A stretch of 62,819 nucleotides of DNA, filler included. It is 9 parts of 9 records of this genome, joined end to end, with 100 filler letters (N's around TTAATTAATTAA, not from the genome) between each part and the next. Parts side by side here need not be neighbours in the genome. Positions count along the whole stretch, not along the records: positions 20,120 to 27,917 come from SRR31147125_19794; 8 more parts are not named here. The stretch is one strand, 5' to 3'. Below the pieces are notes generated by a model. The model had not been told where the DNA came from and did not search any database. It saw only the letters and a program-made list of their open reading frames with translations. Of the stretch, positions 1 through 62,819 are shown piece after piece; within the stretch, counting starts at the first letter, position 1, and every line of letters begins with the position of its first letter. Position numbers and translations under genes: made by a program.

Positions 1-2
1 GT

Positions 3-31
3 ATGAACCGGGTATAATACACCCGGTTCAT
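3..31. terminator. Perfect hairpin, probable terminator downstream of the ferritin-like gene
   Basis: ATGAACCGGGT-7nt-ACCCGGTTCAT. Confidence 0.55.
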
Positions 32-104
32 TGCGCGCAATACTAATGCTGCTTACCTATGTAATTAATCAAAGCCATTTTATCTGCTTCATGCATCCTG
101 GCTT

Positions 105-632
105 TTAAACACCCCGGCAGCCGTTTTTTGTGTATAAGTAGCTGTAGAGCAGCCCGTGCCGGAGTTCATCTGTAATGATCTGCGTGACCGTATTAAAATG
201 CGAGCGCGTTTGCATGGCATAAAGAATCTGCCGGTATTTTCTGACGGCGTTTTGTTCGCCGATGAGCGCTTTAGCCAGTCCTGCGCAATAGGATGGCGGC
301 GGTGTAAACGACTCTTCGGGCGCCGGCGGGACGCTCTGGCCCGTGATCTGTGTGTAAAGCCGGTGAAACAGCCCGTAATGGCCGATCTCATCGTCACGAA
401 TACCGGATATGATCTGTCTGTCCTCGTTTGACGGCGCGTGCTCTATAAGCCAGGAGTAAAACAATCTGTCCTCTGTTTCGCCGCCCGTGGCGTCCACAAT
501 GAGCGAGAGCGCATTTTGAAGATTCTGCGGGTAGGAAAACAGCTCTTCCGGTGGCGTCAGATTTTGTCCGGCCGGCTCGGCGGCCGGCACAGCGTAGCCA
601 TATGTATCATGCTGATAATTCGTTTTGCACAT
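105..632 (-). CDS. Ferritin-like/rubrerythrin-domain protein (spore-associated type)
   Basis: Di-iron motifs E...DEIGH and EQNA...DELRH; purine-rich RBS upstream. Confidence 0.75.
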   Translation of the reverse strand: MCKTNYQHDTYGYAVPAAEPAGQNLTPPEELFSYPQNLQNALSLIVDATGGETEDRLFYSWLIEHAPSNEDRQIISGIRDDEIGHYGLFHRLYTQITGQSVPPAPEESFTPPPSYCAGLAKALIGEQNAVRKYRQILYAMQTRSHFNTVTQIITDELRHGLLYSYLYTKNGCRGV

Positions 633-790
633 CTCCCTTCAGATTATACATACCAGTATATGACGCCGGGTGTTTATTGGTTTGACAATATGTCCGCACC
701 GACTGAAGTACGTATCCGCCGCGGCACTTTTCACAAGCCAGCGGATGTGGTATACTTTAAACGCTTTTATTAAACTAAAGAGGTACAACA

Positions 791-2191
791 ATGAGTACGT
801 GCGAGAAATTCGACGTCGCCGTTATCGGCTGTGGGATTGCCGGCATTTACGCCGCTTATGAGCTGTCAAAGCTCAACCCCGAGCTTGGGGTGCTCGTTCT
901 GGAGCAGGGCGAGGATATCCACAAAAGAAGCTGCCCGATGGTGGCGCATAAGACCAAGGAATGCATTAACTGCGCTTCGTGCGCGATTATGCGCGGTTTC
1001 GGCGGCGCCGGTGCTTATTCCGACGGTAAATATAACTTCACAACGGAGTTCGGCGGCTGGCTCAGGGATTACCTGCCGGATTCGGAGATCATGGAGCTCA
1101 TCAACTACGTAGACTCCGTCAACGTCCGGTTTGGCGCGACAGAGGTTGTTTATTCAACCCAGAGTGAAGAGGCGCTTAAGTTGGAAAAAAAGGCGCTGGA
1201 AAACGACCTGCATCTGCTGGGCGCAAAGGTTAAGCACCTCGGCACTGAAAACAATCTCCAGATCCTCAAAAACATTTTCGCATATATGAAGGACAAGGTG
1301 ACGCTGCGTTTTGGCACGTCTGTTCTCAATATCCATGCGGAAAAAGACGGCTATCGCCTCGAGACATCCGGCGGCGACGTGGCCTGCCGGTATCTCATCG
1401 CCGCACCCGGCCGGTCCGGGGCGGAATGGTTTTCCGAGCAATGCCGTAAGCTGGGCCTTGACATCATTAACAACCAGGTGGATATCGGCGTGCGCGTCGA
1501 GCTGCCGGCCAAGGTCTTTGAGCATATTACAAACGCCGTATACGAGTCCAAGCTCCTTTACAGGACGAAGCAGTACGGCGACACAGTACGCACCTTCTGC
1601 ATGAATCCGTACGGCCACGTTGTGACCGAAAACGTCGACGGCCTTATGACCGTTAACGGCCACAGCTACTCCGATCCTGCGCTCCAAAGCGAAAACACCA
1701 ACTTCGCCCTTCTGGTCTCCAACCGGTTTACAGAGCCCTTTAAGGAGCCGTACAAGTACGGCAAGCATATCGCCTCCCTGTCCAATATGCTCAGCGGCGG
1801 CGTATTGATCCAGCGCTTCGGAGACCTTTTAAAGGGTACGCGCACCAACGAGCACCGGCTGAGCAAAAGCTTTGTCAAACCCACGCTCACGGCCACACCC
1901 GGCGATTTGAGCCTCGTTTTGCCCAAGCGCCATATGGACAACATTATCGAGATGCTCTTTGCCCTTGATAAAATTGCGCCGGGCACCGCCAATTACGACA
2001 CGCTATTGTACGGCGTTGAGGTTAAGTTCTATTCGTCACGCCCCCAGCTGACCGCCTCGCTTGAAACGAATATGACGAATTTTTACGCCATAGGCGACGG
2101 CGCGGGCATCACCCGTGGCCTGGCGCAGGCAGCCGCCAGCGGCGTTATCGCCGCGCGGACCATCCACGAAAAGATCGTGCCTCAAAAATAG
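791..2191 (+). CDS. FAD-dependent oxidoreductase (COG2509-type uncharacterised dehydrogenase)
   Basis: N-terminal GxGxxG (IGCGIAG), GGAGAYSDGK, RTFCMNP and C-terminal GDGAG; RBS GAGG. Confidence 0.85.
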   Translation: MSTCEKFDVAVIGCGIAGIYAAYELSKLNPELGVLVLEQGEDIHKRSCPMVAHKTKECINCASCAIMRGFGGAGAYSDGKYNFTTEFGGWLRDYLPDSEIMELINYVDSVNVRFGATEVVYSTQSEEALKLEKKALENDLHLLGAKVKHLGTENNLQILKNIFAYMKDKVTLRFGTSVLNIHAEKDGYRLETSGGDVACRYLIAAPGRSGAEWFSEQCRKLGLDIINNQVDIGVRVELPAKVFEHITNAVYESKLLYRTKQYGDTVRTFCMNPYGHVVTENVDGLMTVNGHSYSDPALQSENTNFALLVSNRFTEPFKEPYKYGKHIASLSNMLSGGVLIQRFGDLLKGTRTNEHRLSKSFVKPTLTATPGDLSLVLPKRHMDNIIEMLFALDKIAPGTANYDTLLYGVEVKFYSSRPQLTASLETNMTNFYAIGDGAGITRGLAQAAASGVIAARTIHEKIVPQK

Positions 2192-2207
2192 TATTCTAAC
2201 GAACAAA

Positions 2208-2236
2208 CCCCCCGCCGTCGGCGGGGGGATTGTTTC
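2208..2236 (+). terminator. Rho-independent terminator
   Basis: CCCCCCGCC stem pairing with GGCGGGGGG followed by ATTGTTTC just after the stop codon. Confidence 0.6.
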
Positions 2237-2322
2237 CTCATGACTATAAATTTTGTACTACCTGGCTATTTAAAGCACAAGAGGCTGCATGCAGCCCCTT
2301 GCTTATAGATATTATCGTCCAA

Positions 2323-2429
2323 GCCTCCCTTGTTAAAGGGAGGTGGCGCGCAGCGCCGGAGGGATTCACTGCATAAGAAAAAGAATCCCCCAGTCACCAG
2401 CCGGTGACAGCCCCCTTTAACAAGGGGGC
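2323..2429. repeat. Inverted doublet of a palindromic REP-like element
   Basis: GCCTCCCTTGTTAAAGGGAGG...GGAGGGATTC (2323-2367) and an inverted related copy GAATCCCCC...CCCCCTTTAACAAGGGGGC (2383-2429). Confidence 0.7.
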
Positions 2430-2444
2430 CGTTTCATCAATCAA

Positions 2445-4328
2445 TCAGTTGCCTTCGTCGTAGGGTGTCAGTCCGTTCTCCTCGATCATACCGGGAAGTA
2501 CGAAGCTGTGAAGCTCCGCCAGCAGCGCGTCATATTCCTCGGCATACTCCGGCGAATGGGACACGACGTCTTTAAACAATTCGCACGAATAGACGTAGCT
2601 GTCATCCCGAGCAAAGTGAAGAACGTCGTCTTCGTTGTGAGCCATCCTGTAGTCTTCAAACTCAGCGTTTACATGGCGCACGATCCGGAATAGCAAGCCG
2701 CCTTGATAAAAGCCGGCCTCGATTACAACATTGTCCTCAGACTGGACGCCCCTGGGAAACAGCATATTGGCGTAATCCAACGGCAGCGGGACGGTCAGGT
2801 CCAGATTCTGAAAATTGATGCTACGGACCTGCTCCAGGTCAAAAGCATCCACCGGGGTCAGCTGGAATATGTGGTGTGTAAAGCCGCCGGCCAAGGCCAG
2901 CCAAATCTCTCCGTCCATCTCATAAACCCGGTATCGCGGGAATGACATATTCTGTTCGTTAAGCGTAAATACCACGCGCTCGCTGTATTGAGAGATATCA
3001 GGTATGCCGAAACTGATGTCCGCAGGCCCTAACTGCGCCTCGAATGATGTCTCGTCTACGGCTGATGCCTCGTAAACGACGGGTATGATGGTCAAATCCC
3101 CTTCGTTCGTCAGGAGCATCATCGTATGGGCGCCCAATATATAAGTCGGCATTTGCTCCTTAACCGGCGCATAAGAGCTCGCAGGGCTGGCGTAGATGCT
3201 TTTTTCAAAGCGGTACATTCCAAAAGGCGGAAGGATCTCCCCGGACTGCTCCGCTGATGCGCCCGGCGTTGGCTCAAATGAATTTTCCGCCGCATCCGGC
3301 AACGCCGCCATTGACGCGTCGGACGACGGGTCCGCTACGGGCGTCTCTTCCCCGCTCCCTTTTGGGTTGGCGGCGCAGGACACGATGACGGCGATACACA
3401 GCAGTGCCGCCAAGGCCGTAATGCCGACGCGCGGCTTTTTAAAGCGCAGGATATTTTTAATGCGACCTCTGACGAGAGACTCTCCGAAGGCCAGCGGACT
3501 GGCGCCGGGAAACCGCCGTCCAACCGCAAACGACAAAAGCGACGCGCTGTAATCACTCTTGATATCACCGCCTGTCTCGGACAACACCTTCTCGTCACAG
3601 CTCATTTCCATATCCCGTGCCATCAGCATAAATGCCAGCCACGCAAGCGGATTGAACCAGTGCAGGCACAATATCAGAAAGGCTACGAGCTTAATGACTG
3701 GGTCCTTTCTATCAATATGGCAGGCTTCATGACGCAGGATATAGCTCTTCTCCCGCTCGGTCAGGCCAAATGGGATATAGATTCGTGGCTTGAGAAAACC
3801 CAGTACAAACGGCGAACGGATAGTATCGGCCTCAAAAACGTTGCCCGTAAGCCTAACAGCGGTCGACACGCGCTTTCTCAGCCTCAGGTATGATAGCAGA
3901 CTATACGCCGCCAGCGCTGCCAGCCCGATGATCCAGATAATCGCCCCGGCCAAGAGCCAGGCATCAAGCGGATTGACGCTGGATACGCCCGGATAGACCG
4001 GCAGACGCTCGCTGATAACCGTATTGGCCGCGGAAATACCAACCGTTAAAGACGGCTCTGCCGTCCGCCCGATATCGGACGGAATATATTGCAGCACCGA
4101 TTCTCCGGCGCTCTGAGCCTTTGTCATGTTGAACAGGCCCGTGTTAAATATGCTCAAAACAGACGCAAACGATATGGGGCAGGCCAGTCGGAACCCGACG
4201 GCGCTCCAAAGCAGGTACGCGTATTTTTTCGGCGCTTTTTTTAGAAGGAGGCGTACCAAAAGCACAGCGATAATCACGTAGCAGCCCGTCACGCTCATGT
4301 TTAAAACAGACAGGAAAACCTCGCGCAT
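2445..4328 (-). CDS. BlaR1/MecR1-like M56 metallopeptidase signal transducer
   Basis: N-terminal TM helices, SPFVLG, HEACH (HExxH), LHWFNPL, EMSCDE; follows a BlaI-like gene. Confidence 0.9.
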   Translation of the reverse strand: MREVFLSVLNMSVTGCYVIIAVLLVRLLLKKAPKKYAYLLWSAVGFRLACPISFASVLSIFNTGLFNMTKAQSAGESVLQYIPSDIGRTAEPSLTVGISAANTVISERLPVYPGVSSVNPLDAWLLAGAIIWIIGLAALAAYSLLSYLRLRKRVSTAVRLTGNVFEADTIRSPFVLGFLKPRIYIPFGLTEREKSYILRHEACHIDRKDPVIKLVAFLILCLHWFNPLAWLAFMLMARDMEMSCDEKVLSETGGDIKSDYSASLLSFAVGRRFPGASPLAFGESLVRGRIKNILRFKKPRVGITALAALLCIAVIVSCAANPKGSGEETPVADPSSDASMAALPDAAENSFEPTPGASAEQSGEILPPFGMYRFEKSIYASPASSYAPVKEQMPTYILGAHTMMLLTNEGDLTIIPVVYEASAVDETSFEAQLGPADISFGIPDISQYSERVVFTLNEQNMSFPRYRVYEMDGEIWLALAGGFTHHIFQLTPVDAFDLEQVRSINFQNLDLTVPLPLDYANMLFPRGVQSEDNVVIEAGFYQGGLLFRIVRHVNAEFEDYRMAHNEDDVLHFARDDSYVYSCELFKDVVSHSPEYAEEYDALLAELHSFVLPGMIEENGLTPYDEGN

Positions 4329-4329
4329 A

Positions 4330-4697
4330 TCAGCCCTCCCCTTCCCGGTGGGTGTCGATCAGCCGTTTGAGCTCATCGGCCTCCCGTTTGGATATCGTAC
4401 GTCCGCCTAAAAAAGCCGTCAGGAACTTCGGCAGCGAGCCGTCAAACGTACGCTCGACAAAATAGGCGCTTTCCCGGGCCTGCACGTTTTCTTTCGGAAT
4501 CAGCGAGGTCACAACCGTGTCCTCGTTTTTCAGGAAGCCCTTTTCGCCCATCTTTCGCAAAACCGTATAGGTCGTTGATTTCTTCCATCCCAGCTTTTCG
4601 CCGCAAAGCGTGACAAGCTGTCCAGAGGGACCGGCTCGTTTTCCCACACAACCGTCATAAAGCGGTAGTCACTTTCACACAGCATGATGTTTTCCAT
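4330..4697 (-). CDS. BlaI/MecI/CopY family repressor (split by a 1-nt deletion near 4627-4629)
   Basis: MENIMLCESDYRFMTVVWENEPV joins SGQLVTLCGEKLGWKKSTTYTVLRKM...FDGSLPKFLTAF if one C is added to the CCC run; RBS GGAGG. Confidence 0.85.
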
Positions 4698-4707
4698 ATC
4701 AGCCCTC

Positions 4708-4763
4708 CGGTTTATAGTTGTAAACTCTAGCTCGAGTTTACAACTATAAACCGATTGTGTCAA
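4708..4763 (-). promoter_or_regulatory. sigma70-type promoter overlapped by two inverted BlaI/CopY-type operator boxes
   Basis: Minus-strand TTGACA (4763-4758)-17nt-TAAACT; perfect 20-bp inverted repeat 4708-4727/4734-4753, each arm containing TACA-AC-TATA (close to the TACAnnTGTA box). Confidence 0.75.
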
Positions 4764-5020
4764 GTCTTTTCTTGATAATTTCTGAAATATCGTCTATTTT
4801 GCTTATATCTTACACAATGTTAACTTCTCAGCACTTGATTAATTTACCGATTGCTATATGATGGAGGAAGGGAAAGCTTAACACTTTCCCTCTAAGTACC
4901 GGACATGGTTAAAACCTAAAATGAGACGGACAAAAAACCTCTCACGTAGGAGTATATTCTTTCAGCACTATTTTAGTGTGTCGCACAGTATTAATGCTGC
5001 AACGACGTACGGGAGGTTTT

Positions 5021-6313
5021 ATGGGAAAAAAGAAACTGTCAAAACAAGAGAGAAGCTGGGCGCTGTATGACCTGTCGTCCTCTGCCATCACGCTGATGCT
5101 GACAGCCATCATACCGATCTATATGAAATCAGTCGCCCATACCGCCGGCATGACCGACGCACAGTCAACGGCACACTGGGGCTTTCTCAACTCCGGTGCG
5201 ACGCTGGTATTGGCTTTCCTGGCCCCGGTCATCGGCGCGCTGGCGGATTTCAAGGGCAATAAAAACAGGATATTTAACCTGTTTTTCACCATCGGCGTTG
5301 TCGCCATCATCGCAGCCGTCTTTATCGACAATTACACGGCACTTTTAATCGTCAACCTGGTCCTCATATTCGGTTACAACGGTACATATGTCGTCTACGA
5401 CGCGTTCCTCGTCGACGTAACGACGAATGACCGGATGGACTACATCTCATCGTTCGGCTATGGCATCGGCTATATTGGCAGCTGCGTTCCGTTCGTCCTC
5501 AGCCTCGGGCTAATCTTCTTCGAGCCTTTCGGTCTAGCCGGTGCATCCGCTATCAAAGCCTCTTTACTCTTAAACGGTATATGGTGGTTATTGTTCTCGA
5601 TACCGTTTTTAAAAAACGTCCGGCAGGTCTACTGCATCGAAAAGACTGAGCACGTCGCCAGAAAGTCCCTGAAAAATGTTTTTGTCACGCTTAAGAAAAT
5701 CACCCGTGACAAGGTGATGGGTCTGTTTTTACTGGCGTATTTCTTTTATATTGACGGTGTACATACCATTATCACAATGAGCGCTCAGATCGGTGCGGAT
5801 AAGGGGATCGATTCTACCCAGATGGTGCTGGCGCTTCTCGCCACGCAGGCTGTGGCCGCCGTGTCTGTAATGATCTGCGCAAAGCTTGTTAAAACCACAA
5901 AGGCCAAACCGATTATTCTCGTATCTGTTCTTGTATTCGCCGGCGTGTGCCTGTTTGGCTTTTTCATGACCACCGGCCTGCACTTCTGGATTATGGCCAT
6001 TCTCGTTGCGCTCGTTCTGGGCACGACGCAAGCGCTCTCCCGCTCGTTTTTTGCCAAGCTCATCACGGATAAAGACCGCAACAACGAATACTTCGGCTTT
6101 TACAGTATTATGACGCGCTACGCTGCCATCCTAGGCCCACTGATTGTGGCTGGCCTGACCCTGTGGACGGGCGACTCGCGCTTTGGCATACTGGGCATCA
6201 TGTCCCTGTTCATCATCGGCTTTCTCATCTTACTCGGTGTCAAGGAGCCGGACGTTGATCTTGACCCGGCGACTGAAAAATGCGAAGAAAAGGCTGCTGC
6301 CGAAACGACCTGA
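5021..6313 (+). CDS. MFS transporter (UMF1/Atg22-like)
   Basis: About 12 hydrophobic segments; SWALYD, GALAD and SRSFFAKL motifs; ATG 5021 after GGAGG. Confidence 0.85.
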   Translation: MGKKKLSKQERSWALYDLSSSAITLMLTAIIPIYMKSVAHTAGMTDAQSTAHWGFLNSGATLVLAFLAPVIGALADFKGNKNRIFNLFFTIGVVAIIAAVFIDNYTALLIVNLVLIFGYNGTYVVYDAFLVDVTTNDRMDYISSFGYGIGYIGSCVPFVLSLGLIFFEPFGLAGASAIKASLLLNGIWWLLFSIPFLKNVRQVYCIEKTEHVARKSLKNVFVTLKKITRDKVMGLFLLAYFFYIDGVHTIITMSAQIGADKGIDSTQMVLALLATQAVAAVSVMICAKLVKTTKAKPIILVSVLVFAGVCLFGFFMTTGLHFWIMAILVALVLGTTQALSRSFFAKLITDKDRNNEYFGFYSIMTRYAAILGPLIVAGLTLWTGDSRFGILGIMSLFIIGFLILLGVKEPDVDLDPATEKCEEKAAAETT

Positions 6314-6353
6314 TCCCCTGAAAGGCGTCGCTTAATATCCTTCAAATTATCTT

Positions 6354-6379
6354 GTAGGGCCCGATGCCCTCATCGGGCC
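6354..6379 (+). repeat. GTAG-type REP element
   Basis: GTAG followed by perfect hairpin GGCCCGATG-CCCT-CATCGGGCC at the contig end. Confidence 0.65.
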
Positions 6380-6382
6380 GTT

Positions 6383-6482
6383 NNNNNNNNNNNNNNNNNN
6401 NNNNNNNNNNNNNNNNNNNNNNNNNNTTAATTAATTAANNNNNNNNNNNNNNNNNNNNNNNNNNNNNNNNNNNNNNNNNNNN
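6383..6482. other. Artificial contig linker
   Basis: N-run, TTAATTAATTAA, N-run. Confidence 0.99.
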
Positions 6483-6483
6483 A

Positions 6484-7458
6484 AAAAACTCGAAAGTAAG
6501 CGGTTGGAACGAATGTATGGGAACCTACATAATGGCTGCTGCATCGCCAACTCATACCATTCCGAAAAGTGTTTACACTGAAGGTTGGGCACGAAACGGG
6601 AATATGGTAAAATCCGACAGAAGTTATTATGGGTACGATATAAACCTTGCCCGCGATTGGGGAGGACCTCTTTTCTGGATTCATTATGCACACCACGGAA
6701 TTAATCCGAAAGGCTTAAAAGATGAATATGCCGATTACTGGCAAGAGCATGTAAATACAGCTAAAATTCATTACGAATATGCAAAAGATAATCCTTTGGG
6801 ATTCGAAAATTACAGCGAAAAATGTTGGGGCTTAACCGCCAGCGACGACCCCGATAGTTACACTGCCCATAAACCTATGGATAACGATAATGGAACTGTT
6901 AGTCCAACTGCGGCATTGGCAAGTATGCCTTATACACCCGAAGAATCGATGAAAGCACTAAAATATTTTTACCGTGAACGGGGTAGCGAATTGTTTGGAG
7001 AATACGGACCCTACGATGCCTTTAACGATACCCGCGACTGGGTAAAAGAATCGTACATCGGAATCGACCAGGGACCAATTGTAATTATGATTGAAAATCA
7101 CCGAACCGGACTTTTATGGGAAAATGTAATGAAAGATGAAGACGTGCAGGCAGGATTGGATAAGTTGGGACTTCAGTATGAAGTAATAACCGATGCAAGG
7201 GAAATCGCAACGAACAATTCATTTAAAGTTTATCCGAATCCGGCAACGACTAAGGTTCACTTCAATTTCGATGAGATAAATCAAAACCAGGCAGTTACAG
7301 TAAGCATTTTTTCAATGGACGGAAAGTGTTGTTTTAACCGGCAAATTGATAAAGCTGAGTCATCTTTAGATTGCTCGTCTTTACAAAATGGTGTTTATGT
7401 GTTTCGGGTAGAAAGCGGAACAGATGTTTTTCACGGGAAACTTGTAATTAAAAAATAA
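6484..7458 (+). CDS. GH144/glucoamylase-family glycoside hydrolase with T9SS C-terminal sorting domain (5' truncated)
   Basis: GWNEC, GGPLFWIHY, WGLTAS, IDQGP; C-terminal VYPNPA...LQNGVY...KLVIKK. Confidence 0.85.
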   Translation, partial: KNSKVSGWNECMGTYIMAAASPTHTIPKSVYTEGWARNGNMVKSDRSYYGYDINLARDWGGPLFWIHYAHHGINPKGLKDEYADYWQEHVNTAKIHYEYAKDNPLGFENYSEKCWGLTASDDPDSYTAHKPMDNDNGTVSPTAALASMPYTPEESMKALKYFYRERGSELFGEYGPYDAFNDTRDWVKESYIGIDQGPIVIMIENHRTGLLWENVMKDEDVQAGLDKLGLQYEVITDAREIATNNSFKVYPNPATTKVHFNFDEINQNQAVTVSIFSMDGKCCFNRQIDKAESSLDCSSLQNGVYVFRVESGTDVFHGKLVIKK

Positions 7459-7463
7459 GAGTA

Positions 7464-9302
7464 ATGAAGAAATCTTTATATACGACGACTCTACTTTTCC
7501 TACTAATATGTGGAACCGTTTTCGCACAAGAGAAACATTTGTTTATCCTCTCCGGACAATCGAATATGGGAGGTTTACAACCCGAAGAATCGTTTACGCC
7601 TACAGTTGAAGCTGAGTTTGGGAAAGAAAATGTTATTGTAATTAAAGATGCACTGGGCGGGCAACCTATTCGTCGTTGGTATAAAAACTGGAAACCAAAA
7701 GTAGGTGATGAACCGGTGGCTTCAGGCGATTTGTACGACAGACTCATGGAAAAGGTAAATGCATCGATTTCAGGAGAAAAACTGGAAACAGTTACGTTTA
7801 TTTGGATGCAGGGCGAACGCGATGCCCGTGAAAAGCATGGTGAAGTTTACAAGGAAAGCCTCATTGGTTTATATAAACAACTAAGCAATGATTTGAACCG
7901 AAACGACATCAATTTTGTAAATGGGCGCTTAAGCGATTTCGACATGGCAAATGCCAAATATCCGCACTGGACAATGGTTCGTGAAATTCAGGTAGAAGTT
8001 GCCAACACAAATCCTCGCTTTACGTGGGTGAATACCGACGATTTAAACGACGGTGTTAACCGAAAAGGCAAAGCAATTAAAGATGATTTACACATGTCTG
8101 CCAAGGGATATGTTATTCTTGGAGAACGGTTTGCACAGGAAGCAATCAAATTAATAGAAAGTAATCCTGTCAGAAAAAACGATGGAGTTGATGTTGAGGA
8201 TGCCATTAAAAAATCTAAAACACTTCAATCTACTGAAAAGGCTTACAAAGTTCGCGGCGAAATAAAATACAAACAACCCATTGATTTAAATGATGGCATT
8301 AAAACAGCAAATGCAGAGGCGTTAAATGTGAACCTTTCATTGTTGATGGAAACCGTTAACGAAATCGAATCAGACAATCAAGAGTATAAAAAGAAATACG
8401 ACGGTGGAACACCTTTTCAATCACTCATTAAAAACGGATGCATTGAAAGTTTTCTTTTGTACACTGACGGAGCTTTGGTTCTGGAAGAGTATTTTGGTTT
8501 TTCCGACATCGACATTCCTCATTACCAAATGTCAATTACCAAAAGTGTGGCTTCTTATGCCATGGGAATTGCAATCGACCAGAAAGTGGTGAAAAGTGAA
8601 AATGATTTTATCCTCGATTATCTTCCAGAAGTTGAACAGTCTAAGCTTTCCGAAAACTCAAAAAATATTAGAATACGAGACGTTTTGTCCATGCAATCTG
8701 GTATTCGTTTAAGCGATTTAAAATATAAAGAAGCCAAAACGGATATTGATAAAAGAGTGGAGCAAATTCTATCAAACTCAAATACGCTTGAACCCGGAAC
8801 TGAGTATAAATATTACAGTATCGACCCGGAAATAGCTGTGCATATTTTATACAATACCACAAAAATGGATATGGCAGATTATGTGAATGAAAACCTGTTT
8901 GCACCGATGGGAATTACTGACTTTTCGTTCGACAAATCTGCAACAGGTTTAACAAAAGCCGCTGCCGGAATGAAACTACGTTCGCGAGATATGTTAAAAT
9001 TAGGAATCCTGAATTTGGACAAAGGGAAATTTAATGGCAAACGAATAATCAGTTCACGGTGGGTAAAAAAAGCAAATAAGGAACATGCTGATAATGGCAA
9101 TAATAAATATGGATATTATTGGTGGACTCACTTCATAAACTACAATAACAAACAATACGAAATTAATTCGTGTCGTGGTGCTCACGGGCAATTTATTTAT
9201 GTAATTCCGCAGCTAAATTCAGTGGCAGTATTTACAAGCAACGGAACACGAAAAGCCTTTTCTGTATTGGAAGAGGTAATTATACCAACTTTATCAAATT
9301 AA
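7464..9302 (+). CDS. Secreted fusion: SGNH/sialate O-acetylesterase domain plus beta-lactamase-family serine hydrolase
   Basis: Signal peptide; GQSNM, QGERD and DDLH (SGNH); SITK (SxxK), YYS and RGAHGQ (class C beta-lactamase fold). Confidence 0.8.
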   Translation: MKKSLYTTTLLFLLICGTVFAQEKHLFILSGQSNMGGLQPEESFTPTVEAEFGKENVIVIKDALGGQPIRRWYKNWKPKVGDEPVASGDLYDRLMEKVNASISGEKLETVTFIWMQGERDAREKHGEVYKESLIGLYKQLSNDLNRNDINFVNGRLSDFDMANAKYPHWTMVREIQVEVANTNPRFTWVNTDDLNDGVNRKGKAIKDDLHMSAKGYVILGERFAQEAIKLIESNPVRKNDGVDVEDAIKKSKTLQSTEKAYKVRGEIKYKQPIDLNDGIKTANAEALNVNLSLLMETVNEIESDNQEYKKKYDGGTPFQSLIKNGCIESFLLYTDGALVLEEYFGFSDIDIPHYQMSITKSVASYAMGIAIDQKVVKSENDFILDYLPEVEQSKLSENSKNIRIRDVLSMQSGIRLSDLKYKEAKTDIDKRVEQILSNSNTLEPGTEYKYYSIDPEIAVHILYNTTKMDMADYVNENLFAPMGITDFSFDKSATGLTKAAAGMKLRSRDMLKLGILNLDKGKFNGKRIISSRWVKKANKEHADNGNNKYGYYWWTHFINYNNKQYEINSCRGAHGQFIYVIPQLNSVAVFTSNGTRKAFSVLEEVIIPTLSN

Positions 9303-9327
9303 TCTAAAACAATAACCTTAATAAGTC

Positions 9328-10662
9328 ATGGAAAATTTTCATAAAACACAAATTCGAATTCACATACCTTCCCTTTTCTTGTTGATACTTTCTGTACCAC
9401 TTTTTTTATCCATGGTTTCCGAAAAGGATTCAACGAGTAAAATGTGGGACAAACTTTCTGTTGAAGACCAGAAGTTCCTCGACCTTACGCAACGTAAAGC
9501 ATTCGACTACTTCTGGGATGGATTTGACCCGAAGACAGGCTTAATTGCTGATAAAGCCAAAGGGCGGCGTACAAGTATTGCCAACTCCGGATTTGGCTTG
9601 TCTGCCTTTTGTATTGGTGTTGACAGAGGCTGGGTTTCTAAAGAAGAAGCCTATAAACGAATACTGATTACTTTGAACAGTTATTATAAAGACCCTAATA
9701 ATCCTAATGATTTTTGTGTAGAAGGGCATAAAGGGCTGTTTTATCATTTTATAAATGTCGATACCGGCAAACGCCATGGACGAAGTGAAGTTTCAACCAT
9801 CGATAGCGCTATTTTAATGGCAGGTGTTTTACATGTAATGACCTATTTTAAAGGAACCGACGTGGAAGAGTTGGCTAAAAAAGTTTACGAAGCTGCACAG
9901 TGGGATAAATACTTAAATAAAAACAAAGCAATAACAGGAGGCTGGAAACCGGCAGAAGAAAACTGGAAGAACCCGGAATACAAAGGTTATAACGAATATG
10001 GTTTGGTTTACCTTGTTGGACTTGGCTCTCCATCTTATCCGCTTCCGGCTGAAAGTTGGGATGCCTACAACAGCGGAAAAGGTGCTGCATGGTTAAAAGT
10101 GTACGACGACATTGGTGCCTTTAAAACACCACACGGAATTTTACAACCGCACGCCTACCTGTACCAATTCCCAATTTGCTGGTACGATTTTCAGAATAAA
10201 AAAGACAAATATGCCAACCATTGGGAAGTGGCTGTAAATGCTTTAAAAACGAACCGAAGATACACGCAAAATTGGGGAACAACTGTAGGCTATTCGCCCG
10301 AACTTTGGGGGTGGACAGCTTGTGCCGGGCGCGATGGTTACATTGGTTTCGACAAACCTTACAACGGAACGCTGGCACCATCGGCAGTTATTGCTTCTTT
10401 GCCTTTTATGCCCGAAGAATCGCTACGTTCGATTAAATTCATGTACGAAAATTACGGCGATAAAATCTTTGGGAAATATGGTTTTGTCGATTCGTTTAAT
10501 CCGCACCAAAATTGGTACGACGATGGATTTTTAGGAATTGATAAAGGAAACGAAGTTATGATGATTGAGAACTTCAGAACCGGTGGTGTTTGGGAGGTTT
10601 TTATGCAAAATCCGATTGTAAAAGCTGGAATGGAAAAAGCCGGAATAAAACCAATAAACTAA
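9328..10662 (+). CDS. GH144/glucoamylase-family glycoside hydrolase (putative beta-1,2-glucanase)
   Basis: AFDYFWD, SIANSGFGL, GLFYHF, STIDSA, GYNE, IDKG...IENFRTG. Confidence 0.85.
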   Translation: MENFHKTQIRIHIPSLFLLILSVPLFLSMVSEKDSTSKMWDKLSVEDQKFLDLTQRKAFDYFWDGFDPKTGLIADKAKGRRTSIANSGFGLSAFCIGVDRGWVSKEEAYKRILITLNSYYKDPNNPNDFCVEGHKGLFYHFINVDTGKRHGRSEVSTIDSAILMAGVLHVMTYFKGTDVEELAKKVYEAAQWDKYLNKNKAITGGWKPAEENWKNPEYKGYNEYGLVYLVGLGSPSYPLPAESWDAYNSGKGAAWLKVYDDIGAFKTPHGILQPHAYLYQFPICWYDFQNKKDKYANHWEVAVNALKTNRRYTQNWGTTVGYSPELWGWTACAGRDGYIGFDKPYNGTLAPSAVIASLPFMPEESLRSIKFMYENYGDKIFGKYGFVDSFNPHQNWYDDGFLGIDKGNEVMMIENFRTGGVWEVFMQNPIVKAGMEKAGIKPIN

Positions 10663-10672
10663 AACCTTATCT

Positions 10673-11863
10673 ATGAAAAGCTTATTGTCTTTAATCATTT
10701 TAATTAGTCTGTCGCTTGCCGTTTTGGCGCAGGAACCGGAACGCGAGTATGATTATATGTTTTTCGAAAACAGTATTTTGCCGGGGAATTTCTACTATTC
10801 CTCAGTGGATTATGAAGAGGGGAGCTATGTGAAAAACAGCAAAGGCAAACTTCCGGTTTGTGAAAAGGAGTTTTTGACACCTCCAAATTCGCTGCAATTA
10901 AACTATACAAATGGCAATGGAAATTGGGAAGCCGCTGTTCAGTTTGAACGAATCCGCGGGAATAGTTTCTTCAAAAAATCAAAGCATCTTTCGTTTTGGA
11001 TGTTTACTGAAAATACCAATGATGATTTGTTGCCAAATATTACACTGAGCACAATTGAAAAACAACGTCGTTCGGATGTTATAATTTCAGATAAGCGTTC
11101 GGAATCACTTTCTATTAAAAACTACGTTTCGGGTATTGAAAAAGACGGATGGAAATTCGTAAAAATTCCTTTAGCTGATTTTGGTGATTTTGAAGGTCTT
11201 CCCAACAACATCGTTTTTTCAAACGGTAATTCTGATGGAATTGGAAACATTTTAATCGACCAAATGGAATTACTACCGGAAGTAGCTCAAATTCCTGTTG
11301 AAGCTCCTGCAAATATTACAGCCGAAGGTTACGAAATGCACGATGATGTGCAGTGGGAGCCAATTAAAAACGAAAATGTAAAATACATTAAAATCTATCG
11401 TTCAGCGGATAATAAAAATTTCAAAGCAGTTGGAATCCAGCGACCATTTTTTAATCGTTATACCGATTTTACCGGAGAAACCGACAAAACTTTTTATTAC
11501 AAAATCAGCTACGTCGATTATCAATACAACGAAACTGCAACATCGAAAATAGCCAAAGCTAAAACCCGTTCATTTTCTGATAACGAGTTGCTAGATATGG
11601 TTCAGGAAGCTTCGTTTCGTTATTACTGGGAGGGTGCCGAACCACATAGCGGTTTAGCATTGGAAAATATTCCCGGCAGAAAAAATATGATTGCAACCGG
11701 AGCTTCGGGCTTTGGAGTTATGGCTCTTATTGTAGGTGTTGAGCGTGGTTTTATTACCCGCGACGAAGCGGTTCAACGTTTTCATAAAATTACTACATTC
11801 TTAAAAAGTTGCGATAAATTTCATGGTGCCGTTTCCCATTTTATCGATGGACCCACAGGGAAA
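10673..11863 (+). CDS. GH144/glucoamylase-family protein with N-terminal accessory domains (3' truncated)
   Basis: Signal peptide; LLDMVQEASFRYYWEGAEPHSGLA, ATGASGFG, FHGAVSHF. Confidence 0.8.
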
Positions 11864-11963
11864 NNNNNNNNNNNNNNNNNNNNNNNNNNNNNNNNNNNNN
11901 NNNNNNNTTAATTAATTAANNNNNNNNNNNNNNNNNNNNNNNNNNNNNNNNNNNNNNNNNNNN
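11864..11963. other. Artificial contig linker
   Basis: N-run, TTAATTAATTAA, N-run. Confidence 0.99.
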
Positions 11964-12046
11964 TGTAGAGGATTCTCTGGTTCAATTGGAAGGCTCAAAA
12001 AGTACAAAAGCAGATATCACAACAGCGAAGAAAGAGGAGTAGAGGG

Positions 12047-13107
12047 ATGGATCCTATTACCATTGGCCTGATCGGCGGGCTCGTTTTGATCCTGTTCGTT
12101 CTAATTGCAATTCTTTCCGGCAGAAAAAGAAAGACTAAAGGAGAAGCCCAGACCGAATATATAGCCGCTCTAAATTTTCTTATCGCTGGTGAAAAGAAAA
12201 AGGCTCTCGAAAAATTTAAATCCACTGTACGACTGGATACAGAATATATTGATGCTTATGTGAAAATTGGGGATATATTTAGAGATTTAGGGGCTCAGGA
12301 AAAATCAGTAACAGTGCACCGTGATCTTTTGGTTCGTAATAACCTGAAACAGGAAGAACGGCTGATCATCTTAAAATCATTAGCCCAGGATTATTTAAAA
12401 CTCAAACAATATACTCCTGCTATTAATACATGTGACAAGATAATGGAGATCGATAAAAATAACAACTGGGCCAAAGATTTAAGACTAAAGATTTATGAAG
12501 AGATGGGGGATTGGCAGGCTGCCTTTGATCTGCTTAGAAAAGATGGGCGGTTCAAAAAGAGAGAACAAAATAAAAAACTCGCATTTTACAAGGTCGAATT
12601 AGGACGTCAACTTGTCACAGAAAAGCGCGAGCATGATGGCCGATTACGATTTAGAGAAGCTCTCAAGCTGAATTCCAGGAGCGTGTCTGCATTTTTGGAA
12701 CTGGCAGACAGTTATATGCGGGAAAAAGAGATGGGGATGCGCTGGCTGTGCTCGAAAAGTTTGTTAAATCCAATCCCAGCTCCTCTGGCCTGGCCTTCAC
12801 ACGTTTAAAACAAGTTTTATTTGATCTTGGTCACTTTAGTGATATTGAGAATATTTATTTTGAGCTCGCAAAAAATAATCCGGACATCATTGAAGGTCAT
12901 TTGGGACTTGCGGAAATATATGAGAAAAAGGGTGAATTACATAAAGCTATTGAAGCCTGTAACAGGGCGATTGCCATTGATTCAAAACGTCTTGATACAA
13001 AACTTTTAATGCTCAAGTTAAATAGTAAACTCGGTCGTGATGAAGTAGCTTCAGGCATTATTGCCGAGTTGGCTAATGATATTTGGGCGAAGGAACAGGA
13101 ACATTAA
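12047..13107 (+). CDS. lapB: LapB/YciM-like membrane-anchored TPR protein (1-nt deletion near 12723-12727)
   Basis: N-terminal TM, YIAALNFL, IGDIFRDLG...VHRDL, LAQDY; adding one A joins ORFs 12047-12808 and 12748-13107. Confidence 0.7.
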
Positions 13108-13195
13108 GACTGACATATTTTAATACGTTATCGATATCAATGTTGAAGATTATTCACCACGATTTAATAATTATTCGTCATTTTAAGATTTAAGG

Positions 13196-14026
13196 ATGTT
13201 GTTTTTCTGCATGGACCAACTACGCAGTCATATAAAAGTGATTTTACTGTTTACTCTTTTACTGGTTATTTTTACAAATGCGCATGGGCAAAAGATTATT
13301 CAGGATTTAGAACACTATCTGCAACAAGATGAACTGGAAAAATTACAGGATATATTGCCACAAGCAGTGAGTTTATATCCGAATCATCCGACTGTTTTGT
13401 ATATGCAAGGTATGTTTTGCAGCGATGGGCATGATGCCTTTCAGTATTTTGAATTAATCTTTGAAAAACATAAAGAATCCGTTTTTGTAGATGATTCATT
13501 ATTTCGCATTGCCCAATACTATTATATGCAAAAAAAATATGAACTTGCCTCCAAATATTATTCTTTTTTAACAAGGCGCTACCCGTCCTCAACTCTAAAA
13601 GATGATGCCCAATATCTGTTTTGTCAATGCAAATTGGCGCAGGGTAAATTGGATAGTGCTCACATTTTTTTGCAGGCATTTATAAAAAACGCGCCACGTT
13701 CTCCCTACGTAGATTTGGCCGTAATGGATCTGGAATCCTCAAGTTCCTGGAAATCGAATATAGAAAATAAACGAACACTGCCCACGTCCCGCTATCTTTA
13801 CACCATTCAGGTCGGGGCTTTTAGTGATCTCGAAAATGCCAAACGACTTGAAAAGCATTTAAAAGATATTGGATTTGATATAGAAATTGTTATAAAGTCG
13901 CGAAATAATAAGAAATTCTACGCGGTTCAGGTTGAGAAATTTGAGACGCAAACTCTGGCAAAAAATTTTACCAGGAAAAATTCCAAATATCTTGGTAATC
14001 ATTTCCAGATTGTTAAAAGATATTAA
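13196..14026 (+). CDS. TPR (BamD/CpoB-like) plus SPOR domain protein
   Basis: Signal peptide, TPR-like YPSS...DDAQY, C-terminal YTIQVGAFSDLENA. Confidence 0.8.
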   Translation: MLFFCMDQLRSHIKVILLFTLLLVIFTNAHGQKIIQDLEHYLQQDELEKLQDILPQAVSLYPNHPTVLYMQGMFCSDGHDAFQYFELIFEKHKESVFVDDSLFRIAQYYYMQKKYELASKYYSFLTRRYPSSTLKDDAQYLFCQCKLAQGKLDSAHIFLQAFIKNAPRSPYVDLAVMDLESSSSWKSNIENKRTLPTSRYLYTIQVGAFSDLENAKRLEKHLKDIGFDIEIVIKSRNNKKFYAVQVEKFETQTLAKNFTRKNSKYLGNHFQIVKRY

Positions 14027-14301
14027 AAGCTTTTTTTACAAGTAACCTTTCTTATAGGATTAGATACACTTTTCCGCAAGATGTTTTTTGGTTTTTAGAT
14101 ATAAAGGCTGAACATGAAAAAGGTTTGCTTTTAATTAATCGGCCTGCCATTTTCCGGGGAACATTTTCGACTTTTAACTTAAAATTGCTAAAGTTCTGGA
14201 TTCATGTTCCTCTTGTATTTCCTCTCTTTACCGACTGATTGTTTGATTTTTCAAATATATAGAGCTAACGTTTTTTAAAGATAGTGACGGGAGAAACGCT
14301 T

Positions 14302-16308
14302 ATGTTGAAATATGCAATGCCTGTATTGGTTCTGTGCTGTTTTGTGGGTGGGGTATTAGATGCGCATGGAGTTGATTGTGATAAGGTCGTTGATTATAAG
14401 ATGAATGTGCAGCTAAACCCGGTTGAGAAAACGGTTGTAGGATCAGAAAGATTAATCTGGAAAAACACGTCTGACAAACCTGTTTCCGATTTGTACTTTC
14501 ATGCTTATTTGAATGCCTTTAAAAACTCGAGCAGTTCGTATTATCAGGAAGCATTACATGGAATGTCCAAACGGATTCCGGAACTCGAAAATCGAGCAGA
14601 ACATGAATGGGGGTATCTGGATGTGCAATCCATTTCTGTTCAGGGAGAGAATGAAACGTTAATTCCGTTGAAATCCACAATGCGATATGAACAACCGGAC
14701 GATGAAAATAAGTTTGATCAAACTGTCTTTGTTGTTTCCTTGCCGAAACCTGTATTACCGGATCAGAATGTTACTCTGGATATAAGTTTTGTTTCCAAAT
14801 TACCATATAATGCTCCGAGAACGGGTTATGTCAATGATTATTATTTTGTGGCTCAATGGTTTCCCAAAATTGGCGTTCTTTTGGATGGTGAATGGAACTG
14901 CCATCAATTCCACAGAACAAGTGAGTTTTTTGCTGATTTTGGATCTTATGATGTGTCTATTACTGTGCCATCCTCTTATGTTGTCGGTGCATCTGGAGCC
15001 ATGGTGGATTCCACTGTTAATAACGATGATACTATTACCTATCGATTTCAGCAGGATTGTATTCACGATTTTGCCTGGACAGCTAGTCAGGATTATAAAG
15101 TAGTAAAAAAGGTATTTATAAATGATGAACTGCCTAAAGTCGAAATGAGATTATTGTACCAGCCGGGTCATGACAAGTTTGTCGCTGATTATTTTTTGGC
15201 TACTGAAAATACGTTGAAATACTATGGCCTTTGGTATGTGCCGTATCCTTATCCCAACATCACCATTGTTGAACCCAACTTTAAGAGTCGGGCTTGTGGT
15301 ATGGAGTATCCAACACTCTTTACAACATGCGCAGATTGGCTTGAACCAGCTAAATGTATCGATCGACATAGTCTGACCATCCATGAATGCGGACATCAAT
15401 TCTGGTATGGACTTGTTGCTAATAACGAATTCGAGTTTCCCTGGTTGGATGAAGGAATAAATTCTTATGCGGATGTCCGATGTATGGATGCTGCGGAATA
15501 TGAACGGTATTATACGACTTTTTATCTTGAACGAATTGGATTTCAAATTCCTTATCTCTTTTCGGATATTCCTATAACATCTTTGGCCAGAAGATTAACA
15601 GGATATCGTAAAAATACCGGCAAAGATGTTATGACGAATTTCAGTTGGGAATTTCTCGATGCCGGAAGTTATAAAATAAATGCTTATGATAAACCAGCAC
15701 TTATGTTCATGACGTTGGAAGCGTACCTGGGTGAAGATATATTTAGCCAGATTATGAAAACATATGCTGAACGATTTCTATTTAAACATCCAACTCCGCA
15801 GGATTTTATTAATACGGTTAATGAGTTTTCAACAGAGCCAATGGATTGGTTTTTTGACCAAATGCTTGAGAGCAGTGGGATTCTGGATTATGCCGTTACA
15901 AAGGTTGAATCAGCACCCTCACATCATAAAATCGGATTCTATGACAACGATACAAAACGATCATTTATTAATGAAAAGAGTGATGAAAAGGAGGAATTTG
16001 AGTCGAGAATTACCATTCAACGTTTAGGCGATATTCACATTCCTGTTGATATTCGTATTACTTTCGAAAATGGCGAGACAATGAATGATATATGGGACGG
16101 GAAGGATCTGTGGAAAAAATATCATTTTGTCCGTGATTCGCAGGTCATTCGTGTCGATGTGGATCCTGACAGAAAGCTTGCTTTAGATTATAACTATACA
16201 AATAACAGTATGTACAGAACCAGATCCAATACAGCCGCATTACGCTGGACCGTGAAATGGATGTATTGGATTCAGCACCTTTTTGAAATTGCCGCTTTCT
16301 TTTCTTAA
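14302..16308 (+). CDS. M1-family zinc metallopeptidase
   Basis: GMEYP, HECGH followed by WLDEG, AYDK; signal peptide. Confidence 0.9.
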   Translation: MLKYAMPVLVLCCFVGGVLDAHGVDCDKVVDYKMNVQLNPVEKTVVGSERLIWKNTSDKPVSDLYFHAYLNAFKNSSSSYYQEALHGMSKRIPELENRAEHEWGYLDVQSISVQGENETLIPLKSTMRYEQPDDENKFDQTVFVVSLPKPVLPDQNVTLDISFVSKLPYNAPRTGYVNDYYFVAQWFPKIGVLLDGEWNCHQFHRTSEFFADFGSYDVSITVPSSYVVGASGAMVDSTVNNDDTITYRFQQDCIHDFAWTASQDYKVVKKVFINDELPKVEMRLLYQPGHDKFVADYFLATENTLKYYGLWYVPYPYPNITIVEPNFKSRACGMEYPTLFTTCADWLEPAKCIDRHSLTIHECGHQFWYGLVANNEFEFPWLDEGINSYADVRCMDAAEYERYYTTFYLERIGFQIPYLFSDIPITSLARRLTGYRKNTGKDVMTNFSWEFLDAGSYKINAYDKPALMFMTLEAYLGEDIFSQIMKTYAERFLFKHPTPQDFINTVNEFSTEPMDWFFDQMLESSGILDYAVTKVESAPSHHKIGFYDNDTKRSFINEKSDEKEEFESRITIQRLGDIHIPVDIRITFENGETMNDIWDGKDLWKKYHFVRDSQVIRVDVDPDRKLALDYNYTNNSMYRTRSNTAALRWTVKWMYWIQHLFEIAAFFS

Positions 16309-16401
16309 TACCTACAAGTAAATGATGAAGGATTTATGTTTTCGTGACGCCTGAAAAAATATATGTGAACTGAATTTAATCGTTGAAAGGAAATAGAGGA
16401 A

Positions 16402-17373
16402 ATGGGTGTGACAAGAATTTTTCAAAATGGCATTTCACTCGTTTTAGATAAAATAAAAATAGTTCCGATTATCTATGCGCTTAATATTTCTCTGGCTTTA
16501 GCATTGGCTATTCCCATGTTTTTGAATCTCAATCATCAAATTGGCTATTCCGGTGTAAGAGATGAGATGGCTGAAAGTTTTAATTATGAATGGTGGACTC
16601 ATTTCAGCTTAAATGCAGATGGATTGAATGAAACCATCAGCCCCAGTCTTTCCGGAGGATATGCAGCCTTGTTTGATAATTTAGAGCTGTTTTTAACCGG
16701 AAAGTTTTTTCATTTTGGTAGCTGGATATTTGTTTTTGGCCTTTGTTATCTGTTTTTGGCCGCTTTTTTTAATGGTGGCGCGATTGCAACTTTTGCTGAT
16801 GAAAAGAGATCTTTTAGTGTGGGGCGATTTTTCTCCTATTCCGGCTATTATTTTCATCACTTTTTCGCACTGGCTGTAACAGCTATTCTCGTTTTTTTTA
16901 TTGTCTACAAGTTTTTAAGCCCTGTCATTTTTAATATAATTGATGCTTTGACTGTTTCATGGATGTCTGAAAGAGCTGTATGGTTCATGAATCTCCTCGG
17001 CTATGTGGTGTTATTATTTGTTGTTATCTTTATCAACATGATCTTTGATTATACCAAAATTATTGTTGTTGTTGAAAAGAAAGAATCTTCCTGGCTCTGC
17101 ATTTGGCTGGCCATTAAATTTGTCATGCAGCACTTTTTGCAAACATCTGGTCTCTATTTATTATTGTCATTAGTTGGGCTTATACTGGTTGTGATATTTG
17201 GTTTTATTATAAATATAATTAATCCGTCTCAATTTTTATTGATTGCTGTCGTTTTTCTCATGCAACAGATTTTTATATTGATGAAAATATGGGCGCGACT
17301 AAATTTTTATGGAGCTCAGTATCTGTTTTATACAGCTAAGAATGCCCAGGTCAGAAAGTTGAAAAAAGTTTAA
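16402..17373 (+). CDS. Polytopic membrane protein, unknown function
   Basis: Multiple hydrophobic segments; RBS GAGG. Confidence 0.7.
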   Translation: MGVTRIFQNGISLVLDKIKIVPIIYALNISLALALAIPMFLNLNHQIGYSGVRDEMAESFNYEWWTHFSLNADGLNETISPSLSGGYAALFDNLELFLTGKFFHFGSWIFVFGLCYLFLAAFFNGGAIATFADEKRSFSVGRFFSYSGYYFHHFFALAVTAILVFFIVYKFLSPVIFNIIDALTVSWMSERAVWFMNLLGYVVLLFVVIFINMIFDYTKIIVVVEKKESSWLCIWLAIKFVMQHFLQTSGLYLLLSLVGLILVVIFGFIINIINPSQFLLIAVVFLMQQIFILMKIWARLNFYGAQYLFYTAKNAQVRKLKKV

Positions 17374-17510
17374 TATCTTTTCTCCGCCTGAAAAGATGGG
17401 ACATGATATCGCAAGTTTCAATTTCTGTTTGTTTTGCCGGATTGACTGCAATGTCGGTGACATATAAAACATATAAACATTGTCTCTGCTATTTATAATG
17501 AGAGGAATTC

Positions 17511-18914
17511 TTGAAAATCTGTTATACGATTATAAAAGCAAAATGTCGTCAGATTAAGAATTATCTTGTTTTTCGGCTTGATAAAGTGACCATAATTGAG
17601 ATAATCCTGTTTTTATGTGCCATCTTTTTTTTAATTTATTCTTCACTCAACGATAGACTGTATATATGGGCCAGGTTGGGAAAATTGAGTGATGCATGGC
17701 GGTTCTATTTTTCGTTAAATGACTGGATCATTTCAAGTGCGGTTCTCGGAGGGCTATTCGCCTGCCAGAGAAATATAAGGGATGAAAAAATATCCTTACT
17801 CCTAATGCAGCCCATAAAGCATTCTATAATAGCATGGAGTCGAATCTTTGATATTCTTGCGCCTGTTTTTCTTTTATTACCTGTTTGGTGGGGCTGGCAT
17901 ATCCTTTTTACATTCAAATTGTCTTTAAACACTATATTATTTTCTGGATTGCTTTTCCAGTTTCTGGAATTTTGCGGGGCAGCCATGCTTGGGATGGCTA
18001 TCTTTTTGGTTTTAAGTGAAAAGTATAGAGTCCCCTGGTGGCTGATTCGTATTATTTTTATTCTCTTTTGTCTTGGGTTGCTGTTAACAAGCCTTTATAA
18101 CCGATGGTTCGATTATGATGAAAAGTCACTTCTCGCTATATGTCTCATTCTCGTTGTAGCTCTGGTTATGATTACACTGATAACCCAATGGTCTTTTTTA
18201 GTGAGAATAACCTATGCGCCTGATAGCCTGTTAAAAATCTCCAAAGGTAGAAAAACGAAACAAAAGCTAACACGTTGTCTTTCACTTTATTTGATTTTTG
18301 TTCCTTCTCAACTACGTCCTCTGGTCAAAAAGGATGTGTTGTTTGCTTTACGACGTTACAGGTATTATGTTGCACTCTTTGCCATATTTATGGGATTGTT
18401 TCCTTTAACAGCTTTATTATCAGCATCGTCACATGATGCCTTTCAATGGCAAATTTCTTTGTCAATAGCGGCTGCCTATCTTGTCACTAATGCAGCCTTT
18501 CGTTTCCAAAAAGAAGGAACAGAACTTTTGTCTCTTCTTAAATCCCATCCAATACCTGCAAAACGTTATTGGTGGGGTAAATTCTGGGTCAGTTTTCTGC
18601 CACTTGTCTGGATGATCATTACGGGATTTATGGTATTGTTTTTTAGATTTACACCCCATTTTTTACAGTTCTTTTTATATTTATCCGGTTCGATTCTGGT
18701 TTCAGTGACATTTGTTTTTATCCAAAATAATTTTTCTCTTTATTCTTATCCTTTTGGACGTTATGCTCCTTTATGGTATAATCTTTATGTTTTTACAGCC
18801 CTGGCATTTTTTACGACGTTATTATTTCCACCTTTGACAATCGTTTTTTTCCTTTTTGGTTTTTTAGCTATTTTTATCGTACAAAAGCGATTTGATGATA
18901 TGGAGGTTTTTTAA
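17511..18914 (+). CDS. ABC-2-type exporter permease
   Basis: Many TM segments; KKD...R and LLKSHP...GK motifs; directly upstream of an ABC ATPase. Confidence 0.7.
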   Translation: MKICYTIIKAKCRQIKNYLVFRLDKVTIIEIILFLCAIFFLIYSSLNDRLYIWARLGKLSDAWRFYFSLNDWIISSAVLGGLFACQRNIRDEKISLLLMQPIKHSIIAWSRIFDILAPVFLLLPVWWGWHILFTFKLSLNTILFSGLLFQFLEFCGAAMLGMAIFLVLSEKYRVPWWLIRIIFILFCLGLLLTSLYNRWFDYDEKSLLAICLILVVALVMITLITQWSFLVRITYAPDSLLKISKGRKTKQKLTRCLSLYLIFVPSQLRPLVKKDVLFALRRYRYYVALFAIFMGLFPLTALLSASSHDAFQWQISLSIAAAYLVTNAAFRFQKEGTELLSLLKSHPIPAKRYWWGKFWVSFLPLVWMIITGFMVLFFRFTPHFLQFFLYLSGSILVSVTFVFIQNNFSLYSYPFGRYAPLWYNLYVFTALAFFTTLLFPPLTIVFFLFGFLAIFIVQKRFDDMEVF

Positions 18915-18918
18915 TAGA

Positions 18919-19638
18919 ATGATCTGTATTAACGCATTACATAAAAGTTATGATAAAGTAAAAGCACTTGATGATGTCACTCTATCTATTTCAAAAGGAG
19001 AATTGTTTGGACTCATTGGAGTCAATGGCGCTGGAAAAAGTACGCTTTTGAATATATTAACAGGATTGTTAAAACCCGATCAGGGTCGAATAGATATTAA
19101 TGGAATGGATATTTTGCAATATCCTATTGAAATAAAAAAGCTTATAACATATGTTCCTGAAGAACCTGTTCTTTATGATTATTTAACAGGCTGGGAATTC
19201 CTTCAATTTGTCGGGCAAATACGAGGCTTAAAAAAGGATATTTTAGCAGACCGTATTCAGTTTTGGATCAACGAATTTTCCTTGCAGGAAAAGGCACATG
19301 TTTTAATTGCTGATTATTCACAAGGGATGAAAAAGAAAATGTCATTTATTGCCGCCTTTTTGCCGGAACCTGATATTTTATTGCTGGATGAACCCACGAA
19401 TGGCCTGGATCCGGAAAGCCTTTTTAATTTTAAAAAACATGTGCAACTTTTGCATGAAAAAGGAAAAACCATTGTATTATCATCGCATAATCTCGATACG
19501 ATTGAAAAATTATGTAAACGAATCGCTATTATTCATGAGGGGCGAATCATTACATGCGACTATTTAGAATCCTTGCGTGATGTTTATGGCAAAAGCGAAA
19601 ATCTGGAGACCATATTTATCGACTTGATTAAAAATTAA
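18919..19638 (+). CDS. ABC transporter ATP-binding protein
   Basis: GVNGAGKS, YSQGM, LLLDEP, SSH. Confidence 0.95.
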   Translation: MICINALHKSYDKVKALDDVTLSISKGELFGLIGVNGAGKSTLLNILTGLLKPDQGRIDINGMDILQYPIEIKKLITYVPEEPVLYDYLTGWEFLQFVGQIRGLKKDILADRIQFWINEFSLQEKAHVLIADYSQGMKKKMSFIAAFLPEPDILLLDEPTNGLDPESLFNFKKHVQLLHEKGKTIVLSSHNLDTIEKLCKRIAIIHEGRIITCDYLESLRDVYGKSENLETIFIDLIKN

Positions 19639-19768
19639 TCAAATCATAACGCGTTGGATCGTGTTGATTAGGATGAATTCAAATGAAACTATTTTTAATT
19701 TTGTTACAGTTGTTTCATAGAGGAGTAAAGTAAATAACTTTTCATGTCATGCACAAAGGAGGTGTTTC

Positions 19769-20019
19769 ATGTTAAAAAGAATACTCGTTGGTTTGGATGG
19801 TTCAGACTATGCAAACAGTGCCTCGATGGCTGCTATACAGTATGCCAAAGTTTATGAAGCGACAATTGTAGGATTAAGTATTATTGATGCCCCAGGTATT
19901 GAAAAGCATGTTGAAGGAGCCCCTGCAGGTGCCATTCATTATGCGGAAAAAGAGCGAGCCCATAAAATGGCAGATGCAAAGGCAAAAGCAGAACAATATT
20001 TAAATGATTTTAAAGAAAA
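19769..20019 (+). CDS. Universal stress protein (3' truncated)
   Basis: MLKRILVGLDGS N-terminus; RBS AGGAGG. Confidence 0.85.
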
Positions 20020-20119
20020 NNNNNNNNNNNNNNNNNNNNNNNNNNNNNNNNNNNNNNNNNNNNTTAATTAATTAANNNNNNNNNNNNNNNNNNNNNNNNN
20101 NNNNNNNNNNNNNNNNNNN
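20020..20119. other. Artificial contig linker
   Basis: N-run, TTAATTAATTAA, N-run. Confidence 0.99.
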
Positions 20120-20129
20120 TCGGAAGTCA

Positions 20130-20203
20130 AAAATTTTCATCAAAAGCGGTCGAAAATCGCGAGTCTCGGACCCGCAATGAATCAGGGCGGGGAAAGGACC
20201 CGT
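20130..20203 (-). other. Lambda-like cos packaging site (cosQ-cosN-I2-like)
   Basis: Minus strand ACGGGTCCTTTCC-CCGCCCTGATTCA-TTGCGGGTCCGAGACTCGCG-ATTTTCG...ATGAAAATTTT parallels lambda ACGGGTCCTTTCC...TTACGGGGCGGCGACCTCGCGGGTTTTCG...ATGAAAATTTT (lambda recalled from memory). Confidence 0.75.
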
Positions 20204-20274
20204 CGAGCATCCCCTGCATGCTCCCGGCCAGCTGCCATCAGGAGGTAAGAATCTGTAAAATGTACTCAATGCAA

Positions 20275-21175
20275 TCAGCCTTTGCTTTCAATATCACTTT
20301 CATTATCAGTTCTTATCTTAAAATATTTAGAATATGTTGATAAATGAGTGTAGGATTCCATTTCTTCGATCATTTTTTTTGAGTACCTCATTTTGATATT
20401 TTGAACAAAAAAGAGTGATAGAATCAAAAAGAAAATGAATGAAATTGATAGTAACATTAGTCCTTTTAATGATAAAATTGATAATTTAACTGCTTCTAAG
20501 GAAATATCAAAACTGCCACTTTGACTTGTAGGCAAAAAATATAGTGGAAGAATAACACCTATAAAAAATAGAAAAGTGACCAAAATTAAAGCGTAAGTGA
20601 TTTGAGGTGATGATTCTGGATTCCCTTTAAGAGAGGCAAGCGTTGTAGAGATAAGACGTATCTGTTGCTTGGCATCTCGAAAAGAGTTATTGATATTTTC
20701 TTGTTCTTTTATAACCCATAGATTGATCCCCCTTCAAAATTTGGCTCTAAATTTGATGGGATAGAAAACTCTGAGCTATAAATTGAAAAAAGTTTATTTT
20801 ATTTCTGCTCTCCAAGCCTTCATAATCTGAAATTACATTGTTAATCATGTTGATTATTTTTAGACGTGGAATAAAAATAGAAAAATTTAAACGTTCATAG
20901 AATTGTTGAGCAGGAGGGTGCGGAGTAATTGAAAGTTTGTCTATTAAGTGCCTAATTTCTATATAAGTGCTTTTAAAATTGTATAACTCAAAGTCAAAAT
21001 CATAAACATGATCAATTAGTTGGCGGCTCCGATTTAATAGTTCCTTACAGTGAATGTTTTTCTCCGAGAAAGTAGATTGGTTATTCAAAATTTTGGTTAT
21101 AATAAAAGCACCAAACAAACCGACGATAGCAGCCGCAGATTGTGATAAAGAACTAAAGAACCAATTCCAATCCAT
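20275..21175 (-). CDS. AT-rich accessory membrane protein, unknown function (frameshifted near 20733-20770)
   Basis: MDWNWFFSSLSQSAAAIVGLFGAFIITK (TM), soluble helical middle, two C-terminal TMs; the frame of ORF 20275-20583 stays open upstream to about 20733. Confidence 0.7.
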
Positions 21176-21670
21176 ATGCACCTTTTCAAAATACCTTTTT
21201 CTAAAAATCAAGGTAGATTTGATACATTAGGGAAATAACGAACTCAACCTTAACGAATCAACTAAATTGGAGATAATCATCCATGACAGAAAATAGCAAG
21301 GTTAAAGTCTCTGACCGGTCACCCGGATAAAAATCATTCCTTTAGAAAGTGCAGGGACAATATCATGCAAACCGGTTGACCCAGGACTTAGCAAATGTTC
21401 AGTGTCAGAAGTTAAAAATGGCGCGGCCTGTTCCTACTGATAGCTCTATCTCTCAGCCGTTTTCAGGTAATGTTCCACGGCAAGGGTGAAAAGATTTGTG
21501 AAAAATTGCGGAGCGGGAAAAAAGGGGCACACTCCGGTCTACGCTTAAAGCCCCAGACTTTTGACCCCCGCACCCCTTATACGGCTTTAGCTCCAAGGCT
21601 TTTGAACGTTCCGACATGGTGTGAAGGAGAAGCGGCCACAATACACTCCACCTGCCTATGATTTGTGGTT

Positions 21671-21943
21671 TCACTTGTTCGACAAAGAACGCCGAGACGT
21701 AGCGCCCACAACCCTTGCAATGTCAAACGGCAACGGCCTTGGGCGCTGGTCAGGGTAGAATATGGCAACCAAAAGCCGGGCACAGTTCAATGATTCCTCC
21801 CGGGCGTCTGTAGTATCAGATGGTTTGCCACTGGTATCCCCGGCCATGGGGCAGCCCTGGCAAGAAAAATCCTGGCCATCCTTCACAGCCACCCGGGCAA
21901 GGCATGTGCTATACTTTCCGCACCATATGTTCCGCATAATCAT
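21671..21943 (-). CDS. Small Cys-rich hypothetical protein
   Basis: WCGKYSTCL...FSCQGC; ATG overlaps the upstream stop (ATGA). Confidence 0.55.
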   Translation of the reverse strand: MIMRNIWCGKYSTCLARVAVKDGQDFSCQGCPMAGDTSGKPSDTTDAREESLNCARLLVAIFYPDQRPRPLPFDIARVVGATSRRSLSNK

Positions 21944-22137
21944 AGCCGTTCCGGGATCCGGGTTCTGAGTGATTCCACAATCTCTGATTCCGTGCAGAAC
22001 CAAATTCCCTTGGTCCCGGATAGCTTTGATTTATGGGCTATGAGAATTCCATCTCTACACAGCCGTCGGGCCAGAGGTTTTCCCACGCCCAACCTGACGG
22101 CTATTTTTTCTAATCCGTAATAAAGTTGCTCAGGCAA
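21940..22137 (-). CDS. Small winged-HTH DNA-binding protein (Xis/MerR/Nu1-like fold)
   Basis: LEKIAVRLGVGKPLARRLCRDG-I helix-turn-helix pattern; RBS GGAG upstream. Confidence 0.6.
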   Translation of the reverse strand: MPEQLYYGLEKIAVRLGVGKPLARRLCRDGILIAHKSKLSGTKGIWFCTESEIVESLRTRIPERL

Positions 22138-22158
22138 TTATATCTTCTCCGTAATGAA

Positions 22159-22830
22159 TCAATCACAATTTGACTCTGGTGCAGGCGGGGTGGCTATGGG
22201 TGCATCTCCAGGAAACTGACCCGGCCATGTCAGGAACAAGGGGTGTATTCCGGGCAGGAGGTAAGCATTCCCCGCTGATACTCTGTTCATCAAATCACAT
22301 ATGTTTTGTTTTTCATGCTCAGAGGGTCTGGTTACTCGCGTCGCAGGTTTTTGAATGGCGGTAATACCATTACCTCGGTTTTTGGCCGATGGCTGCGACG
22401 CGATAGATTTATCAAGGTAGTAACCACGCTCCCAGCAATCACAATGAGATTCAGCATGGGTAACCGGGTGATCCTTAGGCCCAATGCCGTGAACATTTAC
22501 GATCCCACATACCGGGCAGGTGAAGTGGGAAACCCCATTTTCAATCTCAACCTTGAATGTCGGCACTTCTGGGAACTCATACCTGTCTATCAGTCCTTTC
22601 CGTGCGATACGCTTCAAACATATCGGACAGGTGACCTTAGATATCTTTTTTGTGACGGTGCACTCGTAACGGTACAATTGGAGCCTTCGTGATTTTAAGC
22701 ACCCGTTATTTGCATAGTGAATCAATGATTCTTCTCTTTTCCCCATTTTACCATACTTGGGCAGCCTTTCATTTTTCACCTTTTCAGTTTGATTTATAAA
22801 TCTAAAAATATATCGAGAGAGTAGTGACAC
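22159..22830 (-). CDS. Hypothetical zinc-binding phage-type protein (start uncertain)
   Basis: CPIC and CPVCG...HG...HAESHC motifs. Confidence 0.45.
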   Translation of the reverse strand: MSLLSRYIFRFINQTEKVKNERLPKYGKMGKREESLIHYANNGCLKSRRLQLYRYECTVTKKISKVTCPICLKRIARKGLIDRYEFPEVPTFKVEIENGVSHFTCPVCGIVNVHGIGPKDHPVTHAESHCDCWERGYYLDKSIASQPSAKNRGNGITAIQKPATRVTRPSEHEKQNICDLMNRVSAGNAYLLPGIHPLFLTWPGQFPGDAPIATPPAPESNCD

Positions 22831-23041
22831 ACCTAAGGGGTGTCACACACTCTATATATAGGGGGTGACACCCCTGACACCCCGCGCCAATAGGGGCTTT
22901 CAGGGGGCGTCACGGATGCGTGAGCGTGACACCCCCTTGAGAAGTCTTGAAACCCTTGATAGGCGGACCTTTGAAAGGGTGTCACACAAGCGATGACACC
23001 CCCATGACACCCCTGAGCCGGTGACACCCCTGTGACACCCC
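22825..23041. repeat. Iteron-like array (putative replication origin)
   Basis: 11 copies or variants of TGACACCCC in both orientations plus a CTATATATAG palindrome, immediately after the primase-helicase. Confidence 0.8.
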
Positions 23042-23055
23042 ACAATGTGGTACTT

Positions 23056-25198
23056 TTAGTTTTCCAGTGCATGGTAAACATATCCTTTCACCCCACCTGC
23101 TGATTTTGGTTCACATCTGATGAATTTGTATTTTGACGCAGCCACGATATGCCTTCTCGCAGTTGCAGGGGAAACCCCAGAAAAATCTTGATAGGCGGCT
23201 GCCAAGGCCTTATTGCTGCCAGCATATCCACCCATATCAAGTAGGGCTTGGCTGACAGCATTACAAATTTCCATCTGCTCGGCTGGAATGCTTTCATTCA
23301 CTGGTTCAAACCGTAATTTATCGGTCATCCTCAATAAAAACGATTCGAACAAGGGCATGTTGTTGGATTTCTCGTGCTTGACCCTTATACAAGGGATCTG
23401 GGCCGTTCGCCGGCCTGTTACTTTACCTTGGGAATCAATGTCCGTGATCCGGTCCTCTCCTATGAATTCCCGGCTCAATGAAATCATATTTCTGGACCAA
23501 TCAGGGATTGCACTTGACCCCCTGTAATCGCCGTTTTTGTTATTATGGTGAATGACAATTGGGGTGATCCCTGTTTCCTGGGCAATGAAAGTAATTGCAT
23601 CCAGGGCAGCCCGCATACGGCCGGCGTCATTCTCCTGCCCATCATGGAAACTGACAAAAGGATCAAAAACCACGATGTCCACCTTTCTGCCCTGGTGTTT
23701 TTCTGTGGCTCTAACAGCGTTAATACACCAGCTAACAGATTCCGGATTTTCAAGAGATTTGCTGATACTTAAAATATCTCCCCCCATGAGCGGGAAGTTG
23801 ATATATTTCAAAGCGGATTGATAGTCCGGGATATCTCCGGCCATTTTTGATAAACGAGAATTGACGGTAGCCATTGAATTTTCCGTTTGAAAAAATAATG
23901 ACGACAATCTTTTTTTTATGGGGAATTTACCAAAAGCTTTCCGGGGAACTTCACAGCAAACTCAAGAGTCATAAAGGTAGACATATTGCTTTTCCCAAGT
24001 CCCCCCGGTGCCGTTATAAGCATGAAATCCCCCTTATTGATGAAACCCTCAACAAGAGGTTCTACCTGTGGATTCAATTCCCTGATTCCCCAGGCTGAAA
24101 TGATGTCAATTGGTTCCGAGGGAGTGATAAGTTCCGCTTCTGATAGCTCGGGCTCCGGTTCAAACGAAACCTCTGTCGCATTTTTTATCAGGTCTTTAGC
24201 CCGTTCCGCCTGCCCGGTTTGCAAGGCATCATTGATATCAAATCCATCCGGGTCATCTGTGGCCCATTTGAATGAACAAACTTTCATTCGATAATCTCCA
24301 TTATTGACTGGAGCATTTTTTGACTGGCGCTATCATTGTCAACGCAGACGATAACCTTTTCGACGTGTGGTATGTATGGCCTCAAGGCTTTCACCTTAGC
24401 CGTATACGTGCTACCTCCCAGAGCGATACAACAAGTATCAGGAAACCACTCAACGGCCGTAATTGTATTGATAACCGCCTCACAAATGATGATGGTATTT
24501 CCCTGTGGATCCCCGTCAAAAGAGCGTAGATCGGCCCCGCACATGAAAAAGCATTCTGCCCCGGGTAGTGAACCTTTCAGGAACACCTTATTTGCAGGGC
24601 TTCCGTTTTTCTCTGTGAAGGGGAATGGCTTTCCATCAGTGCTGAGATACTGAATCGCCTTGACTTCTCCCTGTAGGGTTTTAAACGGTATCGCCACACA
24701 CGTTTTATCTGCATGTGTTTTAACCTGAACCTGTCACAGGTCATACAGAGCTTTTATGGTCATTTTTGCAATTCCTCGCCGGCCATGCAAAAAATCATAA
24801 ATTGCAGTCGGTTTTCTGGATTCGTTTAGGCTGGCAATCCCGTTCCACTCGTCCTGAATAGTACGGTTGGAAGTTTTAGGTGATGAGTTGTTTTGTTGCC
24901 GGGTAGGGGGCTGCCATGTGTTGCCTGAATGGCCCGGACAGTATTCTTTTAAAAGTTGGCCAACGTCTTTCCCATACCGCCACCCCTGAAAATCAATTTT
25001 ATCCATTCCAGTGGGGTGACATTGGCGGCAAAAAGCTTTTCCGGAATTGGTTTTATAGACAAATCTGTCTTTTCCGCCACAGACCGGGCAGGGACCACAA
25101 AGACTGTTTGAGGATTCCTTTACCAGTCCCGGGCAGCATGACAGAACATCTGGTAGAACGGATTTTAGCAACTCTATCTTGTTATCGGTCATGGTCAC
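23056..25198 (-). CDS. P4-alpha-like primase-helicase (Zn finger, TOPRIM, AAA_25/RepA helicase, wHTH), interrupted
   Basis: GPCPVCGGKDRF...FCRQC; IIICEA, CVDND, DINDAL; Walker A APGGLGKS; VVFDP, VIHHNNK, RGSSA. In-frame TGA at 24734-24736 and 1-nt deletions near 24288 and 23933. Confidence 0.85.
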
Positions 25199-25210
25199 GC
25201 TTAAACCTAA

Positions 25211-25426
25211 TTACAATTCGCAACTGGCCAAAGATCGAATCCTTTTGGCTTCTTTTATTTGTGCTTCCCTGGCTTGCTCTGCCATCCTTTTCCACTCGTC
25301 CAGATCCACATACAGTTTCCCGGCAATTTTAAGGATCAGGGCAGGGAACTTTTTCTTGCTGTGGTATTTATAGGCGGTGTGTTTGTTCAACGGGGACTCG
25401 CTGGCGGTAATTGATACAAGATTCAT
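25211..25426 (-). CDS. Xis/AlpA-like DNA-binding protein
   Basis: TAYKYHSKKKFP...KIAGKLYVD pattern; ATG after GGAAG; directly upstream of the primase. Confidence 0.6.
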   Translation of the reverse strand: MNLVSITASESPLNKHTAYKYHSKKKFPALILKIAGKLYVDLDEWKRMAEQAREAQIKEAKRIRSLASCEL

Positions 25427-25723
25427 AATTACTTCCTTCCTATGTTTTTGCGTTTGATTGGATACAACAATACAACCCGGTACATAATTAGTCAAGCGGG
25501 TAAAAGATGATAAGATGTTGAATTACGGTATGTTAGCATTATTCGATAATTATCGAGTAATTAATATTAAGCGGGTATTGTGTTTTTACCGAGTAGTTTT
25601 AAGGAAAACAAAGAGATAGGGTGAGGACTCCACAAGAGGGATGGCTCACCCTTTTTGCGAACTATGCGAATATTGCGAAGGGATTTTTAAAATGAAAAGA
25701 TACTTTTGTGCCTTTTATACGTT

Positions 25724-26564
25724 TTATATATGCGGTTTGGTTTTTAGTTTCTCTGCCACTCTTGCGTTTTTATAAGCTGTCCTGCAAATATCAGAACAGA
25801 ATTTTTTACGCCCCCTGCGCTGGATAGCTGTAAATCGTCCACATTGTTCGCAGAACAGGTAATAGTCTTGGCCGCCAAGAGATAGGAAGTCAAGAAAAAT
25901 ATTTGATAAGATTGGTGTAAAATACATCATAAAAATCGGAATCGGGGGAAATATTTCCTAAACGATTATAATATAATTCACCGCCAAATGTCCTCACCTT
26001 GACCATTTTTCCATCTAAGGGGACGAATGTGTCAGTTAAACTGGTATATTCTGCAAACAGCCTGCCGATCATAGGCCCTTCTTTTGTCTTATCATTGCGA
26101 ATATTGGCAAAAAGAACATCCCAGGGGGCCCCTGATTTTTTGATTTTTTTCAGCAAATGTATGGCTTCGCCTCTCAGTTCCAACACATTAACAATTTCGT
26201 TATAGTATACCCACTTTAATTCAAGTTCTTTTAGAATCGCTCTTTTTTTCTGATCTTGAATATCGGTGGTGCTGGTATTTTCTGGCAACCCCATATCTTT
26301 AAGCGTACTCTTTGCCTTTTGATATCGTATTTCCTCTTGGCGCTTAAAATAATCAATATCGGGGACAAGCCCTTCCTGTAAGAAATCCACCTTCTCAATT
26401 TCTCCTACCCAACTTTTGGAATAGTCTATAGGGTGCACCGCATCAACCAACTTTATGCCTTGACCAATTAACTGTCTAAAATCCCAGATTTTGATTTTTG
26501 GATCTAAAAATTTCTCCAACCATTGCCCCAACTCAACCATTTTTTTAAACTCATTACTGGCCAT
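25724..26564 (-). CDS. Hypothetical protein with C-terminal CGNR-like zinc finger, putative regulator (frameshift near 25935-25950)
   Basis: ORF 25890-26564 continues in another frame into CEQCGRF...KKFCSDICR. Confidence 0.6.
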
Positions 26565-26565
26565 T

Positions 26566-27726
26566 CTATTGATTTCCTTTCCTGGTATTCAGTTCAATAA
26601 TATCTGCCGTTCTTGTTTGCGTTTGCAACTGATCTGATAGGTTCACAGCATCTCTAAGGGTTTTATCTGCAAGATGGGCGTATCTTTGGGTTGTGCCTGC
26701 GTCCTTGTGGCTTAAAAGTTTTTGCACGGTGTAAAGATCAATGCCGTTGCTTACGAGAGAGCTTGCGAAGTGGTGTCTTAAATCGTGAAAACGGAAATCA
26801 GGGGGTAGGCCGGCAGCTTCTTTTATCTTTGTCCAGCTGTGACGAATTGTTTTCCGCTGTTCTCCTCTTGTGGAATAAAAAATAAAGGGTGTATCAAAGT
26901 CTCTGGGAACGTGAAGCAGAACCCCGGTGGCTTTATCTGAAAGGGGGAGGGTCTGGTCCAATACTCCTTTTGGATCTCTCAGGATCACGGTTTGTCGTTC
27001 AAGGTCCACATCATCCCAGGTGAGTTTAAATATTTCCCCCCGCCGGAAACCGGTGTAAAGGCAGAATTCCACAATAGAGGAGGGGATTTTATCCGTCCAG
27101 GTGGAGAGGGTATTTAAAAGCCGGGTTACTTCCTCTTCACTCAAAAAAGCCTGAATTTGATTGTTCAGCTTTGGCTTTTTCACCCGGTCACAGGGATTCG
27201 CCCCGGTATGCTCCCCCCATTGAATGGCCACGTTAAAAACTCTGGTCAGCAATACCAGCTGGTGCTTGATGGTGGTGGGGGATAGAGGTTTTCCCTTTTG
27301 CCCCTTCTTTTTCTTTAGGATCAAAACAAACCTTTCGATATCAAAGGGGCTTATCTTGTCCAAGCCCTTTGTCCCCAGTGCCGGGCCAATGTGCTTGTTA
27401 AAATTGCATTCATCCACATACCAGGACTTTTTATTGACCTTGAGCCAGGGCAAATATTTTTTATCCCAGAATTCTTTGAGGGGGATCGCCTGGGTTTTCT
27501 TTTTAATATCGAATTCCCCCCTCACCGCTGCCGCCTTGAATTTATTCTCTACCTCTCGGGCAACTTCAAGGGTATCCACAATCCGGGTTTTTTGTTTCCC
27601 GTTTACTCTGACTCGGACACGGTACTTTCTCCCTCTCTTGGGAATAGGTTCCCCACATTTTCCACATTTTTTTTGTGTCATTTGCACACTGGTTTTGCAA
27701 CTCTGACAAAAAAAACTGATAGCCAT
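26566..27726 (-). CDS. Tyrosine recombinase/integrase
   Basis: Catalytic R (TGFRRGE), K (DPKG), HDLRH, H (LSHKD), Y (RYAH); N-terminal CxxC...CxxC. Confidence 0.95.
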   Translation of the reverse strand: MAISFFCQSCKTSVQMTQKKCGKCGEPIPKRGRKYRVRVRVNGKQKTRIVDTLEVAREVENKFKAAAVRGEFDIKKKTQAIPLKEFWDKKYLPWLKVNKKSWYVDECNFNKHIGPALGTKGLDKISPFDIERFVLILKKKKGQKGKPLSPTTIKHQLVLLTRVFNVAIQWGEHTGANPCDRVKKPKLNNQIQAFLSEEEVTRLLNTLSTWTDKIPSSIVEFCLYTGFRRGEIFKLTWDDVDLERQTVILRDPKGVLDQTLPLSDKATGVLLHVPRDFDTPFIFYSTRGEQRKTIRHSWTKIKEAAGLPPDFRFHDLRHHFASSLVSNGIDLYTVQKLLSHKDAGTTQRYAHLADKTLRDAVNLSDQLQTQTRTADIIELNTRKGNQ

Positions 27727-27750
27727 TTTCTACCCCCCTCCAACCTAAAG

Positions 27751-27769
27751 AGTGTACCTATAGTGTACC
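27751..27769. repeat. Putative integrase arm-type sites
   Basis: AGTGTACC direct repeat at 27751 and 27762, between int and att. Confidence 0.5.
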
Positions 27770-27887
27770 ACCTGGTTTATTATGTTCTACCAAATAATAT
27801 CACACGGTATAAATCATATAACCGAGCACCGACTATCTGTCAAGGGATCTACGAAAATTTACAAAGGGGTACAAAACATAAAATTCG

Positions 27888-27917
27888 GACTTAGGATCTA
27901 GTGCCGCGAGGCGTGGA
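27888..27917 (+). tRNA. 3' fragment of tRNA-Leu(TAG), the att site of the element
   Basis: Anticodon loop CTTAGGA, 3' stem TCTAG and long variable arm GCC-GCGA-GGC; the 5' side does not pair as an anticodon stem; truncated by the contig end. Confidence 0.7.
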
Positions 27918-28017
27918 NNNNNNNNNNNNNNNNNNNNNNNNNNNNNNNNNNNNNNNNNNNNTTAATTAATTAANNNNNNNNNNNNNNNNNNNNNNNNNNN
28001 NNNNNNNNNNNNNNNNN
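27918..28017. other. Artificial contig linker
   Basis: N-run, TTAATTAATTAA, N-run. Confidence 0.99.
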
Positions 28018-28770
28018 AAAAATCTTCATGTAGAAATTGAAGGTAAAAAGATATTAAATGGTGTTAACCTAACGGTTAATTCTGGAGAAGTTCATGCGAT
28101 TATGGGTCCAAATGGGACGGGAAAATCAACATTAGCAAGTGCACTTATGGGGCACCCAAAATATGAAGTCACTCAAGGTGAAGCATACTTAGATGGCGAA
28201 AATCTTTTAGAGATGGAAGTTGATGAAAGAGCAAGAGCAGGGTTGTTTTTAGCGATGCAATATCCAGCTGAAGTGCCGGGTGTTACAAATAGTGATTTTA
28301 TGAGACAAGCGTTAAATGCAACATCTGAAAAAAATGTAGGTTTAATTGAGTTTGCGATGGATTATGAGCAAAAAGTTGATGAACTTAAAATGCGTCCTGA
28401 TTTAGCGCATCGTTACTTAAATGAAGGTTTTAGTGGTGGAGAAAGAAAAAGAAATGAAATTCTTCAATTAAAAGTATTAAAACCTAAGTTTGCGATTCTT
28501 GATGAAATTGACTCAGGATTAGATGTTGATGCATTAAAAGTTGTTGGTCAAAATGTTAATGATATGGTTAGTGATGCATTTGGTTGTATCTTAATTACAC
28601 ATTATCAAAGAATCCTCGATCACATTACACCAACAAATGTACATATAATGATTGATGGTAAAATCGTGTTATCAGGTGGAAAAGAATTAATTGAAAAAAT
28701 TGATCAAAACGGATATGAATGGATAAAAGACGAATTAGGGATCGAATTTAGAGAAAGTGAAGAAGCTTAA
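28018..28770 (+). CDS. sufC: Fe-S assembly ATPase SufC (5' truncated)
   Basis: GPNGTGKST, NEGFSGGERKRNE, DEIDSGLDVDAL. Confidence 0.95.
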   Translation, partial: KNLHVEIEGKKILNGVNLTVNSGEVHAIMGPNGTGKSTLASALMGHPKYEVTQGEAYLDGENLLEMEVDERARAGLFLAMQYPAEVPGVTNSDFMRQALNATSEKNVGLIEFAMDYEQKVDELKMRPDLAHRYLNEGFSGGERKRNEILQLKVLKPKFAILDEIDSGLDVDALKVVGQNVNDMVSDAFGCILITHYQRILDHITPTNVHIMIDGKIVLSGGKELIEKIDQNGYEWIKDELGIEFRESEEA

Positions 28771-28772
28771 TC

Positions 28773-29648
28773 ATGCATCAAATTATTATTAAAGATCATG
28801 AAATTAAGTCTGGGTTACCCAAAGGATTTATCTTTGATAATCAGTCACTTTTTATCCCTAAAAATCAAATATTCCAAGATCCGATTAAAATAACTCTTGA
28901 AGATGATAATAACGAAACATTAAATATTGTTGTTGAAGAAAATACAAGTATAAAAATTATTTTAGAAATCGCAAGTAGCGATGTCGCAAAAAATAACTAT
29001 AAATTAAATTTAACCGCAAATCAAAATGCTCAAGTTAAATATCTATTGGTTGCTGAATTAGAAAGTAAGGATGCTTTATTAGAGCATTATTTTACAGCAA
29101 AAAGAGATGCTAAACTTGATTTGATTGGTGGATTTGTATCAAATATTATTAATGCTAAGATGCACGTTGATCTTGTTGAACAAGGTGCAGAAGTAAAAAT
29201 GAGAGCAGTTGCTGTATCTTCTGATGATCACATTCAAAACATTGATGTTTTAATCGTTCATGAAGCACCTGATACATTTGGTGATATGACGAATATTGGG
29301 ATTGCCAATAAACGTGGTAAAATCATATTAAATGGTGTAGAAAAAATCAAGAAAGGTATGAAACGAGCAAATGCTTTCCAAACATTAAAAGGCATTATCA
29401 CATCTGATGAGGCAAATGTTGAGGTTAATCCTATTTTATTAATTGATGAATATGATGTTGCTGCTGGACATGGCGCAACAATCGGTAAAATCGAAGAAGA
29501 TCAACTTTACTACTTACAAAGTAGAGGATTAACAAGAACAGAAGCTGAAAAATTAATTATTAATGGATTTTTAACACCAATCATTGATGAAATTGATGAT
29601 GAACCATTAAAAGAAAGATTTGTTAATCTCGTTAACTCTCGTATATGA
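28773..29648 (+). CDS. sufD: Fe-S assembly protein SufD
   Basis: NPILLIDEYDVAAGHGATIG, LYYLQSRG; operon position. Confidence 0.9.
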   Translation: MHQIIIKDHEIKSGLPKGFIFDNQSLFIPKNQIFQDPIKITLEDDNNETLNIVVEENTSIKIILEIASSDVAKNNYKLNLTANQNAQVKYLLVAELESKDALLEHYFTAKRDAKLDLIGGFVSNIINAKMHVDLVEQGAEVKMRAVAVSSDDHIQNIDVLIVHEAPDTFGDMTNIGIANKRGKIILNGVEKIKKGMKRANAFQTLKGIITSDEANVEVNPILLIDEYDVAAGHGATIGKIEEDQLYYLQSRGLTRTEAEKLIINGFLTPIIDEIDDEPLKERFVNLVNSRI

Positions 29649-30850
29649 TAGATGTAAAAAAAGTAAAACAAGATTTTCCAATACTCACCAATCACCCAGA
29701 ACAAATTTATCTAGATTCAGCTGCATCTAGTTTAAAAACAAAGTCTGTGATTGATTTGATTGATTACTATTATGATCACTTAGGTACAAATGTACATAGA
29801 GGAGCATATGATTTGTCACAACAAACGACAAACCTTTATGAAAAATCTAGAGCGAAAATTGCAAAGTTTATTCATGCTGATGTCGAAGAAGTTGTTTTCA
29901 CTAGAGGGACCACAACTGCATTAAACATGGTTGCAGGTTCTTATAGAGAAAAATTAAATCAAGGTGATGAAGTGATTACAACAGAACTAGAGCATCATTC
30001 ATCTGTGATTCCTTGGATGATGGCAACTAAAAGAAGTGGTGCAACTCTAAAATACATTCCATTAAATGATGAAGGCCGTATTACAGTAGATGCATTTAAA
30101 TCAGTACTTACTGATCAAACAAAAGTTGTTGCTATCACGTATGTTTCAAATGTAATGGGTTATATTACACCGATAAAAGAAATCATTAAACTAGCACATG
30201 AAAAAGGTGCACTTGTGATCGTTGATGCTGCTCAAGCTGCACCACATTTACAAATAGATGTTAAAGATCTTAATTGTGATTTCTTAGCATTCTCTGGCCA
30301 TAAAATGTTTGGACCTACAGGTGTTGGTATCTTATATGGAAAAAAAGATGCATTAAATGCAATAGAACCATTTGAATTTGGTGGTGAAATGGTAGATACC
30401 ATTTCAAAAGATCAATTAAAATGGCAAGAAATTCCTACTAAGTTTGAAGCGGGAACACCAGTTATAGGTGCAGCAATCGGTCTTCAAAAAGCTGTTGAAT
30501 ATATTGAATCTATTGGTTATGATGCGATTCATCAGCATACCATTAAACTTAGAGATTATACACTTAAACAATTAGAAGTACTAGATGGTATAACCATTTA
30601 TAATAAAAACGCAGATATAGGCATTATCACATTAAATATTGATGGCGTTCATCCACATGATGCAGCAACATTCTTATCTGAAAAAAATGTTGCGATTCGT
30701 GCAGGTAAGCATTGTGCACATTTAATTGCAGATCGCATGAAAATGGGAGCAACCTTAAGAGCGGCATTCCAAATATATAATGATTATCATGATTGTGATG
30801 TATTTGTAGAAACCATCAAAGAAACCAGAGATTTCTTTGCACAATTTTAG
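29645..30850 (+). CDS. sufS: Cysteine desulfurase SufS
   Basis: YLDSAA, SGHKM (PLP lysine), RAGKHCA. Confidence 0.95.
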   Translation: MIDVKKVKQDFPILTNHPEQIYLDSAASSLKTKSVIDLIDYYYDHLGTNVHRGAYDLSQQTTNLYEKSRAKIAKFIHADVEEVVFTRGTTTALNMVAGSYREKLNQGDEVITTELEHHSSVIPWMMATKRSGATLKYIPLNDEGRITVDAFKSVLTDQTKVVAITYVSNVMGYITPIKEIIKLAHEKGALVIVDAAQAAPHLQIDVKDLNCDFLAFSGHKMFGPTGVGILYGKKDALNAIEPFEFGGEMVDTISKDQLKWQEIPTKFEAGTPVIGAAIGLQKAVEYIESIGYDAIHQHTIKLRDYTLKQLEVLDGITIYNKNADIGIITLNIDGVHPHDAATFLSEKNVAIRAGKHCAHLIADRMKMGATLRAAFQIYNDYHDCDVFVETIKETRDFFAQF

Positions 30851-30853
30851 GAA

Positions 30854-31309
30854 GTGACCACATTGAATTTAGAAACACTCTATAGACAAGTTATCATGGA
30901 TCATTACAAAAGACCAAGAAATAAAGGTTTAGTCAATGATGCAACATATATAACTATACATTTAAATAATCCCAGTTGTGGCGATGAATTAACCGTACAA
31001 CTAAAAGTGGATGAAAATAAACAAATAATTGATGTTAAACATGAGGGTGCAGGTTGTTCAATTTGTTGCTCAAGTGCATCTGTGATGAGTGAAACACTCA
31101 AAAATAAGTCACTAGATGAAGCAGAAAACATCATACATGAATTTTATGAATTAATTAAAGGATATCCCTTTAGAAAAGATATTTTAAAAGGGGATGCCAT
31201 TGTATATCAAGGTGTTTCACAGTTTCCCGCAAGAATTAAATGTGCAACATTGGCGTGGAAAGCAGTGGAACAAGGTATAATAAAAACAAAGGAGGAAGAA
31301 AGCAAATGA
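30854..31309 (+). CDS. sufU: SufU/NifU-type sulfur transfer protein
   Basis: NPSCGD, GCSIC, RIKCATL. Confidence 0.95.
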
Positions 31310-32718
31310 TGGATGATAATAAAAAGAAGATAGATGCCATTGTCGGTGACTATAAATTTGGATTCAAAACAGAAGTTAAAGATATTGTTAACACCGGTAA
31401 AGGTATAAATGAAGACGTGATTCGTGCAATCAGTGCTTATAAAAATGAGCCAGAATGGATGCTTGAAATCCGTTTAAAAGCTTTTAAAAAGTTTTTAGAA
31501 TTAGAAAATCCTTCATGGGGTCCAGACCTCTCTTTCATCGATTTTGATGAATTTACATATTTCTTAAGAGCATCAGAACGTGCAGAAACAAGTTGGGATG
31601 AAGTGCCAGATTCAATTCGTGACACATTCGAAAAACTTGGTATACCAGAAGCGGAAAGAAATTTCTTAGCTGGTGTTTCTACACAATTTGAAAGTGAAGT
31701 TGTTTATCACAATACAATGAAGGAATTAGAAGATTTAGGTGTTATCTATGTGGATACTGATACAGCTTTAAGAGAATATCCAGAATTAGTTAAAGAATAC
31801 TTTGGAACAATGATTCCATATAGTGATAATAAATATGCAGCTTTAAATACAGCTGTATGGAGTGGTGGGTCATTTATTTATGTACCTAAAGGTGTTAAAG
31901 TACCTAAACCGCTACAATCATATTTTAGAATTAACTCAGATCAAATGGGTCAATTTGAAAGAACATTAATCATCGTTGATGAAGGTGCACAAGTAAACTA
32001 TGTTGAAGGATGTACTGCGCCAACTTACTCAAGAGATTCACTACATGCAGCAATTGTTGAAATTGCAGTTAAAAAAGATGCAACATGTCGTTATACAACG
32101 ATTCAAAATTGGTCAAATAACGTGATCAACTTAGTAACTAAACGCGCATTTGTTTATGAAAATGGACATATGGAATGGATTGATGGAAACATTGGTTCAA
32201 ATGTGAACATGAAATACCCTGCATGTATTTTGCTAGGTGAACGTGCAAAAGGAACAACAATTTCTATTGCGTTCGCAGGTAAAGGTCAAATCCAAGATGC
32301 TGGTGCCAAAATGATTCATGTTGCCCCTAATACAACTTCTACGATTATTTCTAAATCAATTTCACGTGGTGGAGGATCTGTTAACTACCGTGGTAAAGTT
32401 GACTTTGGTAAAAAAGCAAAAGGTGCGAAAGCACATGTTGAATGTGACACCATTATTTTAGATGATTATTCATTTAGTGACACCATTCCAACAAATGTCG
32501 TGAAAAACAGTGATGTATTCTTAGAACATGAAGCGACTGTTTCTAAAATCAGCGAAGAACAATTATATTATTTAATGAGTCGTGGTATTTCTGAAGAAGA
32601 AGCGACTGAAATGATTGTGATGGGCTTTATTGAACCATTTGCAAAAGAATTGCCGATGGAATATGCGATTGAATTAAATCAACTCATCAAACTTGAGATG
32701 GAAGGTTCAATTGGATAA
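31306..32718 (+). CDS. sufB: Fe-S assembly protein SufB
   Basis: [33 protein letters not shown]. Confidence 0.97.
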
Positions 32719-32728
32719 TTAAAAACGT

Positions 32729-32752
32729 AAAAGGGGTTTTACCCCTTTTTTT
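32729..32752 (+). terminator. Terminator of the suf operon
   Basis: AAAAGGGGT-TTT-ACCCCTTTTTTT. Confidence 0.75.
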
Positions 32753-32808
32753 GTATTTATAAGTTTATAATTAAGATAAAACATAGTAAAATATGATTAG
32801 GTGATTGC

Positions 32809-33597
32809 ATGAAGAAAATAAAAATGATCATCATATCTTTATTGCTTGTTCTGATGTTGTCAAGTTGTAGTAATGAGTCATATGAAGATTTATATGATGT
32901 TTATACAACGCATTTAGAAGATCAAAAAGATACATATGATGCATATATCGATTATGTGAATATGATTTCAAGTGACGGCATAAAAGCTGTTGTTTTTATC
33001 GAATCACATTTTTATAGTGAAGGTATTAAGAATAATGGATCAGGAGCAATCATTAAAAGTGATGACACCTATGATTATATATTAACCAATCATCATGTTG
33101 TTACTTATCAAGGGGACGAACCTGATCGTATATATATTACAAATTACTTAAATGAAGAACAAGAAGGTCAAATATTGTTTCTAGATGCTACATATGATTT
33201 ATGTTTAATAAGAATGAATAAAACATCAACATTAGGTGTTTTTGATATCAATAGCGATTTGATTAATGATAGTGCACATTTAATTAACATTGGATACCCA
33301 GATGGACAAAATCACGCGATTTCAATGGGTTACTTTGTCGAATATAATCAGATTTCAGTGAATGATGTTTCATCTACTGTGAATATGGTGACATTTGATG
33401 TATTGATAACAAGTGTACCCGTAAAAAGTGGCAGTAGTGGGAGTGCATTGCTTAATCAAGACTTAGAACTTGTAGGTCTTATTTACGCTGCCAGATTTAC
33501 CGATGATGAATTATCAATTTATGCATATGCTATCCCAAGCGAAAAAATTATTGAATTTTTAACATTAAATGATTTTGAGGTTCGTACACATGAATAA
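32809..33597 (+). CDS. Trypsin-like (S1C/HtrA-type) serine protease lipoprotein
   Basis: Lipobox LSSC; triad TNHHV, DLCLI, GSSGS. Confidence 0.85.
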   Translation: MKKIKMIIISLLLVLMLSSCSNESYEDLYDVYTTHLEDQKDTYDAYIDYVNMISSDGIKAVVFIESHFYSEGIKNNGSGAIIKSDDTYDYILTNHHVVTYQGDEPDRIYITNYLNEEQEGQILFLDATYDLCLIRMNKTSTLGVFDINSDLINDSAHLINIGYPDGQNHAISMGYFVEYNQISVNDVSSTVNMVTFDVLITSVPVKSGSSGSALLNQDLELVGLIYAARFTDDELSIYAYAIPSEKIIEFLTLNDFEVRTHE

Positions 33598-34303
33598 ATC
33601 TGTTTTTATTTTAATTTGCTTGTCCATTTTAGGGATTATAATTTTTTCAGTCCTCACATATGAAGCGCCTACTGAAGCATATATCGACTTAAAATCTCAA
33701 TTTGAAACATATTTGGACCACGATTTGTCATCAGATGATCAATTAATTAAATATATGAATACACTCAACTTTGATCATAGTTTGGAAAATGTTGCTATCA
33801 CTTATGAAACTGGTGATGAAACATGGCATCAATCAGGTATCATTGTTGATATGAGTGGTATCAATGTTTATGTCTTAACGCAATATTTTGAATTAGAAGA
33901 TGAAGATGATCTCATTTATGTGATTGATTATAAAAATCATTCAAACACAGGACAAATTGTAGCATCGAGTGAACAATATCCTGTGATGTTATTAAAGTTT
34001 ACTTCATTTGATGTAAGTGATTTATCGTCAGTGGTGATGACTGATGTTATGCCATTAAGTGGGGAAATTGTATCAAGTATATCCAGTTTAGATCTGTCTT
34101 TTCATCAACCTTTATTAGGACGCTTTGGTTCTAGTGATGATGATATTTATTATGATATGGAGATGATCGAAAATATAGGGGTTCTTGGATCATCAGTTTA
34201 TGATATCAATCATCGATTAGTAGGCATGCGAGTATATCATGATAATGAAATTGTTGTGATAGCTATCGATGTACTAAAAGATTTTATTTCTGAAAACACA
34301 TAA
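33590..34303 (+). CDS. Degenerate trypsin-like paralogue, membrane anchored
   Basis: Same fold pattern (SGIIV, YVLT, GSSVYD...LVGM) but catalytic His, Asp and Ser positions are substituted. Confidence 0.6.
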   Translation: MNKSVFILICLSILGIIIFSVLTYEAPTEAYIDLKSQFETYLDHDLSSDDQLIKYMNTLNFDHSLENVAITYETGDETWHQSGIIVDMSGINVYVLTQYFELEDEDDLIYVIDYKNHSNTGQIVASSEQYPVMLLKFTSFDVSDLSSVVMTDVMPLSGEIVSSISSLDLSFHQPLLGRFGSSDDDIYYDMEMIENIGVLGSSVYDINHRLVGMRVYHDNEIVVIAIDVLKDFISENT

Positions 34304-34322
34304 TAAGCAAGGGAGTATATGT

Positions 34323-34901
34323 ATGTTTAACTATTTAATTATAGAAACTAAAGAAAATATAAGCGATGTTAAACATTTAGTCATTGATGTGATGGCAAGT
34401 CTTATTGATGTGAAAAGAGTGATTGATTCAGATCATAGGCTTTTTATCATATTTGATCATGATGCAGATGTGTTATTTGATGATGTTATTCATAATTTAG
34501 CCATGGATTTATATATGGATATTAGATTGTATGTATCATATACATTTCAGGATGAGGTGTTTATGATAAAACATAGAGATTTTATTCAAAAATTATTAAA
34601 AGATATACCTTTTAATCGCTACACATATTTAGATGATGAAATGATAGCAAAACATATGATGACAAAAATAGAAAAAAATGATTATCAATTTTTCTTAAGA
34701 AACTATGTCCATGATGATATGATGCTAAAAACGGTAAAAACTTATTTAGAATCAAATCAAAACATGAGTGTCGCAGCCAAAAAACTATATGTACATCGCA
34801 ATACCATGATGCAACGTATTGATAAATTTATTGACGCGACAGGTTTTGATATTAAAACTTTTGTTTCCGCAAGTATTATTTATTATTTTTTAACACACTA
34901 A
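34323..34901 (+). CDS. PucR/CdaR-family HTH regulator
   Basis: C-terminal NMSVAAKKLYVHRNTMMQRIDKF. Confidence 0.8.
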   Translation: MFNYLIIETKENISDVKHLVIDVMASLIDVKRVIDSDHRLFIIFDHDADVLFDDVIHNLAMDLYMDIRLYVSYTFQDEVFMIKHRDFIQKLLKDIPFNRYTYLDDEMIAKHMMTKIEKNDYQFFLRNYVHDDMMLKTVKTYLESNQNMSVAAKKLYVHRNTMMQRIDKFIDATGFDIKTFVSASIIYYFLTH

Positions 34902-34904
34902 AAT

Positions 34905-34921
34905 ATGTGCACCATGCACAT
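34905..34921. promoter_or_regulatory. Palindrome upstream of the sugar ABC ATPase (operator or terminator)
   Basis: ATGTGCA-CCA-TGCACAT followed by a T-run. Confidence 0.4.
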
Positions 34922-34982
34922 TTTTTTTATGGATCAATTTTGTTACAATAAGAACGTATAAATGTATAAAAGGAGAAAAATT

Positions 34983-35144
34983 ATGGCAACGTTACAATTA
35001 AAAGATATTAACAAAGTATACCCTAATGGTGTACAAGCAGTATTTGATTTTAACTTACAAATTAGAGACAAAGAGTTTATCGTGTTTGTTGGACCTTCAG
35101 GATGCGGGAAATCAACAACACTTAGAATGATTGCAGGTCTTGAA
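34983..35144 (+). CDS. MsmK/MalK-type sugar ABC ATPase (3' truncated)
   Basis: [25 protein letters not shown]. Confidence 0.9.
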
Positions 35145-35244
35145 NNNNNNNNNNNNNNNNNNNNNNNNNNNNNNNNNNNNNNNNNNNNTTAATTAATTAA
35201 NNNNNNNNNNNNNNNNNNNNNNNNNNNNNNNNNNNNNNNNNNNN
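35145..35244. other. Artificial contig linker
   Basis: N-run, TTAATTAATTAA, N-run. Confidence 0.99.
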
Positions 35245-37101
35245 AAAATAATAACTTTGCAGCCGTACATGAAAGAAACTGATGTTTTAAAATACATCAG
35301 GCAGACCACCCAAGGCAAAGAAATAATAGAAAAAGCAGGAAATCCGCCCCTTGCTGTAATATCCAGCCTTAGCAAGGCGCTGAGCTTGGTTGAACAGAAT
35401 TCTGTTTTAACGGCGGATGATTTAAACTATGTCAATCAATTCATTATAACATGCAAGAGGATGAAGACGTATTTGAAAAAATGTAAATATGAAGCGCCAG
35501 AAATATCATCATATGCAGGCTCGATTTATGATTTGGATATTTTAAGTGATGAGATTACAACGAGTATAAGAGGAAGCAAGATTGACGATAAGGCATCTGC
35601 CCAGCTTTCCGGCATCCGCAGAAAAATAATGCAAACGGAAGAGCAGATTAAGATAAAAGTGAATCAAGCATTAAGCAGCAACAGAAATTATTTAAGCGAG
35701 AACTTTGTATCGTATAGAAATGGTTATTATACGCTGCCGGTAAAAGCCCAGTTTAAAAACAAAATTAAAGGCAATGTAATTGATATGTCAGGAAGCGGAG
35801 CGACGTATTTTATTGAACCTGCGGCTGTTGCCAATCTGCAGAGTAAGATGGGGATTTTAGGAATTGAGGAGGAAAACGAAGTCAGGCGAATTCTTTGGAC
35901 TTTGACGGAGCTGGTGGAGGAACACCTTGGTCAAATAAAAATAAACATTGAGGCAATGGAAATTCTTGATTTTATATTCGCCAAGGCAAAGCTTAGCCTA
36001 AAAATGAAGGGTATTCCTGCAAATGTGACTACCACGCCTAAAATAGCTATTGAAGGCGGAAAACATCCATTTATCAGCGAAGATGATGTAGTGCCGCTGG
36101 ATTTTGAAATGAATAGTAATGACAGAAGATGTGTTGTGATTACAGGACCAAATACAGGAGGTAAAACTGTAGTATTAAAAACTGTAGGATTATTTTCGTT
36201 AATGACCCAATGCGGGCTGCATATACCTGCTGACAGTGCGACATTTTGTATGCACAACATGGTGCTGTGCGACATTGGAGACGGACAAAGCATCACTGAA
36301 AATTTATCTACATTTTCTTCTCATATAACAAATATTATTGAGATAATAAAAAATGCGGATGAACAGTCTCTTGTTATTTTGGACGAATTAGGATCCGGCA
36401 CAGATCCGGCAGAAGGCATGGGCATTGCAATTGCAATACTTGAGGAATTAGCTAAGAAAAATTGTCTGCTGCTGGCGACGACTCACTACCCTGAAATTAA
36501 GAACTTTGCTAAAGAGACTGAAGGTTTTATCAATGCGCGAATGGCTTTTGACAAAGAAAACATGAAACCAATGTACAAACTGGAAATCGGAGAAGTAGGA
36601 GAAAGCTGTGCATTATACATTGCAAAAAGGCTGGGGCTTGCTCAAACAATTATTGCAAGAGCATATGAGGCGGCATATAAGCAAGCTAATTTTGAAAATG
36701 CAAAAAAGCTCTACGATGAAGAATTGCTTAAAAAATCCAGCAGTGAGGAAAAAGAAAGCCCTGTAATAAAAAAAACAATACAGAAAAAAGACGATAAAAT
36801 TGAAAAACAAAAAAAGCTGGAAAACAAATTTAACATAGGAGATGCGGTTTCGGTATATCCTGACAAGCAAATAGGCGTGGTGTATCAGAAGGCAAATGCA
36901 AAAGGTGAATTTGGCGTTATGATAAAAAAAGAAAAGTTATTAATTAATCATAAGAGACTGAAATTGCTGGTACCTGCCAGTGAATTATATCCGGAAGATT
37001 ATGATATGAGCATTGTGTTTGATACGGTAGAAAACCGAAAAGCACGTCATAAAATGGAGAAGAGGCATGACCCGAATTTGGTGGTCAAAATAAGGGAATA
37101 G
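35245..37101 (+). CDS. MutS2-like ATPase without Smr domain (probably 5' truncated)
   Basis: ITGPNTGGKT, LSTFSSH, DELGSGTDP, ATTH. Confidence 0.85.
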   Translation, partial: KIITLQPYMKETDVLKYIRQTTQGKEIIEKAGNPPLAVISSLSKALSLVEQNSVLTADDLNYVNQFIITCKRMKTYLKKCKYEAPEISSYAGSIYDLDILSDEITTSIRGSKIDDKASAQLSGIRRKIMQTEEQIKIKVNQALSSNRNYLSENFVSYRNGYYTLPVKAQFKNKIKGNVIDMSGSGATYFIEPAAVANLQSKMGILGIEEENEVRRILWTLTELVEEHLGQIKINIEAMEILDFIFAKAKLSLKMKGIPANVTTTPKIAIEGGKHPFISEDDVVPLDFEMNSNDRRCVVITGPNTGGKTVVLKTVGLFSLMTQCGLHIPADSATFCMHNMVLCDIGDGQSITENLSTFSSHITNIIEIIKNADEQSLVILDELGSGTDPAEGMGIAIAILEELAKKNCLLLATTHYPEIKNFAKETEGFINARMAFDKENMKPMYKLEIGEVGESCALYIAKRLGLAQTIIARAYEAAYKQANFENAKKLYDEELLKKSSSEEKESPVIKKTIQKKDDKIEKQKKLENKFNIGDAVSVYPDKQIGVVYQKANAKGEFGVMIKKEKLLINHKRLKLLVPASELYPEDYDMSIVFDTVENRKARHKMEKRHDPNLVVKIRE

Positions 37102-37132
37102 ATATAATATATTAAATATGTACCCAAAAGGA

Positions 37133-37164
37133 TTAGCCTCTTCTTGTGCTATAGAAGAGGCTAA
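37133..37164. terminator. Hairpin terminator
   Basis: TTAGCCTCTTCT-8nt-AGAAGAGGCTAA. Confidence 0.65.
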
Positions 37165-37248
37165 GTCTTATTTAGATTTAAGTGGATTTTTAATATTTTT
37201 ATATTACCACTTATCAGCATGCAAAACATCATCAAGCATAATTTCCTT

Positions 37249-37548
37249 TTAAGAAATAATTTTAGTTGATGGTGATTTATAGCCCAAAGGCATAATACAG
37301 GCGACTTCAAAACCGTCGGGGATGCCAAGAACTTCTTTGTGCTTTGGAATAGCTTCAAGATACATTTTTTTCGCAAGGTCGTCATAGCTGCTAAAAGAGT
37401 TTTTAATATCGTTGGTTTCAGTTGCGCTCATCTTTTCGGTTCGGGGCAGAGCAATACGCACTTTTTCGTTATTTACTAAAATAAAATGCCACTGCTTCAG
37501 ATGGTTATAACTGGGAGAGGGAAATAAAAAGACGGTATTATTCCCCAA
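37249..37548 (-). pseudogene. Nitroreductase remnant (N-terminus and middle deleted)
   Basis: PSYNHLKQWHFILV and KEVLGIPDGFEVACIMPLGY motifs lie close together without the core. Confidence 0.6.
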
Positions 37549-37718
37549 ATAGCCAAGGGAGAATAGAAAAGCAAAAAATAATTACTATCTATATTAATAT
37601 AACACTATATAGAATATAATATAATTTTCTCAATAGATAAGAAAATAACGAAACTGTGATTTTTTACCCATTTAAAATTTATAGTTATTGAAAATTAAAT
37701 ATGATATAATCACCTTAT

Positions 37719-39931
37719 ATGAAAAAGCTAATTATATTATTATTAATAATTGCGGTAATAAACATACCTGCGTATTTAGTGCTGAGCACTAAAACCACAC
37801 AGGACGATTTTTATATTCAGCTTAATGAATTTACCAGTTTGCTGAATCAAAAAGAATATGAGCAGGTAAAGCTTATTTATGAGCAATCATCAAATACACT
37901 AAAGGCTAATTATAATATCAGCCTTGATTCCTATGCGCAGACTTTAATAGAGGAAGCAAAAAATGAAGACACCACACAGGAGGCTTTGGATTTGCTTTAT
38001 TCTTATGAAGATATAGGATATCAAAGTACGGAAATTGACAATGCGATACTGCATTATGAGGATTTGCTCCAGTCGAATTATATTTTTGAAAAGGGTTTGG
38101 AGTACTATAATAACAGTGACTTTGAAAGTGCAATTGAGTGCTTTAGCGATGTGTTGGAATATGATGAAAACTATGAACTGGCTCAGGAATATATAAATAG
38201 TTACCAAGAGGATACTCTGGCATGGAAAGAGGCGGCGGATAATAATAGCTACGGCAGGTCGCCCTATCCAAACTCCATAGCTTATCAGGATCTCTATATA
38301 TATGTGCCGTATAAATTTAACGATTCTATCGCTATACTGAAAATAAATACATCTACCTATACTATACTATCCTTTCCCATAGTATCTAATGAAAACGGCG
38401 CAGAGGTATCCAACATTAATATAGTGGGTGAGTATATGTTCTTTTTAATTGAGCAGAATAATCCTTCATTAGTGGATAACAGCACTGAATGCGCAGTATA
38501 CAGAATGACAACTAGCGGCAAAGATTTGGTTAAAGTTACAGACTGCGATTATACTTACCTGTTAAGCTACAGAGATGAGTTCTATGCCATTTCCAAATCA
38601 AAGGGTATAGTCAAAATGGATAATCATTTTGTTGAAGAGGAAGTTTTGATTGAAAGCGATAGTGAAATTACCCAAATGCAGCTGGTCGATGAAGGAATAT
38701 ATTATACTTCTAGAAATCAAGATGATGATTTAAGCACCGTGTATTTTTATGACGGGGAAACAAGCGAAAAAATTATGCAGGAAGTAAATGTGCATTATTA
38801 TGATTACGGTGACGATAATATAATATATTATGACTCAAATGCATTTTATGAATATTTATATCACGAGGATATGTCCGCAGGAAATGCAAATAACAACCAG
38901 ATATATGCAGGTGATATGTATAAGTATTACGGAAAGCTGAATGACAGTGTAATATTTACATTTTTAGGTGATTATCAACAGGAATGTATAAGGGTTAAAG
39001 ACATAGTAAAATTCAAAACTACATATAAAGCATCTGCAAGTGAAATATCGTATGTACCGATTGGCATATGCTATGATGAAGGAGTGATACTTTTAAAATC
39101 CGACAGCGGAATATCAATAACCACGGAAGATATGAGGATACAGCAGACCATATCACTGCCGCATGTAAACAACTCCGTTTTATCGGAAAATCAGGAAAAA
39201 TAGGACTGGCTGATGAAGACAGCTATTTTTCCGAAGAAGCAGTTACTTTAAATGATGAAAGCAGATGGATTTATTCGGATGAGAATGTAAATATAAGCAC
39301 GGAGGAAGTGTATTTAGACAGTATAGAGAGCACAGTTTACATTTCACATATTTATACTAAAGATTATAAATGGCTGGAAGTTGAGACCATAGATAAACTA
39401 ACAAAGCCAATAGATGCGGATGATAACATAGTGTGGGCTATATCCGGACAATTCTACAATGCAGAGCCGACCTTGATAAACGAAACAACAGGATTTTTAA
39501 ACAGCGATGTGTATGCATATAATGACGACGGAATGTTTTTGGCCTATAGAGCGGACAATGTAGTATCCGGGGAAAAAGTGCTGTCAAATGATATAGTCTG
39601 GGTATTCTCTCAAGGTGATATTATACTGGAGGAGTATGAAATTACAGATGACTGTATTGTGAGCGGAGACTTAAGCGGACGCAGTGCAATAGGCATGGTT
39701 GAGGCGGGACACTACGTTGCAGTAGTTGCTGAAAAGTCGACCAAAAGCAACCGGGGGCTATCGTTATATTCACTTGCAAAATTAATGCAGGATGAAGGAT
39801 GCACATCTGCATTTAGCTTTGATTATAATTATGGTCCGTACTTTATATTTGAAGATGAATATATTTATGATGTATCCATAGATAGTGAGGATATAAGGAA
39901 GTATAATCAGGTATTATATTATGCTGACTAA
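37719..39931 (+). CDS. Membrane-anchored TPR / beta-propeller-like / phosphodiester-glycosidase-like protein (1-nt deletion at 39196-39200)
   Basis: Adding one A fuses ORFs 37719-39203 and 39308-39931; C-terminal RSAIG...VVAE...GLSL..LAKLM...GC..A. Confidence 0.65.
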
Positions 39932-39956
39932 TAAGAAACCAGAAAGATAATATGAA

Positions 39957-40150
39957 ATGAAATTTGAGATAGTTGAAGCTGTACCGGATATGGCATATGA
40001 AATTGAGGAAGTAAATGTTAAGCGTTAGGCAAATTAATTATTGGGCTGCAAAGCTAGATAATAAAACTATCGGACTTTTGCATCTGTGCAGGTGCAGAAA
40101 ATACAGGTGAAATAGCTGTAATTTATCTTTTGCCTGAATATTGGGCAATG
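39957..40150 (+). pseudogene. GNAT acetyltransferase remnant
   Basis: GEIAVIYLLPEYW motif with internal stop codons upstream. Confidence 0.4.
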
Positions 40151-40242
40151 GATGTTATGTTATTTTTTGATTTATCAAAGCAGTGCTCTAATAAAAATTT
40201 GCAGGATTAGTGTTAATAAGTAGTATTATTTTCAAGTGATAA

Positions 40243-40271
40243 AAAAGAGACTGGCTATGCCAGTCTCTTTT
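40243..40271. terminator. Bidirectional terminator
   Basis: AAAAGAGACTGGC-TAT-GCCAGTCTCTTTT. Confidence 0.7.
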
Positions 40272-40371
40272 NNNNNNNNNNNNNNNNNNNNNNNNNNNNN
40301 NNNNNNNNNNNNNNNTTAATTAATTAANNNNNNNNNNNNNNNNNNNNNNNNNNNNNNNNNNNNNNNNNNNN
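40272..40371. other. Artificial contig linker
   Basis: N-run, TTAATTAATTAA, N-run. Confidence 0.99.
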
Positions 40372-40714
40372 TTTTTGAAGAAATATTTTTCAATTGAACT
40401 GCTTCATCTGAGGAAAAACTTTCGTCCTGAGAAAAGAATGGAACGTTAGGAAAAAGTTCCTTCAATCTTCGCTCAAAACCTTTGACCACCGGCATCATTC
40501 GGCCTTCTTTTCCTTCAGTGTTATATGGATAACCAATGACGAAAGCTGAAACATCAAAGTCTTTGATATTATTTGACAATTTCTCAAGATCATCGACTAT
40601 GGATTCTTTTCTGACAACAGTTGTGAGGGGGGTTGGAATTAACCAGGTAGGATCAGTTACCGCAAGACCAATATATTTTATTCCGACATCAATGGAAACA
40701 ACTCTTTTTGTCAT
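40372..40714 (-). CDS. yqgF: YqgF/RuvX pre-16S rRNA nuclease (3' truncated)
   Basis: IDVGIKYIGLAVTD, VIGYP, DESFSS. Confidence 0.9.
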
Positions 40715-41922
40715 TTTTTGCCGTAAAGCTCTTTAAGCTGTTCCTGGACTACTTCCTTTATGATCGACCTGGCATTTTCATCAAGCCACTTTCTAAATTC
40801 AGCTTTCAGCGCATCATCATCTGTAGCCTTTTGTGCAACCTCTGCTTCAGGTTCCATGACTGGTTCCGGCTCTGGTTCTGGTTCAGGTTCTGCAACGAAC
40901 TCCGGTTCTGGCTCGACTACTGGTTCTGCCTCCGGGACATCCTCTTGTAAAGCCTCCACAGTTTCAACTTCAGTTTCATATTCCTGTTTTAACTCTATTG
41001 GACTTTCTTCGCTTTCTTCCTCTTCTTTACCTTCATCGCTCAAAATAGACTCAAAGTCACTTATCCTTCCAGATCTATTTTCCTCCTCCTTTGGAGCTTT
41101 TTCTTTTTTCTCTTCATATTTATAGTCATCATCAAAAAGAAAATCTGCACTCTCATCACTCTGACCAAGTGAATCAGAAGCCTCTACCACACTTTCTTCA
41201 AAAGATTTTTCATCAATCTTAAGATTTTCTTTTTTATTAGCGACATCTTTGTTGAGACTCATAATGATCGAATCGATCTCATCTATTTTTTCAAAAATAT
41301 CTTCTTTTTTCTGACCTTCTTCTTTTTCCTCTTTCTCAGGTTCATCTACAGCCATTAAATCTTCATCAGCAAGAGTTTGGGTGTCCGTCTGGGGACTGTC
41401 CTCTTCAGCCTTGTCTGTTATTTCCCAGGAGCTTCTAATAGGCTCCTGATCCTCAGCCGGAGTTAATAGTTCCGCCTCTTCGCTTTCTTCAAGAACAGGC
41501 TCCAGAAGAACCGCTTTCTCGTCACTTATTGTTTTCTCAATTAAATAGTCTTCACCCTCTAAAGACACCGTTCCCGAAACCTTCATAAAAGAAACTTTTC
41601 CAAGAGCGTTAACCAGCTCTGAGCCTGAAAAACGTCTTGGTATAGTCGTGACATTCTCAATCACAGACTTGTTATCAGAGCAAACGATGACTGGTTTTGA
41701 AACAATGATCATTGAAATTATCTTATCCGGAACGATCCCGCCTTCAACAATTGCTACATCGAAAGCATCCTCTTTCATCGCAACAAGAAAAGCATTGAGC
41801 GAATCCTTATGCTCTACTTTCCAGACAGATTCCTTTAAAAGATCTGCATACGTCTTTGCAATATCAAAGTTTGTTTCAAGAAGAAGAAGTCTCTTTTCTG
41901 CCATTTCAAGTTCCTCCATCAT
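40711..41922 (-). CDS. Degenerate receiver domain, acidic disordered linker and PopZ/RomR-like C-terminal helices
   Basis: KRLLLLE...FDVAIVE (REC-like, phospho-Asp replaced by Glu); E/P-rich linker; LKAEFRKWLDENARSIIKEVVQEQL. Confidence 0.6.
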   Translation of the reverse strand: MMEELEMAEKRLLLLETNFDIAKTYADLLKESVWKVEHKDSLNAFLVAMKEDAFDVAIVEGGIVPDKIISMIIVSKPVIVCSDNKSVIENVTTIPRRFSGSELVNALGKVSFMKVSGTVSLEGEDYLIEKTISDEKAVLLEPVLEESEEAELLTPAEDQEPIRSSWEITDKAEEDSPQTDTQTLADEDLMAVDEPEKEEKEEGQKKEDIFEKIDEIDSIIMSLNKDVANKKENLKIDEKSFEESVVEASDSLGQSDESADFLFDDDYKYEEKKEKAPKEEENRSGRISDFESILSDEGKEEEESEESPIELKQEYETEVETVEALQEDVPEAEPVVEPEPEFVAEPEPEPEPEPVMEPEAEVAQKATDDDALKAEFRKWLDENARSIIKEVVQEQLKELYGKK

Positions 41923-42865
41923 GGGGGCTTAGGTAATTCAACACTGCTTTCATGTCATCAGGGGGCTCAATCTTAAAGCAATATTCCTCTCCAGACAGCT
42001 CAAAACCGAGTGTTCCCGCATGAAGAAGTTGCCGTCCAGACTTAGATAATAATAAATTTAAGCCTTTATCGGAAGTTTTTATTGTTCCGCCATATAAAAC
42101 ATCGTTTAAAATTGGATGTCCTAAATGCTTCATGTGCATTCTGATCTGATGAGTTCTACCAGTTTCCAGCCTAAGACTAACCAGAGATGCAAAAGGATAT
42201 TCTTCAACTACCTTATAGTGAGTTACAGCCTTTCTTCCATTCCTGACATTTGCTGAAAATCTCAACCTGTTCTTTGGATCCCGACCATGAAAAGTTTCAA
42301 CAGTTCCCTCTTTTTCCCTTAACTTGCCTCCAACCAGACAGACATACTCCCTCTGAATGTCATGCTTTGAAAACTGAGATGCTAATTTCTCAAATGAACT
42401 TGCGCACTTAGCAACTACAAGCAGCCCTGAAGTATCTTTGTCGATTCTATGAACAAGTCCCGGTCTCAAGCTTTCTCCAACATTATCCGGAAGACTCAAA
42501 TAATGAAGAATACCGTTTATCAGCGTTCCTGAATGATTGCCGGCGCCAGGATGAACTACCAGGCCGGAAGGCTTGTTAATTATAAGAAATAGTTCGTTCT
42601 CAAAAACTATATCCAGATCCATCTCTTCAGGGTCAACAGATATCTCTTCCGGAGGATCTATTTCAATTTCAATAAGATCTTTTCTTGAGAACCGGCTAAA
42701 ACTGTTCTTTAACACCGTTTTTCCGTTCACAATAAGATTTTCGTTTCCGATATTTTTCTGAACTCTTGCTCTAGAAATGTTGAGTATTGAGGCTATGTGT
42801 TTATCAGCCCTAACCTTAGAATTCTCAATTAAAGAAAACAATAAATTTCCTGTATATTCCTGCAC
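41906..42865 (-). CDS. rluD: RluA-family pseudouridine synthase (RluD-like)
   Basis: S4 domain, NKPSGLVVHPG, HRIDKDTSG, TGRTHQIR. Confidence 0.85.
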   Translation of the reverse strand: MQEYTGNLLFSLIENSKVRADKHIASILNISRARVQKNIGNENLIVNGKTVLKNSFSRFSRKDLIEIEIDPPEEISVDPEEMDLDIVFENELFLIINKPSGLVVHPGAGNHSGTLINGILHYLSLPDNVGESLRPGLVHRIDKDTSGLLVVAKCASSFEKLASQFSKHDIQREYVCLVGGKLREKEGTVETFHGRDPKNRLRFSANVRNGRKAVTHYKVVEEYPFASLVSLRLETGRTHQIRMHMKHLGHPILNDVLYGGTIKTSDKGLNLLLSKSGRQLLHAGTLGFELSGEEYCFKIEPPDDMKAVLNYLSPHDGGT

Positions 42866-43050
42866 TTTTTTGCCACTTCAAAAATTTTTAAAAACTTTTA
42901 GACAGAATCACTGCCTTCAACCCGCCAATTATAGGCTTTTAATGCTTAGTTTGCAAATAGTTAGAGGTATAAGTTTAAAATTGACAGTCAGCCCATTTTT
43001 ATGTATAGCTATTAACTAGAATTTTTTGTTTTTCGTATTGAGGGAGAAAA

Positions 43051-44583
43051 ATGAGATCACTTGCTAAGTTTTTGACTGCATATACCGTGCTTTTTGCCTT
43101 TAATTTCATTGCTTTAACACCAACAGGCATAGACTTTTCAGTTCTTCATGCAGATGATGATCTTGAAATTGATGAACTTGATGTCGGACTTGATGAAGAA
43201 GATGAGCTTGAAGAAGACGAAGAGGAATCTCTTGAAGATGAAGAAGATGAGCTTGAAGAAGAAGAGGAAGCTGGTAGCTTAGACTCTCTTGATGATCTCG
43301 ATGATCCGCTTGAAGATGAGCCTCTTGACATGTCAGAGGGTGACAATGACAGCGACTCTGATGATTATAGAAAAAAGATAGCTGCGATGTATCTCTATGT
43401 TGACAGTTTTTCACAAAAAACCGCAGGCAATGTTGTTGCTGAGACAGCTACGATGCTTGGAATGTCAAAAGAATACAACTACTTCAAAACAGAATCTGAG
43501 ATTTTCATTCCTTCTATGTCCGTTGCAAAAAGAGATTATAAGCGCGGCATTGAGGAATTTGAAGAAGCAAAAGAACTTTATAATGACCTCAGTATCGAAG
43601 AGGCTATTTCAAAGTTCAAATCTGCTAAAAAGACTATTGAGAAACATCTTGATAAGCTCGCAGACATGAAAAATCTTGGAGACATACTCCTCTATCTTGG
43701 AGCCAGCTACAAAATGCTGGATGAAGAAACTCAGGCAACACCATACTTTTCAAGTTACCTGAGCATATATCCTAACGCTGAACTTGATGACGTAGTCTTC
43801 TCACCAGAGATAGTTAGCTTCTTCAATAACATAAAAGAAGACTTCCTCATGCTCCCTAACGGCTCTATTGCATTTGACAGCTATCCGTCCGGAGCACTGG
43901 TTTTCCTTGACGGCAAGGTGGTCGGAGTAACGCCAACTACAGTTCATGGAATAACTGAGGGGCGTCACTTTTATAGAATCCACAAAACGGGCTACAGAGA
44001 CAGAGGTGACACTGTTCAGGTTAGAGAAAGAAGATCATCAAATGTCAGTGAGGACCTTTCAAAATACGACAAGACCTCTTACATTGAGAGTGCTGAAAAA
44101 GAAATGACCAAAAACTTCGGAACTCTTTCAATGCTTAGAAAGGCCGTTGATGTAGCAAAAATGATAAAAGTTGATTACATCCTTGTAACCCTCATAACAG
44201 CTGATGCAGGTAAGATCAGATATGAAGGAAGGTTGCTGAATGTAGAGAACAGAACTTTCAAGGACGCTGAAGAGACATTTGAGATAATTGACAAGAACGA
44301 TCTCGCTTCAATTTTAGAGATCCAGGATTTTAATAACAAGATGATCGATGACACAAAAGGGTTTAGACCGATATCTGATGTCGCCCTTGATGAAGCCGAT
44401 ATCTTGGGAATTGAGGACTCGAAGAAAGACGATAAGAAAAAGAAAGGAAAACCTGTTTATAAACAGTGGTGGCTGTGGACTATTCTCGGAGTAGTAGTTC
44501 TTGGCGGTGCCGGAGTCGGCACATACTTTCTCGTAAAAGATATGAACAAGAACGATGGCGCCTCTCTCGAGGTGAACTTCTAA
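43051..44583 (+). CDS. PEGA-domain membrane protein with acidic N-terminal tract and TPR region
   Basis: SYPSGALVFLDGKVVGVTP; C-terminal PVYKQWWLW plus TM; D/E-rich tract with a 45-bp-period duplication (43192/43237). Confidence 0.8.
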   Translation: MRSLAKFLTAYTVLFAFNFIALTPTGIDFSVLHADDDLEIDELDVGLDEEDELEEDEEESLEDEEDELEEEEEAGSLDSLDDLDDPLEDEPLDMSEGDNDSDSDDYRKKIAAMYLYVDSFSQKTAGNVVAETATMLGMSKEYNYFKTESEIFIPSMSVAKRDYKRGIEEFEEAKELYNDLSIEEAISKFKSAKKTIEKHLDKLADMKNLGDILLYLGASYKMLDEETQATPYFSSYLSIYPNAELDDVVFSPEIVSFFNNIKEDFLMLPNGSIAFDSYPSGALVFLDGKVVGVTPTTVHGITEGRHFYRIHKTGYRDRGDTVQVRERRSSNVSEDLSKYDKTSYIESAEKEMTKNFGTLSMLRKAVDVAKMIKVDYILVTLITADAGKIRYEGRLLNVENRTFKDAEETFEIIDKNDLASILEIQDFNNKMIDDTKGFRPISDVALDEADILGIEDSKKDDKKKKGKPVYKQWWLWTILGVVVLGGAGVGTYFLVKDMNKNDGASLEVNF

Positions 44584-44589
44584 TTTTAC

Positions 44590-44793
44590 ATGGAGTCAAA
44601 TGTGATGGATAATTATCAGAAATTCGACAAAAGACTTATTGACAGAAAATTCAGAAACGGTGAAATCTCTGAAAAGGATTACAAGAAGTTCCTGGATTCA
44701 CTGGAAGAATGCAACGAATTCAAAGAAATCGATGAAGAAGAGATATTAAAAACAGCTGGTATAAAAAGAGAGAACGTTACAGAAAATGACTGA
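44590..44793 (+). CDS. Small hypothetical protein
   Basis: FDKRLIDRKFRNGEISEKDYKKFLDSL; fits tightly in the operon. Confidence 0.65.
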   Translation: MESNVMDNYQKFDKRLIDRKFRNGEISEKDYKKFLDSLEECNEFKEIDEEEILKTAGIKRENVTEND

Positions 44794-45085
44794 TAAAAAG
44801 GACAACGTAAAGAAATGCAGAAAAAGCGACCTCGCATCTATCGTTAACCCTTCTTTTGAAAGCCTGGTATCATCCATCTATTCAGCAGTACTTTTTAATC
44901 TTGGCGAAATAAAGGTGAAGGGAACTGAAGATATTTGTGACAACATAGATATGGCGCGCTTCAATATCGGCTTGCTTGAAATGCTCGCTGAGAAATCAAA
45001 AGGGAATCTGTCTAAAGAGGAAGATAACTACCTCCAGAGCATTCTTTTAAACTCACAGGAGAGACTGAGTGAGCATCTTGAATAG
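44786..45085 (+). CDS. DUF1844-like protein
   Basis: ARFNIGLLEMLAEKSKGNLSKEE. Confidence 0.7.
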   Translation: MTDKKDNVKKCRKSDLASIVNPSFESLVSSIYSAVLFNLGEIKVKGTEDICDNIDMARFNIGLLEMLAEKSKGNLSKEEDNYLQSILLNSQERLSEHLE

Positions 45086-45890
45086 ATCTCTTTTTCTCGT
45101 TGAAGATGCAGCAAGGGCAGCCGGAGAAATTGCTCGAGAAGCTTTTCTAAACTCCTCAATGAAAAAAAGGTATAAAACCGAAAAAGATCTCGTTACAGAT
45201 ATTGACGAAGAAGTAGAAAAAATGCTCATAGAAGAACTAAGCAAGATCGACTCGGTCCCTTTTCTTAGTGAGGAATTTAATCCTGAAAAAGAAATAAACG
45301 AACCTCTTTGGATCGTTGACCCTATTGACGGAACGACTAACTTTGCTTCCGGGATAGCACCTTTTTGTATATCGATCGGGCATTGGAACGGCAACTGTGT
45401 AGATCTGGGTGTATGCTACCTTCCTATAACGGATGAAATGTTTACCGCTTCACTTGGAAACGGAGCTTTCTTAAATGGAGAGCCCATAAGTGTCGATAAT
45501 GAAAGTGACCCTATAAAGATCGTTGCTGCAACAGGTTTCGCAGACATTACACATAACAACAATAGAACAACTCTTGATGTTTTCAACTCCATTATAATGA
45601 AAACCAGAGCCATAAGAAGACTTGGTTCTGCCGCCACCGATCTCGTATATACTGCTTGTGGAAAGTTCTCATTCTTTTATGAGGCGGGTCTTTCTCCCTG
45701 GGATGTTGCTGCAGGATCACTGATAGTAAAAGAGGCAGGCGGAGTGGTCACTGATTTCTTTGGCAACAACAATTACATGGAAGGGAAAACAATAATTGCT
45801 TCAAACCCAAATATTTATAGTTTTATAAAAGACGAAATAAATCGTAATTATTCAGAAAATCAAACAAAATTGGAGGAAAAAAATGGCTAA
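45069..45890 (+). CDS. suhB: Inositol monophosphatase
   Basis: DLVTD, DPIDGTTNF, RRLGSAA, WDVAAG. Confidence 0.9.
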   Translation: MSILNRSLFLVEDAARAAGEIAREAFLNSSMKKRYKTEKDLVTDIDEEVEKMLIEELSKIDSVPFLSEEFNPEKEINEPLWIVDPIDGTTNFASGIAPFCISIGHWNGNCVDLGVCYLPITDEMFTASLGNGAFLNGEPISVDNESDPIKIVAATGFADITHNNNRTTLDVFNSIIMKTRAIRRLGSAATDLVYTACGKFSFFYEAGLSPWDVAAGSLIVKEAGGVVTDFFGNNNYMEGKTIIASNPNIYSFIKDEINRNYSENQTKLEEKNG

Positions 45891-47943
45891 CTACACTAGC
45901 AAATCTCTACGGAATATCTGTGTCGCAGGACATGGAACTTCAGGAAAAACAACCCTCGTTGAATCAATTCTTTTTACAAGTGGCAGCATTAATCGAATGG
46001 GAAAAGTTGAAGAGGGAAGTACTGCATCTGACTTCACAGAAGAAGAAAAGAACAGAGGAATTTCAATTTCTGCTTCAGTAAATTCTACTCCTTTCAAAGA
46101 CAATCTTTTAACATTTATAGACAATCCAGGATATTTTGATTTTGCTGGAGAACTGGCAGCAACTATGCCCTTCTGTGAATCTTGTCTTCTCACGGTTAAA
46201 GCATCTGCCGGCCTTGATGCCGGAACTCAGAACGCTTTCATGCAGGCTAAAAAACTTGATAAGTCAGTTTCTTTTTTCATTACAGAAATCGACAGAGATA
46301 ACTTAAATATTGATAAGACTCTTCAAGGTATTAGTGACGATCTTGAGATTCCTGTTGCTCCTATCACATATCCTGCTGAAACAGGTCCTGAGGTAAGTTC
46401 TATCATTGATGTACTTAAGGGAAAGCTCATTAAATACGCTAATGGAAAAAGAGTTTCATCGGAAGAAATTCCTGCAGACCTTAGCGACAAAGTTGCAGAG
46501 CTCAGAGAAAAACTTATGGAATCTGTTGCTGAAACTGATGAAGCACTTATGGAAAAATACTTTGAAGATGGTGAGCTTTCAGAGACTGATATAAATGTCG
46601 GTCTTGCAAAAGCTTTTGAAGAAGGAAACATATATCCTGTATTCTTCGGAGCATCAATCAAGGGAGTCGGTGTAGATTGTCTTCTTGAATCAGTTGTAGA
46701 CTTCTTCCCTTCACCTGAAGGAAAAACTCTCAAGTTCAGCGAAGGTGAAATTGAAATGGATTCAGAGAAACCCGCAAGAGGAATCATTTTTAAAGTGAAT
46801 ACTATTCCTCAGTTCGGTGAAATTTATATTTTCAAACTTCTTGAAGGCAAACTTTCAGAAGGAACTGACATTTTTAATGCAACAACTGGAAACGCAGAAA
46901 AATTCGGACAGTTTTTTTCACTTAGAGGAAAAGATAAAACTCCTCTTAAAACACTTGAAGCTGGACAAATTGCTGCAACAGTTAAGCTTAAAAATTCTCA
47001 CACTGATGACCAGTTTGTTTCTTCAAAGACTGAAAAGGGTTTTGAGTTCAAACTTATTGACTGGCCTGAAGCAATAGTTAGGGGAGCCTTTTCTGGTGAA
47101 TCAAAAGAAGACACAGACAAAGTTTCCGGTGCCCTTAGAAAACTTCAAGTTGAAGACAGTGCATTTAAGATAAACTCTAATTCAGAGCTTAAACAACTTT
47201 TTGTTGATGGTCTTGGAGAACTTCATCTTGATGTAATCGCAAAGAAGATCAAAAACCAGTTTGGAATCAACGTGAAAATTGAAGAACCTAGAATTCCTTA
47301 CCGTGAAACTGTTAGAGGCAGAGCAGAAGCTCGTTACCGTCATAAAAAACAGTCAGGTGGCTCAGGTGAATTTGCTGAAGTTAACATAGTTCTCGAACCA
47401 AACCCTGATTCTGATTTTGAATTTATAGATGCTATTGTCGGTGGTGTAATTTCCGGAAAGTATATCCCTGCTGTTGAAAAGGGAGTTAGAGAAGTTCTTA
47501 CTGAAGGCGTTCTTTCAGGCTGTAAGTTCATAAATTGTAAAGTTACGCTTAATGACGGAAAAGAGCATCCGGTTGACAGTAAGGAAGTTGCATTTAAAAA
47601 AGCTGCATCAATGGCATTCAGAGATGCTGCAAAAAGAGCAAAAGCTATCATTCTCGAACCTATCTACGATGTTCTCATTAAAGTTCCGGAAGAATATGCC
47701 GGATCAGTTATGGGCGACATCTCCAGTAGAAGAGGAAAACCACAGGGAATGGAAAGTGAAGGAAAATACACCGTTGTTAAAGCTCAGGTTCCTTTAAAAG
47801 AGATCCACGGCTATTCAACTCAGCTTCGTTCAATGACCAATGGTCGTGGAACGTACTCAATAGCTTTCTCTCATTACGATCCTGTTCCTGGCGACATTCA
47901 GAAGAAGATCATAGCCGAATATGAGGCTTCAAAGGAGCAGTAA
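45883..47943 (+). CDS. fusA: Elongation factor G paralogue (EF-G2 type)
   Basis: GHGTSGKTT, RGISI, DNPG, GLGELHL, KKQSGGSGEF, LRSMTNGRG. Confidence 0.9.
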   Translation: MANYTSKSLRNICVAGHGTSGKTTLVESILFTSGSINRMGKVEEGSTASDFTEEEKNRGISISASVNSTPFKDNLLTFIDNPGYFDFAGELAATMPFCESCLLTVKASAGLDAGTQNAFMQAKKLDKSVSFFITEIDRDNLNIDKTLQGISDDLEIPVAPITYPAETGPEVSSIIDVLKGKLIKYANGKRVSSEEIPADLSDKVAELREKLMESVAETDEALMEKYFEDGELSETDINVGLAKAFEEGNIYPVFFGASIKGVGVDCLLESVVDFFPSPEGKTLKFSEGEIEMDSEKPARGIIFKVNTIPQFGEIYIFKLLEGKLSEGTDIFNATTGNAEKFGQFFSLRGKDKTPLKTLEAGQIAATVKLKNSHTDDQFVSSKTEKGFEFKLIDWPEAIVRGAFSGESKEDTDKVSGALRKLQVEDSAFKINSNSELKQLFVDGLGELHLDVIAKKIKNQFGINVKIEEPRIPYRETVRGRAEARYRHKKQSGGSGEFAEVNIVLEPNPDSDFEFIDAIVGGVISGKYIPAVEKGVREVLTEGVLSGCKFINCKVTLNDGKEHPVDSKEVAFKKAASMAFRDAAKRAKAIILEPIYDVLIKVPEEYAGSVMGDISSRRGKPQGMESEGKYTVVKAQVPLKEIHGYSTQLRSMTNGRGTYSIAFSHYDPVPGDIQKKIIAEYEASKEQ

Positions 47944-48433
47944 TTTGAGGTTCCTTAACTATTTATGGGCCACCTGGTTCGGTTCCGGTTATGCACCTGT
48001 TGCACCCGGAACCGCAGGATCCCTTGCAGCTCTACCCTTTGTATGGGGAATTGCAACCATTGGGAAGGTAGAGTTGCTTCTTTTTGCAATCTTTACATTT
48101 ATCACCGGCGTTATTGTTTCCAACTACATTAGTAAAGATAAAACCGCTGATGATCCGCAGATAGTCGTTATTGATGAGGTTTGCGGGCAGGCTATTGCTT
48201 TTTTGCTTATTTCTCCTGAATTTCTTGATATTACAACTTTCAAGGCTTGGTTTGCTGTACTTATTTCTTTTGGATTTTTCAGACTTTTTGACGTCTGGAA
48301 ACCCTGGCCTGCATCGTATTTTGACAATAAGATGCACAACGGATGGGGAATGATGCTTGATGATGTTGCAGCTGGAATTTATGCTATGATAGCAACATAT
48401 GGAGCTATAAGAATTTATCCGCTGATTTTTTAG
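47921..48433 (+). CDS. pgpA: Phosphatidylglycerophosphatase A (start uncertain)
   Basis: APGTAGSL, DPQIVVIDEV, FRLFDVWKP, MLDD. Confidence 0.92.
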   Translation: MRLQRSSNLRFLNYLWATWFGSGYAPVAPGTAGSLAALPFVWGIATIGKVELLLFAIFTFITGVIVSNYISKDKTADDPQIVVIDEVCGQAIAFLLISPEFLDITTFKAWFAVLISFGFFRLFDVWKPWPASYFDNKMHNGWGMMLDDVAAGIYAMIATYGAIRIYPLIF

Positions 48434-48478
48434 AGAGGTCGATATGAACAGATTTAAAAAAGTTGCTGTGATCTTTTT

Positions 48479-48578
48479 NNNNNNNNNNNNNNNNNNNNNN
48501 NNNNNNNNNNNNNNNNNNNNNNTTAATTAATTAANNNNNNNNNNNNNNNNNNNNNNNNNNNNNNNNNNNNNNNNNNNN
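48479..48578. other. Artificial contig linker
   Basis: N-run, TTAATTAATTAA, N-run. Confidence 0.99.
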
Positions 48579-48912
48579 AAAGAGGAGATGTTCTTCTTTT
48601 TGTAATGTGGTAAAACCAAAATACCAGGGTAAAAAGTGATGTATTGATAATAATTGCTACGATCAATCCGGCAAAAGATGCATTTTTTAACCACCAGGTT
48701 GTAAGAATATTCCATGTAACAAAAGAAATCAGCAAGTATTTGATGATGCCACCCGATTTATTTTCACTTCTATTTAGATAGTATTGGTGTTCAACAATAA
48801 GTAATGGCACAAAACCAATTAAAAGAAAAATACCTGTAACTCCCGGGAACCAAGCAACTGAAAGCAAGATACCGGAGAGCAGGGAATATTGGATCAATTT
48901 TTTATTATTCAT
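48579..48912 (-). CDS. lnt: Apolipoprotein N-acyltransferase (3' truncated)
   Basis: LLSGILLSVAW, FVPLL, WNILTTWW. Confidence 0.75.
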
Positions 48913-48917
48913 TCTTG

Positions 48918-49799
48918 TTAGTTCTTATTTACGAGATACACACCAAACAAAATTATACTGATTGAAAACATTTGCTGAATCGAAATTACTTCTTTGTCGA
49001 GCACTCCCCACATAATAGCAAAAATGGGGATAATATATGTTACAGAAGCCGCAAAAACCGAGGTTGTATATTTTATCAACATATTAAAAATAAGCAGGCA
49101 GATTACCGAGCTGAATAATGAAAGCAGAAAAATATAAACGAGGTTTACTATATAACCATCTGTTTCTGTAACAGTTGAAAAATCAGAAAAAAGCAAAAAA
49201 ACAATTGAAACCGGACCAATAAAAAAGAATGCCAACGAGGTTATCTCGAACGATGTCATGTGGTTGAGTTTTGTCTTCACCTCATTTACATTTATTCCAT
49301 AACACAAGGTAGCAATAACTATGGGAAGGGCATAAATATCGAACTCCCGGAATACATTTGTTATTTGAATCCCCATTAATCCCAATGCACCCACAAAACC
49401 TACAAATACACCAACAATATTTAACCATTTTGTTTTGGTTCGATAGATTGTTAGTCCGATTAACAGTGTGAAAAATGGAGTTAATGAATTCAACATACCC
49501 GCCAGGGCACTGGATATATGAACTTGTGCCGTTGTAAACAACCAGGCCGGGATTGCCGTGCCAATGAACCCAACAATTAACAGCGATTTTATATTCTGTT
49601 TGTTAACCTTTTTAAGGCTTTTAATGGAAAATGGCAACAACAGCAAATAGGCAAATAATACACGGAAAGCTGCAACCTGTACATTGTTGTAAGATTGCAA
49701 ACCTTTTTTCATAAGTATAAACGAACTACCCCATACAAAAGACAGGAAAAGCAGGGTAATCCATTGCCAGGACTTTTTGGTTAAATCGATTGATGCCAT
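48918..49799 (-). CDS. DMT/EamA transporter
   Basis: WGSSFIL, LNSLTP, about 10 TMs. Confidence 0.9.
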   Translation of the reverse strand: MASIDLTKKSWQWITLLFLSFVWGSSFILMKKGLQSYNNVQVAAFRVLFAYLLLLPFSIKSLKKVNKQNIKSLLIVGFIGTAIPAWLFTTAQVHISSALAGMLNSLTPFFTLLIGLTIYRTKTKWLNIVGVFVGFVGALGLMGIQITNVFREFDIYALPIVIATLCYGINVNEVKTKLNHMTSFEITSLAFFFIGPVSIVFLLFSDFSTVTETDGYIVNLVYIFLLSLFSSVICLLIFNMLIKYTTSVFAASVTYIIPIFAIMWGVLDKEVISIQQMFSISIILFGVYLVNKN

Positions 49800-49833
49800 A
49801 AATTGTTATCGTAAAACAATGTTGGTGTTCCAA

Positions 49834-50817
49834 TTATTTATTTGGCAAATAAACCTCCAGCAATTTTGCTTTCGGATTTGGGATAACCCGGAATTCATTT
49901 AATGCAGCCGGAATTAGAACAGTCTGCCCTTTTTCAATTGTTTCTTCACCTGAATTGTATTTAATTTTTGCACCTCCCTCCAGACACATGTAAATAACAA
50001 ATGTGTCAATTGGAGTAAAGTCCCGTTCCAGGTCTTTATCTATTTCCAACAAATTTGTTTTGAAATATTCGCACTCAACCAATTCAGTTGTTTCGTTGGG
50101 CTTTATGTCATATTTTGTTTTGTATTCCGGATAATAGTCAAAATCAATTGCATCAACAGCAAGTTCTGTATGCAGCTCACGAAGGTTACCATTAGCATCT
50201 TTGCGGTTAAAATCGAAAATACGGTACGTTACATCTGATGTTTGTTGAATCTCTGCGATTAAATTACCTGCACCAATTGCGTGAACCCTTCCAGCAGGCA
50301 TAAAAAATGTATCTCCTGTAGAAACAACTTCACAATTTAATATTTCGGCTAATGTGTTTTTATTTAAATGCGACATATAAAGCTCTTTGTCCGCCTTTTG
50401 ATTGAAACCAACAATCAATTCAGCACCATTTTGAGCTTCCATTACATACCACATTTCGGTTTTACCAAAAGAATTATGCCTTTTTTCTGCCAGTTCATCA
50501 TCTGGGTGAACCTGGATGGATAAATTATCGTTGGCATCAATAAATTTTATCAGCAACGGAAATTCATTACCAAACTTATTGTATGTTTTTTCACCTACCA
50601 ATTCATCCATATATATTTCCAGAATTTCGCTGAGGTTGTTACCTGCAAGAAAGCCATTTTCCACAACGGAGAAATTATCTTCTACTCCGGATATTTCCCA
50701 GCTTTCGCCACATTTATCAGAAGCTTCTTCTTTGTTAAGTAATTCTCTAAGTTTTTTTCCTCCCCAAATTTTATCTTTTAATATTGGTTTAAATTTTAAC
50801 GGATATAGTTGACTCAT
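49834..50817 (-). CDS. manA: Type I mannose-6-phosphate isomerase
   Basis: IWGG, LSIQVHPDD, GKTEMW, EIQQTSD.TYR. Confidence 0.92.
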   Translation of the reverse strand: MSQLYPLKFKPILKDKIWGGKKLRELLNKEEASDKCGESWEISGVEDNFSVVENGFLAGNNLSEILEIYMDELVGEKTYNKFGNEFPLLIKFIDANDNLSIQVHPDDELAEKRHNSFGKTEMWYVMEAQNGAELIVGFNQKADKELYMSHLNKNTLAEILNCEVVSTGDTFFMPAGRVHAIGAGNLIAEIQQTSDVTYRIFDFNRKDANGNLRELHTELAVDAIDFDYYPEYKTKYDIKPNETTELVECEYFKTNLLEIDKDLERDFTPIDTFVIYMCLEGGAKIKYNSGEETIEKGQTVLIPAALNEFRVIPNPKAKLLEVYLPNK

Positions 50818-50865
50818 TTTTTATGAAATTTATTTTGCTTTATATTTTTTCTACCTATCTAAAAA

Positions 50866-50938
50866 AGTATTCGGTAATCAGTGTTCAGTAATCAGTTTTA
50901 ATTTACCTAGTACTGAATACTGAACACCGATCACTGGT
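50866..50938. repeat. Inverted heptamer-repeat hairpin
   Basis: AGTATTC/GGTAATC/AGTGTTC/AGTAATC then inverted TACTGAA/TACTGAA/CACCGAT/CACTG; 21 of 25 positions match between arms. Confidence 0.6.
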
Positions 50939-50941
50939 TCT

Positions 50942-51244
50942 CTATTCCCAATAATCAACAACCGCAACTTCTTTCTTTATTTCATTCAAAAAAGTGATCA
51001 GCTCCTGATGTTTTGGGTGTTTTTTATAATATTCTAAATCTTTTTCCGACTTAAAAACTGAATATAACACTAAATCGTATGCGGCCGGTGATTCACTGAA
51101 ATTTATACCGGTTTCGAAATCAACAATTCCTTCGATTTGAGATTTCAAAGCATCCAGCCTATTTTTTAATTCGTTAACAGCCACGCTTTTTTCATCAACA
51201 CTAAAACTGTCTTTAACCCTGAACATTACAATATGTTTAAGCAT
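50942..51244 (-). CDS. Dabb-family (stress-responsive A/B barrel) protein
   Basis: MLKHIVMF, Y..HPKH, AVVDY. Confidence 0.9.
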   Translation of the reverse strand: MLKHIVMFRVKDSFSVDEKSVAVNELKNRLDALKSQIEGIVDFETGINFSESPAAYDLVLYSVFKSEKDLEYYKKHPKHQELITFLNEIKKEVAVVDYWE

Positions 51245-51302
51245 AATTGCTATTTTTGATTTTCACCGATTGCAAATGTAGTTATTTAATTGTTCAAAAA
51301 AA

Positions 51303-51908
51303 TTGATTTTAATAGGAATAGCAGGAGGTTCAGGAAGTGGAAAAACCAGCATTGCCAAAGCCCTAAAAAAAGAATTGGGAAATAGCGTGGAATTAATTCC
51401 CCTTGACTGTTATTACAAAGACAATTCGCACCTCACACCTAATGAAAGAAAAAAGATAAATTTTGATGCCCCAACGGCTTTTGACTACGATTTACTTTAT
51501 CGCCATTTAACCTTGTTGAAAAATGGTAGATCCATCAGAATGCCAAGCTATTCTTACATTGAACGAACAAGAACTGCAGAAACAACCGAAATTATCCCTG
51601 CCAAAATTATTATCCTCGAAGGCATTTTACCATATGTGGATGACTGTGTAACAAGTTTAATAGATTTCAAATTTTATATTGAATTAAGTGCAACAGAACG
51701 GTTAAATAATATTATCAATAGAGATGTAAAAGAGCGTGGGCGGATAAAAGAGGAGGTAACTGAAAGGTTTTACAGAGAAGTAAACCCGATGCACAATAAA
51801 TACATTGCAAAACAAAGTAAATATGCAGATATCATAATTAAAGAAAATAATTTCACAGATATTTATTCAACTATAATTAATCACCTCAAAGCAAAATACC
51901 CATGTTAG
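51303..51908 (+). CDS. udk: Uridine kinase
   Basis: IGIAGGSGSGKT, DCYY, NFDAP, RDVKERGR. Confidence 0.88.
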   Translation: MILIGIAGGSGSGKTSIAKALKKELGNSVELIPLDCYYKDNSHLTPNERKKINFDAPTAFDYDLLYRHLTLLKNGRSIRMPSYSYIERTRTAETTEIIPAKIIILEGILPYVDDCVTSLIDFKFYIELSATERLNNIINRDVKERGRIKEEVTERFYREVNPMHNKYIAKQSKYADIIIKENNFTDIYSTIINHLKAKYPC

Positions 51909-52624
51909 AAGACATTAACCTTAACCATGTATTATTTTTAGATATTGAGACTGTTCCACAGTATTCGGAATTTGATAAACTCCCGGAAGACAGCCAAAAA
52001 CTATGGGCTAAAAAAGCAAAATTACTTACTAAAGATGAAGAATTTTCTCCAGCCGAAATTTATAACAAAGCAGGTATATATGCAGAATTTGGTAAGATAA
52101 TATGTATTTCTGTAGGTATAATTTATGAAGAAAACAACACACAAAAACTCAGGTTAAAATCGTTTTATAACGATGACGAAAAAAAATTGCTCATTGATTT
52201 CATGGAAATGGTCAATAAGTTCTCATCGGAGAATAAAATAAATCTTTGTGCCCATAACGGAAAAGAATTCGATTTTCCATATATCGCCAGAAGAATGCTT
52301 TTAAACAAGTTAACCCTACCTAAAATTTTGAATGTTGCCGGCAAAAAACCATGGGAAGTTCCTTTTCTTGACACGATGGAACTATGGCGTTTTGGAGACT
52401 ATAAAAGTTACACCTCGCTCGATTTACTTACCCATATTTTTGATATTGAAACACCCAAACAAGACATTGATGGCAGCATGGTGTACGAGGTGTATTGGAA
52501 AGATGGAGATCTGGAAAGGATTGTAGAGTATTGTCAAAAAGATGTTGTGGCTATTGCTCAATTAATGTTACGATATAAGGGAGAGGAATTAATTTTAACC
52601 GAAAATATTGAGAATGCTATTTAA
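51902..52624 (+). CDS. PolB-like 3'-5' exonuclease
   Basis: DIETVP, HNGKEFDFP, YCQKDV (DEDDy). Confidence 0.88.
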   Translation: MLEDINLNHVLFLDIETVPQYSEFDKLPEDSQKLWAKKAKLLTKDEEFSPAEIYNKAGIYAEFGKIICISVGIIYEENNTQKLRLKSFYNDDEKKLLIDFMEMVNKFSSENKINLCAHNGKEFDFPYIARRMLLNKLTLPKILNVAGKKPWEVPFLDTMELWRFGDYKSYTSLDLLTHIFDIETPKQDIDGSMVYEVYWKDGDLERIVEYCQKDVVAIAQLMLRYKGEELILTENIENAI

Positions 52625-52649
52625 TAAAATCAGATTAACTTTCAATTAG

Positions 52650-55157
52650 CTATAAAGCTGAGCCCATTTTCTCAAAAAGAAGTTTTGAATTTATTGGTTT
52701 ACTAATTACACTGTTACATCCAGATTCAATAATACTATCAATTTCTGATGACAGTGCATAAGCTGTTTGAGCAATAATCGGGATATCTTTATTAAATTTT
52801 CTTACTTCCCTGGTGGCAGCCATACCATCTAATTCCGGTAAGTTTATATCCATTAGCACCAAATCAAAATTATTATCTTTTATTTTTTCAACAGCCTCAA
52901 CTCCATTAATAGCACGTTTTAACGTGTTTGTGTAGGGTTTTAATATTCCTTCTAAATATTTGTACGATACGTCGTTATCCTCAACAATAAGAATATGTTT
53001 ATTTTGTATTCTTTGTTTATGTTCATCATTTTCTTGAATCTTTGCCGCAGCTTCTATTACCTGTTCTGAGACATCCAATGGGATAATGAAACAAATTCTA
53101 AATCCGATGGTGTATTCAGGATCTATCCAAATTTCACCACCTAATTTCTCAATAATACCTTTTGATATTGATAGTCCTAACCCATTACCGCCGTATTTCC
53201 TCGTGCTTCTTTCATCTGCTTGCCTGAAACGCTCAAAAATATCATCAATTTTATCAGATTCGATTCCAATACCGGTATCTTCAACATAAAAAAGAATATT
53301 GTTTTCGTTGGTGGTACAACCAAATTTCACTTGGCCTTTATCGGTAAACTTAAAACCATTTTTCAGGATATTCATTAGAACCTGTTTCAACCTGGCACTA
53401 TCTGATTTTATGGAATCAAAATTTGAGTCAATATTAAATTCCTTAACAAGTTTTATTTCTGATTTACCAATCGATGTTTTAAAATACTCAAAGAAGTCTA
53501 CCAATTCATCGCATAACTGAGTTAAACTAAACTCTGAATTCCAGATTTTTAATTGATCCGTTTCAATAAGCGACATATCAAGTATATCATCGATAATCCG
53601 GATGAGTTGTTCTCCGTTACCTTTGATAATTTCAACGAATTTTTCTCTATCATCAGGATTTATTCTTGGATTAATAAGCAACTCACTAAAACCGATAATG
53701 CCATTTAACGGTGTTCTTACTTCGTGAGACATGTTGCTAAGAAATATGGTCTTTAACTTATCTGAGAGTTCGGCCTTTTCTTTTGCTTTCTCAAGACTTT
53801 CCTCATATTTTTTAAGGCTGGTAATATCAGAATCAACGGCAATTACTTTGTTCCCTTTTGTATATGGAGAAAGTGTTGTTTGCATCCATTTTTTGTTGCC
53901 GTCTGCGAAATTAAGTTGCGCTTCAAAAGTTGCTGGTTCTTTATTGGTCAAACAATTTTGAAACATTTCTTTTACTTCTTTGTATGGTATTATTTCTTCA
54001 ATGGTCTCAGTTTTTTCTTGAATTAACTTGCTAACATTTGTTTCATAAAAGCGTTCAAATCCTTCGTTACACCATTCTATCCTGCCGCTTTTATCGTAAA
54101 TGGCAACACTGTTATCTGTCTCACTCGCAACAATGGATAATTTTTCCAGCTCAGAATTAATTATTTCCAGTTCTTTATTTTGGAGTTCGATATGTGAACG
54201 ACTTGCTTCTATGGCTGTTTTAGCTTCGTCTTGTTGAATGCGGAAGCGTTCTAGGATAGCCATGGTTAAGAAAACTGATTCAACCGTCAATCCTATGCGA
54301 ACAGAGTTTTCGAAAAAAAGAATTGAAGGCAAAATTCCAAACTCTTTTAATTGAAATAAAACAACTCCAAGTAAAGCAGAAATGAATCCTAATAAAAAAT
54401 ATACTGAAGGTGAATAATTTTTATCAAGGGTAACAATAGAAGTTATTATGATTGCCGTAAAAGCAAAAACTAAAACAATAGATGAGCCAACAATACTAAA
54501 AACCGATATTGGTATATTTAGAATTGGTATTTTGAAAAAATAAAACACTCCACAAATAATCGCAGTATACCTTAAATAATGAAAAACCTTTTTTAAATAA
54601 AACTTTTTGTTCCTCGTTTCTATAAATAATTCTGAGAATTTTAAAAGGAAGAATGCGAATAGCGAAATCACCATTGCCTTTGCACGATTTGTTACTTCAG
54701 GAATATCTAAATAAATATGGTATCCATCAATAACGAATTGCAACATGGTACCAAAAAGAATAAATAACGAATAGTATAAATTAAGTTTTTCTTTGAGGCT
54801 TTTAAACAAATAGAAATTAAACAAAACAATAAAAATTAAAACACCATATACAAGCCATTTTAATGTATTTTCCTTGCTATCTTCTATAGTTGAATAATTC
54901 CTTTCTTGCAATTTTAGTGGAATATAGCAGGCATCGCCGATATTATTAATTTTTAAATAAAAATGGTATGTTAAATTTGGATCTAGATTTATATTAAATA
55001 AAAAATTACGGTGAGAGATATCTCTTGCTATCAATTTCTTGACTTCTCCAGTTTCAATTGTCCTATCTATTCTACCATCTATTAGTTCATAAAATTCTAC
55101 AATATCAAGATCTGGATTAGAAATATTAAGAACATAGTCAAGAGGATATTTCAAAGA
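52650..55157 (-). CDS. Hybrid sensor histidine kinase: 7TM-DISM, PAS, HisKA, HATPase, REC (5' truncated)
   Basis: SHEVRTPLNG, NGFKFT, DTGIG, GNGLGL, LMDINLP. Confidence 0.92.
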   Translation of the reverse strand, partial: SLKYPLDYVLNISNPDLDIVEFYELIDGRIDRTIETGEVKKLIARDISHRNFLFNINLDPNLTYHFYLKINNIGDACYIPLKLQERNYSTIEDSKENTLKWLVYGVLIFIVLFNFYLFKSLKEKLNLYYSLFILFGTMLQFVIDGYHIYLDIPEVTNRAKAMVISLFAFFLLKFSELFIETRNKKFYLKKVFHYLRYTAIICGVFYFFKIPILNIPISVFSIVGSSIVLVFAFTAIIITSIVTLDKNYSPSVYFLLGFISALLGVVLFQLKEFGILPSILFFENSVRIGLTVESVFLTMAILERFRIQQDEAKTAIEASRSHIELQNKELEIINSELEKLSIVASETDNSVAIYDKSGRIEWCNEGFERFYETNVSKLIQEKTETIEEIIPYKEVKEMFQNCLTNKEPATFEAQLNFADGNKKWMQTTLSPYTKGNKVIAVDSDITSLKKYEESLEKAKEKAELSDKLKTIFLSNMSHEVRTPLNGIIGFSELLINPRINPDDREKFVEIIKGNGEQLIRIIDDILDMSLIETDQLKIWNSEFSLTQLCDELVDFFEYFKTSIGKSEIKLVKEFNIDSNFDSIKSDSARLKQVLMNILKNGFKFTDKGQVKFGCTTNENNILFYVEDTGIGIESDKIDDIFERFRQADERSTRKYGGNGLGLSISKGIIEKLGGEIWIDPEYTIGFRICFIIPLDVSEQVIEAAAKIQENDEHKQRIQNKHILIVEDNDVSYKYLEGILKPYTNTLKRAINGVEAVEKIKDNNFDLVLMDINLPELDGMAATREVRKFNKDIPIIAQTAYALSSEIDSIIESGCNSVISKPINSKLLFEKMGSAL

Positions 55158-55257
55158 NNNNNNNNNNNNNNNNNNNNNNNNNNNNNNNNNNNNNNNNNNN
55201 NTTAATTAATTAANNNNNNNNNNNNNNNNNNNNNNNNNNNNNNNNNNNNNNNNNNNN
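55158..55257. other. Artificial contig linker
   Basis: N-run, TTAATTAATTAA, N-run. Confidence 0.99.
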
Positions 55258-55965
55258 TGGCAGGTAATGAAATGCGGCAAAGATAAATGCCTGGGTCAGC
55301 ATAACAGAAATATATAGAGTTGTATTTTTTACCTTGAAAATACTGGGGATAATAATGAATAACAGATACATGATTATCATACGGAAGAGAAACTCTTCGT
55401 AGATCCCTGCCCCCATTGATAGCACAATCCCGCTCAGCCAGTCCCCAAAATCATTGAAGGTGATATTCATCAATACGATTTTATTTATCACCCACGCCAG
55501 AAAGAAAGGAGGAAAGGCAAAGAGCAGGCTTTCCAGATACATATATGCAAGATTAATTTTTCTAATTTTCCAGTGACTGTTGCTCATATGATGTTGGAAT
55601 AGCAGTACCACAATCACAAAAATCATACTGAATGAAGAACCGGCTATTTTCAAAATCCAGAGAGCTGTACTGTCCGCGATATCGCTTGATGGAAAAATTT
55701 GAGAGTAGAGCCAGACACCACCGTAATAGGTAATATTGAGAAGTTTGGCAAGCATAATATCTGCGCCATTAGCGACTGGTCTCTCAAGAGTATGAAAAAA
55801 CCAGATGCCAACATGATATAATATTAAGAATGGCAGAATAAAGTATAGTGCCATAAGTGGAGTTTTACTCCCTTCAAGGTAAGCTACGAAGGGTGAACTG
55901 GGCGGCACAGAGAATGACTCATGTATATCATGAGTCTCTGTTCTGCGTTTTCTAAATTTAAACAT
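55258..55965 (-). CDS. CPBP/Abi (CAAX) intramembrane metalloprotease (3' truncated)
   Basis: AGIYEEFLFR and FAAFH motifs, TM helices. Confidence 0.85.
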
Positions 55966-55987
55966 TATCTTTGATCATTTCTAAATG

Positions 55988-56248
55988 TCAGTCAGCTAAA
56001 ATTCTAATTATGTGATTAATATCATCTTCAGAAACATCTTTTGTATGAAGATAATCCCGAAGTTCTGTTATTGAGATCATTCCTTGTACATATTTTCGTA
56101 ATACAGACATTTCCTCCTTGATGGTATTCACTTTCGGGAAAGCAGCAAGAATATCAGCATGGTCGAATTCTGTCAGTGAAATTTTCTGCTGTTGTTCTTT
56201 CATAAAGAGAATTTTACCTTCATATTGTAAGTTGAAATCTGTGTGCAT
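55988..56248 (-). CDS. Small hypothetical protein (start uncertain)
   Basis: Helical ORF co-oriented with the CPBP gene. Confidence 0.45.
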   Translation of the reverse strand: MHTDFNLQYEGKILFMKEQQQKISLTEFDHADILAAFPKVNTIKEEMSVLRKYVQGMISITELRDYLHTKDVSEDDINHIIRILAD

Positions 56249-56464
56249 AATTTTATTGAGATAGATGCTTGAGAGCAAGAAAATTGTATTTTGAATTGCG
56301 TATACTTAAAAAAATTTAAAAAAAACGTATTAATTAAATAAAAAGACTGTACTCAATTTATGCATAAGGACGATACAGAAGTATTAAATGATATTAAGTC
56401 TTAATAAATACAGCAGCTCACACGCTCTGTATTATTACGGGGAAAAGTTTTTAAGGAGAACACA

Positions 56465-56866
56465 GTGCCCAATAATAGTATTGTCCCACGCGGTACCAAA
56501 ATCAGAAAAATTAATCTGTCACGTAAAACAGCGCCATGCTCAAGATGTGGAACTGTCAGCAAACGTCACTCGATCGGGCATAGACGACTGAGAGAGGTAG
56601 GTATCAGTGCTCCGACAATTCTTGAAGTGACTTATTCAAAGCATTATTGCGTAAAATGCAGAAAGCACTTCTCACTACCTATGGATCATCTTGCCCAGCC
56701 TTCTGGCAGGTTTACTAACAGAGTACGCCGTACAGCAGTTGACTTGGTCGTAAAACAGGAGATGACACTGGAAAAGGCAACTCAGAGAATGCGTCAGAAA
56801 TACCATGTGCATGTACCGCCTACAACTCTCCATGACTGGGTTGTTGCTGAAATGAAGATAGACTAG
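56465..56866 (+). CDS. Zn-ribbon plus HTH protein resembling the N-terminal module of DDE transposases, with no catalytic domain
   Basis: CSRC...HYCVKC, RFTNRVRRTAVDLVV...VPPTTLHDWV; RBS AAGGAG; own terminator. Confidence 0.7.
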   Translation: MPNNSIVPRGTKIRKINLSRKTAPCSRCGTVSKRHSIGHRRLREVGISAPTILEVTYSKHYCVKCRKHFSLPMDHLAQPSGRFTNRVRRTAVDLVVKQEMTLEKATQRMRQKYHVHVPPTTLHDWVVAEMKID

Positions 56867-56938
56867 TCTTTGTGCATAATTATGTTCTGATATTTCAGTG
56901 AGATATTTACATTGCTCTGTGATCTGAATAGTATTTAG

Positions 56939-56969
56939 AGGTTGCCTTCTTGAGGGCAGCCTTTATTTA
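56939..56969 (+). terminator. Terminator
   Basis: AGGTTGCCTTC-TT-GAGGGCAGCCT followed by TTATTTA. Confidence 0.55.
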
Positions 56970-57821
56970 TTGATTTTAAGAAGGAAATATAAATTGTCTG
57001 ATAGTTACAGGTTTATTGATTGTGGTGCTGGCAGAAGGCTTGAATCTTTCGGTGGAGTTATCTGTGACAGGGTTGCTCCAGTCGCTTCATGGAAGAAGCA
57101 ATGCTCTGATAGTATCTGGAGAGGTGCTGCTGTAAAGTTTGACCGTGAGACAAAGTGGCAGGGTGAAGAGCCGGAGAACTGGGTTGTAGAGTTTGGTGGC
57201 ATTAAGTTTGTACTTGAGCAGGCGAGTAACGGGCAGATAGGGGTATTTCCTGAACAGGAGTATAACTGGAGCTGGCTTAGTGAGAAAATTTCTACAGCTG
57301 CTAAGACTCTTAATGTTCTCAATTGTTTTGCCCACACAGGTGGCTCGACACTTGCGGCAGCAAAAGCTGGGGCAGATGTTACTCATGTTGATGCGGCTAA
57401 GAGTGTGAATACGCGAGCTAAAGAGAATGCAGTACTCTCCGGCCTTGAGAATGCACGTATAAGATGGATAACCGAGGATGCACTCAAATTCATGAAGCGT
57501 GAGCATAAGCGTGAGAATCTTTACGACGGGATAATATTAGATCCTCCTGCTTTTGGTAGAATGGGCAAGAAGATCTGGAAATTCGAGAAAGATATGCCGG
57601 CTTTACTCGATGTGGCAGCAGAATTATTCACAGTAAAACCTTCATTCTTTCTCCTGACAGTGCATCATACAGGTTGGGGAATTGCTGAGCTACAGGCCTT
57701 TATTAAGAGGAATAAACCAGAATTACTCAAAGGAAAGATAACCAGTAGTGAGATGGAGGTACGAGGAAAAGGCAATTCTTTGCCTTTAGGAATATGCTTG
57801 AAAGTGGAGTATGATGTATAG
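56970..57821 (+). CDS. Class I SAM-dependent methyltransferase (RlmI/RlmK-like)
   Basis: GVFPEQ, LNCFAHTGG, ILDPPAFG. Confidence 0.85.
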   Translation: MILRRKYKLSDSYRFIDCGAGRRLESFGGVICDRVAPVASWKKQCSDSIWRGAAVKFDRETKWQGEEPENWVVEFGGIKFVLEQASNGQIGVFPEQEYNWSWLSEKISTAAKTLNVLNCFAHTGGSTLAAAKAGADVTHVDAAKSVNTRAKENAVLSGLENARIRWITEDALKFMKREHKRENLYDGIILDPPAFGRMGKKIWKFEKDMPALLDVAAELFTVKPSFFLLTVHHTGWGIAELQAFIKRNKPELLKGKITSSEMEVRGKGNSLPLGICLKVEYDV

Positions 57822-57850
57822 ATTCATATAGAATATATTTGTATATTTCT

Positions 57851-57881
57851 ACTGCTTTTCCGGTCAGGAAAAGCAGTTTTT
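57851..57881 (+). terminator. Terminator
   Basis: ACTGCTTTTCC-GGTCA-GGAAAAGCAGT followed by TTTT. Confidence 0.75.
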
Positions 57882-57967
57882 ATTTATCGATTAGCCCCAG
57901 TAAGCTTCTTGACTTTTATACTAATATCTTTCTAATAGTATAAAGTATTTCATTAAAGGAGAAATAA

Positions 57968-59200
57968 ATGAAAAGACGTATATTAAATATAGCTCTATTG
58001 TTAGTAGTATTGCAAGTACTTGGTCTGACTAAGTTATCAGCCAACGAGGAGAGGCTTGTTGTTGGTGACACAGCAATAGATTTTCCAGAGAATCGTACAT
58101 GGTATGCTGGCAGTCCGGTAAGTCTGGATGAGAACAAAGGGAAAAAGGTTACTCTGATTTATTTTATGAAACCCGGATGTGGTAGTTGTGATAAATTAGC
58201 ACCACACTTATATCGCCTGATCCTGAAGAACAAAGATAATCTCTCTGTTATCGGGGTTACTGAGTATCCAGATAGTAAAATTGTAGAATATCTTGCCAAA
58301 CGCCTCGGTGATTATCCAATAATGCAGGATCCTGAGCGTAAGTTTATGGACAAGTATATTGGTAAGATCAATAAGTATCCATATATGGCTATTATTGATA
58401 GAGAAGGTAAGCTAGCGTGGTTTGGACGAGGTAAGTTTCACGCCCAGATAACAGCAGAGCTCGATAAAGTACTGCAGGAGAAAGAGCCTGTGGCAGAGAA
58501 AGCATTTGTGCCTGAGAAATTGAGTGCTCTGGTTGTTGGGGTAGATAAGTCTGATCTTGTTCCTGCAGTTTTGGCTACCTCTGAGAATAATGCAAAACTT
58601 GTTGGTACTACGCTTGAAGAGGCTGGTTATAAAGATTTAAAAGTACTCACTGGTGCTGATGCCACAGCCATTGCATTTAATGACAGCGTGAGAGAATTTG
58701 CCGGTGCTGCTACAGAAAAGGATGCGGCATTATTATACTTTTCAGGTGAGGCTATGCCTGAGCAGACAATAGATGGCATAGACTTGAAGCTTTATCTCAA
58801 GGATGCAACAGTCTCTTTGAAGAAGGTAATCAGTGATTACAAAGCAGTGAGTCAGTGCAAGAATATTCTTGTGGTAATAGATGCCAATAATGAGAACAGT
58901 CATTTTGATGTATGGGAGAATATTGCTCCGGACATGGAGAAGACTTCTGCAGGCGCAACGGTTATGCTTGCTGCTGCACGCTGGGATCGTTCGCTTATAG
59001 GTACTAATCCTGATACAACAGTATTCACCGAAGAGTTTGCCCGTATGATTCAACAGTGCAAAGAGGGGAATAATGAACTTACTCCGCTAATTCTCTGGAG
59101 CGGACTGCGAGATTCTATGAGTGCTATCAGTCGTGAAACAGGGGTTTTGCAATCACCATTTATTATCAATGAAAAAGCGTTCAACCTTATTGCTGAGTAA
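57968..59200 (+). CDS. Secreted thioredoxin/TlpA domain plus inactive caspase-like (peptidase C14) domain
   Basis: Signal peptide; CGSC; ALVVGVD, LLYFSGEA, VVIDAN, VFTEE, QSP. Confidence 0.75.
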   Translation: MKRRILNIALLLVVLQVLGLTKLSANEERLVVGDTAIDFPENRTWYAGSPVSLDENKGKKVTLIYFMKPGCGSCDKLAPHLYRLILKNKDNLSVIGVTEYPDSKIVEYLAKRLGDYPIMQDPERKFMDKYIGKINKYPYMAIIDREGKLAWFGRGKFHAQITAELDKVLQEKEPVAEKAFVPEKLSALVVGVDKSDLVPAVLATSENNAKLVGTTLEEAGYKDLKVLTGADATAIAFNDSVREFAGAATEKDAALLYFSGEAMPEQTIDGIDLKLYLKDATVSLKKVISDYKAVSQCKNILVVIDANNENSHFDVWENIAPDMEKTSAGATVMLAAARWDRSLIGTNPDTTVFTEEFARMIQQCKEGNNELTPLILWSGLRDSMSAISRETGVLQSPFIINEKAFNLIAE

Positions 59201-59261
59201 GTCAGTATCGCTATTGTATAATTATTAAAAAATTACCAAAATTTTTTAGATGTAATGTAAT

Positions 59262-60050
59262 TTAATCTTCGCCGAGATCATCTTCGAGATAGGTTTCGGC
59301 TTTTTCTTGGCTCTCAGTGAGTTTGATTCGCTTATAAGCAATATTGGAAAGATAATAACCGAGGAAGTACAGGAGCAGCATTGAGCAGCCGAGTGCCAGC
59401 ATGGTAAAAGGGTCTGGAGGAGTAAATAGCGCACTGAGCAGGGCAATAACAACCGCACTGTGTCGCCAGTACTTTTTAATATGTATCGGTTTTATCAAGC
59501 GTGCCAGTGTGAGGCTCAGCATTATCAGCGGCGTTTCAAAACAGATCCCAAAGCCGAAGCATGCCATAGAGAGCAGGCTGAAATAATTATCAACCCGCCA
59601 CTCTGTCACTGTTCCGCTTAGAGTCTTATCAAAAGAGATCAGAAATTTGAGACCTGTAGGTACTGCAATAAAATATGCCACCAGCACCCCAGATAGAAAT
59701 AAGAATGTCCCAGCCAGAAGAATCAGGCTCAATGCTTTTTTCTTTTTTATGAAGTGCGGGGGAGATAAACTTCCAGCATTCAAAGAAGATCAATGGCAGG
59801 AAGACACCGATAGATACCTTGAGGCATAGTCCGGCTATGACGCTCAGCCCTTCAACCGGTGCGATCAACTGGAGGGAAAGGCAACAGCCGGATCAACATT
59901 CATCTCTGCAGCTGCTCTTAGTCTCGGGAGCATCGCTATGTCCCAGAGATTACGGTAGAATACAGCCGAAACGATAAATCCTGTAATCAGGTACAGAAAT
60001 ATTCTTATCAGATGGTTGCGTAAATCTTCTATGTGGTCTGCAAGTTTCAT
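59262..60050 (-). CDS. tatC: Twin-arginine translocase TatC (two frameshifts, near 59875 and 59740)
   Basis: LADHIEDLR, WKFISPAL, FETPL, TPPDPFT spread over three ORFs. Confidence 0.88.
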
Positions 60051-60867
60051 GGTATATCATTTTGCTGTATGGTCTCGTTGAGACTGCCGAACGGTATCCC
60101 TGCAGATCGAGAGATATATAGTTGATTGAGATAGTTTTTAAGTATTCTACTATAGCTTCCCTATTCTCAAATGCTTTTGTCAAGTTCTCAGGATACACCT
60201 CAATACGGGCAAGATTCTTATGCATCCTCACTCTCGCTTCAGGAAGATTGAGGCTATGAAGGTATTCTTCAGCAGTATTGATTCTTTGGAGCACTTCTGC
60301 GGTTATCTCGTCACCGTAGGGTATTCTCGATGCCAAGCAGGCGCAGGACGGGCGTATCCATTCCTGCAGCTCGAAGTGATTCATCAGCTCGTTAATATCG
60401 TTTTTGGTAATCTTGAAGTCAATAAAGGGAGAGATAATCTCCAACTCCTTGAGTGCCTGCAGACCTGGTCTGTGATCACCAAGGTCATCTATACATGAAC
60501 CATCAAAGATTCTGCTGATACTATGCTCTTGAGCAAAGTTTTTCAACAAGCCGAAACCTTTTGCCTTACAGTAGTAGCAGCGTTGTGAAGAGTTCTGAAC
60601 TATCTCACTCTCTTCTAAGGGAGTAAATTCTATTACCTGATGCCTTATAGAGAACTGCTCGGTAAACTCTTGCGTGTTCCGGTATTCCCATGTCGGGAAA
60701 AATTTTGAATTCAGAGTCAGAGCAGTAAGATTGTCATTATTCTTCAGACTGACTAAGTAAAGTAACAGGCTACTGTCAGTGCCACCTGAGAAGAGAACCC
60801 CTGTTGTTTCTGTCTGATCTAAATAGTTTTGGAGTTGCGTTAGTTTATCTGCTAATTTGTTTTTCAT
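60047..60867 (-). CDS. larE: LarE-like PP-loop sulfur transferase (1-nt deletion near 60087)
   Basis: FSGGTDS, RCYYCK, D.RPG, CLASRIPYG; GYRSGSLN is restored by adding one G. Confidence 0.8.
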
Positions 60868-60991
60868 ATATTATAAGGATGTAACTCTTTCTGTAATTGT
60901 CGGTCTCAGGTAAATCAATCAGCGAGAAGCTTCTCTTTGCTGGGAAGTAATATTATTGAATTATAATGAAACCGCACTCTGGTTTCCAATA

Positions 60992-62441
60992 CTAAAGTTT
61001 GAGCAGCTGGTATATTTTATCCATATCAAGAGCCTGACGTGTTGTTTCAGCCAGTCTGTTGAAAGCTGGTTCGAGATCATAGTTGTAACGTATTTTAGTA
61101 TTTATTGGATTACCACGGGACTTGTGTATCGTATTTATAAAATACCTTCTGAATTCATCAGCATCAAATACTCCATGAATATATGTTCCCCATATCATTT
61201 CACTGCCAGCTCCGATAGGTTGATTGGCTGTTCCATGGAAGAGTGTGATACTCTCTGGCAGTACTGTCTCACCGTGATGAATTTCATATCCATGAACTGG
61301 ATGACCAGAAGTTTTGTGTACTGCTTCGGTTCTGGTGAGGTTTGTCCTTTGCCAGTATAGTATTTATCGGCAGTAGACCAAGTCCAGTAATTGAGCCACC
61401 TCCTTCGATATTATGCGGGTCACTCACTGACTTACCAAGAATCTGAAAACCTCCGCATATACCACAGATTATAGTCATATCAGCCAACGCTGTTATTCTT
61501 TCAGCAAGCTTGCTCTCCTGAAGAAATTTCAGGTCACCGATAACATTTTTAGAACCAGGGAGGAGAATGCAGTCAGGCTTGCCAAGTTCAGCAACATTCC
61601 GTACTATTCTTAGGCTGACATCCGGTTCATTAGCTAGAGCATCAAAATCCGTGAAATTAGACACATGAGGGAAGGCTATCAGAGCAAAGTCGAGCGTCTG
61701 CTCGTCTTTATTCTCTCTCTGTGAAAAGGTATCATTGAATGAGACCGAGTCCTCTTCAGGCAGACCGAGATCCTTGATATATGGGATGACTCCAAGTATT
61801 TCTCGACCAGTAAAATCTCTGACATAATCATGAGCCGGCTGGAGAAGTCGGGCATCTCCTCGGAAACGGTTTACCAGAAATCCTTTTACCTGCTGGCGCT
61901 CCCACTCTTCAAAAGTCTCATACATTCCTATAAACGAAGCATAAACTCCACCTCTATCGATATCGCCGACAAGGAGTGATGGTGCATGAGCATACTCAGC
62001 CATTCTAGTGTTGACAATATCATGTTTTTTCAGGTTTATCTCACCAGGGCTGCCCGCACCTTCAAGAATAATTGCCTCATGCTCACTTGCTAGTGAGTCA
62101 TATGCTTCCTTTGCTGCATTAAATGCTTTTTCTTTATATTTGATGTATTCATAAACCCGCATATTCCCGACAGGCTTACCCATAACGATTACCTGCGAAC
62201 CAGTGTCTGTATTGGGTTTGAGTAGAATAGGGTTCATTCTGACATCAGCCTCCAGACAGGATGCCTGCGCCTGTACTGCCTGAGCTCGCCCCATCTCCAG
62301 ACCGTCAAGGGTGACATAGGAATTGAGAGCCATATTCTGAGATTTATAAGGTGCAACATTGACTCCATCCTGCAGCAGAATTCTGCATAATGCGGCAGCA
62401 ATAATACTCTTACCAGCATTTGAACTGCTTCCGAGTATCAT
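60992..62441 (-). CDS. cobQ: Cobyric acid synthase (frameshifted near the C-terminus)
   Basis: GSSSNAGKS, YKSQNMALNS, EGAGSP, GICGGFQILG, GTYIHG. Confidence 0.92.
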
Positions 62442-62819
62442 CAGGGATGGTGTTTTTTTCTTTTTAGAGTCTTGTACTCCTTTGCTGGAGTCAGAATTTT
62501 GTGTAAGTTGGAGATGAGCAGGGTGTTTTCCCGTGTGTTTCTTATCGCTACCCTGAAATATGATTTATCAAGATACATAAAATCACTGCAGGTGCGTATT
62601 GCCAGACCTTCTTTAATCAACTCAGAGAATAACTCACTCGATGTTATATCTCCGCTCAGCCTGCATAAGATAAAGTTTGCTGCTGCCGGATAGACCGTCA
62701 GGTTGGCGATTGTCCCGAGCTGGAGGGTTAATTCTGCTTTATACTCTGCAAGTTTCTCCTGTGACTCTGCAAGGAAGGCAGCATCTCTGAGAGCCCTGAC
62801 GCCTATCTGCTGCGCGAGA
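62441..62819 (-). CDS. cobD: C-terminal part of threonine-phosphate decarboxylase (PLP aminotransferase), probably fused to CobQ
   Basis: YPAAANFIL, GLAIRTCSDF, YFRVAIR; ends KRKKHHP at an A7 run. Confidence 0.7.
   Translation of the reverse strand, partial: LAQQIGVRALRDAAFLAESQEKLAEYKAELTLQLGTIANLTVYPAAANFILCRLSGDITSSELFSELIKEGLAIRTCSDFMYLDKSYFRVAIRNTRENTLLISNLHKILTPAKEYKTLKRKKHHP

Follow-up and report, generated by a model that had tools for sequence, protein, structure and literature searches.

A cos-bearing contig from a probable Desulfobacterales host as a putative half of a phage satellite

A 7.8-kb metagenome contig that carries an integrase at one end and a lambda-family cos site at the other has about an even chance of being the integrase-to-cos half of a phage satellite, PICI-like or capsid-forming, at tRNA-Leu(UAG). 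It belongs to a window of 62.8 kb (the whole stretch of DNA analysed), which is made of nine contigs with N44-TTAATTAATTAA-N44 spacers between them; the segment studied is exactly one of these contigs (20120–27917), with N spacers on either side. The satellite reading draws on a cos that we judge real, together with GpA terminases accompanied by GGGTCCT in the same order; on a second cos-bearing replicon and a 25-nt repeat in a 7,022-nt neighbour of similar word depth; on a replicon type that is rare in phages and plasmids, with no virion-family match in 16 ORFs; and on genes that are intact in the source-run version, save one primase/helicase split. The whole element may amount to about 15 kb.

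Gene layout, replication module, and cargo

All genes of the contig lie on the minus strand in the order integrase, primase-helicase, iterons, Cys-rich and HTH genes, cargo, and cos (Table 1). This order, proposed by the first-pass annotation, is borne out, and so are the integrase, Zn-finger ORF, primase-helicase, iterons, small genes, and AT-rich cargo named there.

Table 1. Features of the contig, numbered along the window
Feature	Coordinates	Strand	Description
tRNA-Leu(UAG) 3′ fragment	27888..27917	+	From the anticodon stem to the variable arm; truncated at the contig end
Two direct AGTGTACC repeats	27751..27776	+	11 nt apart; 26–50 nt before the int start codon
Tyrosine integrase, 386 aa	26566..27726	-	PF00589, E = 1.7e-34; phrog_1, E = 9.5e-69
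Unassigned protein	25724..26564	-	In the record, a 224-aa ORF and an overlapping 68-aa Zn-ribbon ORF
94-aa ORF	25211..25495	-	Between the unassigned protein and the primase
Primase-helicase	23056..25198	-	Zn_Ribbon_Prim, Toprim_2, AAA_25 (RepA-like) by Pfam
Iteron array	22837..23041	.	8 exact TGACACCCC copies (7 direct, 1 inverted) immediately after the helicase gene
Cys/His-rich protein	22159..22830	-	Member of a ~100-aa protein family with 94 relatives
HTH_17-like protein, 65 aa	21940..22137	-	PF12728, E = 1.9e-5, 25.3 bits, under the 27-bit cut-off
110-aa Cys-containing ORF	21671..22003	-	Overlaps the end of the HTH gene
AT-rich cargo	20275..21211	-	In the record, two ORFs (154 and 102 aa) that have hydrophobic stretches
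Lambda-family cos	20120..20213	-	cosQ-like GGGTCCT 20201–20195; cosN-like core 20173–20158; first 38 nt of the cosB side

The att(tRNA-Leu) suggested earlier stands in part. A 3′ fragment is present, which differs by 1 mismatch from positions ~30–60 of the tRNA-Leu(UAG) genes in Desulfobacula and Desulfocicer (1 mismatch to the tRNA-Leu(tag) genes in genomes G001 and G002, and 2 in G021), but no complete tRNA gene is detected by ARAGORN or Rfam, and the 5′ half is absent, with element DNA in its place. The fragment is a candidate att core. Unitigs of 55 and 33 nt over it have word depths of 386 and 310, which indicates a repeat in the sample. The AGTGTACC repeats are candidate arm-type integrase sites or a candidate int operator. 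The integrase itself bears an N-terminal four-Cys ribbon, whose C7, C10, C21, and C24 are conserved in all 10 relatives compared, and its closest relative among the matches listed is 88% identical.

The adjoining unassigned protein becomes a single 280-aa ORF once the source-run differences described below are applied. Its Zn-ribbon ORF (25724–25930) has a weak zf-FCS match in Pfam (E = 0.0057), while the 224-aa part has given no homologue and no usable Atlas match. The 94-aa ORF had been called Xis-like, a label that finds no support, as the ORF matches no family in Pfam, PHROGs, or PADLOC; its single-sequence structure model, a single long helix, is uninformative.

The primase-helicase is colinear with an intact relative of 728 aa, P0001, to which its C-terminal part is 76% identical. 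In the record it is cut into four ORFs by an in-frame TGA and two frameshifts, and the source-run differences turn these into two ORFs of 304 and 410 aa with an ATGA overlap; primase and helicase are split in both sequence versions, whereas P0001 is a single protein. Searches with P0001 gave only four matches, all weak, in 50,697 phage records and one in 72,556 plasmids, and the replicon type is, by homology, neither phage-like nor plasmid-like. The eight TGACACCCC copies in 22837–23041 compare with 0.24 expected in the whole window, and none of 100 shuffles reached eight; the array is presumed to be the replication origin.

Between this origin and cos, the Cys/His-rich protein aligns to its family over the first ~110 residues, from about residue 36; the family has no Pfam model, and no known fold was matched (best Z 3.2, structure model pLDDT 93.5). 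The 65-aa product is a putative HTH_17-like (excisionase/AlpA/MerR-type) DNA-binding protein, encoded after the origin and not beside int, and the 110-aa ORF has no match in Pfam, PADLOC, or PHROGs. The cargo has a GC content of 30.4%, whereas the remainder of the contig has 45.1%. Applying the source-run differences gives one 312-aa ORF. For the cargo there is no PHROGs or PADLOC match, no Pfam match above cut-off, and only unnamed clusters in the Atlas.

Head, tail, terminase, and lysis families found no match in the 16 ORFs of the 7.8-kb contig by PHROGs, nor in its Pfam-scanned ORFs, and Pfam and PHROGs likewise revealed no repressor, antiterminator, or lysis family in the contig ORFs. No regulator is securely assigned in the contig, and no small terminase, Rpp-like, or capsid-redirecting gene lies within it, the contig ending just past cos. 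The earlier statement that capsid, tail, and terminase are missing thus holds for the 7.8-kb contig by the PHROGs and Pfam scans but not for the whole element, since only 38 nt lie between the cosN-like core and the contig end, where, in the probable source run, a 7,022-nt contig joins on.

The cos site, the probable host, and GpA terminases

Against the lambda cos junction, the minus strand of 20120–20213 gives an alignment of 81 columns with 57 identities and a score of 60; 300 shuffles scored 27.8 ± 4.6 (maximum 47). The exact GGGTCCT is part of a 13-nt word common to lambda (the word from 48470 and the 7-mer from 48473 in lambda), and a second common word of 11 nt is found on the cosB side. 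cosQ is described as a conserved 7-bp termination signal of lambda-like phages (PMC4669245), and R3 of lambda cosB is placed at bp 50–65 (PMC9026076). The spacer from cosQ to the cosN-like core is 21 nt here versus 23 nt in lambda, and the G-rich core aligns, with gaps, to the lambda cohesive-end sequence, 1–2 nt shorter than lambda's and with nick sites that are not placeable. A lambda-type cosN has nick sites staggered by 12 nt and partial two-fold symmetry, and the cosB beside it, with its small-terminase binding sites, precedes the small terminase gene. A profile of four sites, all taken from upstream of GpA terminases in Desulfobacterales genomes, returned 20134–20205 as its sole hit in the window (E = 0.007; next E = 2). 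The cos-like site noticed in the first-pass annotation is, with its exact cosQ, a score above all shuffles, and the sole profile hit, assigned to the lambda family, and we consider it real. A blastn search of 20120–20270 against the 50,697 phage records produced no more than 10 matches at chance level (E = 2), and none of them fell in a cos region; the exact 16-mer of the cosN-like core had only 6 chance hits in viral_contigs. None of the element's relatives has a detectable cos, and a relaxed cosQ–cosN pattern in 401 genomes gave 9 matches versus 9 for the reversed control, with no clear terminase-less site.

Sequence relatives point to a Desulfobacterales bacterium as the host. Among 120 integrase relatives listed, all six that are organism-named are Desulfobacterales; the five helicase loci in named genomes comprise three from Desulfobacteraceae, one from a proteobacterial MAG, and one from a Bacteroidota MAG. 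The Desulfobacterota host suspected earlier agrees with the integrase and helicase relatives and with the tRNA-Leu piece. In named genomes, the helicase relatives L001, L002, and L005 adjoin integrases. The L001 ORFs tested have no head or tail family match, and in the ORF maps of L005 and L002 (maps alone, no family scan) only small ORFs follow the helicase.

The GpA ATPase domain (PF05876) is present in 13 of 151 genomes, and of the 13 GpA loci with at least 900 nt of upstream sequence, 5 have a correctly oriented GGGTCCT there, with about 1.1 estimated by chance; judging from such loci, suitable helper phages exist in Desulfobacterales. One region (G066:C76) is arranged as DnaB-type helicase, cos, two small ORFs, large terminase, head protease, and major head protein. 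Another (G021:C48) carries a replication initiator, DnaB helicase, cos, and small and large terminase; it is a cos–terminase remnant without head genes, with a type I restriction system on one side and AbiEii on the other. Both resemble the contig in cosQ–cosN–cosB order, reading direction, and upstream replication genes, but they have small and large terminase right after cos (G066:C76 also head genes), and their helicase is of the DnaB type versus the AAA_25 type in the contig. Since the helicase of G066:C76 lies directly upstream of cos, replication genes followed by cos are also a local prophage layout.

The source-run assembly graph beyond cos

The contig was compared with its counterpart from a run that is probably the window's own source and hence not independent evidence. 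The counterpart removes two of the three primase-helicase breaks and joins three other gene pairs. Six of the differences concern homopolymer length, and one converts a stop to Gly; as these changes restore long ORFs in four genes, they argue for record error rather than decay, and the three breaks in the primase-helicase are, by this reasoning, partly record errors. In the source-run version, the genes are intact save for the one primase/helicase split.

A second contig path matches 20120–20185 but for 2 differences before it branches away. Its GGGTCCC lies 16 nt from the divergence point, as does the cosQ of the contig, and by its sequence the path is another cos-bearing replicon sharing cosN. 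As to the search of the sample for a prophage with a matching cosN, recommended in the first-pass annotation, the assembly graph holds a second replicon with a shared cosN, but no helper phage has been identified.

The contig runs 38 nt past the cosN-like core and ends at an assembly branch, where the 7,022-nt contig adjoins. The word depth of the latter is 72.3 versus 71.2 for the studied contig, and the 25-nt stretch of the AGTGTACC repeats upstream of int recurs at its positions 89–113, 88 nt from the far end. Similar depth and the recurring repeat hint at a second att arm and at an element total of ~14.8 kb, the link between the two contigs being based on word depth (not a copy number, according to the tool's warning) and on one 25-nt repeat.

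Satellite, prophage arm, or stranded island

E. coli cos-type PICIs (EcCICFT073 and relatives) are described as starting with int and having all genes in one direction; a regulator comes next, then a primase-replicase with an iteron origin behind it and accessory genes, while virion genes are absent. Their cosQ and cosN are like those of their lambda-like helpers, but cosB differs (PMC6092414, PMC9026076). The contig is alike in its int-first, one-direction order, in a primase-helicase with iterons behind it, in cosQ and cosN, and in the lack of virion genes within 7.8 kb. It differs in having no AlpA next to int, in a replication protein of the Zn-ribbon/Toprim/AAA_25 type split in two, and in a host that is probably Desulfobacterales and not Enterobacteria. 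In PICI-C, rpp is reported to start about bp 102 after cosN (PMC9026076), and rpp is not visible in the contig because the contig ends about where it would start. By the five core components given for PICIs in the SatelliteFinder description (PMC10085698), the PICI membership proposed earlier is only partly upheld: two to three of the five are seen. These are the integrase (PF00589, phrog_1), a primase-replicase with an iteron origin (Zn_Ribbon_Prim, Toprim, and AAA_25 domains with 8 iterons downstream), and possibly an alpA/merR/stl regulator, for which the best candidate is the 65-aa HTH_17-like ORF at 25.3 bits (cut-off 27).

The left part of capsid-forming PICIs (cfPICI) is also similar in its integrase and primase, and perhaps in its regulator, and the inferred size in the mid-teens of kb is alike. 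The ~7 kb after cos is about the summed cos-to-major-head-protein stretch of G066:C76, but no terminase, portal, capsid, or connector gene is found within the 7.8-kb contig. P4-like satellites are integrated at tRNA-Leu and carry an integrase, a primase-helicase, and a cos matched to that of the helper; the element shares the tRNA-Leu site, integrase, primase-helicase, and cos. Its cos resembles that of lambda and presumably not that of a P2-type helper, and among Psu, Sid, Delta, Epsilon, AlpA, alpha, integrase, and primase-helicase, only the last two were recovered from the 16 ORFs by Pfam and PHROGs.

The 7 kb past cos could, against the satellite reading, begin a full terminase–head–tail module. 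In that case a complete temperate cos phage would occupy tRNA-Leu and the contig would be its left (early) arm, with integrase, regulators, replication genes, and a moron upstream of cos and with terminase, head, tail, and lysis genes beyond the contig end. We regard this as rather unlikely, though an integrase, a replication module, and cos are common to any such phage, the DNA runs at least 7 kb beyond the branch, and both GpA regions place terminase genes after helicase and cos, with head genes following in G066:C76. The 25-nt repeat ~6.9 kb past cos suggests, however, that the element ends there; the primase-helicase is almost without relatives in the phage records, replicon relatives adjoin integrases in small gene clusters, and no repressor, antiterminator, or lysis family was matched in the contig ORFs. 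It is quite improbable that the contig belongs to an integrative island in decay or left stranded, be it a replicative genomic island or what remains of a prophage or satellite, with a relic cos that is no longer packaged. The stop and two frameshifts of the record, with one split left in the source-run contig, would fit such an island, and G021:C48 shows that cos–terminase remnants without head genes occur in Desulfobacterales, but the homopolymer and stop-to-Gly differences point to record error, the contig has an exact cosQ, and its cos region recurs nearly unchanged in the second replicon of the same sample. It is very improbable that the cos likeness arose by chance in an integrative replicon moving by another route: the chance-level blastn result and the shortened core with its unplaceable nick sites speak for it, whereas the alignment score above every shuffle, the recovery of the site by an independent cos profile, and the cosQ-like motif at the same spacing in the second replicon speak against it.

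If the contig is half of a satellite, the element would excise upon induction of, or infection by, a helper phage, and iteron-driven replication would yield concatemers. A lambda-family terminase (a small subunit and a GpA-type large subunit), supplied by the helper or by the half of the element beyond cos, would cut the element, starting at cosN/cosB and stopping at cosQ/cosN, and unit or multimer lengths would be packed into phage-made or phage-tailed particles. For induction and packaging by a helper, the second cos-sharing replicon of the sample offers indirect support. In a PICI-like element, the 7 kb downstream of cos would be confined to redirecting genes, and in a capsid-forming one it would include terminase and head genes but no tail genes. 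In its fullest form, which we advance tentatively and with somewhat less than even confidence, the proposal is that the contig is half of a ~15-kb cos-packaged satellite of an undescribed family in Desulfobacterales, which shares cosN with a co-resident phage having a lambda-family terminase and has only its integrase in a known satellite family. If true, this would be the first satellite–helper pair for the sulfate-reducing Desulfobacterota, and the cosQ–cosN grammar of E. coli PICIs would serve piracy far beyond the enterics.

The contig and its reading frames

The segment 20120–27917 is exactly one of the nine contigs that make up the window, which are joined by N44-TTAATTAATTAA-N44 spacers, and its GC content is 43% versus 31–37% in the neighbouring contigs. 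Across the window contigs, GC varies from ~30% to 56% and the gene contents are mutually unrelated (a Suf cluster, EF-G, a MutS-like protein, a BlaR1-like peptidase, and others); the window looks like a mixed bin or a metagenome record rather than a stretch of a single genome. On the other contigs, ten large ORFs proved to be ordinary chromosomal genes, none of a phage family, and the neighbours are thus uninformative on the host or helper of the contig. One ORF of 410 aa elsewhere in the window (57968–59200, plus strand) combines peroxiredoxin (AhpC/TSA) and caspase (Peptidase_C14) domains.

According to the ORF map, the minus strand carries all substantial ORFs of the contig, and the order of genes and features on it, from the tRNA piece at the right end to the cos-like left end, is the one listed in the first-pass annotation. 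The absence of virion genes noted there has also been borne out, as none of 16 ORFs of the 7.8-kb contig matched a head, tail, terminase, or lysis family of PHROGs.

Features of the contig and differences of its record from the source-run assembly
Feature	Position	Strand	Remarks
Homopolymer-length deletions in the record	20727, 20785, 21517, 22736, 23931, 25918		
110-aa ORF			between the HTH_17-like ORF and the ~460-nt gap
65-aa ORF			HTH_17-like, E=1.9e-5, slightly below the Pfam cut-off
Cys/His-rich ORF	22390–22725	−	positions are those of its part in a family of ~100-aa proteins
Iteron array	22837–23041		eight exact TGACACCCC copies
Primase-helicase	23056–25198		Zn_Ribbon_Prim, Toprim_2, AAA_25
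Tyrosine integrase, 386 aa	26566–27726	−	PF00589, E=1.7e-34
Two AGTGTACC repeats	27751–27776		11 nt apart, 26–50 nt upstream of the int start
tRNA-Leu(UAG) 3′ fragment	27888–27917		1 mismatch to positions ~30–60 in Desulfobacula (G002) and Desulfocicer vacuolatum (G001)

A public sequencing run containing 97% of the contig's sampled words is probably the source of the record, and one contig assembled from it spans 20120–27917 end to end; a second run of the same sample (X2) gave no sequence aligned to the contig. Measured against P0001, an intact 728-aa relative, the primase-helicase of the record bears one in-frame TGA and two frameshifts. The source-run contig differs from the record by two adjacent substitutions at 24736–24737, which turn the TGA into GGA (Gly, as in P0001), and by six insertions (7 bases in total), all six inside homopolymer runs. 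Because of these differences, four genes of the record show spurious frameshifts and a spurious stop. When the source-run differences were applied by script, one frameshift disappeared, the overlapping 224-aa and 68-aa ORFs (the latter with a weak Zn-ribbon match) became one 280-aa ORF, and two cargo ORFs became one of 312 aa. Since the ORFs are restored in this way, the apparent decay is largely an artefact of the record. One primase/helicase split persists in both versions; in that of the source run, a 304-aa primase and a 410-aa helicase stay separate ORFs overlapping by ATGA.

The 224-aa protein has neither a homologue nor a usable Atlas match, and the integrase, the HTH protein, and the 94-aa protein have no exact sequence match in the protein collection. 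The 94-aa ORF had been labelled Xis-like, a name left unsupported by the lack of any family match in Pfam, PHROGs, or PADLOC; its single-sequence fold is predicted as one long helix. The Cys/His-rich family counts 94 relatives (P0005–P0098) at E≤0.001 and has no Pfam model. The structure of its domain is predicted with confidence (pLDDT 93.5) and finds no fold match in PDB or BFVD (best VIA-align Z 3.2). Alignment A4 was too diverse for a locus scan, and the narrower A5 gave three loci. One relative (L177:3103–3882) comes from a 6.9-kb IMG/VR contig and has a small-terminase gene 1.8 kb away; among 9 ORFs scanned on that contig, no further virion genes were found. The stretch of ~460 nt that separates the cargo from the 110-aa ORF (21212–21670) holds short overlapping ORFs, none of them convincing, and has no Rfam match; it may represent a regulatory region or a small RNA. 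For the AT-rich cargo itself (30.4% GC), Atlas gave unnamed clusters and nothing else, and two weak PADLOC matches on the contig (E=0.028 and E=0.0016) were set aside.

The cos-like site and the replication module

The minus strand at 20213–20120 aligns with the end junction of phage lambda (lambda 48470–48502 followed by 1–41) with 57 identities over 81 columns (gaps in 15 columns). The alignment score of 60 exceeds that of 300 shuffles (27.8 ± 4.6, maximum 47). Two exact words are common to both sequences, one of 11 nt on the cosB side and one of 13 nt that includes GGGTCCT. This 7-mer starts at 48473 in lambda, and we take it to be cosQ. The 7-mer is followed by a G-rich cosN-like core after a spacer of 21 nt in the contig versus 23 nt in lambda, with nick sites that are not placeable. 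A cosQ of 7 bp is described as highly conserved among lambda-like phages and required for packaging termination in the account given in PMC4669245.

The same 7-mer occurs near terminase genes of the order to which Desulfocicer vacuolatum belongs. The GpA ATPase domain is present in 13 of 151 genomes of this order; among the 19 GpA loci returned, 13 had 900 nt or more of upstream sequence, and five of these carry GGGTCCT reading toward the terminase, 751–1338 nt upstream, when about 1.1 would be expected by chance by our estimate. Three of the five (G066, G103, and G021) have a longer motif in common: the 7-mer, a C run, 16–17 nt, and then GGGGTC(G/A)GGGC. A profile of four such sites, built without lambda and without the contig, matches the window once, at 20134–20205 (12.3 bits, E=0.007, with E=2 for the next best), a score that is partly circular since the four sites were picked for containing the 7-mer; the profile alignment also reaches beyond the 7-mer, into the cosN-like core and the cosB side, which is rich in T/A. 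One locus (L059), where the motif faces away from the terminase, was left out of the profile; with it, the window match reaches E=6e-4. The lambda-type packaging signal claimed at first reading is supported by both the shuffles and the terminase-site profile.

Comparison of the cos region with phages by blastn gave 10 chance matches, in portal genes of Arthrobacter phages, and the exact cosN 16-mer has 6 matches in viral_contigs with unrelated flanks. A strict cos pattern is found in none of 401 Desulfobacterales genomes and a relaxed one gives 9 matches versus 9 in the control; four of the relaxed-pattern matches resemble a real cos, three previously known beside terminases and one at a contig end.

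The primase-helicase is 76% identical to P0001 over its C-terminal 283 residues. As to the iterons, chance would give 0.24 copies in the entire window, and eight were reached in 0 of 100 shuffles. In the description of PICI origins in PMC6092414, iterons come after pri-rep, and by analogy, the primase and helicase of the element would replicate it from these iterons. Reference collections seldom contain this replicon type. At E≤1e-20 it is found in 9 of 401 Desulfobacterales genomes, and a set of 50,697 phage records gave four weak matches and one of 72,556 plasmids a single match.

The putative integration end and the sequence beyond the contig

The bases to the left of the tRNA-Leu piece are unrelated to a tRNA 5′ half; in keeping with this, no tRNA was called there, and the ARAGORN scan (window) and the Rfam scan (contig) came back empty. 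A tRNA 3′ fragment with element DNA in front of it is arranged like an attP, or like the att junction distal to the intact tRNA. Two source-run unitigs cover the piece (55 nt at word depth 386 and 33 nt at 310), depths that mark it as a repeat in the sample, as would be an att core together with a conserved tRNA. All four N-terminal cysteines of the integrase are invariant in 10 relatives. With both the att piece and the enzyme seen, the integrase would be expected to integrate and excise the element at a core running from the anticodon loop to the 3′ end of tRNA-Leu.

Both contig ends fall on branches of the source-run assembly graph, the left one on a shared 37-nt unitig of depth 152. One path is a 125-nt contig (depth 67.7) that matches 20120–20185 apart from two differences before the sequences part; beyond that point it bears GGGTCCC, 16 nt from the divergence, just as GGGTCCT is placed in the contig under study. 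The path belongs to a second replicon with a cos site, its cosN nearly identical. Another contig of 7,022 nt, whose end is identical to 20120–20142, continues the element downstream of cos, and its depth is 72.3 versus 71.2 for the contig under study, these being word depths, not copy numbers, in a run that is probably the record's own source. The 25-nt repeat upstream of int (27752–27776) recurs in the same orientation at positions 89–113 of the 7,022-nt contig. This single repeat, together with the word depths, suggests a second att arm and an element of ~14.8 kb. A lambda-family terminase would package concatemers of it at the cosQ-cosN-cosB site seen here, and for a unit of ~15 kb this would call for small capsids or the packaging of multimers, both of which come up for EcCICFT073 in the discussion of PMC6092414.

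Relatives and competing readings

The six organism-named integrase relatives among 120 listed (Desulfotignum, Desulforapulum, Desulfosudis, two MAGs, and Ca. Electrothrix) are all Desulfobacterales, with 53–61% identity. Helicase relatives occur at five genome loci, in Desulfocicer vacuolatum, an uncultured Desulfocicer, Desulfobacula, an "uncultured proteobacterium", and a Bacteroidota MAG. Together with the tRNA piece, they support the Desulfobacterota host guessed from protein style. A close relative of the whole element was not found in genome_contigs (5 loci, ≤48% identity), viral_contigs (4 loci with the helicase, ≤34%; at least 80 with the integrase, best 51%), or metagenome_contigs (25 loci, ≤45%, mostly short), and none of the relatives' loci has a cos match or an accessory protein in common with the contig. 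In three of them (L001, L002, and L005), an integrase lies 0.6–4 kb upstream of the helicase gene. The island of Desulfocicer vacuolatum DSM 3385 (L001:7008–14512) encodes an integrase, a 669-aa primase-helicase, a further DNA helicase, and a protein weakly similar to small terminases (E=7e-5), and no head or tail family was found in 19 ORFs scanned at this locus. Its primase-helicase is 48% identical to that of the contig in the helicase part; the island is a possible cultured-strain relative of this type of element.

A phage satellite is the best-supported reading of the contig, held at roughly even confidence. Among the five core components of SatelliteFinder (PMC10085698), an integrase and a primase-replicase are present, and for the regulator the 65-aa HTH_17-like ORF is a candidate that stays below the cut-off; capsid-morphogenesis and small-terminase components are absent from the contig, which ends near cos. 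Three-component elements are treated as ambiguous where PMC10085698 deals with them. The cos-type PICIs of E. coli come closest in their working, and the contig is not classed as a member of that group. A P4-like satellite was rejected, as no Psu, Sid, Delta, or Epsilon family was matched by the 16 ORFs.

The main rival, an arm of an ordinary prophage, is rather unlikely and still the weightiest of the alternatives. The gene set without head or tail genes suits a satellite; against this, genuine terminase regions of the order keep replication genes directly upstream of cos. In one of them (G066:C76), a DnaB helicase is followed by cos, two small ORFs, the large terminase, a head protease, and the major head protein. 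In another (G021:C48), a replication initiator and a DnaB helicase are followed by cos, the small and large terminase, and then unrelated genes, with no head genes within the 20 kb read (10 downstream ORFs scanned). This latter unit (L173:17650–19874 and L174:1–3010) lies between a type I restriction-modification system and an AbiEii toxin gene, and is either a prophage remnant in a defence island or a terminase-carrying mini-element. A further genome of the order (G017) has three near-equal GpA terminase matches (L053, L066, and L070; 283.5–283.7 bits), each within ~0.6 kb of a contig end, which suggests repeated prophages breaking the assembly near cos. That the contig itself is a remnant seems improbable: the primase/helicase split speaks for it, and the reading frames restored by the source run speak against it. 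A chance resemblance to cos is the least probable alternative; the lambda alignment lies beyond every shuffle. Between a PICI-like and a capsid-forming satellite, the unseen half of the element would decide.

Known phage satellites come nearly all from Proteobacteria and Firmicutes in the survey of PMC10085698, the main text of which does not contain "Desulfo". Our literature search found no description of a satellite in Desulfobacterota; supplementary tables of surveys may list such hosts. If the contig is a satellite, it pursues the strategy of the known ones with unrelated genes, in a phylum from which none has been described. As an island of sulfate reducers that bears cos, replicates itself, and lacks a capsid, it would extend satellite biology to anoxic sediment communities. 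The 7-mer cosQ, conserved exactly between coliphage lambda and Desulfobacterales prophages, is in addition a useful marker with which to look for cos sites and cos pirates across phyla.

Follow-up and report, generated by a model that had tools for sequence, protein, structure and literature searches.

The minus strand of positions 20130-20203 carries a cosQ-cosN site of the phage λ type. Judged by its sequence, the site would work like λ cos but falls in an 11-base class, outside λ's own group. We consider it probable that the site is the packaging signal of a PICI-like satellite in a Desulfobacterales host, packed by a helper with a gpA-family terminase. The stretch analysed (62,819 nucleotides; here, the window) consists of nine contigs of unlike composition, joined by eight identical 100-base linkers, each made of N runs around a six-frame stop word (6383-6482, 11864-11963, 20020-20119, 27918-28017, 35145-35244, 40272-40371, 48479-48578, and 55158-55257). 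The site sits 11 bases from the end of the 7.8-kb contig 20120-27917. Since the linker at 20020-20119 is an artificial joint between separate contigs, the DNA and genes to the left of the site are unrelated to the element. Elsewhere in the window, the next contig carries an ordinary-looking Suf iron-sulfur cluster operon (28102-31309, plus strand; genes labelled by eye). Two plus-strand ORFs encode fusions: an AhpC/thioredoxin domain joined to a caspase-like Peptidase_C14 domain (57968-59200), and a sialate O-acetylesterase joined to a beta-lactamase-like domain (7464-9302), the latter followed by a glucoamylase-like gene.

Read from 20203 to 20130, the minus strand is letter for letter as an earlier note on this DNA gave it. 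The cosQ word GGGTCCT (20195-20201), which is identical to that of λ (J02459) and is the predicted packaging-termination signal, stands first. It is followed by a 22-nt spacer (20173-20194) that ends in a conserved CG and leads to the predicted top-strand nick. The cosN core GGTCCGAGACT (20162-20172), with CG on either side, would form an 11-base 5' cohesive end if cut as we infer. Around it lies a 21-base dyad (20157-20177) in which 7 of 10 positions are symmetric. CG pairs at both predicted nick sites and partial two-fold symmetry are thus both present, as in a λ-type cos; the 12-base stagger and the 23-nt distance from cosQ to the nick are not, the values here being 11 and 22. In the available portions of PMC4669245 and PMC9026076, the CG flanks and cosQ are the conserved parts of λ/N15-type cos. 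Beyond the core, bp 12-53 from the predicted left end (20120-20161) form an I2-like stretch containing the A/T tract ATGAAAATTTT (20130-20140). The λ cosB site R3, placed at bp 50-65 in the portion of PMC9026076 available, would start where the contig stops, at bp 53; cosB, with its R sites and IHF site, would lie past this end.

Local alignment of the site to the ends of J02459 gave a score of 173. The earlier note had staked the likeness on a comparison with shuffled controls, and none of 10,000 dinucleotide shuffles reached that score (mean 84, maximum 144). Indeed, the site ranked first among 1,779 window tiles aligned to λ cos, with the next non-overlapping tile at 122. The alignment also bore out that 13 nt around cosQ are the same as in λ and that the spacer and the core are each one base shorter (22 versus 23 and 11 versus 12). 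The claim that ATGAAAATTTT is common to both sites held for its presence but not for its position, which is offset (bp 33-43 versus 31-41). Because of this shift, and because no verbatim copy occurs in the Desulfobacteria gpA-linked sites compared, we give the tract little weight.

The geometry of the site recurs at gpA terminases of Desulfobacteria. gpA was found in 45 of 401 genomes, at 62 places, of which 60 were studied (two had fewer than 410 bases upstream); TerL was located in 59. Upstream of gpA in these 59 loci, the cosQ word GGGTCCTT occurs 31 times on the coding strand and 3 times on the other strand, against 8 occurrences of the reversed word. It is present in 30 of 59 loci, and in 23 of the 34 whose upstream DNA extends to 5.5 kb or more. 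From the Desulfobacteria gpA loci we hand-picked 27 training sites, with registers set by our own scoring rule; by that rule the core measures 11 bases in 20 sites and 12 in 7, the modal spacer is 22, and the commonest spacer/core combination is 22/11 (9 of 27). A strict CG-flank rule could be called at 14 of 59 loci and not at the other 45; it gave 11 bases in 11 cases and 12 in 3. A model built from the 27 sites, with the window left out, scored the window site at 25.0 bits, and the next best position in the window at 7.9. With the same model λ cos scored 22.5 bits and the best control, in 4.56 Mb of reversed DNA, 18.5; the site of phage RcDormio reached only 18.0, below the control maximum.

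Viral sequences show the same arrangement beside terminase genes. Four stretches (L283, L284, L285, and L290) have cosQ, a spacer of 21-23 nt and the window's core with the centre base alone changed; L291-L293 repeat these contigs or are near-identical to them, and L288 was discarded as a chance match lacking cosQ. In L285 the cos site is followed by a small HTH gene, gpA and a λ-family portal gene, and in L284 gpA lies 2.6 kb after the site. The stretch of L283 that was examined contains no terminase; its window-like cos (1329-1371) lies between an AAA_25 gene and PAPS-reductase/ParB-like genes. A looser pattern matched seven viral stretches, six of them with gpA downstream. The window site fits the geometry of an 11-base gpA cos class (cosQ, a spacer of 20-24 nt, and CG-11-CG) that includes RcC phages and Desulfobacteria prophages and in phages precedes a gpA terminase; no terminase stands beside the window copy. 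Two further observations concern the surroundings of such sites. In several gpA phages (L285, L290, L378, and RcCronus), cos is immediately preceded by a minor-tail-Z-like gene. Enteric-type islands (L264 at 8884; L268 at 6005 and 8453) have a 22-nt spacer and a 12-base core equal to the window's plus one base; L264 has a Clp-capsid fusion before cos and a small HTH gene after it, and L268 has two cos copies.

A public assembly covers the entire element in a single contig, which differs from the window by seven inserted letters and two substitutions; this assembly comes from the one public run that contains the element, possibly of the source sample, and so does not count as independent biology. 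Another run, X2, contains next to none of the element. The single bases missing from the window assembly fall at 20727, 20785, 21517, 22736, 23931, 24736-24737, and 25918, and none of the changes lies within 20130-20203. Restoring them clears most of the apparent frameshifts of the element, so that several of these are assembly artefacts; other contigs of the window may be affected too.

The same run holds a second copy of the site. A 125-base contig matches 20120-20185 with two differences, of which one is placed at 20150 and neither is listed for the core. Its depth is 68 against 71 for the element, which is not a measure of copy number. Upstream, the second copy diverges yet has a variant of cosQ at an unchanged distance, with 22-nt spacing but a different spacer sequence. 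Both cos contigs end at 20120, 31 bases behind the last difference, with 20120-20149 common to both. The contig ends would be explained if the two copies merge there into a shared downstream repeat on the cosB side. The second copy may belong to a helper prophage, to a sibling island or to a second cos of the same island.

The genes of the contig all lie on the minus strand and point at the cos site. Farthest from it is a full-length tyrosine integrase of the Desulfobacterales type with an N-terminal zinc ribbon (26566-27726; PF00589, E 1.7e-34), whose named relatives come from Desulfotignum (61%) and Desulforapulum (57%). Behind it follow an ORF with a C-terminal zinc finger (25724-26564), a single gene in the related island L301 and split here by the error at 25918, and a small protein for which we propose an excisionase- or regulator-like role (25211-25495). 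The latter has no Pfam name and is common to related islands, with 34-48% matches in L130, L131, L132, L135, L136, and L301-L303. The primase-helicase (23056-25198; P0121, 728 aa; zinc ribbon, Toprim, AAA_25) is in four pieces. Two of its breaks are assembly errors; the third, between Toprim and helicase at about 24290, persists in the public assembly; there, overlapping stop and start codons could couple translation. Directly behind this gene, direct and inverted GTGACACCCC repeats form an iteron cluster (22836-23041), which is likely the replication origin.

Between the iterons and the cos site are a zinc-ribbon ORF of no assigned function (22159-22830; its start is hit by the assembly error at 22736), a 65-aa HTH_17 DNA-binding protein (21940-22137; PF12728, E 1.9e-5) that none of 58 candidate small terminases matched, a small Cys-rich ORF (21671-22003) with a 50% match in L386, an island that also carries a cos, and an AT-rich cargo gene (20275-21211). 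The cargo gene encodes a membrane protein of about 314 aa; assembly errors at 20727 and 20785 interrupt it in the window. Its family is widespread, with 154 full-length homologues, and has no Pfam, PADLOC or NCBIfam name; it is a candidate anti-phage gene. PADLOC and NCBIfam gave the accessory ORFs no name either. We note that the cargo gene adjoins cos, the usual spot for satellite defence genes.

At the outer end of the contig, a piece at 27885-27917 (plus strand, reading outwards) resembles the anticodon and variable arms, in the 3' half, of a tRNA-Leu(TAG), a likeness judged by eye; ARAGORN called no tRNA there and Rfam gave no match. It is covered by short high-depth contigs and is therefore multi-copy. 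The piece is likely an att junction, which would place the integration site at a tRNA gene.

Set beside PICIs, the element has an integrase at one end and a primase-replicase followed by an origin (with one break remaining), and its assembled part has no tail, TerL or lysis genes. A candidate for flanking att sequence is the multi-copy tRNA-like piece at one end, the other end lying beyond the assembly. Candidates for an AlpA/MerR/Stl-type regulator are two small DNA-binding-like ORFs, one of them HTH_17 and neither named AlpA. No TerS or Rpp gene is in the contig, and its usual position, just behind cos, falls outside the assembly. A capsid-morphogenesis gene is likewise absent from the contig, in which the element is incomplete. 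More broadly, no terminase, capsid, tail or lysis gene was recognised in the assembled 7.8 kb. When 63 ORFs of the contig were compared with 58 candidate TerS proteins, the sole blastp match covered 19 residues within the iteron region and was discounted; nor did anything in the window match gpA. The earlier note's view that a gpA-family terminase must come from outside therefore stands, with no gpA or TerS in the window and gpA available in Desulfobacteria at the frequency given above.

The integrase family occurs in 8 of 301 genomes of the order, plus further loci in other searches. Seven islands with accessory genes in common extend 6.9 kb or more past the integrase. Only two of them have a cos-like site, located 6-7 kb downstream of the integrase and on its strand; the other five have none. 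The cos-like sites of L301 and L136 score 30.2 bits (11-base core) and 32.2 bits, respectively. L136, a contig of Desulfothermus okinawensis, has a pair of cos-like sites (17227-17420) that face each other across about 190 bases. L301 (5905-8661) has a different replication gene and, directly before cos, a 918-aa ORF that by eye resembles a topoisomerase VI B/Toprim fusion. The five islands with no detectable cos raise the question of whether the window site is a relic, a real cos on a decayed island that has lost packaging, a reading compatible with a genuine cos. Since the primase-helicase break is present in both assemblies, this copy may be decaying, and L384 offers a precedent: an orphan cos beside a tRNA with a primase-like remnant only. 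The cos elements and their spacing are nonetheless all intact in the window, the integrase is full length, most frameshifts are assembly errors, and the remaining break could couple translation through its stop/start overlap. We regard a relic as somewhat unlikely.

Orphan cos sites were also found by searching for the 11-base pattern, which matched in 5 of 161 genomes of the family (control, 1). Two of the matches are gpA loci; the other three have no gpA in the DNA examined. Pattern matches lacking gpA, L386 among them, and the related islands above lead us to conclude that cos-bearing islands without TerL recur in this group. L386 (G710:C1, cos at 220546-220589) runs from a primase/helicase through cos to a TerS-like gene and more genes, including a 953-aa ORF. 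Its TerS-like gene is 68% identical to that of the gpA locus L345, with the same cosN core, and no TerL match lies within the 20 kb examined. L386 is likely a TerS-bearing satellite. Two other orphan 11-base sites, neither with gpA in its contig, were noted: L384 (G901:C8, 3548-4194), 530 bases from a tRNA-Lys gene, and L385 (G922:C522), behind a replication/helicase module.

L386 bears on a further alternative, in which the contig represents the right-hand arm of either a small or defective prophage or a capsid-forming satellite, with its own terminase and head genes beyond the contig end. Such a site in phages sits just upstream of TerS-TerL, no more than 53 bases of the left end are on the contig, and in L386 a TerS-like gene and a tape-measure-sized ORF do lie behind cos. 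Against this, the interval from integrase to cos holds a satellite-type replication module and cargo only, and neither a repressor pair nor a gene for lysis or late regulation was recognised there. Moreover, L301 has no ORF of at least 50 aa on the coding strand in the roughly 840 bases after cos, and in L136 cos is followed by cargo-like genes on the opposite strand. We judge this alternative unlikely, and the satellite reading remains the preferred one.

The length of the overhang was compared with that of phages whose ends have been mapped. In the part of PMC8601537 available, the 5' overhangs of the Rhodobacter capsulatus RcC phages, as mapped from reads, measure 11 bases, and those of the RcA phages 13 bases. 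The RcC phages RcOceanus, RcDormio, and RcKemmy have gpA-family terminases. The records of RcDormio and RcKemmy start right after CG, with CG again after 11 bases, which is the window's register. By analogy with these, nicking at the site is predicted to leave 20172-20162 single-stranded as an 11-base 5' end. In a terminase tree, the terminase of L284 is sister to that of RcOceanus (SH-aLRT 99) and that of L285 lies elsewhere; the terminases of phages with a window-like core thus fall into two clades. Core length does not track clades, and 11-base sites turn up in various parts of the tree. This is a quick tree only, with long branches for λ and RcCronus. Since the dyad is odd-centred, it would permit a 13-base as well as an 11-base stagger; the RcA phages have 13-base overhangs, and RcCronus also has the cosQ word near its end. 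A CG at each nick, the rule in the available part of PMC4669245, nevertheless fixes the stagger at 11, and the RcC record starts agree with that register. A cut with a 13-base (or 12-base) stagger is accordingly quite improbable.

With seven letters lost elsewhere in this contig, the earlier note's suggestion that homopolymer errors had shortened the spacer and core deserved attention, but it is ruled out: the site is unchanged in the public assembly that reveals those seven losses, and independent phages have the same geometry. That the λ likeness is mere chance, or a λ cos damaged by sequencing errors, is hardly credible given that no shuffle reached its score, that the core is unchanged in the second copy and that identical geometry occurs in unrelated phages.

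No helper with this exact core was found. None of the 59 Desulfobacteria gpA loci has the window's exact core. A strict pattern gave one chance match, inside an ORF, in 401 genomes of the phylum and none in five single genomes. In IMG/VR, the exact 16-base core had six chance matches, all without cosQ; a λ-shaped pattern matched 120 stretches, all enterobacterial-looking and none with a window-like core; and a pattern with the window's left half had no match. Searching 50,697 phage records with the site by blastn yielded only short chance matches, and the integrase alone as query found no viral locus. The earlier note had also read the distinct core as a different cohesive-end specificity. The core does differ, but the difference is best read as an 11- versus 12-base stagger, the core not being the determinant of specificity: in the available portions of PMC4669245 and PMC9026076, packaging specificity in λ and N15 is set by cosB and TerS, not by the core sequence. 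For this reason, and because window-like cores occur in two terminase clades, the helper cannot be identified from its core sequence.

These observations suggest how the satellite would move. The island would integrate at a tRNA gene and excise by means of its own integrase, then replicate from the iteron origin with its own primase-helicase to yield concatemers. The assembled 7.8 kb encode neither terminase nor capsid, so both would come from a helper prophage belonging to the λ gpA family. TerS of the helper, or a satellite TerS or Rpp encoded beyond the contig end, would bind the cosB side, and TerL would nick the CG-flanked dyad 11 bases apart, cutting the minus strand between 20173 and 20172 and the plus strand between 20162 and 20161. 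Packaging would run leftwards in window coordinates, with cosQ, 22 bases upstream, ending it at a later cos. By analogy with EcCICFT073, as described in the part of PMC6092414 available, induction of the helper would thus lead to cutting of cos by the helper terminase and packing of the island into helper heads. Whether Rpp or TerS would redirect the terminase, or a plain copy of the helper's cosB would suffice, depends on the DNA beyond 20120.

Several known systems come close to the element. The λ cos (cosQ-cosN-I2-cosB; the λ/21/phi80/N15/Gifsy-1 group) shares cosQ with its 13-base surroundings, the CG-flanked, partly symmetric cosN and an A/T tract in I2; it differs in its 23-nt spacer, its 12-base core of other sequence and the TerS and TerL genes behind it, none being seen in the window, where the contig ends before cosB. 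The RcC phages RcOceanus, RcDormio, and RcKemmy share the CG-11-CG register, at the record start and beside a gpA-family terminase in their case, but have another core, a degenerate cosQ and a spacer of 21, and are complete alphaproteobacterial phages. The satellite EcCICFT073, with cos1, cos2 and RppA (Fillol-Salom 2018; Murialdo and Feiss 2022), likewise has an integrase, small DNA-binding proteins, a primase-helicase, an origin and cargo, and a helper-type cosQ-cosN without TerL; the present element, too, possibly has two cos copies. In contrast, the present host is a member of the Desulfobacterales, the integrase bears a zinc ribbon, the geometry is 11-base, and no AlpA, capsid or Rpp was recognised in the assembled part. 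Moreover, cosB is private in EcCICFT073, whereas here the cosB side seems common to the second copy. SaPIs that carry the helper's cos resemble the element, in the part of PMC6092414 available, in plain cos mimicry without a TerS of their own; they differ in their Gram-positive hosts and Stl repressor module.

Of the core list of SatelliteFinder, the integrase and the primase-replicase are present and the regulator is doubtful; neither TerS nor a capsid gene can be seen. Because these core components are only partly present, we call the element PICI-like and not a PICI, while noting that the SatelliteFinder preprint does not find a capsid-morphogenesis gene in all PICIs. The main text of that preprint does not contain the string "Desulfo". 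Cos-carrying satellites and 11-base gpA ends are already known separately, as is the mechanism itself. We found no paper on cos-hijacking satellites in Desulfobacterota, nor on cosQ outside enteric phages, with the proviso that Vahanian et al. 2017, on the natural history of cosN, may list non-enteric cos variants.

More tentatively, and with rather less confidence than in the reading of the site itself, we propose that an undescribed family of Desulfobacterota satellites, with a zinc-ribbon integrase and a variable replication module, hijacks helpers of the 11-base gpA class. Some members, such as this element, would copy the whole helper cos without Rpp or TerS, and others, such as L386, would carry their own TerS. 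The cosQ-spacer-cosN grammar would then be conserved across the gpA family, with 11 the common stagger and λ's 12 a variant. The termination word of λ is kept upstream of distant gpA terminases, in 23 of the 34 Desulfobacteria loci with enough upstream DNA. The site yields precise predictions of nick positions and 11-base ends, and also natural variants for the question of how a terminase sets the length of its stagger. Satellites that hijack cos have been studied in E. coli and Staphylococcus; the present element would extend them to the sulfate reducers. Of the five SatelliteFinder PICI core components, islands of this kind have three at most, and they would be missed by that tool, while cos grammar finds them. 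If the proposal is true, cos grammar could find orphan satellites that protein-based tools miss and pair them with their helpers.
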